From: Diplonema japonicum
Lineage: Eukaryota; Protista; Euglenozoa: Diplonemea
DNA length: 64,000 nucleotides
Reading direction: 5' to 3'
Assembly (NCBI GenBank): GCA_964019335.1
Contig: OZ025658.1
Span: 434,001 to 498,000 of the forward strand
The notes below the pieces were generated by a model that worked only from the letters and a program-made list of their open reading frames with translations, was not told where the DNA came from and did not search any database. A program made the translations under genes and the position numbers. Positions within the stretch are counted from its first letter, which is position 1. Each line of letters starts with the position of its first letter. Shown in pieces: positions 1 through 64,000 of this stretch.

Positions 1-631
1 GCCTGTCACTGGTATCCTGAGACATCTTATGTCTTGCCACCCCCTATTGTGATATATATTTTCTTTCGCACAAGCTCGAGATAACAATTTTTTTTTTCAC
101 TTAATTCGCACTTCTTTCTTTTTTTTTTTTTTTTGTTTTTTTTTTTTTCACAGAACCAGCGTATGCTGGTGTTTTAGGGAAGGGATGGGGGGGATGTTTC
201 ATTTTTTTTAAAAGGATTTTTTTTCTTAGTCACGGAGGCTCCTCGTCTGGAACATTAAAGGGCATTGAGAAGATCGTCAGGAACCCCCATCTTTTTTTTT
301 CCCCCCGTTGTCCTCAGTAAAGGACAGTTTCAATTCCCCTCTCCCTCCATTGGCTCTATTATATCCACATATTAGAACCTACTCATATCTCTCCCCGTGT
401 AATGGAACACAAAAAAGGAGGAGGTAAAAGTAAATACCACCTCTTATATCAAAACAATACCCCCCTTTTTTTTTTCTAACACTGTCCTTAGCTTTAAAAA
501 AAACTCCCCTCCCTGGGACACATAAAACGGGGGTGGAAATTAAAAGGGGGGGGGGATCGCCTTTTTAATGCTTCCTCCTCAAGAAGAATATTAAACCAAG
601 ACAAATAGCGCCCTGTAAAAAGTTTTTTTTT

Positions 632-2031
632 TTAATTAGTGATGATCGGCCATACCGCAGCCATTGTCAGAGGCAATACTAAAGATGCTTGAGGGGACAC
701 AGGGTACTCTACTTCTTCCTGTGGTGCGGGAAATTGTGTTGGTTTAGGAGCGGGTTCGGGGGTCTGACAGGGCTCTGTCTGTTTCACTACTTGCTTGGGT
801 TTTTCCTTCACCTCTTTTTTGGAAGGTTTTTCTTTAGGTTTCTTCTCCTTCTGCTTTTCCTTCTTCAAGGAGGCCTTCACCGGTTCTGGGGGCGGTTCCT
901 GCAGGTCGTCCTCTGTGAGCATCACGTACACATTCTCGAACTGGCACTTGAAAGGGAACTTCTCGTTAAAGTCGATCTCCTTCACAATCCCTACTTCACC
1001 CTTCTTCAGCTTCGCCCCGTCTTTCCATGTCTGAGATTTTTTTTCGTCTTTTTGTTGTTCCATGGACATACCTTATTCCCCGGGAACCTGCCACCACCAA
1101 CAAACATGACTCGGTCCTTCACCGCGTAAGCTAGCGGCGGGGGCGGCTTTTCCCTACGCCGCTCCGACGTCTGCGGCCTCACAGGCATGTCATCTGTCTT
1201 CATCACGCTCACCTTCTTGTTGGGCACAGGCGCAGGCATGGCATACGTCTCTTCAAGCGTCGGCAGCTTCGATCTCAGGTACGTCTCGTACTCCACAAGC
1301 CTGTTTGTGGGCATCGTCGCAAGCCCACACGGCGCCTCTTCCTTCAGCACGGTCAGGAGGCCGTGGATGCTCTGTAACACCTCAGAAGAATAAGGAGGAG
1401 GTGCCTTGAGAGACGCTGGCAGCGGTGGCATGGGAGGTACACCAGGAGGTACATTCTGGGAACCCGTCACCGGCGTGTAAGGTAAGGTGGAGCACGCCAA
1501 GCAACAGTCCCAATTGCACAGCGGGCACGTGTAGTAGCCCTGCGGGTTGACGTCCAGCTCCTCCGTGTCGCACCGCCTGCAGAAGACGCTGCCGCACATC
1601 ACAAGCCCGCTCTGGCGGCAGACCATCTGAGAGCCCAAGGTAGGCTGGAGAGGGTGGCCTGAAGGACACTTAGGCTTAGAAGACTGATATGGGCTCATGC
1701 CCGATAGAGTAGGGCTCCTGTTATATATTGTGGGCGGGCTCCTAGAGTAGCTGGAGGGGGGTGTCATGGCGGGTGGCATAACAGGTGTCCTAGTCTGTGG
1801 GTGTTGGAGTGGTGTGAGGGTGCAACTGCTGGGTGTTGCTGCGTTGGAAGGCGGGGTAAGATCCACAGGGTTGCCCTTTGCATCGGTGATGGTGACAGAC
1901 TTCCTGCTGCCGAGCATGTCAGCTTGCCGTTGCCATGGGGTCTTCTCGCTCTCGCTTGCCTCAGGGGGCACGAACGGTTGTGCGTTTGCGTTCAGTTTAT
2001 CTGAAGAAGCCAGTGGTGGCGATCTTGGCAT
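632..2031 (-). CDS. Hypothetical protein with PAM2-like motif, Cys-rich (ZZ-like) zinc finger and SH3/KOW-like domain; one intron (1031-1071)
   Basis: ORFs 1006-2031 and 632-1069 join in frame by removing a GTATGT...CTCAG 41-nt intron (GNK|TWKDG). Contains KLNANAQPFVP (PAM2-like) and CPSGH...CRRC...CPLCNWDCCLAC. Confidence 0.7.
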
Positions 2032-2374
2032 CTAAGCCCCTGTGGTAGGTGATGGTTAACAGCAGTGATATCAAAGATAACCAGACATAAGGATTACTGA
2101 ACTACTGATATTATGGTATGAAACCGAAATGTCATGGAAATGACATTGAAGCTTTTGGGCCATTTCTTTTCTTTTCTTTTTTCTTTTGCGAGTTGTTACT
2201 TCAAACGCATGGGGCAGGTGACACCTGTCCGTTGGCCTTCCGAAAGCTCAAACAACGATAGCATAGGCAGCACCCCCTTCTACAAAGATGGAGTGCCTCA
2301 AATTGGTTTCTTTCTGTTCTTCTTTTTTTTTAAACTTGAATTGCTTTTGTTTGTTTTTTTTTTTTTTTTATTTC

Positions 2375-3049
2375 ACTCTTCAGAAATTACTTCACGCACT
2401 GGGGGGCCCATTACTTCACGCTAAATCTCATTACTTCACGGTGAAATAATGGCCTGTTTTCCGTGAAGTAATAGGGGGTTTCCGTTAAATAATATGCCTC
2501 GGTAGGCCAATTTTTGCCTCGGTTCGGTTCCCAGTGGGGCTACTTTTTCCTCTCAGTTTGCTATTTCCCCCCAGGTTCAGCTCAATTGGCCAACTTTTGC
2601 CTCGGCTCAGTTCCAAGTTGGACTACTTTTTCCTCCCAATTTGCCCACTTTTGGCTAGGCCTTGTTCCCAGTTTCTGGGGGTAACTCTTCTGTGGGTAAG
2701 GGTAACTTAGTCAGCTTACCCAAGCTCCCCAAAAGACTTCAAAATACCGAAGCAGCAGAAAAAAAGGAGCCAGCGGCCACACCAGGTATGGGAAGGCCTG
2801 ATTAGAGATGGTGACAGTGGCAATGCCAGCAACAGCGGCAGCTCTTAGTCAACAAAAGGAGGGAAAACAACTTGTATTGTAACCTTTGTAACCCCTCTCT
2901 TGTTGTACCCCTTGTCACCCCGTTGTGCCCCTCGTGGTGAAGTAATTTCTGAGTGTCGTGAAATAAAACCACTTACCTACCACCAAGTAATGCTTTACCG
3001 ACCTCGAGGTAACGGTAAAGTCATTACTTGTTGGCAGTAAATAGCTATT
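2375..3049. mobile_element. Non-autonomous TIR element (family A, MITE-like) plus adjacent foldback; copy 1
   Basis: Inverted repeats TCAGAAATTACTTCAC (2380-2395) and GTGAAGTAATTTCTGA (2937-2952), subterminal ATTACTTCAC repeats, and a near-identical reverse-complement copy at 42030-42744. Confidence 0.8.
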
Positions 3050-3460
3050 TTTTTTTTTTTTCCCCGTACAAATCATACAAACCTAAAAAATTGAGGTTGC
3101 TTTTTAGGGTTTTAGGATCGGCCAGAAAAAAAAGAAGAAAAAAAAACTCCGAGTTTTTATTTTTTTTTTTCTAGGATTATTTTAGGATTTTGTACTCCAG
3201 GACTCAATCAAAAAAAGGTGTTGGGCGGAAAAGAGTTTATAAAAAACGAGTGGATGAGTCCTCAGATAAGGCAGTAGCAAGCCTGGCGAACCCAACAGAC
3301 ATCCATCCCTCAGTGGTGGACGTGATGATGGTGGGCTCGAGTACCAAGAACAAGATACCAACCCTAGAAAGTCCGAAAACGATCCTTAAAAAAATCCTTT
3401 AACAAAAAGAAGATTAGGTTGCAAGGTATGTTTACACGAATTCTTTTTGGAGAAAGAAGG

Positions 3461-3494
<34 letters not shown>

Positions 3495-3734
3495 AAAGAA
3501 TTTGCGTTGTCGGGAACCGTGCTGCAAAATTTTTATTTTTTTTTTTTTAGAGTGAAATTCCGTAAAGTTTCAGTGTGCATGGGGGTGCTCACTGTTCAAG
3601 TGAAATACATGTGCGCGACTGCGCACGAATCATGGAGCATGCAGACACCGGTGCGTAGCACCACCATGACTAGTGCACTTCAATGGTAATCGACTATTGA
3701 AAAAAAGAGAGAAAAAAAAGAAGAAGACTCATTC

Positions 3735-5222
3735 CTATTTCTTATCCCACACGTCCTCTCCCATCCACCCGTCGTACGGAACACCCTCTCGATGATACTT
3801 AGAGCAGAAGTACAGCTTCATTTGCGCCGCCTTCTGCGCAGGGTTGTCCTGTTGAAGTAGATTGTAGAAAGAAAAAAAAGGGGGGGGGGAAGAATAGGAG
3901 AAAAAAAATACAAATACAAAAACAAGAAAAACACACACCTCCTTTCCTGCCCCGAGTTTGTACCTGAATTTCTTCATGGCGTGCTCAAAGTTGCGGTCGC
4001 GATACAAGCGAATGCCGAGTTCGAACTCATCCTTCGTCTCCCCTTTGAAGATCCTGTCGTCGATGGGGTCTGTGCTGAAGACGTCGACCAGATCGTGAAC
4101 CTCCCTGCTGCCCTTGACGCGTACCCCGCCCAGAGATCTGTGCGCGTACTTCTCGATACGGATACGCTTCGCGCATGTAAGAGAGATGAGGATCCTGCAC
4201 CCGTAGTACTTGGTCAGCAGCTCAAAGCGCGACGCAAGGTTCACGACATTCGAGATCAACGTTGTGTCCAGCCTCCCACTGTCGCCCAGTGTCCCCACAC
4301 ACACTACCCCCGAGTGGATCCCTATGCCCATCGTTGCTTTGTGGTCCCCTGTTTCGTTGAGCACGTCTGTAGCCGCTTGGATCTCTATCGCAGTGCTCAG
4401 TGCTAACGTGGGCACTCTGTTCAGGATCATGAAGCCGTCGCCTAAGTACTTATCTATAAGCCCTTTCTTGCTGCGGACGATGGGGGTCATGATGGAGGTA
4501 AAGTTCATCAGCCACTCAAAGGTTTCGTCCGCAGTGAGCTTGCTTGCGATCGCGGTGAAGTCCCGCAGCCCGCTGAACATGACCGCCGTGTTGAGGAGCG
4601 TTCTGTCACCGTTCTTAACGTCCATCATCTTCGTGTGCCCCAGCAACACGAGCAGTTCTGTCGGCACAAACTTCGCTATACTGATCTCCCTGTTAGCGGT
4701 GTGTGTTATCTTTTTTTTGTGCATACACGTTAGCGCACTGTTGGTCCTTCATGAGACGCCTGTATTCCACATCAGTCCCGACAACAAGCAACCACGCCAG
4801 CAGACTAGTAAGAGCTACGGTTGTAAATGTTGCTAAGAGCAATGCCAAGCTTGCTTGGTTGCTGCTGTGAAGGCAAATCTGCATAATATGCTGTGTTGTC
4901 CGCTGCATACCAGTACGACAGCAGTGATGATGAAGAGCAAAACGGGGAGCAGACTGACCGCCATCTTTGTGCTCAGTGCGATATCGTGTCGCATGAACCA
5001 CGACGAGAAAAAGCCTAGAAAGACCACCTCCCGAGACCCCGTGTGGTTTTCGTGTTGCTCCATTTTCGTACGATGCTGGGTGTAGTCAGGCTGCACAGAC
5101 GCTATGGTGTCGCGGTGTGCATCACGCAAAGGAGGCCCGCGCGTCCTGAGGGGGCTGGGTGCCGGACATCGCCTGGGGCTCCAGTTCCCCAGCTGCTCGA
5201 CGTCACTCGTGACAATGTCCAT
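3735..5222 (-). CDS. Membrane-anchored class III adenylate/guanylate cyclase-like protein; introns 4879-4910, 4690-4726, 3849-3938
   Basis: Three ORF fragments join through GT-AG introns. Two hydrophobic helices precede KFVP..., IDKYLGDG, GIGIHSG, NVVNLASRFE and VKG. The first metal-binding Asp is replaced (FSGLRDFT). Confidence 0.8.
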
Positions 5223-5330
5223 CAGCCGCAGGCATCTGTCTGAAGGAGTGTAAAACAGCAGAGCAAATATAGCACTAGAAAAGGATCAGAAAATACAGCA
5301 CTGCAGATAACCCTCTGCACTCCCACGTAC

Positions 5331-5440
5331 TTCTTACGGGTTTCAGCGAAGTGTCCTAACTAGTAGAGCCGTATCAACTTTGCTGATGGCCATTGCGTCT
5401 AGTTCAAGGCGGACACTCGCATCACACGACCCAGAAGACA
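5331..5440 (-). promoter_or_regulatory. Candidate SECIS element (elongated, non-canonical apex) in the 3' UTR of the GILT gene
   Basis: Minus-strand RNA: helix I UUCUGGGU/ACCCGUAAGAA, core GUGAU/UGAA, helix II GCGAGUGUCC/GGACACUUCGC, then further stems AACUAG/CUAGUU and AUCAGC-AAA-GUUGAU. Lies about 170 nt downstream of the stop of a gene with an in-frame TGA. Confidence 0.6.
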
Positions 5441-5609
5441 ACGAAGGCAATGCAGTGGTTCTCATACAGTGCCGTAGTTCGGTCTCAAGGACTAGATCCC
5501 CCGAAGGGGCTCTGCACGCACTTTCTTTTTACACGGCACTCTATTGCTTACAACACGGACTACTAAGGCACGCACGCACGATTTTTTTTTTTTTTTTTTT
5601 TTTTTTTGT

Positions 5610-6299
5610 TTAAGCACGTGGGCAGCCTGCGGGCTTGGCGCCCGTGTACTCTTTGCACACAGTCTTGAGAAGGTCGTTTGTGTTCTGGAGGTACTTGCCG
5701 TTCACGGTGATGTAGGGAACACCAGGGTGGCCGCCGGGGATATCAGCGGTGGTCCTGGCAGCCTGGATCGTGAGTGCCTTGGCACCAGAGGATTTGGTGC
5801 AGGCAGTGATGGCAGATCCAGAGAGACCAAAGGCGGCAGCACAGGAGTTGAGGTAAAGATTATCAGCACCGTGCTGACCCTCCCAGCAGTGGACGAAGGG
5901 CATGTACTGCTTGGCACCCGTGGTGGATTGGTTCTTTGCGCAGCTCTCGGCGATGTTCCCAAAGCACTCGTGGTCGCCGTGCTGGCAAACCATGGTGCCT
6001 GCGAAACAGTCGCTGACGGGGTTCTGCCCGCACTTTGAGTCCCAGCACTGCCTCACCGTCACGTCGTAGTGCCCAGGCGATCCACCACACTCCTTCGTTG
6101 TGAAGAAGGCATTGCCCCAAGGCACGTACTCGAACTCCATCGCACTCCAGATGCCCTCCGCAGAGAGCGTCTGGTTAATAGGCCCCATGATGGCCTGCTT
6201 GCACCCGGGTCAAAGGGACTCACCGTAGAACATCACCTGCACCTTCTCCTGTGCACTCACCATGGAGAAGGCCATGGCAGCCATAATCACTGCGCGTTG

Positions 6300-6302
<3 letters not shown>
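5610..6302 (-). CDS. GILT (gamma-interferon-inducible lysosomal thiol reductase)-family selenoprotein, UxxC active site (TGA at 6210-6212)
   Basis: Signal peptide MQRAVIMAAMAFSMVSA, then VMFYGESL-TGA-PGCKQ continuing in the same frame into YVPWGNA, CQHGDHECFGN and VPYITVNG, which are GILT signatures. 693 nt = 231 codons. Confidence 0.88.
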
Positions 6303-6333
<31 letters not shown>

Positions 6334-6497
6334 TTATGCCTGGCGGTATTAAGCAGGGTTGCCAAAAGGGTACAGGTTTTTTCTTCTTCTGAACGAACAA
6401 AGAAGAACAAATCATTGACTGGCACGCACAAGGACTTTGAAGATTTCTTGGTTCTCCCCTTTACTTTTCGTTCGATGCGCATGGCAAGGCGGCTGTG

Positions 6498-8591
6498 CTA
6501 GCTGCCGTGCTGCCTGCTATATGAAACAGAAGGAACAGCAATACTTTGTGTGAAGCCGAACTTTTTGTAGTTGCTACGAAGAGAGCTGACGGGAGATCCC
6601 GCTGAAGGGGTACGGGTAGAAGGGTACTCCAGGACTACTGGTGTGGGGACAATTGTCGGGTGTGGGGGAGAGGACGACAAGGAAGTCGTACGTGAGGTGT
6701 GCAAGGTGCGGGGTGTGTGTGGAGTACGCGGTGTTCTCGGAGTGCCCTTGCTCTCTCTGCTCAAGGGCGACGCGCTATGGAGCGAGAGGTCCTCGTGCTC
6801 GTGTGCCGCCTTCGGGAGGTGGAAAGGCAGTATCTCCGTCGCCATGTCAGTATCCACCCGCAAATCCAGTACTTTCTCACTGTCAAAACACGACCTCACA
6901 CGTGGGCTCCTGCTCTGATCTCTCTTTTTTGCACTTGGCTGAGAGGGAGCCTTCCGTTCCTCATCCTTCTTCACATGCAGCGCGTATCCCGCTTCCATGT
7001 TTCTCTTCCTGGCCTCCTCCTCTCTCTTTTGTCTTGCCAGCGCCATCATGTCTCTCTTGTAAAGTTCATCAGAAGTGATGTACTCTTTGAAGATTTCGAG
7101 CATCTCTCTGTCCCTGCTGAGGATCTTCTCGGTGTTGGTGTTGAACACTCTCCTGAGTGACTCAGGTGTCTGGTGTTTTCTGCTCTTCTTGGCAAGAAGC
7201 TCCCTGACAGGGTCTTCCATGGTCTCCGTGAATCTGTACCTATGTGTCCACACCGTCTTGAGTGTGTTGTACAGAGTGTAGTGCAGCTCGTGCGTTTGGG
7301 AAAGCAGCGCGTCCACGTCGTCCTCGAGTCCGTCCCGTTCCTTCTGAAGCACGCCTTTGGCCTCGCTAAGAAGTTGTTTGTCGTTGTGCGCCATTTTTAG
7401 AGAAGTCTTCAGGCTACTCACAATAGGCGGTGGCGGGTCGGGGATCACGCACATGCATCCTTCACTCACGTTGGTTTCTATTTTAGCCGTTTCATGCTTT
7501 GTGATAAGTTCCTTTGACAGGCTCCGTTCACGTTCCATGAGCCCTTTCAACGCCTGGTTCACCTTGCGCCCCATGTCCGCCACGGACAGTTTGTGTTTCC
7601 GCTGCGTCTCTGTGATGGACTTGTATGCATCTTTCCGCGGTTGTCTCGACGAGTTAGGCTTGTCGATGAGCGTCCATAGTGTCTTTATGCACTGCTCCTG
7701 ACGGTTGGATGTCTGGAGTACCCACTCTCGTAACTCCTCCTTCAGTGTCATGAGTCCTTCTTTGAAGTAGCTCTTCTCAAGCAGTTGCTTGATGTACTTG
7801 TCGTTTGTGGTTTCCATTTTGGCGGTGGGCCCGAATTCGAGAATGAACCTCTCCTTCACCTCATCGAAGAGGGTAGCCGAGTGGTTGGTTCGCTCCCCCT
7901 GTTGTCTGTTTTCTTTCATCTGGTAGTGCCGCACGCTGTCTGTGAGAGCCGCACAGTGCGCCTCGAGGCTGTGAAGATAATCCTGCTGCTGCATGTATTG
8001 TTTTTCGAACGTTTGGAACTTTGCTTCCCTCTTTTGCTTGCTGTCTTTTAGACGGAGCTGAAGCTTGAGGCTTCGCTTCACGAGTTTTTGCACTTCTTCA
8101 GATTGCTGTTTTGAGCGCTCGCTTTGCGCTCCCTGCTGGCGCAGAAGATCGTCCTTTAGTTGCATCACGTGGCTGTTGATTACAGTGCTGATGTCGTGCC
8201 TCTCGGGGGCGTAGAAAGCTTCGTCTTCCAGCTCCGCGAGCTCTGACCTGCCCAGCATGATAGCGGCATCTTTCTCCTCCAACTGTCGCTCCAGCGTTTT
8301 GAGACGAGTTTCCAGGTTTCGGATTTTGGCATCTTTGGCGCCCAGTGCCGTGAGGTGGGTAGTGGTGTAGAGTGAAAGCTGCTTGTCGTCTGCACCGTAG
8401 CGCTGCAGGGCGTTTTTCAAGGCGTGTACCTCACGCATCCTGACCCGCAACCTGTTATTTAGTTCGGCGATCATGACTGTGGAGTCTCCTTGCCTCGAGG
8501 GGAGCACAAGGCTTCTGTCAATGTCAGCAAAGCCTTCAGCCGCATCCCAGTCCATCCCAAAGTCGCCCAGGCTGCTCAGGTGGTCATCCAT
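6498..8591 (-). CDS. Coiled-coil hypothetical protein with Ser/Pro-rich C-terminus
   Basis: 697-aa ORF with E/K/Q/L-rich heptads, co-oriented with its neighbours. Confidence 0.75.
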   Translation of the reverse strand: MDDHLSSLGDFGMDWDAAEGFADIDRSLVLPSRQGDSTVMIAELNNRLRVRMREVHALKNALQRYGADDKQLSLYTTTHLTALGAKDAKIRNLETRLKTLERQLEEKDAAIMLGRSELAELEDEAFYAPERHDISTVINSHVMQLKDDLLRQQGAQSERSKQQSEEVQKLVKRSLKLQLRLKDSKQKREAKFQTFEKQYMQQQDYLHSLEAHCAALTDSVRHYQMKENRQQGERTNHSATLFDEVKERFILEFGPTAKMETTNDKYIKQLLEKSYFKEGLMTLKEELREWVLQTSNRQEQCIKTLWTLIDKPNSSRQPRKDAYKSITETQRKHKLSVADMGRKVNQALKGLMERERSLSKELITKHETAKIETNVSEGCMCVIPDPPPPIVSSLKTSLKMAHNDKQLLSEAKGVLQKERDGLEDDVDALLSQTHELHYTLYNTLKTVWTHRYRFTETMEDPVRELLAKKSRKHQTPESLRRVFNTNTEKILSRDREMLEIFKEYITSDELYKRDMMALARQKREEEARKRNMEAGYALHVKKDEERKAPSQPSAKKRDQSRSPRVRSCFDSEKVLDLRVDTDMATEILPFHLPKAAHEHEDLSLHSASPLSRESKGTPRTPRTPHTPRTLHTSRTTSLSSSPPHPTIVPTPVVLEYPSTRTPSAGSPVSSLRSNYKKFGFTQSIAVPSVSYSRQHGS

Positions 8592-8674
8592 GTCATCTGT
8601 ATGTCGAATGGCAAAGTGGTGACAATAAAAAAACAGAAGGTTGCTCTTGGAAAAGAACTAAAGACATATGCACA

Positions 8675-10727
8675 CTAACTAGCCTTTGCCGGAGAGCCTG
8701 TCCGTCTCGGAGGCCGCTCTGTCGTGACCATTGAGTACCCTGCGGACAACCCCCCTAGGGACACGCCTGGTTTGTGTGTTTCAACAGATGAGTGGTTGGG
8801 TTTGAAGGCTCCCGGGCCTGGCGAGCTTTCAATGTTGCGGTGCTTGTCGTTAGAATCCATGCCGCGCTTCTGACCGGCAGCTTCCACCTGTGTCACCGGA
8901 CCCACACCACAACGCGAGGCAGAACCGAAGCCATATCCGGGCGAAGCTCTTTTAATTGTCCTGTCGTCAGGGTGGTAAGACCGTGAGTCGACTGTGTGTT
9001 TGGCCTTCGGCCGGCTGCCCATGGTGATGGCAGGTGCCGTGTGGTGCCTGCTCTCAATGCTGTTTGTGTAACTTGTGACCGTTCCATCAGCTTCAAACAT
9101 GCGGGTCACCGTGCCCTCAGGGAGGTACTTTGGCCCCGGACCGTACTTCCCTTTGTTCATGGAAGCATGCTCTTTGGATATGAATCTCGCTTCTGCGGGC
9201 GACGTGTACGGCTTGTCAATGCTGCCCAGCTTTCCTTTCGTGTCAGCATCGTAGTCCTCGAACTCCCTGTCCGTAGTGCCGAAGGTGAAGCCTATACTGT
9301 TGCTGCCCCCGATGGTCCCGGGGAGGGCGTACTTCGGCCCTGGGCTGTAGCACCCTAGGTTCTCCTTCGCTAGTTCTTTAGATATGAACCTCGATCGGTC
9401 GGGTGCCGGACAGATTCTCTTCATCAGCATTTTATCCCGCTTAGCCATGGAATAAGCGGGGCCCCTAGGCAGGTTTGGTGCGTCGTACACAGCAGGACCG
9501 GGCGAAGCAGTCCCCGAGAACATTCCAATACCTGCCCCGATGTACCTGTTGTTCGTGAACCGCGACTTCCACTGTGATGTCTCAGGGTCCGGATCAGCAA
9601 AGGAATACGATGGTGCTGCCACTTGCACAGCCCACATCTCGGGGCTGTAGTTTGGTCCAGGAGACTCCCTGCCCTTCGCTACCGAAAGCGAAGACGATAC
9701 GAAAAGCTTGCTTGTATCGCTCTGCACACCAAAGCTGTACGAGGGCGCTTTGGTGCGGACCTGTTCCACGTTGGGGTCGTATACTCCAGGGCCAGGGCTG
9801 TCCTTCACGAGCTTGGAAGGGCTTGGCTTTCGCACTACTTCAGCTTCGAAGTTATTCGCAGCAAAGCGGTACTGGGGGGACTTTTTGCACTTGCTCGTCA
9901 TCTCAGCACTGCATCCGTAAAGCGTATGCTTGGTAAGAGCAGGCTGGGGGCCAGGGCCGTGGGTGCCGAAACCTGAAGTTTTGGCGTGACCACTGGATAT
10001 GTATACTTTCTCGTTAAATCGTGGCTTAGAGCTATCGGAGGCACCGAAGGAGTAGGCAGGGCCGGTCTGCGTGCCTTCGCCCATTGATTGGTACGCTGCA
10101 GGGCCTACGCCGTTCTCGGCTGAAACGTTGCCCGTCTTAGCATGAGATGCTGAGAGGTATTGCTTGTTGGCAAAGCGGTCCGCCATTCCTATTTTGCACA
10201 CGGGGCTGCTCGAACGTGTCAGCTGTGAGCCAAGTGTGCTTGTTATTTCGTATTTCGGTCCTGGTGTGTTCCGCATGTTCTTATCCTTCAACCGTGGGGC
10301 CTTTGAAAAGGTAGATGACTTGGTCTTGTCGAAGCATGATGCCGCCTGGTAAATAGGACCAGGCGACGAGGAGGATCCGGCAGGGAAACCCCGCCCCACA
10401 TATCGCTCTGTGGTGTTGTGTTTGTTTTGCTTTGCTACATACTTTGCAGGCCTAGCTTCGAACCCATTGTGATGCCTTTTCTCTTCTTCTGCGGCATTTT
10501 CGTCGTGTAGTTAGGGATCCCAATGTTCCCTTGGTTGTCCGAGGCAAGACAGTCTGTGAGTGTATGTATGCAATTGCACACCGTACTATACCTTTTGCGT
10601 CTTGGGTCTTCTTCGTTGCATTGTTGTTCTGCAGAGCCTTCCCTCTACCGAGAGGTGCTACATTTTCCAGAAGCTTGTCTAGGTCCAAGGTGTTCAGATC
10701 TTTCACATTAGGTACTGCTGCTGTCAT
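8675..10727 (-). CDS. ODF3/STPG-like SHIPPO-repeat (PGP-repeat) flagellar microtubule-associated protein; introns 10554-10591 and 10408-10442
   Basis: Many PGPxxY ... PxYSFG repeats. Upstream ORF 10452-10727 joins in frame through 38-nt and 35-nt GT-AG introns (DAK|DCLAS...GLQK|RYVGRG). Confidence 0.82.
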
Positions 10728-10913
10728 CTTGATACCTACAATACGGTGCTAAGGCTGTTTAAAAAAAGGAAGGGGGCAAAAAGAAACAGAGGGGCTGGGT
10801 TGGAAGAAAAACGTGGATGGAGAAAAGGGGGGCAACAAAAAAAAGAAAGAAAAAGTGGGCATGGGAACAGGGGCGGGGGAAAGTAAAGGGGTTTACAAAA
10901 GTCTAAGCGCCAC

Positions 10914-12290
<1,377 letters not shown>

Positions 12291-12904
12291 TTAAAGAATA
12301 TGAAAATGTCTGTAGTGTCGTAAGTAGCGCGTAGTGGTTACATAGCAAAAGGAAGAAGAAAAAAGAAGAAGAAAATAATACTTCATGTTTCGTGACTTAT
12401 GGCACGAACCAAAATGCAGACAGATACCCCTCCCTTTTTTTTGGCTCGGCGTAAGCAGTTGCATAAGGTAGTTGACTCGTTTTTAGAAAAAACAGGCCTT
12501 TTGTAGGGAAAGAAGGAAATCGGTATGATGGGGAGTGGCAACACGAACCCCATAAAAAAAAAAAGAAAACAAAAGAGAGTAAGAAATATGAAATATGGAA
12601 GAGAAGGAAGCAGCTCGCAAATAAAAGAGATTTCTCGTACCATGGCATGCTGCCATGTGGACGCCCAGGTCCTTTGTGGACAGCACGCTAAGGTACAAGA
12701 CAGAAGCTACTGAGAGAAGAGATCCCTCGAAAGCAACGTAGCGGTACAACGATTTTTCGCAAACAAGAAGAAAGGAAAAAAAAAAAGAGGAAATGATCAT
12801 ACATCGGTCCTATTTTAGACAGTTTTGACGAGCATGTATGAGTGTTCAATGAAACAGAAAAAAGAGAGGGAGTAAAAAAGAGAAAAAAATAATAAAGCAA
12901 AAGT

Positions 12905-14533
12905 TTAGTTGCATGAGCCCGTGGGATTGTTGGAGCAAGTGCAATTCTGCTCGGGGCACACGGCAGGGTCGACTGTGGCCGCGAAGTCCCAGCCGACGCA
13001 GTGGTAGCATGTGATAGCGTTGAGGGGGTCGTACCTCTTCTTGGTCTTAAGAAGTCTGTTGTAATTCTGCTGACTCCCCCAGTAGCGCGTCTGCCAGTCG
13101 CCATCAAGGAAGTTGTGCTGCGCCTCATTCCAATAGACCCAACCCGTCCCATGCGGTCTCAACACGCTCTGCTCCCACAGGTCCATCGCAGCGACAATCT
13201 CTTTCTTCTCCTCAACAGTCGCGTGGTCGGGCCACGATCCTACGCATGTCAGCTGGATCTCGGAGTTGCGCATGGCAGGAGACACCGAGGTCAGCACCCC
13301 GTCCTCGTCGATGTCCTTCATTTTCCCACCCAGGACAGAGCTCTGTGTGCAGAACTTCACTAAAGGTAGCGTCTCAGGCTTTACAACCCATCTAGTAGTA
13401 GCTTTGATGAGGTCGAAAGCCTTAGACCCCACGACAGAGGTCGAGACGCTATACTGGTTCCCGCCAGCCGGGGGTGCAAGGGCGTTTACAAGGTTGTAAT
13501 AAGTGTTTGAGCTGTTGTGCACACAGCTGTTAGGCAGCAACCCTGGCGTGCACCCCGAGATGGCCGCCACCTTCGACACGTGTGGGTCACAGTTGTCCCC
13601 GTAGCAGAAGGCGATCATGAAGACGGGGTTCCCTGGGATCATCCCCATCGTAAGGTAGTAGCCACCCACTTCCTTGGGTGCATCAGAAATGAAGTCGTGG
13701 AAACCCTGCATCACCTCTGTGGACTGTGCTTCGGTTTGGGGGAAGTACACTCCGAAGAAAGAAGACACCTGTTGGGGTGTGGGGTGCAACTTGAAGGTCA
13801 TGCTCACGGTGATGCCATAAGTAGAGCCGCCACTTCCGCGGAGGGACCTGAACAACTCGCTGTGCTTTGTTTCTGAGGCGGTCACAAGCCTCCCGTTTGC
13901 GAGCACCACTCTCATGGACACCAGCATATCGACACCGAGGCCGTGCATCCTGCTGAGATACCCGTGCCCTCCACCTGTTGCCCATCCGTAAGGTCCGACT
14001 GTGCTGTCGGCACCCGTAGCTATGGCCCACTCCCCGAAGGTCTCCCCTTTGACATATTCGGAAATCTCACCGAAGGTTTGCCCTGGCCCTACTTTGATGT
14101 GCTTTTCGACATCGCTTGTGTGGATCAGCTCCTTCTCGTTAAACTTGTTCATCACAACATGCACCGCGTTATCAGCGATGTTCCTGACGTCCATGTGGTG
14201 CCCGGTGCTCAGCACGGAGACCCTCATGTTGTGCCACCTTGCAAAACGCAGCGCCTTCTGAATGTCCTTGATGCAGCTGGGGTACACCATGACTGCGGGC
14301 TGCGGGGTATTCGTCCTCGTGCTGTAGGTGTACGGGGCGTACCCAGTCTCGCCTTTCAGGAACACGTCCCCTACCAGGTACTCCTTGAACCACTTGAACT
14401 CCCAGTCTGTGGGCCAGTGCGGGTCACCAGGGATCGCGAACTTGTACCCGTTGGCTCCTTGGTGGTAGCCACCCCACCCCATGGTGCTGTCGACAAGCCC
14501 CAACACCATGCTAGCAAAGAACAGAGTGCGCAT
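12905..14533 (-). CDS. Secreted FAD-linked oxidoreductase, berberine bridge enzyme (BBE)-like
   Basis: Signal peptide, STGHH (covalent FAD His), TVGPYGWATGGGHG, LRGSGGSTYGI, and C-terminal BBE motif YWNE...YWG..NYNRLLKTKKRYDP. Confidence 0.9.
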   Translation of the reverse strand: MRTLFFASMVLGLVDSTMGWGGYHQGANGYKFAIPGDPHWPTDWEFKWFKEYLVGDVFLKGETGYAPYTYSTRTNTPQPAVMVYPSCIKDIQKALRFARWHNMRVSVLSTGHHMDVRNIADNAVHVVMNKFNEKELIHTSDVEKHIKVGPGQTFGEISEYVKGETFGEWAIATGADSTVGPYGWATGGGHGYLSRMHGLGVDMLVSMRVVLANGRLVTASETKHSELFRSLRGSGGSTYGITVSMTFKLHPTPQQVSSFFGVYFPQTEAQSTEVMQGFHDFISDAPKEVGGYYLTMGMIPGNPVFMIAFCYGDNCDPHVSKVAAISGCTPGLLPNSCVHNSSNTYYNLVNALAPPAGGNQYSVSTSVVGSKAFDLIKATTRWVVKPETLPLVKFCTQSSVLGGKMKDIDEDGVLTSVSPAMRNSEIQLTCVGSWPDHATVEEKKEIVAAMDLWEQSVLRPHGTGWVYWNEAQHNFLDGDWQTRYWGSQQNYNRLLKTKKRYDPLNAITCYHCVGWDFAATVDPAVCPEQNCTCSNNPTGSCN

Positions 14534-14631
14534 TTTGTTAGGTTTTTGAAACTGAACATGTGTTAAAATATGTGGTGATAGTCGCGAAGTGCATAGTGTG
14601 TACTGCTAATCTATAAACAGGGTCAGGGGCA

Positions 14632-16104
14632 TCAAAGGGCTGACCCTTTCTTCAAAACATGTTCAGGTATCGTTTCCTCGTCAGGGTCCTCCGCAAGAAG
14701 ATAGTTACGGGACTCGAGGGCTGAAGCTTGGGCGTCGGGGTTTTGCATCTATTGTGTGTCGTGTGTGCAAAATGTGTTTAGGCATACCGCTTCCGCAACG
14801 TAATTAAGAAGTTGTTTCTCGGCATGTTTGCCTGAGGAGAGGCGTCTTGGCCCCGACCTGTCTTTGCTGGGCTTATGCCGGTCGAGGTGATCCACGTTCC
14901 ACGGGGATGTGATAAAATGGGGGACAGGTTTGTGGGCGGCTCTCGGCACTTGGACTTGCTGGATTGCTTGTTGGGATTGTATTTGTTCAGCTTCCGAATC
15001 CTCTTCTTGCTGCTGCCGTTTTTGTTGCTCCTCTGCCTCGCGGGCTCTCCGTTCTATTTTTTCGTTCTTCCTTTTCTGTTGGTTTATCCTGAGCCTTGTA
15101 AGAGACATGTCCCTCTCCATCTCTGCCTCCCTCTGCTTGTTGTTGCCTTTGTCTTTATAGAGCTTCGAGCGCTGCTCGTCAAGCTTCGCCTTAAGAACCT
15201 TGCCGCGGGGGTTCATGTTATCAAGGTGCTCAGGGAGCTCGGGCACCTGGTCATCGAAGTCGTAGTCCGAGTCGTAGGGCTCGATGTTGTCCCCATCTAA
15301 TGAATTGCCCCCCATGCGTGAGATGATGTATTCGCCGTTGGATGTGATGGCCAGGCGCTTCGATGTTTTTATGTTGTCTATAGCTTCGCGTTCTTTCTGT
15401 TTTTTCTCTAAGCGTCGCAAAGAGTCTAGCTTCTCTTCTAGCTCCAGGTCGTTGAGCTTCTGCTGCAGGCTTATCTTCTCGTCTTCAAGAACGCGCTCCT
15501 TCCGTCGTGCCTCTTGTTTCTTGCGGAGCTCTTTCATCTGCTTCTTCAAGTCTCTTACTTTGTCCGTGCGGTCGGTTGTTTCCAAGATGCGCTGCCTCTG
15601 CGAATCAGTAAACTCCTCGGGCATGAGGAGCGGGTTCTCTGTCTTTCTCAGCTCATCGCGTATATCCCGCTGCACTACTTGTTCTGCGATCTCGTCGCCC
15701 GCGATCTTGATGGTCCCGTTATCTTTCATTTCCTCAAAGATCTCCGGGTCGTGATCTTTCACGAACTTAGCATGCATTATTTGGCTGTCTTCGTACTTCC
15801 TCTTCAAGATCTCCATTCGCCTAGACACGTCCTCTAGCATCTGCTTTTCTTTCTCATCTTTGGCCTCCTGCAGCGGCACTAGCTTCTCTTTCTTCAATGT
15901 ATCGTTGGCCTCGCGCTCTTTCACAAAGTCGCGCCTCAGTTTACAGACATAAACCACCAGCGCCACCAGCAGCACGAAGAGCAGGGCACCCAGAACAATG
16001 AGGACCACCACAAGTGTCTGATTCAAAGACTCGGAAGGTGGGGGCGGGGCTATCGTGGTTCCAGGGGCGGCACCCAATGTTGTGCATAGCAGAACAACAC
16101 TCAT
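14632..16104 (-). CDS. Single-pass membrane protein with long cytoplasmic coiled coil; probable 3' intron 14749-14787
   Basis: One strong TM segment followed by an E/K-rich coiled coil. A GTATGC...AATAG 39-nt intron would extend the frame to TGA at 14632. Confidence 0.7.
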
Positions 16105-16182
16105 GACCTGTTAAGCTTGAAAGTGATAGGTACAAGAGAAACGGAAACAATAATCTACTCTAACTAGTAAGTATCATCTATG

Positions 16183-18654
16183 TCACCGCGTGACTGATAT
16201 AGGTCTAGGAGGGGATCTTCTCGTCTCATTTTGCGACGTACGGTGAGGCGGTGTCACTGTGTCCGGTGACGGTATGTTGCTTGAAATGAGTGTTTTCATA
16301 GCAGTAGAGAGGAGTCTGTCGGCAGGGCCCATGTCGGGGATGGCATCGAGGAGTCGGTGCGCAACAGGCGACGCATCTGGTGTGAAGGGATCGATCAGTG
16401 TCGTCTCCTCGTTGAAGGACACGTTGAGCTTGCCCGCAAACTTCGCAGGTGTGGGCATGGGAGATGGGATCCTTGGAGGCGGCCTTGAAGGCTTCTTCGT
16501 ACTGCTGCTAGCGTTACTAAAAGGTGACCTGGAAACATCAAGCTTCAAGACCGTCACAGGGGTGTTCATTGTAGGTGATGACGCAGCGCTTGTAAAACTT
16601 TGCATATTCAAAGCCTGTGCCTGTGCCTGAGCCCGTGCCTGAGCCTGCTCACGTGACGGTGGCGAGCGCGACGGGGTGTGTGTCAGTGTCTTTGTATTCC
16701 CTGCATCTCCTGGGCTGTGGTACCGTGTCTGCTTGCGTGTGTGTGTCTGCGGCGGTGTGATCTCCCTCGCACCTCCTGTAAGGTGACTCAGCGGTGTTAT
16801 GTTGTACTTGTCTGAAAGGGCACGTGATGTGTTCAACGAACCCACACGCGACGGCGTGCGTGCGAAAGTCGTGTCCATGTCCGACGTCAGTACCGATGAG
16901 TTGTGCGTGCCGTCGACGACAACTGTTTCATCGTGCACAGTGCGCTCCATCCTGTCGTGGGACTTGTCTCGCGTTCGGAGGAATGATGGTTGCAATGACT
17001 TCACTGACACGGGGGATTCGACAGGCTGCTTCACAGGTGATTTGATCAAGGGGTACACAGTCTGTACCTCACTCACAAATAGCTTGTTCTGCTGCACTTC
17101 TTTAGGGGAGTACGGTCGGAGTTGCGGTTTGAAGACATCAGCGGTTGAACTCCTAGTTTCTTGATGCTCCGTCAGCACAGGTGATGGCGGTTTAGAGGTG
17201 GGCATGAGCTGCGGGTAAGCCGACTGGTGACCTTGCCAGCGTGGTGGCTTACCCGGAGACACCTGTGCCGCGTAAGTATCATGAATGTCGTTGAACTGCA
17301 GTGCTTGCATGTCTTGTCTCGGTAACACACGGTACGGCACGGCATGCTCAGTAGGACCTTCAGTCAGCTGTGCCATGCGCTGTGGGCTCCCGGTGCCTGA
17401 TGATGCTGTCTCGTGTGCACTGTGAAGGTCGCCCTGTGGAATGGGTTGTGTGTCTTCTAAGACATCGATGGACACTTCACGACTCTGAGCTTCGTAATAT
17501 TGGAAAATTCTCTGGGGTTGCAACACATCAAAGAATGCAGCGTTGTCGTGGTTGGAAGTGTTCTGCCGCACGGTGCTGTCTGTGACCGAAGCGTCAGGTT
17601 GCGTGAGTTCGAACTGCAAGTCGTGAGCGCTGACACCAGAAGCCTCGTAAAGGTGCGGGTGATGAGAATCAATGCTTTTGTTGCTTTTGCTTGCAGGGCT
17701 AGCTGAATGCAGATCGGTATGTAGGTCGCTGGCATGGAGGCTCGAGTCAACCGACTTGTGCGAAGCCAACATAGAAGTGGGTGCCATGCCCTGGAGCGGC
17801 CCACCCTCGCCGAATAGCTCAGAAGCGTTGATGTCCACCACGACGGTTGACGTCTCGTCAGCCGCGTGCGAGGGCAGTGGAAGCGACGGTGGGTGGATGG
17901 AGGAGGGGAGAGACGCTGCAGGCCGCACTGCCCAAGCACATTGCGGAGATAGGGCAGTCTTAGGCGGAGGCGGGGCATCGCTCACCTCGTCCATGGGTAT
18001 GGGCGACGCCCTCGGCGAGCCTTCGAAATAGCTCTCGTTCCTCGGTTCGTGTTCCGATGTCTGTCTATCCGAGTGATGGGAGTGCACGCTTGCATCTTCA
18101 GTAAGCGCCTCCTCTCCTTGCGCAATTTCTAATCTAGCTATTCTGTGGTGGTGTCCCGTGCCGCCTTGCAGCAATATACACAAATATCGTTCAACAGTGG
18201 TGACAGGAAGGTAGCAGGCGTACTCGTTTTTCCCAACCAAGTCCCACTTATACAGCTGCTTGAAGGGGCCATGTGGAGAAGTGCCTGTTAACACACTGCA
18301 TGTCTTAGGACACGATCTTTGTGTGTGCGCTGTTAGGGCGACCTTCAGTACAGGGCGGTCTCTGTAAGTATGGCGGTTTCTGTTCATTTCCACCACGCAC
18401 TTCGTCTCGGTGCTTCCCCCTACCCAAGCAAGATTCTTGCATGTCCTGCCCACAACGCTGCTTGCGTCCTGCACTAAAATGTTCTCGCATCCTCTTCCTG
18501 TCGAGCTTATTAATTTGCGGACTGCGCACAGCGTCGGCTTAGCTCTCTCCACCTTCTTCTGCCTGGGTGCTCTAGCGTTACCATCTATTTGTTTTAAAGC
18601 ACCACCCCCCAGTGTGACGGGGTAGTCGAGACGACCAAGAACCCTGGTGGCCAT
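16183..18654 (-). CDS. Hypothetical protein; possible N-terminal beta-sandwich domain and long disordered S/P/T-rich tail
   Basis: 823-aa ORF co-oriented with its neighbours. Confidence 0.7.
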   Translation of the reverse strand: MATRVLGRLDYPVTLGGGALKQIDGNARAPRQKKVERAKPTLCAVRKLISSTGRGCENILVQDASSVVGRTCKNLAWVGGSTETKCVVEMNRNRHTYRDRPVLKVALTAHTQRSCPKTCSVLTGTSPHGPFKQLYKWDLVGKNEYACYLPVTTVERYLCILLQGGTGHHHRIARLEIAQGEEALTEDASVHSHHSDRQTSEHEPRNESYFEGSPRASPIPMDEVSDAPPPPKTALSPQCAWAVRPAASLPSSIHPPSLPLPSHAADETSTVVVDINASELFGEGGPLQGMAPTSMLASHKSVDSSLHASDLHTDLHSASPASKSNKSIDSHHPHLYEASGVSAHDLQFELTQPDASVTDSTVRQNTSNHDNAAFFDVLQPQRIFQYYEAQSREVSIDVLEDTQPIPQGDLHSAHETASSGTGSPQRMAQLTEGPTEHAVPYRVLPRQDMQALQFNDIHDTYAAQVSPGKPPRWQGHQSAYPQLMPTSKPPSPVLTEHQETRSSTADVFKPQLRPYSPKEVQQNKLFVSEVQTVYPLIKSPVKQPVESPVSVKSLQPSFLRTRDKSHDRMERTVHDETVVVDGTHNSSVLTSDMDTTFARTPSRVGSLNTSRALSDKYNITPLSHLTGGAREITPPQTHTRKQTRYHSPGDAGNTKTLTHTPSRSPPSREQAQARAQAQAQALNMQSFTSAASSPTMNTPVTVLKLDVSRSPFSNASSSTKKPSRPPPRIPSPMPTPAKFAGKLNVSFNEETTLIDPFTPDASPVAHRLLDAIPDMGPADRLLSTAMKTLISSNIPSPDTVTPPHRTSQNETRRSPPRPISVTR

Positions 18655-18870
18655 CCCCCCTGTGGAGTGATGTTAGTGCCCAGTTGCATTACTGCAGTAA
18701 ACCCAAATAGTTTGATTTTTGATCCCTCTTGTTGTGATGCTGTCTCCTGAGAGTCAGAGATATTCTTCTCGAAGTAAATCCCTCCCCAGAGAAAACCCAC
18801 CCCTGTATCCTTTCAGAGTGCATGCTCTGGAGGAGGCGGTGTGAACGCGGATGACTGCGTTGAGTTGCGC

Positions 18871-18904
<34 letters not shown>

Positions 18905-19271
18905 CCATCCCACTTCTTTCATTTACTATCTCTCACTTAGTTATAGCTATCTGAAGACTATTCTTTTAATTTAATACCCCACCCCCTTGTTCGAGTTCTA
19001 TGTTAAATATGTATTTGTCGTTGTTGTCCCATCTCGGGGAATCCCGCGTTAGCATGTTCCGTTGTCTTTATTCACTCCCACCACCCCCATCCCCCCCCCC
19101 CCCATCCCCATTTTGTGACTTTGTCACATATATTTACCTTTAACCCTTGACTTGAGTAGGTGACCCATGGTTATAGATATTTTCGAGGATTTTGTTTTGA
19201 TGTAAAATGCCCTTCTTCCTGGGCGATGGGCTGCAGGGTGCGGTACTGCATGAACAGTCTCTAGAAGGCTG

Positions 19272-20905
19272 TCACTGGCCACGCAGGACATCAGCGAACT
19301 GTAGGGTGTCTTACATATCAGTACGATACCTTCGACAAGTAGTTGCTCTCGTCGAACTGCTGTCCCCCGTTCGCGTAGCCCTTCCCCCCGTTGCCTCCGT
19401 GGTAGATTCCTTTCCCCTTTCCTTTCCCCTTTCCTTTTCCTGACAGCCGGTCATCTTTTTGTGGTGTGTTGTCGAAGACGCCCCGGGCAATGTTCTGCAG
19501 AGGTGCTGCAAGGGCAGGGTCGACACCAACGGCACGAAGCTCCTGCTGAAGGTCGGTCATGGTCTGTATGTATTGCGATATATTTGTCTACACACCTTGT
19601 TGCACCAGGAACCGAAGTCCTCTTCTTGGTAAGTAGACAATACACTCGACGACAGTACATGTGGGAAGCGCGCCTCGACTACCTCTATGAAGGGCTTCTT
19701 GGGTGTGTGGGGAGCAGGAGCAGCCACAGGCTCTGAGTAGTACGACTCATGGGGTTGATGTGTATAAGGAGCGGCCAAGGGTTGGCTGTATGGCTGCACT
19801 GCTGGTGCGGGATACGGGTTGTACGCACTCGGAGCAGGGGCCGGGGCTTCATGCGACGTGTGCCCTTTCGAATTGTACTCATAGTACGGCTGTGCAGAGT
19901 ACGCTGTGCTCTGCGCCTCCTCATAGGGCTGGTACCTCTGCGACTTCCCTTTGCTCTTACCCCCGAAATAGGATTCTCCCTTGCCCCCCTTGTACCCATA
20001 GCTTCCTTTGTACCCTTCACCACCCTTGTACCCTTCACTTCCCTTGCCACCTTTGTACCCTTCACCACCCTTGTACCCTTCACTTCCCTTGTATCTTTCA
20101 CTACCTTTGTACCCCTCACCCTTTCCCTTACTTCCCTTGAAGCCATCGCTTCCCCTGTGTCCACCGCCGAATTTGCCCCCGCCATAACCAACATTCTGGT
20201 ACGTGTCCCCTTGCTCATCTTGGCACCCTGGATCTCCTCCTCTGTAGTCTTCACCGCCTTTCGACCCCTTAAATCCCTCGAAGTCGCCCTTCTTCCCCTT
20301 TTTCCCTTTTCCTTTGCCTTTTCCCTTTGGTCGCTTTGGAATCTTTACTTTGATTGTAATGTCTTCTCCTGCGTTGATGATATCGGTGGCCTCCTTGGGG
20401 GTCGTCACTACCAGGCCATTCACCTGCAGGACCACCATTCCGCGAGTGAGCCCAGCCATAGCAGCAGCCATGCGGTAGTCCGTGTAGGTGACTGTCATGT
20501 CGTCAGCCAGCTGCACGCCGATCTCGTCATTCGGGTTTTTAACAAAGCGAATCTCTTGCATCCCCGAGGAAGCGTTCTGCTCGGTGCTGTGCCCCGTGCT
20601 GACGTGCCACTTCGCCGAGATCGTGCAGTCATTTGATACGGAGACAAGCTTTTGCAGGCCCTGTAATGTAGTGCACTCCTTTCCGTTCACTGCCACGACC
20701 AGCTGCCCCACCTGCAACCCTGCCCGGTGTGCTGGTGTGTTTGGGGCAACAGCCTTGATCACAAGGTCTTTCCGTAAAGTCTGTGGATACGTTGTCTCTG
20801 ACTCCAACATACCAATCCGAGCTTCTCGTCAGCTTTGTTCACTGTGTAGTTCTCAACAGCGCCCCAGTCAGAGGGCTGGTGGTTCTCAGGGATGTCGAGC
20901 TCCAT
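19272..20905 (-). CDS. Tandem PDZ-domain protein with KG/YKGG low-complexity repeats; introns 20781-20812, 19564-19595, 19299-19329
   Basis: Splicing restores the PDZ carboxylate loop (EKLGL|TLRKDL). PAHRAGLQVGQLVVAVNG and a second PDZ (AGLTRGMVVLQVNG) are present, followed by EGYKGG repeats. Confidence 0.8.
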
Positions 20906-20963
20906 CTCTTCCTGGGTGAATTACATGAATTATGTCAGGAAGCTAATAAATGCAAAGATGTCA

Positions 20964-23468
20964 CTAGCCTTTAAGGTCACTGTGCGTCACGATGCATATT
21001 TTCTCGTTTGAAGGATCCAACAGCTGCAGTGTTGCAGTCGCGTGGTCCACCACAAGTGCTCTCGCCCAATCGCCAAGGTTAATAGGCAACAAGGCCGCCG
21101 GCAAATCAGCTACCGATCGGATCCAACGAAAGAACACCTCACACACACCATGCATTTCGGCAGGTAGCGTACCAATGACAACATGCAGGAGGGTCTTTCC
21201 AAAGGCAGATGCCATCGTTTTTGTACGGGGGTCACTGATTCCTTTAATAGCAACGTTCAGGGAAATACCCATTGGATGCGAACACCCACCCGAGCAGTTC
21301 AATGTCACAGTCACGTCTCCATGCACGACGGTTGTAGTCTCTATTTTGAACACTTTACAAAACCCTCGCACGGCCTCTGCCCGCTTAGTCAGCACGTAGC
21401 CTACCCTCAGGGCCTCGTTCGTATCAACATCCAGCAGCACAGCCTCTCGTAGTAGCATTGATAACGCGCCCAGCCCGAGCATGACCCAGCCGTCCTTGCT
21501 GCTCCCCTTCTTGCTCAGCCCACGCAGGATCCCTGCCGACAACTGGGCGGCCGAGTCCCCAACTCGCACCAACATACCCACTCTGCAACCGTTGTTGCTG
21601 TGCTGCACAGTCCAGTAGTACCCGTGATCTGAAGCGCACATCACTAAAGTAGTGCCGTTTGTGAGGTCTGGAACACCATCGTCTCTCTCCAGGTCGGGAC
21701 GCCCGTTCTTCAGCACTCTGTCATCGACTTGTCCCTGCAGATGGTGTTGCAAACCCTGCTGCGCTAGCATCCGCCATGCCACGATCCACGTCTGTGCCGT
21801 ACAGAAGTTCATCGCTTGCTTAGGAGTAGCGAAGAGGTCATCCGTCTGCAGCGGCGATGGGAGCAGCTCAAGCTTCCTGACAGGTGGCTCCGCAAGGTCT
21901 ACAGAACACGGTACGATGCTAAGTACGGCTGCGCATGCTACTGCAAGGAGCATTGGCATCCCAGTTGCTTTACGGCTCACTGACGGCGGAGCGTAAGAGC
22001 TAATGATAACAACTGTCTTCTGCAAAACGTTGATCTCAAGCTCGACACGGATACCTTCGAATGGGAGGAAGGTCTTGATCAGGTTGCCATCTTGCACCAC
22101 GATCTGCTTTGGCATCGCCGGTAGTAACGAGCCGCTCTCCACCAAGTTAAGCATAACTTGTGCCTTGATCGACGCGGTACCCGCTTCAAGCATCCAGTTC
22201 AGCACCTCCCTCACTGGGACCAAGGCTAGATGCCCCACATGCTGCGAGGTGAGGCTCACAAGCCCCATGTCGTTAGCGATAACATCCACTCCGCTCTCGA
22301 AGCAGCCGCTCCTCAGCCTCACCTTGAGACCAGCATCCTCCAACTGCGTGACGTACCCTTGCATGGTGAGCTCTTGGGCACAGTGCTGCAGCACCTTCCG
22401 CTTCGAGTGCTGCAATGCCTGTGATAAAAGGTTCTTCATTGAGATCGGTTTGAGCTGTGTGTTAAGCAGCCTGGGGTCTGGGTGCTCGGTAACTAGAGGC
22501 GCCTGCAGGTCTGCATGGATCGCAACGCTGACCTTTTCGTCTTCCCAGTAGACTAGCGTCGTAGTAGCTTTCTCGTGTTTGTACCTAACCCAAGGGTTCT
22601 GTGCTGCTAAGTATCTCGCTTGTTCTTGCACAATTTCCATCATCATTGTCTGTCCCACCTGTCGAAGTACACCGAGCCCTCCTTGCAAGTCGCCTCTGTA
22701 CAGGAGCCTATCAACAACAGCATTCACGCTTTGGTTCGTCTGAGCATCCAGACCCAATGGCAGGGCATCGACCCTCGGGTCATCGGCAGTCTTCAGCAAC
22801 ACATCCCAACAAAGCAGCTTCCATCCTATCCCATCTTGGCACTCGTTGGACAGCACGACTGTGATGCAACACCGCGTGAGTGCATCTGATATGTGAAAGT
22901 ACTCCCTACCCTTCACGTGGTGGATAGTGTAGCCATGCACCTCTAGCGCGTGCAGAAATGGCACCTTGACTGTTACAAAGGTTGAAAGGCAGGAAGATGC
23001 GTCTTTCACGTCCTGCGATGCGTCCCTTTTGGTGATGTGCGTAACAGCTAGGGGCACCGTTTTCGGTTTCACAAGAGAAATGTATTTCTGGTGGCAACCA
23101 ACAAGTGAGTCTGCGGCCCACCCATACGAGTAGCTCTTGGCGCAGTGGCTCTTCAATGTCGCGTAGTCCGTGTCCAGTGTTTTTTGGTTTGCAGACAAGA
23201 AGCTGATCAGCTTGTGAATTTTTGAGAACCTAGCCCGCATCACTGCCGTGTATTTCACTACCGCCTCCCTCCCGGTGCTCCCGCGGTCCACCACCGTCAG
23301 GTCACTAAGAAAGTTCGCTAAGTTCATCAGCTCCAAATAAGCTTCATTCACCAACTTCAGCAGCAGCTTGGACAGGGAGACTGTGGGAAGCACGTGGCCG
23401 CTGCTGTCTAAAAATTTTGCCAGCAAAGCTTCGCGATCTATTTTATTTCGCTTGGCGGCATGGTCCAT
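20964..23468 (-). CDS. Possible Mediator subunit Med14-like protein
   Basis: N-terminal VSLSKLLLKLVNEAYLELMNL...REAVVKYTAVMRARFSKIHKLISF resembles the Med14 N-terminal helical domain. Start assumed at MDHAAKR (23468). Confidence 0.5.
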   Translation of the reverse strand: MDHAAKRNKIDREALLAKFLDSSGHVLPTVSLSKLLLKLVNEAYLELMNLANFLSDLTVVDRGSTGREAVVKYTAVMRARFSKIHKLISFLSANQKTLDTDYATLKSHCAKSYSYGWAADSLVGCHQKYISLVKPKTVPLAVTHITKRDASQDVKDASSCLSTFVTVKVPFLHALEVHGYTIHHVKGREYFHISDALTRCCITVVLSNECQDGIGWKLLCWDVLLKTADDPRVDALPLGLDAQTNQSVNAVVDRLLYRGDLQGGLGVLRQVGQTMMMEIVQEQARYLAAQNPWVRYKHEKATTTLVYWEDEKVSVAIHADLQAPLVTEHPDPRLLNTQLKPISMKNLLSQALQHSKRKVLQHCAQELTMQGYVTQLEDAGLKVRLRSGCFESGVDVIANDMGLVSLTSQHVGHLALVPVREVLNWMLEAGTASIKAQVMLNLVESGSLLPAMPKQIVVQDGNLIKTFLPFEGIRVELEINVLQKTVVIISSYAPPSVSRKATGMPMLLAVACAAVLSIVPCSVDLAEPPVRKLELLPSPLQTDDLFATPKQAMNFCTAQTWIVAWRMLAQQGLQHHLQGQVDDRVLKNGRPDLERDDGVPDLTNGTTLVMCASDHGYYWTVQHSNNGCRVGMLVRVGDSAAQLSAGILRGLSKKGSSKDGWVMLGLGALSMLLREAVLLDVDTNEALRVGYVLTKRAEAVRGFCKVFKIETTTVVHGDVTVTLNCSGGCSHPMGISLNVAIKGISDPRTKTMASAFGKTLLHVVIGTLPAEMHGVCEVFFRWIRSVADLPAALLPINLGDWARALVVDHATATLQLLDPSNEKICIVTHSDLKG

Positions 23469-23934
23469 TTTATTTTTCTTTTTGGAATGCCTGCTGCGTA
23501 AATGGTACAAAAGCACCATGCCATGAGGGTACGAAATAAGAATTATGAAAACAATAAAAAGACCAAAACCCTGCAAGAGGGAATAACACGCGTGGTGCTT
23601 CTCATAGCCACGTGCCATGTGGTCGGAAAGTGATGCTAGTGGCATTGCTTCCATGTCGCACCCATTGACACCATTTAGGGTCCTGAAGTAACCTGCTTAC
23701 TACTTGTTGTCCAAGATTCTTCACCATTAAGATCCTCTCCTTAGCCAATCATGTTGCTGGTGTGTAAACACAGCCCTTGTAGCATCACACGCTGCAACAG
23801 TGCGCGTTGCTCGATAAGGTCCGCAGACCTAGTCTTGAACATGTTTCCTGTAGTGTAGTGAACGTCTATACAAGAAGTCGGAACAACCACAACGGAACGT
23901 AACTATTGACTGAAACTAAGGAAAGAACCGCATA

Positions 23935-25140
23935 TTACACGACGCCTGCCCCTTCCGAGGTGCCCGTGTTGCCAGGACGCTCTGCTTCATTTATGGTAAG
24001 AGAGATGGAAGAACGTTGTGAAAAAATGGGAGACTCAGCAAGAAGCTCATGCTGGCTCTCGCCTGATGACGAGTGGGGGTGAGTGATTTCAAGCATTTCC
24101 TGCTCTAGGGGCTCTTCCTCCTCTTCTCTCCCCTCTCCAATCCCCCCTTCCCCTTCCATTGACGCTTCATCGTCGCTAACAAGAATCCGCACCCTGCATG
24201 TAGGGCACCTGGGGTACATGATGCCTCTTTGGACCTGGTGCATTACGTACTCGTGCATGCATTTGTAGTGATAAACGTGAGAGCAGCGCAGCTCCACGGC
24301 TTCACAGTTCTCCTTCAGGTCTTCCAAGCAAATGCAACACCCGTCGTCAACTGTGCTACTCATATTGATGCTGAGGCTCTTCAATCTTTTTGTGTATGAT
24401 TTCTTGTGGCTGTCCCTCAGTGCTTCTTCAACTCCTGGGTCGTCGGGCGGACGGTGCATGTCAGGGGGGCGTGAAGGGTGCAGATGTGTGAAGATCAGAG
24501 CCGCGGAGAAAACAAAGATGAAGATGCCGCTGCCTGCCCACATCCACCAGCGAAGGGGCCAGAATATTAGGGGCGGCGCTACGTACCCCATGGCATCCAC
24601 ACAGCAAGACTCGCGTGTCCAGATGCATCCATCGGGGGCGCCAGGTGCTTTGATACACGGCGTCTCTGCCGTCCACATGCAAGATAATGGTACCCATATC
24701 ACTGTGCTGTCACAGCCTTCGTCTTCGAAACGTATGAGGGTCGTGTCCAGCTGCTCAAACGTGCTTCCGTTCACGACGCCCCTGCACGTGCACACACCAT
24801 CGGCCCACTCAGCAGCCAGCCACCTGTCACCAACCGATACCGTGGTCACCTTAAAACAGATATCGATGCAATCAGAAAGCTGTAAACATTTGTGTCGTGT
24901 GCTGCGCATACCTCTGTTTCCGGCTTTATTGTAACAACAGACTGCACAGTGCTCTCATTACTGCCGCAAAACCCATAAGATCTGCTGCTCGCCTTCACCC
25001 AATCTACGAACTGCCCTACGCACTTGTCACTAGGTTTATGCTGTGTTACTATTACAATTTGTTCTTTCTTTACATACATATTGACTCGGCTCGTAAGGGT
25101 TCCATGCCACTGTCGCAACCAACACCACCAACAACGACAT
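23935..25140 (-). CDS. Type I membrane RING-H2 E3 ubiquitin ligase; introns 25041-25077 and 24880-24911
   Basis: Signal peptide MSLLVVLVATVA, Cys-rich ectodomain, TM segment, and CCICLED...CSHVYHYKC...CPTCR. Confidence 0.85.
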
Positions 25141-25241
25141 CTCGACTGGACCAAGCAGGTCCCTTGTAAATATTATAGCGGGTGCTCAAGGTGACTTACA
25201 AAAAAAATATAAACACGAATTCTAAGTACATGATCCAGTAA

Positions 25242-27609
25242 CTAAGCCCATTCGGCCCATGTGCTGCGGCGTCGCACTGCATTTGTGAAGCCTCGGTTCT
25301 GTTCGTACTTGCACCCCAGGTCAGGGTTGAACATGGGATGGAATGCAAGTGCTGGTTGGCGTTTCGACCCACTGTTTCTTGGGGAGGGCGTTCTGCACTT
25401 CACAACATTGCCGAACATGTCCCTTTTGACACTTCTCTTGCTAGGTGCCTTTGGGACCATTTCTCTTCTTTTCTTTAAACCGCTGAGGTGGGTTTCTATC
25501 TTCCTCTTCCGCTCGGTCGGTTCAGGCACAGCCTTCACGGGCACTGTTTTCTGTATGTCATTTTGTATGGCATTCAACTTCAGGGCGCAGATGAGGCGTA
25601 TCTTGACGCTGTCGTAGAGTATGGGGTACCGCCGGCACTCCTTGTTGTAAAAGGACAGGGAGTTCAAGTCGGGCTTCATGACTAGCCTCTCTACCATCCC
25701 TGCGGTCTTCTTGCAGTACACTTGCTGTGTGGTGTACGTTATTCTGTGCTCAGCGTACAAACTCACGAGTGCTTGGAACTTCTTTTTGTCCTCTTCACTC
25801 TCAACATGGAAGGATTTCTTTGGTTTGATGCTTTGCGTTGCAAGTGCAGCAAGAAGTGGTGCCAAGTAGTCCAGAGCCATGCTTGTCTTCGTGAGGAAAA
25901 GCTTCTTGGAACCGAGCTGCGCGTCCAGCAATTCGGTGGTCCTTTCAATTTTTCTTTTGTTCTCGAAAAACTCTTTTGGGTAGACCCACTTTTTTCGAGC
26001 AAGCTTTGTCGCCTGCACTGTGGTGTGTATGTCTACTAGTATTTGAGGTGCGTACATATACTGTACCCCGTGTAGCACCTTCTCGCGTGCTGATTTTTGC
26101 AACGTGTCGAAATTGGAGACAAGCTTTGAAATCTTCGACGTTTTCGTCAGGTCGTAGTCATGGTACTTTGCCGTGAGGTACTCCGTGTAGCACGCCTCGA
26201 AGATCCTGTCCATCTCGGGGTGCCCCCTCGTAAGATGCCTCAGCAGCACCACAGAAAGCTTTCCTGTGTACCTCGTGTCTTCGTGGCCCAGTGCTTTGAG
26301 TGTCACAGCCGCCTTCGCGTCGTCACCATAGAAAATAGCATCCATGACATCGACGAAGGAAGGGACCCTGTCCTTCATGCCCACGCCTGACACCTGCTGG
26401 TGTGTGATCCTCTTTGAATGGTACTTTTGGGATAAGAACTGCAGGCTGAACAAGCAGCTTCGGATGTCGCCATTCGACAGGTTGCATAACTCACGCAGCG
26501 CAGACTTCTCGGCATTGATCCCCTCATAGTTGCATATTTGGTCCAAGCGTTCCGACAGCTTGAAGCTGGACAACGCATCGATCTTGATGAACTCAGCCAC
26601 CTCCCGCAGGCCCCGCAGCTCCCGCACCCACGGGTTGTTGCAGATACACACCACAGGGCGCAGTTGTAAAGGCTTCTTCCCTCTCAACTTCCACTCGGTG
26701 GTAGCAAGTTTGATGAGGTTTGAGAGGACGCCAGCACCGTTGCTGTGGGCGATGCCGTCGACCTCATCAAGAATGAGGCAGCTGGGCCTGTCGTCCAGCG
26801 TGTTGACTCCTGTGGCCGCCACGTTGATACGCTCGTCGAGGCTGCTGGCCGTCCTGTCCATCGAGGCGTTGATGTGCACGCACCGGTACCCGCAGTGCCT
26901 TGCTGCCACAGTGGCTAAGGTAGTCTTGCCTGCACCAGGGGGACCCGAGAGCAACAAGATGCGAGGGTCGGGTCGTGTGTCTTCGTTCCTGTCTTGCTTG
27001 TCTGCTAGCTTGATGCTCGTGTTTTTTGGCTTGTTGAAGACAACAGGGTTCCACTCTTTGAACCACTCCACAACCTTCAGGTTGAGCTCTTCGCTGCCCG
27101 TCAGGTCGGTGAACTTCTCCGGGCGATACCTGTCAACCAGCAACTGTGAGGACGGCGCGGCCCGTGGGGGCTCCGGCTCAGCCTGTGCCCTCTTCACTCT
27201 TTCAAGGCGTTCGGCATTGAGCTGTTCAATAGTCTTGCCGCACAACAAAGTGCCAGGGCGGGGACGCATGGGGGGGTCGTCGTCGTCTTCGTTGTCAGGG
27301 AGGAGCTTGATGTACTTTATGTTGCCCCTGTTGCCTGTCATCGTGAAGCAGTCGGTGTCAGCCTCTTCGGTGAGCGTTGCTTGTGAGAAGGTGAGCTGTG
27401 TCACGCAGTCACCGCTGCAGTCAAAGGTCTGTGTCTGCAGTGGCTTGTCAACCGACATGTGTGTCTCAGACTGTGTGTGTTGCGGGTGTGGTTGTGCATA
27501 CATCGCCTGCAGCAGCCATTGCCTCATCGCAGATAGCCATGTCTTCCTCCATCAACTGTGTCTCCATGGCAGCCATGATGTCTTCATACATCTCGTCATG
27601 CGATGCCAT
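25242..27609 (-). CDS. CTF18: Chromosome transmission fidelity protein 18 (alternative RFC clamp loader); intron 27471-27501
   Basis: VDRYRPEKFTDL, GPPGAGKTT, INASMDR, LILDEVDG, RPVVCICN and C-terminal GFTNAVRR. The acidic N-terminal exon joins through a 31-nt intron. Confidence 0.92.
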
Positions 27610-30045
27610 CTCAGCCTGCAACCTGTGTGTGATGTAGACAGGACCAGCAACAGTAGAATAACTAAAGGGGCTATGGCCACTGCTGAGCGGCAAAAGAGAG
27701 GGAAGGAGCCTCGTCACGCTTGCTCTTCCTTGTCTACCAGTAAAGTGGTTCAAAGGAAAGGGGACAATAGAAACGGTGAAAGGGGGGGGGGGGGGTGAAG
27801 AATGGAAGAGAGGAACAAGAGGAAGGCAGCAATGGGCACCGTGCCATGCCGCAGGTTCGGCTTAATAGGCAGCTGCATTCATTGTTCTTGTGTCTTATCT
27901 TCCCGAAAAGGAGGAAAAAAAAAGGGGGGTAGGTGGTGGGACATCTGAAGAAAGAAAGAAAAGAAGGAAAAGGAATTACAGGTTTTTTTTTTGTTCTCTT
28001 TACTTTTGGTGTTTTTTTTTCTTTTTTTTTATTCTTACCTTTTAACGTTGCATTGCCGTGTTTTCATTTCGGCATTCCTTTTTCCAGTCCCTTTGTTATT
28101 ATTTTTTCAAAAAGGGAAAAAAGAAAAATGAATGAGGGGGCAAAGGATGAAGGGGGGGGGGGGGGGGTAAGTGAAGAAAAAAAGGGGGTAAATGTAAAGG
28201 TAAATAGAGGAATGGGAGAGAGAAAGTGACGCAACTGAGTATTGCTATTTCTTCAAAGGAGGCTCTGCATCATCTCTTGTTCTTCGTTCCCCCTCTTTCT
28301 TCATTTTTCCCACTTCGCTCAACTACCACTCCTACAGGAGAAGAAGAAAAGAGAAAGCAAAAAAAAAAGAGGTAAGAAAGCGCACAAAAAAAAATTTGTT
28401 TTATTATTTATCCTTTTTTTTTTTCCCGTCGGTTTGAACTATTGTTTCCCCTCCTTACCTTGTACCCCGCCTTCCTGATCTTCAGGCCACTTCTTTTTTT
28501 TTTTTTTTTTTTTCGCCCTCTTTTTGTACTGATGGTAGATGGTAAAAGAAAAAAAAAAGAAAAAATAGAATAGAAGGAAAGTTGCAGCAATAAAAAAATC
28601 CAAATTTATACGCAGGGCACGACGGTGGCATGGAACTGAACGGAGAGAGGGGACAAAGGAGGGAAGAAAGCCAGGTGTCCGTGGCATAACATAGTGAGAA
28701 AAAAAAATAAAAAGTGGGGAAGAAAGGAGTAAGAACACATTGTGAACTTGCAAGAATTAGGACAGGGTGGTACGTTGGTGAAAGAGGCGGGGGGGGGGGG
28801 GGGGGGGGGATGTAATTGCAGGTTTCTTTTTTTTGATTTTGCTTTTTCTTTCCCGTCCGTTGAACGATCTTTTAAAAAAACACGTTTTTAGGAACTGGAG
28901 GGTGCTGAAACAAACCTTTTGTTGGTGTATTGTAAAAAAAAAAAAAAATAAATAAATAAATAAATAAATAAAAATAAAGTTTCTTTTTTTTTGATCGTAA
29001 GCCTTCCCCCCTCGGTGGTCTTGTTCTTTTCAACCCGACAATTTGGGAAACACAAAGGCTGCACAGGAGGGAGGGCATTGGTTTCTTTCGTAAAGAGGGT
29101 CCACTCTCTTTTCTTTTATTCTTCTTCTTAAATTTCACGATTAGCACTAGATTCCTTGTTGGAGTCTGGTAGAATCTAGCGGTAGGCTTTGATTAGGCAT
29201 ACGGGAATAGCCCAGAAGAGGGAGAGAGAAGCCTGTATGGACAAGCAAAATGCAAAATAAATAGGGGGGGGGAATCGCAACACAACAAGCAGTGGGTGTT
29301 TCAGTATTTAGACCTCAAGCGGTGGAAACTGTTCCTTCTTTTTGGAACTATTTTATGGAACACCGCTAAGTAGAAATAAAGTTTTGAATTGAATAGGAAT
29401 GCATGGGTTAGGCCCAGCGAGTAGGTGCCCTTCAGTACACATCATCACCATCACCAGGGAAGCGAGCTTGGAAGTAGAGGGGCTGCCGGGGGGTTCAGCT
29501 ACTGAGGGAATGCCAGCTGAACTTGACCAACAGGTCATCTACCTCTGTCTCCACAGTGCGGTACATTTGTTGCCAGCTCCCCCCCCGAATCCAAAATTTA
29601 TGAATAATAACTCTGGTGGAGTCGTGTTGCGATTTTTTTTTCAACATAAAAAAAAAAATTAAGGGCACCTGCAGTATGTGGCAGGACGCCCGGGAAAAAA
29701 AAAAAGAAAAAAAAATGAATGTCGTGTGAAAAGAGTTTCTTTTTTTCGGTTTTCTTTTTTTTTTTTCACCCAAATCTTTTCTTTTTTTTTACAATAAGCA
29801 AGTATGCTTTTAATCCACCCGAAGGCAGACTGGGTACACTTCTTATTGTTCTGTCGTTTTTTTTTTTTTTTTTTTTTTTTTCTCCTTTGAGAGGCGTCCC
29901 TAAGAGCACGCCTCGTTAAACACATTTTTTTTTCTCACTTTCTAAGAAATGCAGGTCTTTTTTGTTTGCATCTGCTTCTTTCCCCGAAAGGGTTCAAAGA
30001 TGCCAATCAAACAAGGCATAACTCTAACTTTTTTTTTGTTGACCC

Positions 30046-30081
<36 letters not shown>

Positions 30082-30980
30082 CTTTCTCGAAACAATAAAT
30101 AACAAAGAAAAGAAATGTAAACTGACGGGGACCTGAGGGAGAGAGGTAGTGGGAAGGTATTGTTGCTTTGCAGGTGTTGAAGAGAGGAACTGCTTGTACG
30201 GTGCGATGACGTATGAGGCATGTGTAAAGAGAAGAAAGACAAAAAAGAAAAGGAAAAAAAAAAGGAAAAAAAGGCTTTTTATCCTCATAGGAACGTCACG
30301 CGCCGTGCAGAGGAGGGCAGGGTAGTGTTGCATTTAAAGCTAGGGTGTATGAGAGTGCTCGGAGAAGTATTACATCAAGTACTGCGAAGGCAGTCCCCCT
30401 GCACACAGATGTGTCCCGATCGAATCATAGACACACCAAGCACAGAAGAGCCTTGCAGCTAATCAAGAGTCACTACTCATTAAAACAAAAAGAGAAAGTT
30501 GAGGAAGGCCTCCGTTCGCCTGATGTTGCTCTTAGGATGCTCTCCGTAGGGAATGGATCCGGGTACTGAAAAGAGAAAAAACAGGAGAAAAAAGGGGGGA
30601 AAAGAAAGGGGGCAGGGACGAGAAAAGAAGTATCAAAACTGCTTTGGTTCCCATTTGTTTTTTCGTGAACAAAAAACCTCTGTGCTACAGGAACAGAGAA
30701 AGATTAGAAACTAGACTACGTTACACTACCTGCCGGTGCGGCAAGCAAGGAGAGCACAGGGTACTTGGAGGAAAGTAAAAAGGAATTATTGTTAATGTTG
30801 TTTGCTTGAGGGATGGTGGCAAGCGATGATAATCACCGAAACCTGCCACCGAAGGGAAAGGTTAGGGGCTGGTGCACTGTCATATTGGACTGTCGATTCC
30901 AATGAAAAGCTTTTAAATTTATCATTTCTTTAAAAAGGCTTTTGCAAGGAAAAAAACTGCCAACAAGACAGTGCACGTGG

Positions 30981-32070
30981 CTATTGGCCTATCGCAGCGG
31001 GCTCGGTGTCCATCTCTGCAGCTTCTCTGAATGCTGTAACCCATCTGTGGCTGATAACAGAGGAAACGGGGGTGCGGCCCTGATGGTGTTTCTTTTACTT
31101 TTTTTTCAAGTCACACCTTGTACCCCCTTCTGGTTCCTGCGTTTGTGTCCCATTTCGCCAGTGCCATAAGGCAGTAGAGAAACTGCGCCCTAATCTGCGG
31201 CACTTTCGTGCAGCAGGCAGCGAGGTTGTTGCTCTCGTCGAAGGGGTCAGTGACCGATAGGGGCGAGGCGTCTGCCTTGGGCACGGGGGTTGCAAGGTTG
31301 GGGTTGATGGAGTGCGTTGCGTAGTCGAATTTCTGCCCGAACAAGTGGAGGAATGCGAAGAGGAGCGTGTCAGCGGAGTGTGGCTGGGGAGTGGCACGGC
31401 AGGTGTGTATCACCATGCACAGCAAGCAGTAACTAGACAGCCCCCCGACACCCGGCTGGTCATACTTCGCCTGTGACAACATAGACCTCAAAGCAATCAC
31501 CACGTTTGCAGCAACAGGGAACTCCGCCAACCACTTCCTAACCATCTGCACGCTCTGCCTTGCGAGGGAGCCACCCTCCGAAAATGAAAGATTGATGTTC
31601 ACGCCCTGGCACTCCAAGTGGATGTAACTAACACCGACCCCCGAAGGTGACGGGACGCAGCCTTTCACAGTGAAGCCCTTGTTCACGAAGCTCGTCACCA
31701 CATCCTCCTGTGCCACTTTGTTGATGTCGCCGCAGTTCTCGCACACCAAGTCCAAAGCCGAGCACGGCATGCTGATGTTGCAGGCGAAGCTGCCGTAAGC
31801 TTTTACTGTTGCACCACACCACAACATCATTGCTACATCTTGCACCATACTCCTCAGCATGTTCCTCTTGCTTCGCTCTTCTCTTGTAAGCAGGATGTGC
31901 TTCGTGTAAACCTCTAGTTCACTGTTCAGTCTCACCGACTGGTGGCTCACACCCTCAGGATACCATGGCGTGTACACCAAGTCAGTAGGGACGACTTCAG
32001 TGTCGCTCTTGTGGTGCCCGATGGACGAGTCAGTGTCGCTGCTGGCAGACATGGTTGGGGCCGATGACAT
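30981..32070 (-). CDS. TRF4/PAPD5-like non-canonical poly(A) polymerase family protein, probably catalytically inactive; intron 31080-31116
   Basis: YGSFACNISMPCSALDLV, GGLSSYCL, FLHLFGQKFDY and DPFDESNNL. Splicing gives C-terminal RGYK|GRTPVSSVISH. Confidence 0.82.
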
Positions 32071-32129
32071 ATTTCAGAATATTCCTGCAAATAGATATAA
32101 AAAAAGTAAAAGAAAATGCTATCACTATG

Positions 32130-33251
32130 CTAAGCAAAACGGGCTGCGATGATCATCGGGGGTGTAATGGGTGGGGGGGCGGGGAGTGACACCTTTCGTT
32201 CAATATACTGCTCCCAGTTGACCATCGAAGAGTGCAGGCTGGAACTCTCGATGAAGGCACGGACGTCTTCTGTGGACTGGCCTGTCTTGAGGAAGAGGTT
32301 ATTCAGGATGGGGACGAAGCTCTGAGGGGGGAACCTGCGACTCAGCGACAGGATCTCAGTCGCAACCTCGTGTGCCAGGAGGTACCACTGGTCATCCTTT
32401 GAGGAGCACGCACGCGTGTAGGCCTCGAATACTAAGATGAGAGTAGCGAAGGAGGGTGTGACACCAAAGGAAACCATTGTGCTGTGGACAAACTTGAGAA
32501 ACCCTGTATTTGCATTGGCTGAGTATTTCAGCAGGGTATCCCAAATTGCAGAGACTCTAGTGTTCTCATGCGCAGCTATGGTGAGCACATCGAGTGCAGC
32601 ATGGTGGTCGCCGTGCTTCAGGCACACACTGACGACGGCATCCAGCACCGCGCTGCCGCCTTTGTCACCATGTTTCTTCCGAAATTCTGACCAGTAGAAG
32701 AGCGCCTCATCAGAAGATGCGGCCATTCCTTGTATGCTCCTGGCATACAGCTGTGTATCGGGTTGGAACTTGGATCCCATTAGATTTCGCAACTCCTTAT
32801 AAACCTTCTTATACTGCACAGGGCTATCAAGGTACGCGCTCAACACCATTGCTGCTTCCGTCATCGTTAACTGCGATTTCACAGGCTTGCAGAATGCCCA
32901 TATTCTACTCCGAAACTGGCTGATATCTTGTTTGGGATCGATTCTTATTTGATGCACAATCCCCCTGAAGAGGTACAGCACCGTCAGGTTTGTCACCGGA
33001 AGGTTCTTCTTTTTCCACTTTGCCAACAGCAAGTCCATGACACGCAGTGTCGAAGGATTCGCCTGTCTTGTCACTAAGTCCAGTGCCGCCACAAGCGTGC
33101 GAATCCCAATGTTCGCTCCGTTACCCTCTATCTCCCTGAGAACACGCCCTGCGTCCTGCCATTTCACATTCCCCAAAGCAAAGTACCTCGCTGCATCAAC
33201 ATCGGTTTGTATGTGTGTGGGGACCCGCCATAATATTAGCGTTCTTTTCAT
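32130..33251 (-). CDS. Helical-repeat (PPR-like) protein, possibly mitochondrial
   Basis: Motifs such as FQPDTQLYARSI and MVSFGVTPSFATLILVFEAY resemble degenerate PPRs. Start assumed at MKRTLIL. Confidence 0.5.
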   Translation of the reverse strand: MKRTLILWRVPTHIQTDVDAARYFALGNVKWQDAGRVLREIEGNGANIGIRTLVAALDLVTRQANPSTLRVMDLLLAKWKKKNLPVTNLTVLYLFRGIVHQIRIDPKQDISQFRSRIWAFCKPVKSQLTMTEAAMVLSAYLDSPVQYKKVYKELRNLMGSKFQPDTQLYARSIQGMAASSDEALFYWSEFRKKHGDKGGSAVLDAVVSVCLKHGDHHAALDVLTIAAHENTRVSAIWDTLLKYSANANTGFLKFVHSTMVSFGVTPSFATLILVFEAYTRACSSKDDQWYLLAHEVATEILSLSRRFPPQSFVPILNNLFLKTGQSTEDVRAFIESSSLHSSMVNWEQYIERKVSLPAPPPITPPMIIAARFA

Positions 33252-34459
33252 CCTGTATGGTGTTTCACAGTGCGACGTCTGCAGCAAGATAAGAGCGAGT
33301 GGGAGGGGGTTTAATGTGTATATGCACAGGCTCTGGGACCCTCGTGGTGCCTTGTCATTACTTTTTTTTTCTTCTTTTTTTTTATCTTTTCTTTTTCTGA
33401 GCCAGTGCAGCAGATTTGGCAGCAGGGTTGACCACAGTACAAGCTGAGGATTATCCTCTTTGGCCGACTGTAGACTGGTCTGCAAGCCAAACCCAGCACC
33501 CGTGGTGCAGGGGACAGATAAGGGTTTAAGTTAGACACTACCAAACTACCAAAAGATTAAGAAAACCTAGCTCACCCACCCCACCCAAGGCTACTATCGC
33601 CTGTGGTCCTACTCTGCAAGACACACTTACGCTGGCTACTGCCGTAGTGCAGTGTATTCAAGCGCAACTAGTCATAAAGCTGCTCGAAAGGATATTCACA
33701 ACATGTTTATAATCTAATCAAAAGAGTGAACGCAGCTATTTCTCCCAACTTCACGAGCAGACTATCGTGGCCCCGTTGGCAAAAGTACCCCAAAAGGGAA
33801 AAGGAAAAAAAGGGAAAATAAAGCAACAAATAAAAAAGAAGGGGGGGGGGAGAACCCATAAAACGAAGGGTAGAAACACTGTAGAGGTAAGCACTGGCAC
33901 AAGTGGTGAACGCAACAACAAAATACCGACAAAAGAGTAATGGAACATAGTCAACTGAAAGCGGTCTGACGGACCCCAAGGGTTGCCTGCCGCTAGCAAG
34001 CACGTGTACCGCTTTTTCAACAAGAAAACAAGAAAAAAGAAAAAAATGGGGAGGGGGAGAAAAGTAGCGGTTGGCAAAAAATTAAGCGAAAGTGTGAACA
34101 CTGAGGGGAGGAGGGAGGAGATTGACGCGTTTTCTATGTTTGTCCTTCGTGCTGCGACAACTTCTTTTTAAAAATAGCCGCATGCACAGTCACACGAAGG
34201 ATCGCATGTGACCAAGCAGTGCCCAATATCCTAGCTGCCGTGATGTAGGTGGTTTACTGTGTTCATAGAATCAGCACACTGGGAGGAGCAAAGATCGTAA
34301 AGGGAGTGAAAGACCAGGGAGAAAAAAGAAAAGTAGATAAAGAAAATGTTACTGCTAGCAACTACACGCATGCTAGCAGTAGAAATACACCATACGTTCA
34401 ATGCCAGCAACAGTCACCGCAAAAATGAAAGTGGAGAATATTAACACAGGAAATTAAAT

Positions 34460-35892
34460 CTATTTATCTTGGAAGATATACTGCTCGATAAGTGGTGTAA
34501 GCTGAAGGGCCTGTGTACGAGTGTGTGCGTGTTAGTCAAATAGAATACCTGCGGTCCCAGTACCCCTTGTAGTCGGTGCAGCAGCTCTGAGTCATCGCCT
34601 TCCGTGTCGAAGGAGGAGTAGAGGTCAATGCACTGCTTCAACTTGTCGTGCCCAACCTTCTGCAGGAGGATCTGTTCTAACTGCTCTTTTGTGTAGCCTG
34701 GCGCAGCTTTGTCTTGCACGAAAAGAGTACCATCCTCATCATGCGCCACCTCTGCAAGCTTTACCATGTTGGTGCAGTCGGAGATCGTCTTCTCGAAGTT
34801 CGGTCTGCAGCTGGAAATATCGCCATGCTTCCTACTCGGGCTGGATGACGTGGGTGCCTGTGACTGGTGCCTAGCTACGTCCTGCTGGTACTCAGGTGGT
34901 GGTTGGCTCATCATTGCCTGTATGTCCTTTGTCTTCATTTTCCCCATCTTCATTGCAGAGGGAGGGGAGGACGGGGCGGGTGCCGGAGTCGGTGCAGGTG
35001 CCGAAGCAACGGGCTTCTTGTGTTGTTTTGCAAGGTTTGCTTGGGCGGCTTCCTTCTCACGGATGGCCCTTGCGAAGTTCTTTAGGTTCCTTTGCATGTA
35101 AGGAGACGACATGATGGTGGGGATGTTTGGTCTCTGTGCGGGGTCAAGGTTGAGCAAGCTGCGCGTCAGTTCTCTCAGCTCCTCAGAATGGCCAAGCTTG
35201 TCATTGATAGGCTGGTACACGCCAGTGGCGATTACTTGCATGAGGGACTTGATGTCTTTCGCCTGGAAGGGCTTCGTGAGCATTATGAGCTCATACAACA
35301 TGACACCCAGAGACCACACGTCGCACTTGGAGCTGTAGGGCTCGTTCCTGCACATCTCAGGTGAGAAGTAGTACGGTGTGCCGCACACTGTGTTTGCAAG
35401 TCCCACAGTGCCCAGCTGCTTTGACACACCGAAGTCGCCAAGCTTCACCACATCGCTGCTCGTGAGAAAGACGTTCATGGTCTTGAGGTCTCGGTGCAAG
35501 ATGTGTTTTTTGTGGAGGTGCTTCAAGGCCAAACAGACCTGAATAAAATATGTAAGTATTTGCTCTTCCGTGAATGGCTTCTTTATCTCTCTTTTCTGCC
35601 TCTTAATCTTGGCCGCCAGGTCCCCACCATCTGCGTATTCCATGATGATGTAAATTTTGTTCGCGTTTTCAAAGGATTCAATGAACTTGGTGATGTTCGG
35701 GTGGTCCAGTTGCGCAAGCACAGCAACCTCGTTCCTGCTGCCGTCGATGTCTCTCTTGCTCATATTTGTCATGTCGATTTCCTTCGCAACAAAAGCAACG
35801 GAACTACTTTGGTGCCTCACGAGCAGAGCTTGCCCGAATGCACCCTTGCCCACCACCTTTAGGACCTCATACCCCCTTGCCTCAAGAGCCAT
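34460..35892 (-). CDS. NIMA-related (NEK) Ser/Thr protein kinase; intron 34511-34548
   Basis: GKGAFG, VAKEI, HRDLKTMN, KLGDFG, CGTPYYFSPE. A 38-nt intron with a GACTAAC branch-like site gives C-terminal ALQLTPLIEQYIFQDK. Confidence 0.93.
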
Positions 35893-36019
35893 TTTGTTGG
35901 TTTCCTAGTGTGTTTTCGCAAAACGACTAACAAAGGGGGGAAATATAAGGGAAGGAAAACAAGATGAAATAACTGTTACTTTCGAAGCACGCTGCTTTCG
36001 CTCGTATAGTCCTGCGATC

Positions 36020-37636
36020 TTAACTTGTGGTATTAAACCTCATAAGCTCCTCTGACTTGGATCGCTCAAGCCTCCGTTCATATTTTTTCTTCAGTTTCCG
36101 CTTTACTCTCGCCTGTTTTGCCAGGACTTTTTCCCGTTGGTCATGAGAGAGCCTCACCCTATTAAAACCAATCGTTTTCCGTTTTTTGGGTAGCTTGCCA
36201 GTAAGATACTCCCATAAGTAGCTGAAGAGAGTCGAGCTCGCCCCTGGGACCCAGTCGTTGGCCTGAGCACACGTGCTGAGGCATTCTCTGGAAGCTGTTT
36301 CGAGCCTTCCCTGAGAGACGATAAATTCTTTACTTTTATTCACATAATAACCTTTAGGCACCCACGTCGCAAAATCAACGTTATTGCACGCCTGCTGCAT
36401 CACCTTCCCCCACGCAGTGCCCTCCGTGCTGTCACTGTTATTCCAGAATGTCAGTGAAGGCCGGAAGTGTGCAAAGCTGTTGTTCTGCTCAACAAATGAG
36501 ACAATGAAAGCATCCAACCGCGCCACGTAGTCAGCATCTGTGGTGTCTCCTGTGATGAACATCACAAAGCGCTTCATCGGACGCAGCTCATCTAAATAAC
36601 CCAAGTAGCCTCTTGCCTCTGCGCACGAGTCGTCGTTTGTGTAGAAACACGTTCTGCCTTTTCTTACCCAGGTGGAGTACCCTTTCGCCTGCAGCATTCT
36701 GGGAAGTGTTGCGCGCTCCAACTCTGAACTGTTATACTGCCTCCCAAATACAATAAGGACATCAGCCCTCGTGTTTGAGGAAGCAGGAGCGCGCGCCCAG
36801 ATCCCCGTCCGGCTCTCATTTGCCTTCTGCCACGTGATCTTGTTCAAGTAGTAATCGCGGTCGCAAATGGGGGTCGTGATGTCCAACGTTGTGGGCTCCA
36901 AGAAGATGACGTGCCACAAGTACTCGAAAACCCATGCGTTGCTGCGCTCGTCACTGAGCATGAAGGTGTGGAACCGTTGGTACAGCCACGGGGGGTTTTT
37001 ATGTATTAGTGCATCAGAGACAACAAACTGCGCACAACAGTAGTGCAGAAGCGGCCCTGTGATGTTCCCTGCGGGCAAGTCCTTCCCTGCAACATCGTTC
37101 CAAACCTGAACCGGAATGAGCAGGTTCTGCTTCTGGAGCCAAAACTTCGCGATGACATGTCCTTCGATAGGCGTGTAGCGGTGCGTCGATTTCTCGCAGC
37201 GGATAGCTTCCATGATTTCGGCTGTCAGGTTTCGCCGCTGATGGAGGGTGGGGTGACAGTGTCCATGGATAAAGGCAATATGTTTGGCTCTAGGCTTCGC
37301 GGGGTCGGTATCAGATAGGTATTTCATATACCCCCAATTTTCCCTACAGTTTCTTGGGTCGCTCGTGGTGCAGGGCTTGCTGTGTCGCCAGACCACGAAA
37401 CCTTCTTCGACAAGCGTACTGGTGCAGGTGTCTTGGAAGCCACCGATCACTATCAGTACTTTTCCAACATGCGATCCATTGTGCTTCCATGACCAGTTCC
37501 CATGGCTATTGCTTCCCGTGTAAATGTTACTTCTGGAATCATAGAAGACGAGGGTAGGAGAACCACCAGGTGCAGTGATGATATTGATGCTAAGTAACAA
37601 GAGGCTTGCAAATATCAGGTACAGCCGCAAATCCAT
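36020..37636 (-). CDS. Type II membrane protein with tandem DUF3431-like domains (second degenerate)
   Basis: FIHGH, CCAQFVVS and FEYLWHVIF motifs; second copy EARGYLGYL...EFIVS...FSYLWEYL. Confidence 0.7.
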   Translation of the reverse strand: MDLRLYLIFASLLLLSINIITAPGGSPTLVFYDSRSNIYTGSNSHGNWSWKHNGSHVGKVLIVIGGFQDTCTSTLVEEGFVVWRHSKPCTTSDPRNCRENWGYMKYLSDTDPAKPRAKHIAFIHGHCHPTLHQRRNLTAEIMEAIRCEKSTHRYTPIEGHVIAKFWLQKQNLLIPVQVWNDVAGKDLPAGNITGPLLHYCCAQFVVSDALIHKNPPWLYQRFHTFMLSDERSNAWVFEYLWHVIFLEPTTLDITTPICDRDYYLNKITWQKANESRTGIWARAPASSNTRADVLIVFGRQYNSSELERATLPRMLQAKGYSTWVRKGRTCFYTNDDSCAEARGYLGYLDELRPMKRFVMFITGDTTDADYVARLDAFIVSFVEQNNSFAHFRPSLTFWNNSDSTEGTAWGKVMQQACNNVDFATWVPKGYYVNKSKEFIVSQGRLETASRECLSTCAQANDWVPGASSTLFSYLWEYLTGKLPKKRKTIGFNRVRLSHDQREKVLAKQARVKRKLKKKYERRLERSKSEELMRFNTTS

Positions 37637-37822
37637 GTGTAACTATGATACAGTAGCATACGTTGGGAGGAAGACCTTAGAAAAACGTTGAAATAAAAAA
37701 TATGTTAATTCCCCTTTCACCACTCGCACGAATAGCCTCGTTACTACTAGACTGGAAGCGCGCACCTTGCAGTAGTCTCCTTCATTACCCTGAAGAATAG
37801 TCCCTTGACTATCAAAGTTAGA

Positions 37823-39082
37823 TCACAGATGGCTCTCGGGGTATGCCTTGCGGTAAATGGTTACAACAGCAGCCGATGCCCAACCATAATTATGCTGTAA
37901 ACCCACTTGAGCACCATCCACCTGACGCATGCCTCCTTGATTCCGAAGCTGGAGATTGAGTTCAACCATCTGAGCCAGCCCTGTAGCCCCAGTGGGATGG
38001 CCTTTCGATTCGAGACCACCAGAGGGGTTAACTACCCAGGAACCCATCCTGAACAGTTTACCACCTGCCTTATTGGTGATCCAGTGGCCGTTGTCCACAA
38101 GCTTTCCTGCCTCGCCCTTAGCTGCCATTCCAAGTGCTTCATAAGTGACCAGCTCGTTGGAGGCAAAAGCATCATGGATCTCATACACATCAATATCCCT
38201 GGGTGCCATGCCCGCCTCCCTAAAAGCCTGGTTTGCTGCCCTAGCACTCAAGTCGTACCCACAGAGGTTCTTTGTCCCCGCCTTAGGGTCGAAGGTGGCT
38301 GCTGTGTCGCTGGTCATAGCACAGGCCACAAGCTCGACTGCATTCGCTTGCAGGTTGTGCTTCCTGACGAAAGCCTCGTCAACCAGTATGGCAGCTGCAG
38401 CACCCGACGCCATCGGGGCAGCCATGGCCGTAGTTAGCGGCGGGAAGAGAGGTCGTGCGGTCTTGATCTTGTCTAGAGGTATTTCCTTCTTGTTCATGGC
38501 GAAGGGAGAATACTTAGAATGCGCATGGTTCTTGTAAGCAACCTTGGCGACCTGGTCCACGGTAATGTTGTGCTCGGTCATGAACTCCTTTGCGTTTGCG
38601 GCATACACCTTCAGGATGTTCTCCGTCACCTCAGGGAGCATTTTAATAAATCGCTTCTGGGGAATGCCTGCGGCCCACATGGCATCGAAGTGCCTTTGTG
38701 CCGGGTGCGTTCTGTCGTCGAAGAGAACCTTCAAACCGGCAGACATCTGTTCAAACCCTACAGCCAAAACGCACGAGGCACCACCTTCGACGAGCCTCTT
38801 AGCTGTGTACAGGCAAGTAGATCCAGTTGCGCAGTTGTTATTTACATTCATAACTGGGATCCCTGTAAGCCCTACCTTGTAGCATGCCGCCTGCCCGCTA
38901 GTGCTATCTCCATAGACAAATCCACACACAGCTTCTTGCACCGCGCCATACTCAAGTCCTGCATCCTTCAGAGCCATGATGATGGCTTCACTTCCCAAGT
39001 CCGAATATTCTTTCTTCCCTTTTCCCGCAGGTGTGAAGGGTGTGTGACCAACCCCAACAGCATACACTTTGCGATTTGTCAT
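37823..39082 (-). CDS. SCP2/SCPx-type thiolase with C-terminal PTS1 (SHL), probably peroxisomal
   Basis: NVNNNCATGST, HDAFASNE, NPSGGLESKGHPTGATG, GLQHN; ends in SHL. Confidence 0.9.
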   Translation of the reverse strand: MTNRKVYAVGVGHTPFTPAGKGKKEYSDLGSEAIIMALKDAGLEYGAVQEAVCGFVYGDSTSGQAACYKVGLTGIPVMNVNNNCATGSTCLYTAKRLVEGGASCVLAVGFEQMSAGLKVLFDDRTHPAQRHFDAMWAAGIPQKRFIKMLPEVTENILKVYAANAKEFMTEHNITVDQVAKVAYKNHAHSKYSPFAMNKKEIPLDKIKTARPLFPPLTTAMAAPMASGAAAAILVDEAFVRKHNLQANAVELVACAMTSDTAATFDPKAGTKNLCGYDLSARAANQAFREAGMAPRDIDVYEIHDAFASNELVTYEALGMAAKGEAGKLVDNGHWITNKAGGKLFRMGSWVVNPSGGLESKGHPTGATGLAQMVELNLQLRNQGGMRQVDGAQVGLQHNYGWASAAVVTIYRKAYPESHL

Positions 39083-39887
39083 GTTACGAAGATACCTGTG
39101 AAACAAAATGCTGAGATTAGTAACAAAGAATAATAAGAACGCGCGCAAATGTTGGGAGAGGCTGGTCTCTTGTTTATCTTGTCTCGGCCGACATGCTTGC
39201 ACATGATGGTTCTTTCGGCATACTGCTGTGGCAAAATGAAATTACTGTAAAGCGAAAAAATCCGGACGGAAAATGGACTAAAAACCAACCATAAAAAAAC
39301 CAATAAGAAACATGAAATAAGTATAACTGGACTGACGAGGTCACGGGGTGTCTGGCCCGATCTTGGATTTCATCAAAAAAACCGCTTTGTGTCTCTGCCC
39401 AAAAGACCATTTGACAATAGTGTAGACTGGGGAAATTGGTACAGACAGGGTAAGTGCCCTGCCTACCTTTGGCAGCCAGTCGGTATTCACTTTACAGTAA
39501 TTATGTATTCCAGGAGACGTCTTGTGCTGAAGAAATGGAACTTCATTTTGCACTACATATCTCTAAAACCAGTCAAGATACGGAGAATGACAATCAATCT
39601 GCGTAGCCTCTTTAGAGGTCCCTCCTCCTAACTTTGCTTGACGGGGTTTAGAGATATGCAGTGTTAGCAAATTGTACTAGCAAGAGGAACTAAAGACTCG
39701 ACGTGACAAGCACGTCAAAGATAAGGATTTTAAATAAGAAAAACGAACGCACGCAGAAGCACAGCTTTCTGAGCGAGCTGTGATCTCGCAAAAACGAAGT
39801 AACAAGCGGTCTGGAATAACTTCCCTTGCTTGTGCCCAGGCCAACACGCCACAATATTCCACAGTCAAGAGAATGCAGTAAACGTTA

Positions 39888-41306
39888 TTATTCGAGCTTA
39901 TGTGTCTTTCTTGCCAACGCTTGGCATGCCAGCTCTTGATCCCAAAGCACCCACACCCTCCCAATGACTTCTTCTTCCTCAGCTATCATAAGTTCCCGTG
40001 ATGCACTGAAGGCTGCCACAGCGTCATACAAACCTTGCCGCTCGCTCAAAGCAGCATCAAATACCCAATTAAGAAGTTTCGCCTGAAGTACAAGACCTGC
40101 CTCATCACTCTTTCTTAAGCTCTTCTCAAAGAGTGTTTCAATTGCCTTTCTCGCTTCCGCTTCTTGAACAGCCACAAGCATCGCTTGTACCTCCTGCCTT
40201 GCTTCTAACATTGCGCAGAACGTCATCCTCCGAACTATTTTTTCGCGTGAGTGCAACTCGTGCTGTGCTGCCTCTTTCAAGGGCAACGTGTAGCCCTGTG
40301 AGGCCAGAAGGATGTCTTGATGAAACTCATGCTGAGAGGTTAAGTGAGTATCTACAAACGAAACAAGAGATTCTTTTTGTCTCTCTCTTTTAAAGTGCAG
40401 ATAGTAGCGTGATGTGTAACGTGCCCTCTCTGCATTAGCTGCTATCTCTATCGCTTTTCTTTTATTTGACTCAAGAATGTTCTCAATGTGTTCGCGTTCC
40501 CAAAGCCCCACAGTGTTGTTTACAGCCTTCATCACCTGACTATTCCATACCGCTTTCAGCAGTACTGTCCAAAAGGACGCCTGCACTCTTGTCCTGGCTA
40601 GCCTCTCGCACCTTATGTGGTACCCTCTCTCGGTAATCTCTTCGGAAGTAAGAAGTATATAACAAACGGGAGGCCTGCATGTCAGAGTTTTTATTTCACC
40701 TTCTTCTTCTTGCAGGATTTCCATTCTTTCCTTACTCTCCAGTGTAGCTAGTGTCGCATGCCTTGCTTCTTCGTGGTCCCTCTTCAGAGTTTGATACGCG
40801 CTTTTCTCGTCAACATTAATATAGAGCCGCCTAGACCTCTCCTCAGACACCACAGCCCGCCTCTCATCTGCATGATCGAAGTGCAGAAGGTTCCTGTGCA
40901 TGGTTTCTCGGCGCTCTGTATCTGCTACTACTGACTCAAGATGCAAAACTCTCGTAGGAGGCACCGGTGGGAGAAGGATGACCTCAGTACGAAGTTCTTG
41001 TGGTGGGTTTGGCTTTGGGCTCTCAACCTGTCGATGGCGCTCAAAGGCAGGTGACAACACAGGAAGACTACTGGCTTCTGTTTTCCTCTCACTATCGCAA
41101 CTCCCAATCGAGTCCCATCCAGGAGACTTTCTGGGTGACCTCTTCACAGGCACTTGTCTCCTCACCCATTTCGCCCCTGCTCTTCTACTACTCCCTTTTG
41201 TATGTGCCAAGTACCCTCTCCCTTCTATGTCCTTCTTCGGGCTGTTCCCCTTCACTGTGTGCACATCAATAGGATGAAGTGTCCCACGAACTGCATTTGC
41301 ATCCAT
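39888..41306 (-). CDS. Hypothetical helical protein with E-x3-R repeats
   Basis: 472-aa ORF with repeated E...R..I...E pattern. Confidence 0.65.
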   Translation of the reverse strand: MDANAVRGTLHPIDVHTVKGNSPKKDIEGRGYLAHTKGSSRRAGAKWVRRQVPVKRSPRKSPGWDSIGSCDSERKTEASSLPVLSPAFERHRQVESPKPNPPQELRTEVILLPPVPPTRVLHLESVVADTERRETMHRNLLHFDHADERRAVVSEERSRRLYINVDEKSAYQTLKRDHEEARHATLATLESKERMEILQEEEGEIKTLTCRPPVCYILLTSEEITERGYHIRCERLARTRVQASFWTVLLKAVWNSQVMKAVNNTVGLWEREHIENILESNKRKAIEIAANAERARYTSRYYLHFKRERQKESLVSFVDTHLTSQHEFHQDILLASQGYTLPLKEAAQHELHSREKIVRRMTFCAMLEARQEVQAMLVAVQEAEARKAIETLFEKSLRKSDEAGLVLQAKLLNWVFDAALSERQGLYDAVAAFSASRELMIAEEEEVIGRVWVLWDQELACQALARKTHKLE

Positions 41307-41392
41307 CTTTGCAATCCACCTTTAGAATGTCAAGTGGTAGTAAAAAAAAGAAGATAGAATAAAACTTTTGTGTAAATATACATGAAGTGTGC

Positions 41393-41980
41393 TTAGTTCT
41401 TTTCAAGCATTTCTTGCTTTTCTTCATCGGTCTGGCTTACAGACGGTTTGGACTTCAGCCGTCGGTGACAGTTTCCAGCACAAGAGCCACCATACCCACC
41501 GCAACCCGCTGCCGCTGCCACACCACACAAAGGTGCAGCCTGGCAAGAGAGTTCACGAACTACAAGGGTTTGCACTAAAATATTAGAAGGAGCACCACAG
41601 ATAGGGAGACACAAATCCACACAGTACACAGAAGCTGTGGCTCCTGCGACTGTACCGAAACAACATGCACCAGCTGTCCTGCTAGCCTGCTCCTCTTCGT
41701 CACACACATCACCAAGATCAAGTGTATTTTCTCTTTCCTGTTCTTCGAATTGTTCATTGGCCTTGATCACAGCTCCCACACCCATGACAACACCCACAGG
41801 TGCACCCACAGCTGCTCCCAGGAGTCCAGCCCACATGTATGCCGCTCCATGGTATCCAACAGCTTTGATAGATGCCATGATGGTTCCATTGATGATGGTC
41901 TCAACTACAATCCTGTGCAGCAGATGTGCCCCTACAGCCTTACCAGTAGCACCTTTTGCAGCAAGAGCACCTGCAGGCAT
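41393..41980 (-). CDS. Small Gly/Ala-rich membrane protein (glycine-zipper-like); first gene of the minus-strand cluster
   Basis: 195-aa ORF containing AGLLGAAVGAPVGVVMGVGA. Confidence 0.55.
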   Translation of the reverse strand: MPAGALAAKGATGKAVGAHLLHRIVVETIINGTIMASIKAVGYHGAAYMWAGLLGAAVGAPVGVVMGVGAVIKANEQFEEQERENTLDLGDVCDEEEQASRTAGACCFGTVAGATASVYCVDLCLPICGAPSNILVQTLVVRELSCQAAPLCGVAAAAGCGGYGGSCAGNCHRRLKSKPSVSQTDEEKQEMLEKN

Positions 41981-42029
41981 AATAAGAATCTGTGAAGGTG
42001 GCCTTTTGTATACTCATAACAGGGAAAAT

Positions 42030-42744
42030 AATAGCTACTACTGCCAACAAGTAATGACTTTACCGTTACCTCGAGGTTCCGCATTTTACCGTCGAGGGCC
42101 TGCAGGGCCCGAGATGGTAAAATGCGGAACCGAGAGGTCGGTAAAGCATTACTTGGTGGTAGGTAAGTGGTTTTATTTCACGACACTCAGAAATTACTTC
42201 ACCACGAGGGGCACAACGGGGTGACAAGGGGTACAACAAGAGAGGGGTTACAAAGGTTACAATACAAGTTGTTTTCCCTCCTTTTGTTGACTAAGAGCTG
42301 CCGCTGTTGCTGGCATTGCCACTGTCACCATCTCTAATCAGGCCTTCCCATACCTGGCGCGGCCGCTGGCTCCTTTTTTTCTGCTGCTTCGGTATTTTGA
42401 AGTCTTTTGGGGAGCTTGGGTAAGCTGACTAAGTTACCCTTACCCACAGAAGAGTTACCCCCAGAAACTGGGAACAAGGCCTAGCCAAAAGTGGGCAAAT
42501 TGGGAGGAAAAAGTAGCCCAACTTGGAACTGAGCCGAGGCAAAAGTTGGCCAATTGAGCTGAACCTGGGGAAAAAGTAGCCCCACTGGGAACCGAACCGA
42601 GGCAAAAATTGGCCTACTGAGGCATATTATTAACGGAAACCCCCTATTACTTCACGGAAAACAGACCATTATTTCACCATGAAGTAATGAGATTTAGCAT
42701 GAAGTAATGGGGCCCCCCAGTGTGTGAAGTAATTTCTGAAGAGT
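42030..42744. mobile_element. Family A element, copy 2 (inverted relative to 2375-3049), including nested foldback at ~42040-42163
   Basis: Reverse complement of copy 1: CACTCAGAAATTACTTCAC at 42184 and GTGAAGTAATTTCTGAAGAGT ending at 42744. Confidence 0.8.
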
Positions 42745-43082
42745 CGGATCCAGCGTGAATTTCGACCCAATTATGCCAGACTGACTGGACTGACCAGACT
42801 GACCAGACTGGACTGGACCGGACTGGACTGGACCGGACTGGACTGGACTGGACTGGACCGGACCAGACTGGACTGGACTGGACCAGACCGGACTGGACTG
42901 GACTGGACCAGACCAGACTGGACTGGACTGGACTGGACTGGACCGGACAAGATACAACCACAACACCACATCCCCCCCTTTTTTTTTTGCTGCAGAGTTC
43001 AAACGTATAAACAGATGTCTACAAGAAAAGATGTTACACAGGTACTGAGAGACGACAACAACAACAACAACGAGAAACGAAG

Positions 43083-43113
<31 letters not shown>

Positions 43114-44423
43114 CTTCTTTTTCAGGTGGTGGGGATAACATGAAAATATAAAAAAAACATCAGATGTGTTCGCTGTTGACCTCCTCATCGGTCATCACTG
43201 AGCAAACCGCATGAGTGCAGAATCTTGATTACCTGGGGCGCCCTGGCTAGGGTTGAGCTGAACACCACACACATTAAGGACACGACACGGAACACAGAAG
43301 AAGCTACAACTCAGCCGCGGTGATTAAGGACACGATGCAGAACGCAGAAGGTGGTGGGGATAGCATGAAAAAACATCAGATGTGTTGTTCGCTGTTGACC
43401 TCCTCATCGGTCATCACCGGTAGCTCCCGAGTGGAAGAACATAATGCAGATGCTGAGGGTGACAAACAGGCAGCAAACTGCACAAGCGCCGAATCTTGGT
43501 TACCTGGGACACTCCGGCTGGGGTTGAGCTGTACACCACACACATTAAAGACATGACACGGAATGCAGAAGAAGCTACAACTCGGTTGCGGTGTGCCCCC
43601 TGTAATCAAGTAGACAGTTCTTGTGCAGGGCGCCACCAACACCGGCCTCTTTTAACTCATATATATATCATTCAGGTGGTGGAGATAACATGGAAATATA
43701 AGAAGTACATCAGATGTGTTGTTCGCTGTTGACCTCCACGTTGGTCATCACTGGTAGTGCCCGAGTGGAGGAACGTATTGCAGATGCTCTGGTGTTGAGC
43801 TGCACACTGCACACATTAAGGACACGACACGGAATATTGTGCTGTCAGTGTTGGGTGATATAGTCACCACTTTCGACCTTGATGATGCAAAGAGGAAAAA
43901 AAAAAGGGGGGGGGAGAAAGAAAAAAAAAATAGGTTAGGAATTCCCTGTCTGCCAAGTTCCGGTTCCACCATTCCACCAAGTTCCGACTTTTCAGTTTGG
44001 TGGAAGGGAATGGAATGACCCACCCCTGCATGAGCAGAATCTTGGTTACCTGGGACGCCCTGGCTGGGGTTGAACTGAACACCGCACACATTAAGGACAC
44101 GACGCAGAACGCAGTTCTGCGTTCCACATCGATCACCACAGCTGGGTTACATCCAAATACAACATTTCCGGACATATGTACATACCTGCAGCTGCAGTGC
44201 ACTGGAGTAGATAGGTGCAAATGGCTTGATGGAGCTGTGCATGTCTGCGGTACAAAGAAGAAGAAGAAGAAAAAAAAAAAATCATTGTCCAAAAATATTT
44301 GAAAAAAGAGTGTTTGCAGGTGTGTCAAAAATTGCAGAAAATTTTCGAGTCTGGTCAGTCTGGCCAATCTGGTCAGTCTGGTAAAATGGGTACACCAGAC
44401 CAGACTGGATTCACCCATCACTG
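42745..44423 (+). mobile_element. Composite hAT-like non-autonomous element (family C) carrying family B copies; left terminus replaced by family A
   Basis: Right terminus GATTCACCCATCACTG at 44408-44423. An intact left end CAGTGATGGGTGAATC followed by the same sequence is at 47657. CAG termini with subterminal repeats resemble hAT elements. Confidence 0.55.
42775..42946. repeat. (GGACT/GGACC)n pentamer array, subterminal repeat of family C element
   Basis: Tandem ggact/ggacc/agact units; related arrays at ~44350-44408, 44750-44828, 47680-47815 and 48125-48203. Confidence 0.9.
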
Positions 44424-44735
44424 GTAGGAGAAAGGGAAACAGAAATCTAAGAGTCAAAAAAAAAAAGAAGAACACAAGCAAATCATAGCTTGCTTATCAT
44501 AGTTTTTAACAGGTGCTTCCCCACCTTTTGGGGAGGGCCGAAATTAAATCTTGCACATTTGTGACACAAAAACGCAAAAAAACCACCTTAACCCAGTGTT
44601 GGGTATGACCCCATGGAACAAAAATGGAACAACACAGAACATGGAACAAATTCCCATGGGTTTGGACAGAACACAGAACAACATGGAACAAGGGGACAAG
44701 GAAGGGAACAGGATGGAATGGGATGGAACAAGAGC

Positions 44736-46050
44736 AGTGATGGGTGAATCTGGTCTGGTCCGGTGTACCCATTTTACCAGACTGACTGGACTGACCGGAT
44801 TGGCTGGACTGACCAGACTGACCAGACTCAAAAATTTTCTGCAATTTTTGACACACCTGCAAACACTTTTTTTTCAAATATTTTTGGACAATGATTTTTT
44901 TTTTTTTTTCTTTTTCTTCTTCTTCATACCACAGACATGCACAGCTCCATCAAGCCATTTGCACCTATCTACTCTGGTGCACTGCAGCTGCAGGTATGTA
45001 CAAATGTCCAGAAATGTTGTATTTGGATGTAATACAACCTGGCTGTGGTGATCGATGTGGAACACAGAAGAAGCTACAACCCGGCCATGGTGAGAGATAT
45101 ATGAGTTAAAGGACCTGCACAAGACTACTTGATTACAGGGGGTACACCACAGCCGAGTTGTAGCTTCTTCTGCGTTCCGTGTCATGTCCTTAATGTGTGT
45201 GGTGTTCAGCTCAACCCCAGCCGGGGCATCCTGGGTAACCAAGATTCTGCTTGTGCAGGATTGGGTCGTTCCATTCCCTTCTGCCAAACTGAAAGTCGGA
45301 ACTTGGCAGAATGGCAGAACCGGAACTTGGTGGAACAGGGAATTCCTTACTTTTTTTTTTTGTTTTAACAATATTATTGTTGAGACTAAAAACTAGTTGA
45401 TGGCAGTGTAATGAGCTATTTTATTAGGTAAAATTCCGCTCATGCACACAAACAAATGGAGTGTCAAACTAGTTTTTTTTTTTCCCCCCCCTTTTTTTTT
45501 CCTCTTTGCATCATCAAGGTTGAAAGTGGTGACTATATCACCCAACACTGACAGCACAATATTCCATGTTGTGTCCTTAATGTGTGCAGTGTGCAGCTCA
45601 ACACCAGCCATGGCCCTGGTAACTAAGATTCTGGGCCTGTGTAGTTTGCTGCCAGTTCATCACCCTGAGCATCTGCAATACGTTCCTCCACTCGGGCACA
45701 ACCAGTGATGACCAACATGGAGGTCAACAGTGAACAACACATCTGATGTACTTCTTATATTTCCATGTTATCTCCACCACCAGAATGATATATATGAGTT
45801 AAAAGAGGCTGGTGTTGGTGGTGCCCTGCACAAGAACTGTCTGCTTGATTACAGGGGTGCACTGCAACCGAGTTGTAGCTTCTTCTGCATTCCATGTCAT
45901 GTCTTTAATGTGTGTGGTGTAGTTTACTGCCTTGTCACCCTAAGCATCTGCATTATGTTCTTCCACTCGGGAGCTACTGGTGATGACCAATGAGGAGGTC
46001 AACAGTGAACAACACATCTGATGTTTTTTCATGCTATCCCCACCACCTTT
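44736..46050 (-). mobile_element. Inverted copy of family C/B composite
   Basis: Starts CAGTGATGGGTGAATC; block-wise reverse complement of ~43349-44423. Confidence 0.65.
45391..45474. repeat. Short AACTAGTT-bounded repeat; empty-site homologue of the piggyBac insertion locus
   Basis: aactagttgatggcagtg...ttttaTTAGgtaaaa...atgcac...aaactagtt matches 60491-60530 joined to 62301-62355. Confidence 0.7.
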
Positions 46051-47656
46051 GGAATAATATACAAGAGTTAAAGGAGGCTGGTGTTGGCAGTGCCCTGCAC
46101 AAGAACTGTCTACTTGGATGGACCCACCCTGACAGCCAGAGACATCACAATGGGAACAGAGAACAAAGAAAGGAAATAGTGTGAGAATTGAAATAATTAA
46201 TGGGATGAACAGGACAAATGAGAAAAGAAAAAGAAAAGGGAACAGGTTCAACAGAGACAACAAATATGCACCTATGCAGAAGGGCTGCTGCATGCCTGAA
46301 AGACAGAGCTGGTAGACTTTAGTGGGGCACTGTCCTCTTCCACTAGCTAGGCTGACAAAACTTTGCAGCAAGAAAGACAAAGCCTGGAAATGAGAAGGAT
46401 GAGAGGGCATACTGTTTCTCCATGGATCAACACCCATAAAGTAAGGCTGGAATTGGGTTAGGCAAGGGGTGCTAAGGTCATAAGAGTCTGTGGCTTGGGG
46501 GACAAAACAGGCTATAACTGAACAGTTGGCTGTTTCCTTGGCTGGATGGGTTGCACTGCAACTTAAATACAAAGGCAAAGCAGAAATGCAACTGGAAATA
46601 TATGAGTTAAAGGAGGCTGGTGTTGGCAGCACCCTGCACAAGAACTGTCTACTTGATTACAGGGGGCACACCACAGCCAAGTTGTAGCTTCTTCTGCATT
46701 CTGCATCATTTCCTTAATGCATGCAGATTGCAACTCAACCACAGCCATGGTGCCCCTGTAATGGAGGTCAACAGTGAACAACGCATCTGATATACTTTTT
46801 ATATTTCCATATTTCTGTGATCCCCACCACCAAATAACATGAAAGAGGTAAGTTCTGCATTGTGTTCTTAATGCAGTGTGCAATGGACATGGTGGAACTG
46901 GTGGAACATGGTGAAACTGGCAGAACATGGTGGAACTCCCCAAAGACAAACAGCTTGGGCAGGAAAGCCAAAGTCTGCATCAATCGACTGAAGACAGGAC
47001 ACCACCCACTGAAGGACTACCATGAGGGTCCAAAGCATTTTTTTTTTTCTAGGGACCCTCACACATTTAGCACCCTCACAGACTTTCTTGGAAATTTTTG
47101 GCCAAAAAAAATTTTTTTTTTTCCCAGGGGACCCCAAACTTGGGGTCACTTTGGCAATTTTTGACCCCAAAATTTTTTTTCTGGAAAAAGCCAGAAATCA
47201 TGAAATTTATATTAAAAACACCTTATAAACCCATTTCTGCAAACCAAAAAGTTCAGAAAGGTGTTTAGGTGGAATACACATCTCTAAACTATATTCTGAA
47301 GTAAAAAGTAAGTAAAAATCCGAAAATCTCAGGGGGGTAACTCATCCTCATGACAACACTGGGAGGGCAAAAAATAATTTTTTTTTGAACACCCAATTTG
47401 GTCCTGAAAATGGAATTCTGAACAGCCAATGGAAAGTTTTAACCCCACTTGGACTGAAAGTTTTTTTTTCAAAAATCACTTTAGGAATTTTCCTTAGGGT
47501 CTAAATGGCCACCTGAAAATCACAAAATCAAGCTTCATTTTAGAATGGTATTTTTGGAATTTTGGCCTAATTTTGGGTGATGATAAGTAAAATTCCCCTT
47601 GAAGTAGGTTTCCCAGCTGTGGTTACCTAATCAAAATTTTTTTTCCTTCAAGGAAC

Positions 47657-48286
47657 AGTGATGGGTGAATCCTAATTAGGACTAGACCAGACTGGACTGG
47701 ACTGGACCGGATCCAGCGTGAATTTCGACCCAATTATGCCAGACTGACTGGACTGACCAGACTGACCAGACTGGACTGGACCGGACTGGACCGGACTGGA
47801 CTGGACTGGACCGGACAAGATACACCACAACACCACATCCCCCCCTTTTTTTTTTGCTGCAGAGTTCAAACATATAAACAGATGTCTACAAGAAAAGATG
47901 TTACACAGGTACTGAGAGACGACAACAACAACAACAACAACGAGAAACGAAGAAAAAAAAAAATTATCTTGTTTTTCAGGTGGTGGGGATAACATGAAAA
48001 TATAAGAAAAACATCAGATGTGTTGTTTGCTGTTGACCTCCTCATCGGTCATCACCAAGCAAACCGCATGAGTGCAGAATCTTGGTTTCCTGGGGCGCCC
48101 CGGCTAGGGCAGTGATGGGTGAATCCGGTCCGGTCCGGTGTACCCATTTTACCGGACTGACCGGACTGACCGGATCGGCCGGACTGACCAGACTGACCGG
48201 ACTCAAAAATTTTCTGCAATTTTTGACACACCTGCAAACACTTTTTTTTCAAATATTTTTGGACAATGATTTTTTTTTTTTTTTTT

Positions 48287-48319
<33 letters not shown>

Positions 48320-48515
48320 CTTTTTCTTCTTCTTCATACCACAGACATGCACAGCTCCATCAAGCCATTTGCACCTATCTACTCCGGTGCACTGCAGCTG
48401 CAGGTATGTACAAATGTCCGGAAATGTTGTATTTGGATGTAATACAACCCGGCTGTGGTGATCGATGCGGAACACAGAAGAAGCTACAACCCGGCCGCGG
48501 TGAGAGATATATGAG
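47657..48515. mobile_element. Family C left end with family B fragment (47657-48109), abutting an inverted family C right end (48110-48515)
   Basis: Two CAGTGATGGGTGAATC termini; the segments duplicate 42745-43250 and 44736-45105. Confidence 0.7.
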
Positions 48516-48901
48516 TCCCTGATCCCCAAATGGAGAGTGTACCATCCTGTTTCTCGCGGAAACAGAGAACCTACCCCCTCCCCACCACAGCAGCCGAACG
48601 GTTCACTTGGTTCCCCTGTTCCCTTTCATGTTCCCCTGAATTCCCTCGAGGGAATCATTCCCTCTGTTCCCCCGGATTCCCTCAAATTCCCTCAAGGGAA
48701 CAATCCAACACTGCCCAGCAGGCAAAAAAGAAGAAATAAAAAAAGGTAAGGAATTCCGGTTCCAAATTCCGATTTTCCAGTTTGGCGGAAGGGAACAGAA
48801 CCACCTACCCCTGCTGACAGCAACAGCTGATCAAGTGAATGTTTCTTTGCCTTATTCCTCTACACTAAATTAACAGTAATCATAATGAGCAGGACAAAGA
48901 G

Positions 48902-50563
48902 ATGATAACTATCACCCATATAACTAACTGGTTAATCCACCCTCATGATGATTCTGGGACCATTTTCACAAAGAAATTGATATGGTTGGGGTCTCTTGTG
49001 GGAATTGCGTTGCTGGGCTATGGTTTGATATTGAATTCCTCAAAAGGGTCTTCGTGGGAAATAGCGGAGCCCATCCCAGGGCTCGTGATGTGCATCATTG
49101 TCTTTGTGCAGCTTATTTATGAAAAAAGGTTGCGATACCAGCTGCTGGAAGTACAGTTATATGCAATGGGGGCCAGCTTCTTGATGGAAGACATCAAGTC
49201 TGTTGTGATGAAATCAACAAGAACGTGGCCCTATTTTATCATTTTAATCGATACTTGCTTGGTGTGCAAGCTTCCGTCCAGGATTAGTGCTATCCTTGTT
49301 GTGACTCTGGTTGTATGGCTCTTGTTACTTGCCATAGAAAGCTCCACACGGTTCGGTCTGTATGACATGTCTGTGTTCCCCTCACAAAAAAGGCGGCAAG
49401 AAGCCTTCTCTTGCCAGGCCTTGCCGTGTAAAGAAGATGCCAGCGATACAGCTTCCATTTGCATGGCGCAACTTGCCGTATTCTTCTTTGACTTCTACTA
49501 CACCCGAGAGTTTGCAGTTGACCTTCAGAAGGAACATGATAAGATGCAGAGTGTAGTCAAGTCGACGGAGAGCATAGCCTCCTCCCTGTCTTTCTTTGAC
49601 CTCGAGGCCGCCAATGAAGTACTCGCTGTCTCTGGGTTGCCCCCAGGTCTCCATGAAGCCTTTGAAACTATACTGGGGAATCTGTATGCCTATAAGCCAT
49701 ACCTCCAGCAGTCATGTTTGCTGCAGCCCGAGAACCTCCTGCGAAGTACGCTGGCCACAAACCCGGTTTCTACACACGAAACTATGCTCACATCTTCATT
49801 CCCTTCTTCCGTGAAGAAGACGTGCAGCTATATCTTGGCAAACATGCTCAACACACATGCAGCTGTTGAGTTATGTTCATCCAACTTCCTCATTAACCAA
49901 TGCACTTTTGTGGAGTATGTGTTCCTGAACTGCACGGAAGCAGGTGGTGTCGTAGATCACGTGTTGGGTGACCGTGTGCATGCCTCTTTCAATGCCGCGC
50001 GGAAATGCCCTGAATATGTGAAGCATGCAGTGACAAGTGCAACCAACATTGAGCGTAGCTTAAACGACATAGATGCAAAGGCCACCTTCGGCGTATCTTC
50101 CGGTATTGCCTTCTGTGGCTCCTTTGGATGTGCGGATGTCATGTCGTATGCAAGTATCGGTGATGCAGTTGTGATGGCCTCCAATCTTGAGAAGCTTGCG
50201 AAGTTGGAAAGCAAATCCATTGTGTGTTGCAAAACAATATATAGGCAGTTGTCGTTTTCCCATAAGATGAAGATCATCCTTCAAAAACTGATTATCCTCA
50301 GAACGGGCAGCCAAGAGCTTGCCTACGAAGTGCTCTTCAGCGATATGTCACCACCGCTAGACAGTGAGTGGATGTACCAACTGCCCGAGAACGAGTACGA
50401 CAACTACAACGAGGCGGGGAAACACTATATCAAAGGCAATCAAACCGAAGCCATCCGTCTGCTGCAGATTAAGAGGAAGAGAAGTCCCGCCGTTGCCGAC
50501 TGCGAACAACGGCTCATGGAATGCATCAATCTCGATGAAGCTGTACTGTTTACATATTTGTAA
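48902..50563 (+). CDS. Multi-pass membrane protein with degenerate class III adenylate cyclase-like domain
   Basis: About 6 TM helices, then ILGNLYAYKPYL, GGVVDHVLGDRVHASFN, GVSSGIAFCGSFG and C-terminal DSEWMYQL. Confidence 0.8.
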   Translation: MITITHITNWLIHPHDDSGTIFTKKLIWLGSLVGIALLGYGLILNSSKGSSWEIAEPIPGLVMCIIVFVQLIYEKRLRYQLLEVQLYAMGASFLMEDIKSVVMKSTRTWPYFIILIDTCLVCKLPSRISAILVVTLVVWLLLLAIESSTRFGLYDMSVFPSQKRRQEAFSCQALPCKEDASDTASICMAQLAVFFFDFYYTREFAVDLQKEHDKMQSVVKSTESIASSLSFFDLEAANEVLAVSGLPPGLHEAFETILGNLYAYKPYLQQSCLLQPENLLRSTLATNPVSTHETMLTSSFPSSVKKTCSYILANMLNTHAAVELCSSNFLINQCTFVEYVFLNCTEAGGVVDHVLGDRVHASFNAARKCPEYVKHAVTSATNIERSLNDIDAKATFGVSSGIAFCGSFGCADVMSYASIGDAVVMASNLEKLAKLESKSIVCCKTIYRQLSFSHKMKIILQKLIILRTGSQELAYEVLFSDMSPPLDSEWMYQLPENEYDNYNEAGKHYIKGNQTEAIRLLQIKRKRSPAVADCEQRLMECINLDEAVLFTYL

Positions 50564-50653
50564 TCGAAACCGGTGTTTACACACTTGCTTTCTCGTTTTA
50601 TTTCCGAGTACTCGTCACCACATCTAGCCACCACAGAAAGCACGACCACCAAC

Positions 50654-51562
50654 ATGATATCCCTTCTCCTGACAACGGTGATGGCGGCCCTCTTGAGGAA
50701 GACGCCTATTCTCATGGCCCACGACTGTGCAACGGGGTACTTGAAGCCGACCATTGCAACCAAAGAAGTTTACGACTGGACCATCACACAAGCAGGGAGG
50801 TTCCCCCAGCAGCTGAGCTGCGGTGCCCGTGGATTTGATCTGAGGCCCGCCACACGCGACGGGAGACTCATCATGCACCACGGGGCAGTCGACGTGCACA
50901 CACCCCTCACTGAGGCCCTTGGTGAAATGGTGGACTGGCTTGCACAGCCAAACAACACTCACGAATTCGTAGTGCTAGTGGTACACGACTGCTCAGGCAA
51001 GGACTGCGACGACATGGTCGACGCCGCACTCAAGAAGATGAACCTCACCGTCGAGCCGTGCAAGAATCTCGAGCTCCACTCGTACAACCACGTAAAGGAA
51101 AAGAGTAGGCTGCCCAGGGGCGGCTCGCTTATTATTTACAGGGGTTGCAATAAGAGCAACTACGACGACAGGATCACGTGCTACCCCCCTTACGAGAAGA
51201 AGGCAGTGACGGCCGACCCTACCGACGCCCCATGCTGCTACGGGCGGCAGAAAGACAAGGAGGACGCGTTCAGGGCCATGTGGGCCTACATGAACCGCAC
51301 ATCCGAGGCAGAGTACCCATGGGAACAACTGTCTCAGTTGCAGGCGCTCTGGCAGGAGAACGCAGAGGGGATCACAATCGGGACTACGCTGGAATCCTCG
51401 CTTGTGAAGGATGAGGAGAGGTCACAGCTCAACAACGAGGTGCTGCTCAGGTTGAAGCAAGGGTGGTTCAAGAACATCAACTTCTTGGAGATGAACAACG
51501 TATGCGATAAGGGACTTGAGATCAGTGCTGAGCTCCTTAAGAGGAGAGAGCTCCTTGAGTAG
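50654..51562 (+). CDS. Secreted PI-PLC X-domain-like phosphodiesterase
   Basis: Signal peptide, MAHDCATG, WTITQ, QQLSCGARGFDLRP, MHHG, and WL...EFVVL. Confidence 0.8.
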   Translation: MISLLLTTVMAALLRKTPILMAHDCATGYLKPTIATKEVYDWTITQAGRFPQQLSCGARGFDLRPATRDGRLIMHHGAVDVHTPLTEALGEMVDWLAQPNNTHEFVVLVVHDCSGKDCDDMVDAALKKMNLTVEPCKNLELHSYNHVKEKSRLPRGGSLIIYRGCNKSNYDDRITCYPPYEKKAVTADPTDAPCCYGRQKDKEDAFRAMWAYMNRTSEAEYPWEQLSQLQALWQENAEGITIGTTLESSLVKDEERSQLNNEVLLRLKQGWFKNINFLEMNNVCDKGLEISAELLKRRELLE

Positions 51563-52088
51563 ATGTATGTGGTTGCTGCTTACGCGTGTATTGACTTGTT
51601 TTCACCATATTTGTGGCACTCCTTCCGTTCTTTTCTAGTTTTCTCTTCAAAAATTCGTGGTTTTGTACGCAGATAGTAACGCGTAATGGCGGCTAGTGCA
51701 CCCTGTATCATTAGTGTGGGGACAACCTCTATAAAATTCTTCGATGCCTTGCTTAGCCTGCCATGTGTCACACAGCATGTAAGTTACTTCAGAATAACAT
51801 TTCACTTGCGATGGGAAATTCCTGTTTTCCTTTGCTTTTTTCTTTTTCTGCTCTTCTTTTTCTTGGTGCCACTAGTCTAAACGTAGTTTTATCGTTATCT
51901 GAACCTTTCATTTTTCCTTCTTTCGATCCTGTACTTTCTCTTTTTTTCTTAGTTTATTTTTCTCTTTTTTTTTTTTATCCTCTTCATTCTGTCTCGTTTC
52001 TTCTTGTTTATCTTAGCGAGTTTCTTTCATTCTTTTTTATTTTTACATTTACTCCTTGTACCGACTTTCGACCGCCCACCCACCAGAC

Positions 52089-52643
52089 ATGGCCAACAGG
52101 TATGTAGCAAGGTTCAGGAGCCTGAGCAAGGTAGCCCCCGAGAACGGAATTGTTCTGTTTGGAGATTCTGATGTACAGCACTGGAGGGACGAGGGGAAGC
52201 TTCCTGGGTGGGGGGTGTTTTGCGGTGTGAACGGAGCTAGAATGGAGGACATGGCCGACTTCGTCGAGGAAATGGTAACGGTGCTGAAGCCGCGTGCCGT
52301 AGTGGCAGTTGGTGGGGAGAATGATATTGCTGAAATTAACACTGTCCCTGAAAAAGCCGTGCAGAGGTTCGTGGAAGTCCTCGCCACACACGGTGTGCCT
52401 TTGCTCATCCTCGGCTGCAAACCAGAGCCCTGCACCCGTGCCCTTTGGCCACTGTACCTCGAATACGACGACGTGCAACGCGCTGCTGTGGACACACACC
52501 CCACAGCCACCTTCCTCGACTTCTGGTACATGAAAAATGAAAAGCTTTACTCCCACGACGAGCTGCACCTCTCGAAGAAGGGGTACGATGAATGGAATAC
52601 CCGCGTGGCAGAGACACTGCAAGAAATGGGAATTGAAGTGTAA
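52089..52643 (+). CDS. SGNH/GDSL hydrolase
   Basis: LFGDS, GVNG, GENDI and DELH blocks. Confidence 0.85.
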   Translation: MANRYVARFRSLSKVAPENGIVLFGDSDVQHWRDEGKLPGWGVFCGVNGARMEDMADFVEEMVTVLKPRAVVAVGGENDIAEINTVPEKAVQRFVEVLATHGVPLLILGCKPEPCTRALWPLYLEYDDVQRAAVDTHPTATFLDFWYMKNEKLYSHDELHLSKKGYDEWNTRVAETLQEMGIEV

Positions 52644-52701
52644 AACTTGAGAAAAAAAATACACTTTACTAAACGTTTTCCTATTTAAGATATAAAGTAC
52701 A

Positions 52702-52984
52702 ATGTGTTGTTCGCTGCTGACCTCCTCGTCGGTCACCACTGGTAGCGCCCTAGTGGAAGAACAAATTGCAGATGCTCAGGGTGACGAACAGACAGCAAAT
52801 TGCAAGAGCTCAGAATCTGGTTACCCGGGGACCCGCTAGGGTTGAGCTGCACACCACACGCATCAAGCGCATCAAGGACATGCAGAAGAAGCTACAGCTC
52901 GACTGAGGTGCACCCCTTGTAATCAAGTGACAGTGTTTGTGCAGGGCACCACCAACACTGACCTCCTTTATCTCTTTCATATAT
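52702..52984 (+). repeat. Family B dispersed ~310-bp repeat (5'-truncated copy)
   Basis: Matches 43380-43665 and 57853-58137. Confidence 0.85.
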
Positions 52985-53025
52985 TATTTTTCTCCTTCCA
53001 CTCTTACTCCTTCAGCCGCCAAAAA

Positions 53026-53796
53026 ATGGAAAACGTACAACACAAGCTTGTAGTGCTCAGCGGGAAGGGGGGTGTAGGGAAGAGCACCGTAGCGTGCCAA
53101 CTGGCAATGGGCCTGGCCCAGAGCGGGAAGAAGGTGGGGTTGTTGGACGTGGATCTGTGTGGGCCGAGTGTGCCGAAGATCATGGGTGTGGAAGGGAAGG
53201 ATGTGACGCAAGGTGAAACAGGGTGGGTCCCTGTCACAACAGAGGGCAGCGGGGTGAAGGTAATGAGCATTCAATTTTTGCTGGAAAACGAAGGAGACGC
53301 TGTCGTGTGGAGAGGGCCCAGGAAAGACCAGTGCATCAAGCAGTTCTTGAAGGACGTGGAATGGGGTGCCTTGGACGTGCTGGTGATAGACACACCACCT
53401 GGCACTTCAGATGAACACATTACACTTTGCGAAGTGCTGCGACCCCTACCCAACATTGGTGCTGTTGTGGTCACGAGTCCTCAGAACGTAGCCTGCGACG
53501 CCGTCCGCAAGGAGCTCTCCTTCTGCAAGAAGTTGAACCTCCCTGTGCATGGCATCATCGAGAACATGTCAGGGTTCGCGTGCCCCCATTGTGCGGACTG
53601 CACCCCCATCTTTTCCACGGGTGGTGGCCAGCAGCTCGCCACTGAATACACCCTCCCCTTTTTGGGCACCATCCCCCTCGATCCGAGGCTTTCGCAATCG
53701 GAGGACGCAGGCATTCATTTCACGAAAGCCTTCCCCGATTCTCAAACAGCCGTGTCCATAAACAACATATTAGGCAAGATTGCCACAGTTGTTTAG
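53026..53796 (+). CDS. CFD1: Cytosolic Fe-S cluster assembly factor Cfd1/NUBP2
   Basis: SGKGGVGKST, DVDLCGPS, VWRGP, DTPPGTSDEH and ENMSGFACPHC; lacks the Nbp35 N-terminal Cys cluster. Confidence 0.92.
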   Translation: MENVQHKLVVLSGKGGVGKSTVACQLAMGLAQSGKKVGLLDVDLCGPSVPKIMGVEGKDVTQGETGWVPVTTEGSGVKVMSIQFLLENEGDAVVWRGPRKDQCIKQFLKDVEWGALDVLVIDTPPGTSDEHITLCEVLRPLPNIGAVVVTSPQNVACDAVRKELSFCKKLNLPVHGIIENMSGFACPHCADCTPIFSTGGGQQLATEYTLPFLGTIPLDPRLSQSEDAGIHFTKAFPDSQTAVSINNILGKIATVV

Positions 53797-54019
53797 TGAA
53801 AACTGAGAAGGGGCTAGCGAAGGTGTAACGCAACTATGCATAGGAAGAGGGTGAGGGGGGCGGCTCGTGTTCAAAGCTGTCCTTCTGTCGCCTTCCTTTC
53901 CCCCCATTCTTTTTTTTTTTTTTTCCAAATTTTCTCTTTGTTCTCTCGTTCTGTGACCGCCCACCAATAGACCACATCTCCCAGGCCACTACACACACAC
54001 ACACACACACACACACATT

Positions 54020-55375
54020 ATGATGGACCAGCCAAGCCACAACGGTAACACTCAGGGAGGCGACCCGCGCGTCTTGTTAGTTGTTCTCCGCAACCTGACG
54101 GCCGCTATTGAGCTAGATAAGGTGTTTTATATCTTCAGCCAGTTCGGTGTCGTCCAGAAGATAAGTACATTTGTACAGCACGGGCAGAACCAGGTGGTCG
54201 TGCAGTTTGAGGGATCCAAGGAGGCACACCTGGCGATGGGCTACCTCAACGGAAGGGATCTCTACGTGAGAGGCTCCGACGGGAAGGAGGCTTTCTGCAG
54301 CCTTGCGATTGTGCCCTCGAGGCTGGTGCAGCTCACCTTTAGAAAAGACGACTCTAGGAACAGGGACTACACGTTGCTCAACCAGCAGCTCAGAGTCCTC
54401 TACGACTACTACATGAACAACCAGGCGTCGAGGGAGGACATCCTGCAGCTAGCAGAGAGGGGGGGCTTCCAGCTACTGGACTTCTTATGGGGCACGTGGA
54501 TAATCCGCGAAGGGTGGCTTGAGCCCCTACAGGAGTCACAGTCCAAGGGTGTGATACCAGCCGGAAAGGGTTTACCGGAAGGGAAAATCGGTGAGTGCGT
54601 GCACCTGTCTGGGCTGTCGGACGGGATCACGGCCTACATGCTGTGGTCAGTGATGGGGATGTACGGTGAGCTGGTTGCGGTAAAACTGTTGGCGCAGCAT
54701 CAAGGGTGCGCCTTGGTGCAGTACCGCACAAAGGAAGAGGCCGAGCAGTGCATTAGGAACATGAACATGGTGAAGCTGTTCGGGAACAAGATATACGCAC
54801 AAGTGTCGAGGAACGCGAACGCCACGCATTGGAGGGGTGCACAGACGGAGCTGGAGAGAAGGATGTGCACGGCTGAAGACGTGCCCCCGCCAGCACCTGC
54901 CCCTTCGCACATCACAGGCCCTCCCTGTTGCACCATCTCGGCATGGGGGTTGCCGCTAACGGAGCCTGTGGCCGCGTTGAAAGAGGCTGCTAACTCAGTC
55001 ATGTCCACCTCAGAGGCGGTCTTCACTGACCTCGGACAGGGCATCGTGGCTGTTACCTTCCCGAACCCAGAAGAGGCCTTCAACGCAGTGTGCGCACTGA
55101 ACGGTGGTATTTTCACCTGCCCCACTACAGGGGCGGAGTTCAAGGCCTGCCTCCACTTTGCTAACGAATCACTCGTCACCCCGCCCTCCACAGACCTGCC
55201 CTTCCCGGACTCCTTCTCTTCCCTCACCACCACCACGCTGCATGACACACCTACTTCGGGTAACCTGGACCTTGCTGACCCAGCCAGAAAACAGTCAGCT
55301 ATGCAGCAGAATAGAGGATGGGACCATGGCAGAGTGGAAGAGACGGGTCATTACTTCAAAGGCAGAACAGCTTGA
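54020..55375 (+). CDS. PTB/hnRNP-L-like multi-RRM RNA-binding protein
   Basis: RVLLVVL...IFSQFGVVQKI...VQF and second RRM YGELVAVKLL...ALVQY; a (CA)n tract directly precedes the ATG. Confidence 0.8.
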   Translation: MMDQPSHNGNTQGGDPRVLLVVLRNLTAAIELDKVFYIFSQFGVVQKISTFVQHGQNQVVVQFEGSKEAHLAMGYLNGRDLYVRGSDGKEAFCSLAIVPSRLVQLTFRKDDSRNRDYTLLNQQLRVLYDYYMNNQASREDILQLAERGGFQLLDFLWGTWIIREGWLEPLQESQSKGVIPAGKGLPEGKIGECVHLSGLSDGITAYMLWSVMGMYGELVAVKLLAQHQGCALVQYRTKEEAEQCIRNMNMVKLFGNKIYAQVSRNANATHWRGAQTELERRMCTAEDVPPPAPAPSHITGPPCCTISAWGLPLTEPVAALKEAANSVMSTSEAVFTDLGQGIVAVTFPNPEEAFNAVCALNGGIFTCPTTGAEFKACLHFANESLVTPPSTDLPFPDSFSSLTTTTLHDTPTSGNLDLADPARKQSAMQQNRGWDHGRVEETGHYFKGRTA

Positions 55376-55947
55376 GCAATGCTCACTGACCCCTTTTCCC
55401 CTGAAAGAGAATGAACGAGAAAAGAAAAAAAAAAAAAGAAAAAAAAAAAAAAAAAGACAGAAAAAGAAAAAAGAAAAGAATGGAAGATGGTCCTCTGAAG
55501 AACGTGATTTAGTAAAACCACACCACGTCAGCAAAAAGGGCAAAAAAATAATAATAAAAAAGATAACTCTTTTATTGTCCGGAGTCTGGCTGGCTGGTAA
55601 GATTTTCCATCCCTCTGGAGACTCGAATAGATATGGACGGCAGACTTCTTGGAAATAGAATTGAAATCTCCCTTGCCCGGTCGTGGTTCCTTCTGTTTCC
55701 CTCTCGTTGGTGCCACTTTCTTTTTTTTATTTTGGTTCTCTCCCCTTCTTCCTAATTCTCGATATTGCCATTCTGCCGAAATTTCTCGTTATTCCACCCG
55801 AGCCCAACCCCCTTTATTTATTTTTCTCCTTTATTCCACACCCCCTCCCTTCATTTTGTTTCCAGAAGAAGGGAAAAAAAGTCTTTTAAGGGGAGTTTCT
55901 TTTCTCTCTTTCTCAGCGAGCACCCCGCACATTGAAAATGTATCGAT

Positions 55948-55979
<32 letters not shown>

Positions 55980-56483
55980 ATTGGGTAGTACAGAAGCAAT
56001 TCGGAGGGTGAAAGAGATGAATATTTTTTTTTCTCTCTCCTTTTTTTTCTCTTCCTTCACTCATTTTTTGGAGGATTTCTTTTGTCCTCGTTTCAAGTAA
56101 ACCCAAATCTTTGAAGTTATTGTTTTGAAATGATAGCTATTTATGACCAACAAGTTTTTTACTTCACCATGTATCCGCCACTGTCACTTACCACTCATCG
56201 CTGTCATGCATAAAAAAGTGAAGAAAAACACATCACACTCCAGCTAGAGGGGTGAAGAAAAAAAATAGCTATTCCCCGCCCCCTTTTTTTCTGCGCAGGT
56301 GCTTTCGCAGCGCTTGCATTACAATTTGAGCACCCCCCCCCCCCTTCCCCCCGGAGTTTTCAAAAGAAAAAAGAAGAAACAAAAATGAAAAAAAAAAGAT
56401 AAGGGAACACAAGAGGGGTTTTTTTTTGATCTTTTTTCTTTTCCATTGTGCTATATTGTGATTTATTTTTTTTTTTCCTACAG

Positions 56484-56521
<38 letters not shown>

Positions 56522-56802
56522 CCCCCCTTTTTTTTTATTCATTGCCCCTTTGTACAACTGTTTCATAAATTTGCTGTCCAGCCCTCCCCCATTCCCCCTT
56601 ACACGAACCTTCCTTATGTATGCATAGTGATGCTACTCCCCACTGTCCTCCATCTAGCCTAAACCACACTACCAAGGACCTCAGACCCTCTTCTTTTTTT
56701 CTCCTCCTCTCCTTGTTGCGGTGTTTTCCCCTTTCTTCCATTATTTTCTTTCCCTCCACTCTTTTTTTTCTTTTCAATTTGATCCTCCCCATTGTGTTGA
56801 AG

Positions 56803-56835
<33 letters not shown>

Positions 56836-57813
56836 ATTGGCTGAAACGATACTTTTTTTATTTTTTGCAAGAACGAGCCTTTGGCTTGTCAAAACAAAAC
56901 GCCTTTTTTCTTCTTCTTCTCCCCGAATACAATTTGAAGTTAAAAGAAATTGCATTAAAATGGCTACGGGAAAAAAAAAAGAAAGAAATAAAGAAAGAAA
57001 GAAAGAAAAGAACAAACTTTTGAGCCCTGTGCAAAGCTTTACTATTTTCTTTTGCATAGAGGTCTGCTGCTTCACTCTTCACCCTGTTGTGGGAGAGGGA
57101 AAAAAAAAAAATGAAACAAAATACTGTAAAACCCGATAAAGTTAGTACCTCGGTAGCCCTTCGATAGTCCTCGGTTAGCGGGGCTGGATCCCTTGAATCT
57201 TCGTTATATTTCATTACACTGAAGTCTAGGTTGTGCAAGGAGATCTACACCACTATGGAGATGAACACTACTCCACCAGCCAGCCTAAATGAGCCGATTC
57301 CTTTTTCCCCCGATTCGAACTTTATCGGTTTTACAGTAATTAACAAAAAAAAAAAGAAAAACGAAGGAAAAAAAAAAGAAAAAAAAAGTCCTCTACTACG
57401 TCAGGGTTTTTATTTTATTTTTATTATTTATTTTTGATTTCTTTCTTCTTCTTCTTCTTCTTCTTCTTCTAGAGACAGGCGATTGGAAAAATCAAAAAAA
57501 AAAGAAAAAAAACGGATTTCAGTGCTTGTCTCAGGCTTTGTACTACTACATTTCACAGACCACTACTGGATGCCATCAAAAAGATTTTTTTTGGCAGTTT
57601 TATTTATTTACCCCACCCCCCTTTTAACGATTCATATCTCTAAAAATGTTCCAAGCAAGCTGGGTCGGAAGGCCCCCCCCCCCCCCCCCCCCCCCTCCGG
57701 TGATTCCTAAATAATATTTTTCAAAAAAAAAAGAAAACACTGCTAGGAGCAGAAGAGAGGGCTTCTTATGGACTCCATGTTCGCAGTCCTGATGGCTCAC
57801 TTTCTTCTTTTTT

Positions 57814-58137
57814 GGTGGTGGGGATAACATGAAAATATAAGAAAAACATCAGATGTGTTGTTCGCTGTTGACCTCCTCGTCGGTCATCACCGGTAGCGCC
57901 CGAGTGGAAGAACATAATGCAGATGCTCAGGGTGACGAACAGGCAGCAAACTGCACGAGCGCAGAATCTTGGTTACCCGGGACGCACCGGCTGGGGTTGA
58001 GCTGTACACCGCACGCATTAAGGACACGATGCGGAACGCAGAAGAAGCTACAACTCGGCCGCGGCGCGCCCCCTGTAATCAAGTAGACAGTTCTTGTGCA
58101 GTGCGCCGCCAACACCGGCCTCCTTTAACTCATATAT
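57814..58137 (+). repeat. Family B repeat, full-length CpG-rich copy
   Basis: GGTGGTGGGGATAACATG...CCTTTAACTCATATAT. About 10 full or partial copies in the window, mostly within 43121-48109. Confidence 0.88.
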
Positions 58138-58244
58138 TCTTTTTTTATAAAGAAACCCTGAAGATTCCTCCTGATATGATAGCGAACATGTTTCTTCTTT
58201 AATCGGGATATCCTTATGTTGTTTTTGTTTTTTCTTCTTTTTTT

Positions 58245-58702
58245 GAGGTGGCTGGCTGCGCTGCGGTGGGCGGAGGAGGGAACGTCCGTGTCGGCGATCG
58301 AGCTGGCGATTGACTTCGAATGCTACACAAAGAAGACGTTGGGGGTCAACGTCAACACGACGATTGACATCGACAAGAAGGCGGTGAGGATCAAGCGGAT
58401 CCTGGATACGCTGCAAGCGACATGGATGAGGGAGAAGAGGAGACGCGCTTTTCCGGCGCAGTCATGCAAGAAGGTGAGATCACTACGATCCATTGGCCGC
58501 GACCAAGTCGTTGGCTTTGATAGGAGGGCCCTGTTTGCATCGGGGCTGACGGCGACCAAGCTGAAAGGACTGAAGATTACCGGAAAGAAAGGATTGGAAG
58601 ATATAAACGACAGCTAGGCACTACGGTGGGTAGCAGGGAACGACCCCAGAAGGGGAGCATCATAAGGTAGGTTGCTAACCACTTCGTTCCTATCATAGTG
58701 AA
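58245..58702 (+). mobile_element. Probable 5'-truncated non-LTR retroelement remnant (C-terminal coding fragment plus 3' tail)
   Basis: GC-rich island encoding WLAALRW...VSAIELAIDFE...SLRSIG...GFDRR with no credible start codon. Resembles the C-terminal motif of some protist LINE ORFs (recognised from memory only). Confidence 0.4.
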
Positions 58703-59041
58703 TTTTTTTTCCTTCTTCTTTTCTTCCACAACCCGGATTTAGTTGCACCTAACGCGTCATAGCCCCACATGGCCCCACATGCCCCACCCCCGATTTATAC
58801 AATATAGTATCCATGTTAAAATCACACTGTACATTCCACCTTGCAGGCGAAGAAGGTCAAAGCTGATTTTAATTAGATAAGCTTTTTTTTTTCTCTTTTT
58901 TCTCCCCCACTTTTTTTTTATTCAGGCGTCCTGCCACATCGCAGGTACCCTTAAATGTCTCTCTTTTTTTTTTTTTTTGGTTTTGGTCTAACTGTTGAGG
59001 GAAAAAGAAGAAGAAGAATGAAGAAAAAAGAATGGAACGAG

Positions 59042-59076
<35 letters not shown>

Positions 59077-60371
59077 GGTGTGTAACGTGCCTTGTGCTAA
59101 ATGTACCCTCCCCTCCCAACATATCCTGGCTTTCCGACCTCCCGAAAAAAGAAGGGAGGCATTCTGGTGCTTTCTCGGCGTCTTGAAATGCACTTTAGTC
59201 CTTTCGGGTGGAGTTAAGCAGCCTCTGGGGTGGAGAGAGAGAGAGAGAGAAGATCACTCGCTCCACTACCCAGTTATGGGTATTCTGTTATGCCCCCTCC
59301 TATCTAATCCCCCCCCCCCCCCCCCCCCTGGACACCAAGCTGCTTTTTGTGCCTGTTGGTATTCCATGGCCCGTCTGCGGTCAAATAGGGTGATGTGGCC
59401 TGATGGGGGAAAAAAAGAGAGTTAAAATTTTGAATGAGAAAAAAAAAAAACCAAGCAAACACCCCTCCCCTTATCTAGGCACAGGGTCAGAAGTCATAAT
59501 GTTTTTCTTTTTTCTTTTTTTCTTTTTTTTTTTGTTAAATTGGGTTTTACACACTCACTATTATTTTTTTGTCTGCCCTGGGAAAGAACTCTTCAAAGTT
59601 CATTAACGGACTAATGTAGTATTCCCCATTTTTTGTTTTATTTAAAAAAAAAATCCTGTGCGCCTCCTCTTGCTGCCCCGGTGCATGGCAAGATGGAGTG
59701 TCACCTCTCTTTTTTTTCCAGCCACTCTCCCTCTCCCTCCCTTCCCCTGCACACACATTTTAGGTCACCGCTCTTTTTCCCCCAGCCCAGTTCACGCCTT
59801 TCACGCGGCTTCCCCCCCCCCCCTTTTTTTTGCTTTGTTGTTGCATAGAATGGGCTTAAAAAAAGAAGAGGGGGGGTACTTGTTACACCCGTTTGTTGAA
59901 TCTTCCACATGTTTCTCCTTTCTTCTGCAAAGAAGAGTGTCTATGAGGGCCTCTTCTCCCCCTTTTTTTTCCCCCCTCCTCGTTTCTTAAGTTTCTACAC
60001 AAAAAAAAGCTGTTTTTGCAGCTTGGGGTGAGGCCCACACCACTTGTCTAATAGAAAATCTTTTTTTTTTCTTTGAATACACAATAGGGAAGCACCCTCC
60101 CCCTTTTTATGTTAAAGTTGAAGTAATGCAAATCCAGCTCTACCCTAGTAGATATGCCCACTTCACATGCCATTAGGTTCCCCTCAAGCACGCTAGGCAG
60201 TGCTGTAGTGGCTTTAGCCTTCTACAGGGGTTCGCTATGGAGGGGGAAAAATTGTCCCCCCCCCTTTTTTTTACTATCCCTTAGTTTACTCCATTCAGTT
60301 TGTTGCTTGTATGTTCCACAAGAAGGGCCGTTCACAGGGTTCGTGGTGGAATGGAGTAAAATTGAGGAGAG

Positions 60372-60404
<33 letters not shown>

Positions 60405-60530
60405 TAAGCATACGGAAATAGAAGTTTTTTTTTTATATTCTCTTTTCTTTTCTTTTGTTTTAAACAAAATTCTGCCCTGCTGTCGGGACAAACTAGTTGT
60501 TGGCAGTGCAAATATAGTTATTTTTATTAG

Positions 60531-62296
60531 CCCCTAAACGCCCGGAGCCTATCTACGGTACCCCCCCCCATTTTCGTTGTTGTTTTGAATACTCAAAAAA
60601 AGGGCAGCATGCAACCATAGGAAGGTGCAAGGAAAGGGTAAACGGTACTAAAATTTTCAATTCCAGGTGCCAGATTCAGATGAGAACACTTAACTATGTG
60701 TGTAAGAGGGGGGTTGAGGGGGTACTTTTTATGTCCGATTTTGGGGGGTCTTGTCGTGGGGGGTCCGTGGAGTTATGGCTGGGCTAAATAGGGCAGCATT
60801 CAGCCCTATTTGGTGCCCTGAACTCTAGGATTGAGGTCAGTCTGGAGACTTTTTGGGGCTGTGGGATGAAAAAAGCAACTTGTGAGTTTTTTTTCCAGCT
60901 GGGGTAGCATGCAAGGGTAAAAAACACGTTTTGCATAAGGGGGTTTTGCAACAGGGGCACCACGTTTGCACCTTCTTCCCGCACCCAGGAACAGCACAGA
61001 GCACCCACCTCACCTTCGTTCCGTTCATCATGGTCTCGGAGGTGTGATTTAGGGTCAAATCGAGACGTTTTGGGTATTTCTGAGTGAGGGAATCCTCATT
61101 GCTAGCGTGTTTGCGCTTGGGGGTCGGTGACGGTGTTGTCGGGGGTGTGTGCTATCGGTTTTTGGGGTATGGGTGAGAAGCTTCTTTGAAGCTCGGGAAG
61201 CCATAATTTTTGCCACATTCCTTGCTCTTCTTCCAGATTATGGAGGAGTTGGCAACACAGCTTTCCAGGACCCAATAAAAAACGACCATGGTCCACTTCC
61301 GGGTTTTCATATGCCGAACTCCAGTCCCCTGGAGCTGGTCTTGCCGGTCAGGGGTCGACAGCAAACCCTTAAGTCGACAGCACGCATGACTAGGTCCTGT
61401 GTTGTGGACTTTTTGCTGAAAATGTTGAAATTCGCCAGGTAACAGTTTTATGAGTCGCATGTAGCGACTACCTTGATGCCCACCGAGTTGTTTTTTCGTG
61501 GTTCCATGACTTTTATTGTTGTCGGGATAACACTGTCGTCAACAGACAACCACTTGCCAGGGATCCGCACAGTCCTACACCGGTTGACAATGATGTCAAG
61601 AGACCTACGCATGAGGCGCAGTTTCAGGCCTTACTGATGTTTCCAGGTTGTCAAAGGTCGGCGCTGTATGTCAACGAATCGGTTTCCTCATTTTCTCAAA
61701 AGCCGGGATGGTTAAATTAGAATTTGTTGTCCAGTAGCTCTTCATATTCGGTGCCGAGCGCAACCCCATTAACAGGACCAACCCAAGCCAAATTTTGTAC
61801 TCTGGGATGGAAGGATTCAGATTCCGCTGTTTTTTTGAACCGAAACGACCGTTCGTGGAAGAAACTATGAGCTCAAGGACCGCGTGTGTAAAAAAAAAAG
61901 ATTTAAAACACCCTCCTCATTGGCCGCTTCACCTAGAGGTGTCCTAAGCCCACCTTTTTACGGAAATGATATGTTTCGGGCCTTTGGGAGTATTTCTCCC
62001 ACCCAAGCATCGTTTCCGGCCCCTCTTTGACCGCCTCATCGTCTTTTTCTTCTTTATCTGACCAGTCGGGGGAGACTCACGTTTTCGCTGCTATTTTGAC
62101 CATCTGATTTCATTTTAAGCCAACCCTGCCGGTTTCAATTAAAACAAAACTTTTAACGCAAAATGTAGTCCAAGACAAAATAAACCGCGCAACAATGCCA
62201 TATTTTGAAGTCCACGGGCCGTGTTCAAAAAAAAGTACTTAGCGAAAAAGCAAATTTTGAAATAAGGACAAAAACGTCCGCGCGGGCGTTTAGGGG
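60531..62296 (-). mobile_element. Degenerate, internally deleted piggyBac-family DNA transposon; 14-bp TIRs; TTAG target-site duplication
   Basis: TIRs CCCCTAAACGCCCG (60531-60544) and CGGGCGTTTAGGGG (62283-62296), with TTAG on both sides. Transposase fragments: LFFTHAVLELIVSSTN, EYKIWLGLVLLMG...YW, PGKWLSVDDSVIP...GIK...CDS*, DRQDQL, TRKWTMVVFYW...N, and Cys-rich tail CPCCKTPLCKTCF..LH. Confidence 0.92.
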
Positions 62297-63607
62297 TTAG
62301 GTAAAAACAGACGCTTGTATGCACGGACAAAAAAAAAGGATCGCGAAAACTAGTTTTTTTTTTTTTTTAAAGTTCTCGAACAAAAGAAGAAAAAAAAAAG
62401 AATGATTGTGGCAAAGGTGGAAGAAAGGGTGAAAATAAAGTTACCACCTTTTTTGTACCATACCCCTGTTATTTTTATTTTTTAAATTCTTATTTTAGTT
62501 TTATAAACTACAGCACAACACCAAAGGAAAAAAAAAAAAAAAAACCCGCAAACCCAAAGAAACCAAAATAAATCAACGTAGCTTTGTATTTCTCGGGAGG
62601 GGTGCTCGAATATTTTACTAAACTATAAGATTTTTTCTTAAAAAAAAAAGTTCTTTTTTTTTATCTTTTAGATTTTTTTTTATTTCAATTTTGAAGAACA
62701 AAAAAAAGGGGGCCTTTCTTTTGGGAGGAGGGAAAGCGCGGAAAGTAGCTTTTTTTTTTAAGAAAAAGAAAAAGAAAGACATTCCTGCCTTTCGTTCCCC
62801 TCCCTCTCAAAGAAAAAAAAATATACCCCCCAAAAAAAACAGAAAAGATAATCCATAGTTTTTTGCACACGCTCTTGTGTTTTTTTTTCTCCTTTTTTGG
62901 GGGGGGTTTCTTTTTTGTGATAAGAGTTTCCCCTCTTATTAATTTTTTTTTTCAATACCCGCAACATATAAGTGAAAAACCTTATTCGACTTCTCTGCCT
63001 CGCTGCTGCAATTAGTAAATTGGGAAAGAAAAAAAAAGATAACAATTTTATATTTTTTTGTTTATTTACCCCCCCCCCCCCCCCTTTCTCCCTATCCTAT
63101 TTTGCTTTCGACGAGGACACCAAGTAAAAATAAAATAATATAAAAGAAAAACTACACCCTCCTCACCACACTTTTTTTTAGTTATTTATCCCCCCCCCCC
63201 TTGGCGTGTCTCCGTGTTACAAACCAAAAAAAAAATAGTAATGAAAAAAAAAACCCATTTACCCATCCCTCTGTCACGCCCGCCAGTATAGCTGAGCAGG
63301 AGCTGACACTCTGTTATATATTTCTTTTTATTCCACATTTCCCCCCCTCCCTTTTTTTTTGAATCCACCCAATAGTCCAAGGGACATACACGCTTTTTTT
63401 TTCTTCTTCCCCCCTTTTTTTTTCTTCTCCCTCTTTCTTACCTCTGTTCCTCCCCACCCCCTTCTTTTTTTTATACCTTTTCCCCCCTCCAACGGGATGG
63501 ACCATCCTCCCCATTTTTATTTACCTCCCCCCTTTTGTACAAAAAAAACTCCATTCGCCCCCTTTTTTTATTAAAAAAAAATTAAAAGGAAGAGGGGACC
63601 ACGAAAC

Positions 63608-63906
63608 ATGGCACCTGTTGTGAGCAAAGTGGAACTTAACTGCTTGGTGTACAAGTACCTGAAGGAAGCATGCCCAGCAGCAGGAAAGGCCTTTAAGAAA
63701 AGCGACGGGATTGTGATAGATGAGGCAGCGTGCAGCAAGATCTTCGGGGAGAAGACGCTCAAGGACCTCACACAGAACCTCACCACCAGGCCCGCATCTT
63801 CATCTTCCTCATCCTCATCCTCGTCTGACAGCGACAGCGACAGCGACAGCGACGAGCCGAAAAAACAGCCCACCCCTAAGACAGCCCCCAAAGTAGCTAA
63901 CAAGGA

Positions 63907-63951
<45 letters not shown>

Positions 63952-64000
63952 TGACAGCGACAGTGACGAGCCCAAGAAACAGCCCACCCCCAAAGCCGCC
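63608..64000 (+). CDS. Nopp140/SRP40-like nucleolar phosphoprotein, 5' part (truncated by window end)
   Basis: LisH-like start VELNCLVYKYL, then alternating poly-Ser/Asp and K/P/A-rich blocks. Confidence 0.75.

Follow-up and report, generated by a model that had tools for sequence, protein, structure and literature searches.

A GILT gene of Diplonema japonicum with an in-frame TGA at the catalytic cysteine position and a SECIS-like element of non-canonical core

The locus at 5610-6302 on the minus strand of the Diplonema japonicum DNA analysed here (contig OZ025658.1, positions 434,001 to 498,000, 64,000 nucleotides in all; hereafter the window) raises the question of whether a single TGA inside a GILT reading frame is decoded as selenocysteine (Sec), ends translation, is read as an ordinary amino acid, or is simply a defect. 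The 230 codons of the locus translate as M-QRAVIMAAMAFSMVSAQEKVQVMFYGESL-*-PGCKQ...PRA-stop, with the TGA at codon 31 as the one internal stop, in agreement with the earlier note, where the signal peptide and YGESL-TGA-PGC were placed in the GILT frame with no second lesion. It is highly probable that the window gene is a genuine, intact selenoprotein gene with Sec predicted at the catalytic Cys of GILT. This reading, which the earlier note had put forward as a site-specifically recoded Sec-GILT truncated by gene callers, is supported by the pairing of the TGA with Cys, ten TGA-bearing paralogues, the presence of Sec machinery, a SECIS-like element and independent assemblies. The features of the locus are listed in Table 1.

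Table 1. Features of the window gene and of its 3' UTR, in window coordinates
Feature	Position	Strand	Evidence or remark
Complete coding sequence of the predicted Sec-GILT, without intron	5610-6302	-	Single frame; match to Pfam GILT; Cys homologues align across the TGA with no gap
In-frame TGA, predicted selenocysteine codon 31	6210-6212	-	Cys pairing; ten paralogues; independent assemblies
Redox motif U-P-G-C (U predicted)	6201-6212	-	Pairs with CPFC/CPYC (Rhynchopus GILT) and CGAC (human GILT)
True stop codon TAA	5610-5612	-	Translation; TAA or TAG likewise in all seven distinct GILT genes
Probable signal peptide MQRAVIMAAMAFSMVSA	6252-6302	-	By eye: hydrophobic core, small residues before Q18
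A30 tract directly 5' of the start codon (5' UTR)	6303-6332	-	Sequence; contigs break here
A26 tract directly 3' of the stop codon (3' UTR)	5582-5607	-	Sequence; short-read contigs break here
SECIS-like stem-loop, 3' UTR, 172-280 nt past the stop and 786 nt past the UGA	5330-5438	-	Fold; scorer rank; shared motif
Putative SECIS core, 5' strand U-G-U-G-A-U	5421-5426	-	TGTGA invariant in 10 aligned elements; G where the canonical core has A, then quartet UGA
Putative SECIS core, 3' strand U-G-A-A	5342-5345	-	Tandem G.A/A.G pairs with the 5' UGA, direct from sequence
Helix II, 5' strand GCGAGUGUCC	5411-5420	-	Pairs with 5346-5356; arm pair -17.5 kcal/mol
Helix II, 3' strand GGACACUUCGC, one bulged U (GGACAC-U-UCGC)	5346-5356	-	Fold
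AA, candidate for the AAR motif, 16 nt past the quartet	5403-5404	-	Would sit where a third helix (AACUAG/CUAGUU) begins

The membership of the window gene in the GILT family was determined from the part of the protein that follows the TGA. The 199 residues past the TGA matched Pfam GILT (PF03227) at 47.1 bits against a cut-off of 22.4 bits, and full-length Cys homologues scored 65-67 bits against the same model. A database search with the post-TGA piece returned six relatives, four of which were full length and carried Cys. In a MAFFT alignment with Cys homologues from Rhynchopus euleeides, ENA and Logan, the window segment FYGESL-TGA-PGCKQ paired column for column with FYGESLCPFCKQ of the four Cys homologues, the full-length Cys relatives reading ...KVxVxFYGESLCPFCKQ... 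and the window gene ...KVQVMFYGESL-TGA-PGCKQ.... The Rhynchopus protein P0002 also matched the solved human GILT 6NWX (E=1.3e-16) with its CPFC falling on the catalytic CGAC, and through P0002 the UPGC region of the window protein pairs with YYESLCGACRY of 6NWX. The GILT CxxC that follows a beta-strand (YYESLC-xx-C) is thus found in the window gene with a TGA codon replacing the first Cys, and the TGA/Cys pairing that the earlier note had asked to be checked was borne out against both the Cys homologues and 6NWX.

Thioredoxin-fold selenoproteins use both UxxC and CxxU. The statement of the earlier note that Sec often replaces the first Cys therefore holds only in part.

Besides the redox motif, the N-termini of all paralogues and Cys homologues were hydrophobic at the position equivalent to the signal peptide, and NQT and NQS sequons were present in the window protein. 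From the signal-like N-terminus and the family membership, a secretory or lysosomal location may be inferred for the window GILT. A-rich tracts like the A30 and A26 tracts of the window gene also flank the remaining GILT, GPx and SelT genes, and the short-read contigs of every run end exactly at the two tracts of the window gene. Elsewhere in the window, an alpha-tubulin gene lies at 10914-12269 on the minus strand, ending ...EEDVEEY, and the long ORFs are all on the minus strand from 1 to 41.3 kb and on the plus strand from 48.9 kb on, forming a divergent strand-switch region.

A lone in-frame stop is what a recent nonsense mutation or a wrongly called base would also produce, so a pseudogene or a TGA arising from sequencing or assembly has to be weighed against the Sec reading. 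Two further studies of this organism provided contigs over 5619-6291 that differ at no letter, and the runs X11 and X12, guessed to be RNA, carried the TGA unchanged; the transcript of the window copy was not found among the EukProt D. japonicum ORFs. The same TGA letters thus appear in the assemblies of three studies, whereas an assembly error of the kind considered in the earlier note would have given TGC or TGT in the reads. A whole-genome Pfam search (62.5 Mb, 132 contigs) revealed ten GILT genes, located on contigs C5, C95 (two), C33 (three), C78, C64 (two) and C11, the last being that of the window. In 10/10 of these genes the motif (UPGC or UPAC) opens with TGA, and in 0/10 with Cys. 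The protein of the window gene shared only 47-53% identity with the remaining distinct copies of the genome, so that the codon has been kept in ten paralogues about 50% different in protein sequence.

The pattern of substitutions around the TGA points in the same direction. Downstream of the TGA, 40 synonymous and 9 non-synonymous codon differences separated the C95 and C78 GILT genes, and upstream of it 8 synonymous and 6 non-synonymous differences separated those on C5 and C33; judged from these codon counts, close GILT paralogue pairs are under purifying selection on either side of the TGA. A pseudogene or base error was therefore rejected, given the absence of any second lesion in 230 codons, the agreement of three studies, the TGA in ten paralogues and the purifying selection downstream of it, and we consider its probability negligible. 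A general change of the code is likewise not the explanation. TGA is the terminator of 6/22 long ORFs in the window, among them those ending at 16183, 37823 and 55373, which the earlier note had listed as ordinary TGA stops, and this indicates that the recoding of TGA is site-specific. The window TGA is no assembly error, pseudogene or code change.

Termination at the UGA would leave a peptide of 30 residues only or, after a restart at Met39 or Met56, a GILT without signal peptide and CxxC. The TransDecoder ORFs of D. japonicum and D. ambulator are truncated in exactly this way, starting at the first Met after the TGA, as the earlier note had expected of automated annotation, and one of them, P0006 of D. 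japonicum, is contained letter for letter in the C64 GILT copy. The segment before the TGA (signal peptide and KVxVxFYGESL) is nevertheless kept in frame across paralogues and Cys homologues, with synonymous changes, and it is implausible that ten copies should all be without catalytic motif and targeting signal. Termination as the normal fate of the UGA is accordingly given very little weight, and the truncated ORFs are attributed to the gene callers. Since these callers cut the Sec-GILT short in two diplonemid transcriptomes, diplonemid annotations will miss this redox-enzyme family unless Sec recoding is modelled.

If the UGA is decoded as Sec, the components for Sec synthesis and insertion are expected in the same genome. 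A tRNA-Sec was found at 72.9 bits (cut-off 47) and was called by ARAGORN as SeC with anticodon TCA; SepSecS was found at 384 bits, together with a PSTK-like kinase of the KTI12/AAA_33 type. SPS2 was itself Sec-containing, with LKG-U-GCKIPQ at L020:1456-2568 (G000 C38). Further in-frame TGA codons were present in three GPx genes at the classical Sec site (NVASKUG and similar), in SelT (CISUGY), in two deiodinase-like genes (SFSURP and SYSUPP) and in SelO (VVTUSS). eEFSec was not singled out with the bacterial selB model, whose best genome match is an EF-Tu-type factor (L038, G000 C41:69307-70173, with domains GTP_EFTU, D2 and D3), followed by weaker matches on C23, C74 and C63. Of the machinery that the earlier note had proposed to look for, tRNA-Sec was thus recovered, but eEFSec was not pinned down with this model. 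An Rdx-family (SelW/H-like) gene (L021, G000 C42:330010-330222) carries the Cys motif QYCGGCGY, so Sec is not used by every redox family of the genome. In one of the GPx genes (L024, G000 C56) conserved GPx blocks are separated by an unusual insert (...NQSFTLMPWFSCCCCCKN...), probably a micro-intron of the sort reported for the D. japonicum genome.

The 3' UTR of the window gene was inspected for an element that could direct Sec insertion. In the fold of the stem-loop listed in Table 1, helix I is formed by UCUUCUGGGU pairing with ACCCGUAAGA and is followed by the 5' internal loop CGUG, the quartet UGAU against UGAA, a 10-bp helix II, an AA-containing internal loop and a further helix. As modelled, this is a form-2 SECIS architecture with two departures, a G preceding UGA and an AA that sits 16 nt away from the quartet; at the canonical distance of 9-12 nt it shows no clear unpaired AAR. 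The element ranked first among 38 kink-turn candidates on both strands of the 64-kb window (128 kb), at -27.6 kcal/mol against -24.7 kcal/mol for the runner-up, with a scorer that adds up the core and the arm-cofold energies of helices I and II, cannot handle branched elements and, like the UGUGAYR motif described below, was partly defined post hoc after the data had been seen. A stricter kink-turn scanner missed the element owing to the helix bulge, and its fold is not unusually stable (z = -1.27; 19/200 shuffles fold as well). The Rfam SECIS models gave zero matches in the 3' UTR of the window gene, in the paralogue loci, in the metagenome loci and in the whole genome. An AUGA further upstream (~5466) was also weighed as a possible SECIS core but discarded, its helix II having just 6 bp with a mismatch and no A-rich loop.

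The same core was found in other genes of the genome. Each of the seven distinct GILT genes, and SPS2 too, had UGUGA(Y) in its 3' UTR with a helix-II-like arm behind it. The SECIS-like element of SPS2 (L020:2778-2854) has, as does that of SelT, a helix I of CCAU/AUGG and the core UGUGAC...UGAA. In the seven test genes whose downstream sequence was examined (SelT, three GPx, two DIO-like and SelO), UGUGAYR was found in six, at readable offsets of about 20-445 nt past the stop in five of them, the stop of SelT not being fixed. Within 600 nt past the stop, UGUGAYR was present in 14/15 selenoprotein genes against 4/22 control ORFs of the window, the control rate matching the random expectation of 0.19. 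The one examined selenoprotein gene without the motif in this interval was a GPx gene with NVASLUY (L026, G000 C106). A lone TGTGAT about 860 nt downstream of L026 appears to lie inside the next gene, and a weak SECIS candidate is offered by a AGUGAUGUGUCU...AGACAC hairpin some 405 nt downstream.

In the MAFFT alignment of ten elements, TGTGA was invariant and the C three positions on nearly so, and a run of A was found 13-20 nt from the quartet in 8/10 of the elements; the alignment brings together the 5' cores of the elements and not their 3' strands. Kink-turn partners were better at the motif sites of selenoprotein UTRs than at 40 other motif sites of the window (Mann-Whitney p=0.002), and four selenoprotein sites, led by that of the window gene, beat every control site, with the scorer finding a partner for just 8/14 selenoprotein sites. 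Between the 3' UTRs of the C95 and C78 genes, identity was near random, yet both basal arms of the element were 100% conserved and its apex was replaced. A second conserved island, GUGUGACA(A/C)CAGCGUGA, occurs near the stop of the same two genes, at about 45-62 of the L010 3' UTR (C95) and about 27-45 of that of L015 (C78), in UTRs that have otherwise diverged. Taken from sequence comparison, these data suggest a non-canonical, lineage-wide SECIS core in diplonemid selenoprotein genes. A literature search found nothing relevant on GUGA-type SECIS.

It could also be supposed that the UGA is read by a tRNA for Trp, Cys or Arg, either near-cognate or suppressor, which places an ordinary residue in the active site, with no Sec. 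Such a reading would account for the lack of a canonical SECIS by Rfam and for the fact that eEFSec and SBP2 were not pinned down, selenium at UPGC being a prediction; it does not account for a TGA exactly at the redox Cys in ten paralogues and at the textbook Sec sites of SPS2, GPx, SelT, DIO and SelO in the same genome, for the presence of tRNA-Sec and SepSecS, or for a common 3' UTR motif that marks the TGA-bearing genes, and TGA remains a normal terminator in 6/22 ORFs. Readthrough with an ordinary amino acid is therefore judged very improbable, if slightly less so than termination.

With Sec as the preferred reading, the product of the window gene would be a signal-peptide-bearing disulfide reductase of the GILT family with selenocysteine as the attacking active-site residue (U-P-G-C). 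The UGA at codon 31 would be decoded by tRNA-Sec rather than by a release factor, and the likely directing signal would be the kink-turn SECIS stem-loop at 5330-5438, in which a lineage-typical core UGUGA-Y ... (U/G)GA-N would replace the canonical AUGA ... GA; we infer both the Sec insertion at codon 31 and the SECIS function of this element. The product would most likely enter the secretory or endolysosomal pathway and may reduce disulfides of ingested or turned-over proteins.

To place the window gene among its relatives, sequences from outside the genome were compared. The relative from Diplonema ambulator was 79% identical to the window protein, its TransDecoder ORF beginning past the TGA position. 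A metagenome scan yielded seven loci, of which three had TGA at the same codon and three distant ones had Cys. The TGA-bearing loci L031-L033 (33-39% identity) read FYGEALU-PEC, FYGEAHU-PGC and FYGEAGU-PEC, and a canonical AUGA...GA SECIS was read by eye in the 3' UTRs of L032 and of the related contig L034, with the CxxC/UxxC region of L034 not visible on its contig and the scanner having flagged a neighbouring position for L032. The 3' UTR of L033 (metagenome contig Ga0314705_10152613, about 905-915; 33% identity) contains CAUGUGAUGC, a core of the D. japonicum type, and L033 may therefore come from a diplonemid, an origin that, if true, would connect part of the ocean's 'orphan' Sec-GILT sequences with diplonemids.

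In the ML tree, the window gene joined its orthologue from D. ambulator with support of 91/96, the other six distinct copies of D. japonicum formed a separate clade (95/99), and the Rhynchopus/ENA Cys clade stood apart from the window gene, the order of the three clades not being resolved. This placement indicates that the window gene represents a paralogue lineage of its own, older and shared with D. ambulator. With Cys in Rhynchopus and predicted Sec in D. japonicum, a Sec/Cys exchange has happened within Diplonemidae, in a direction on which the tree is neutral.

Sec-GILT first came to light in Global Ocean Sampling reads, where it was described as a new eukaryotic selenoprotein family of unknown hosts (Zhang & Gladyshev 2008, PMC2398784), and among algal selenoproteins it is listed with the least widely distributed (PMC7539508), a listing that agrees with the earlier note, where the family was said to be known from some marine algae. 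The family itself is thus already known; it was not known from diplonemids, where all ten copies use UGA. The literature search found no paper on diplonemid selenoproteins and nothing relevant on Bodo selenoproteomes, and the D. japonicum genome note (PMC13598402) makes no mention of selenoproteins. Diplonemids become candidate hosts for some of the 'orphan' Sec-GILT reads of ocean metagenomes. The known marine Sec-GILT resembles the window gene in its GILT domain with UGA at the first CxxC position, and in L032 it has a 3' UTR SECIS where the window gene has a SECIS-like element. It differs in that the host of the window gene is a heterotrophic diplonemid and not an alga, with 33-39% identity to L031-L033, a ten-copy family that is, as predicted, all Sec, and a GUGA core in place of the canonical SECIS of L032 and L034.

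The Cys-GILT of Rhynchopus euleeides (EukProt EP01061; P0002, P0003) shares with the window protein 55-58% identity past the active site, an equal length, the probable signal peptide and the FYGESL-x-P-x-C context, and differs in having Cys (CPFC, CPYC) in place of the predicted Sec. Human and mammalian GILT (IFI30, 6NWX) shares the Pfam family, the conserved Cys framework and an N-terminal signal sequence, a probable one in the window protein, but has Cys (CGAC) where the window gene has TGA.

With the canonical SECIS (Rfam RF00031, AUGA_AA_GA kink-turn), the SECIS-like elements of D. japonicum share the location in the 3' UTR, helix I, the internal loop and the tandem G.A/A.G quartet, as well as a helix II of about 10 bp, the A-rich loop and an extra apical helix (form-2-like). 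They differ in having G for the conserved A before UGA in all 14 found, in the A-run 13-20 nt from the quartet, and in that some are long or branched, to about 165 nt. On balance we lean, by a small degree, towards a diplonemid SECIS specific to the lineage, with invariant U-G-U-G-A-Y-R, often elongated or branched and invisible to standard models, that serves a large selenoproteome including a ten-gene digestive GILT family without Cys back-up. Such a SECIS, if real, would imply that SBP2 has co-evolved with it and that highly abundant heterotrophic protists of the ocean depend strongly on selenium, and its testable consensus, UGUGAYR ... NGAN, would allow selenoproteins to be properly annotated in diplonemids.

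Kinetoplastids are the sister lineage within Euglenozoa and share the same general Sec machinery. In PMC12153298 (citing Lobanov 2006 and Cassago 2006), they are reported to have three selenoproteins only, SelK, SelT and SelTryp, with none of the remaining known families. The earlier note was right that GILT falls outside this set; the lineage, however, is diplonemid and not kinetoplastid, so that the comparison concerns the sister group. Against these three, D. japonicum has in-frame TGA at least in ten GILT genes, SPS2, three GPx, SelT, two DIO-like genes and SelO, indicating that diplonemids kept or built a rich selenoproteome.
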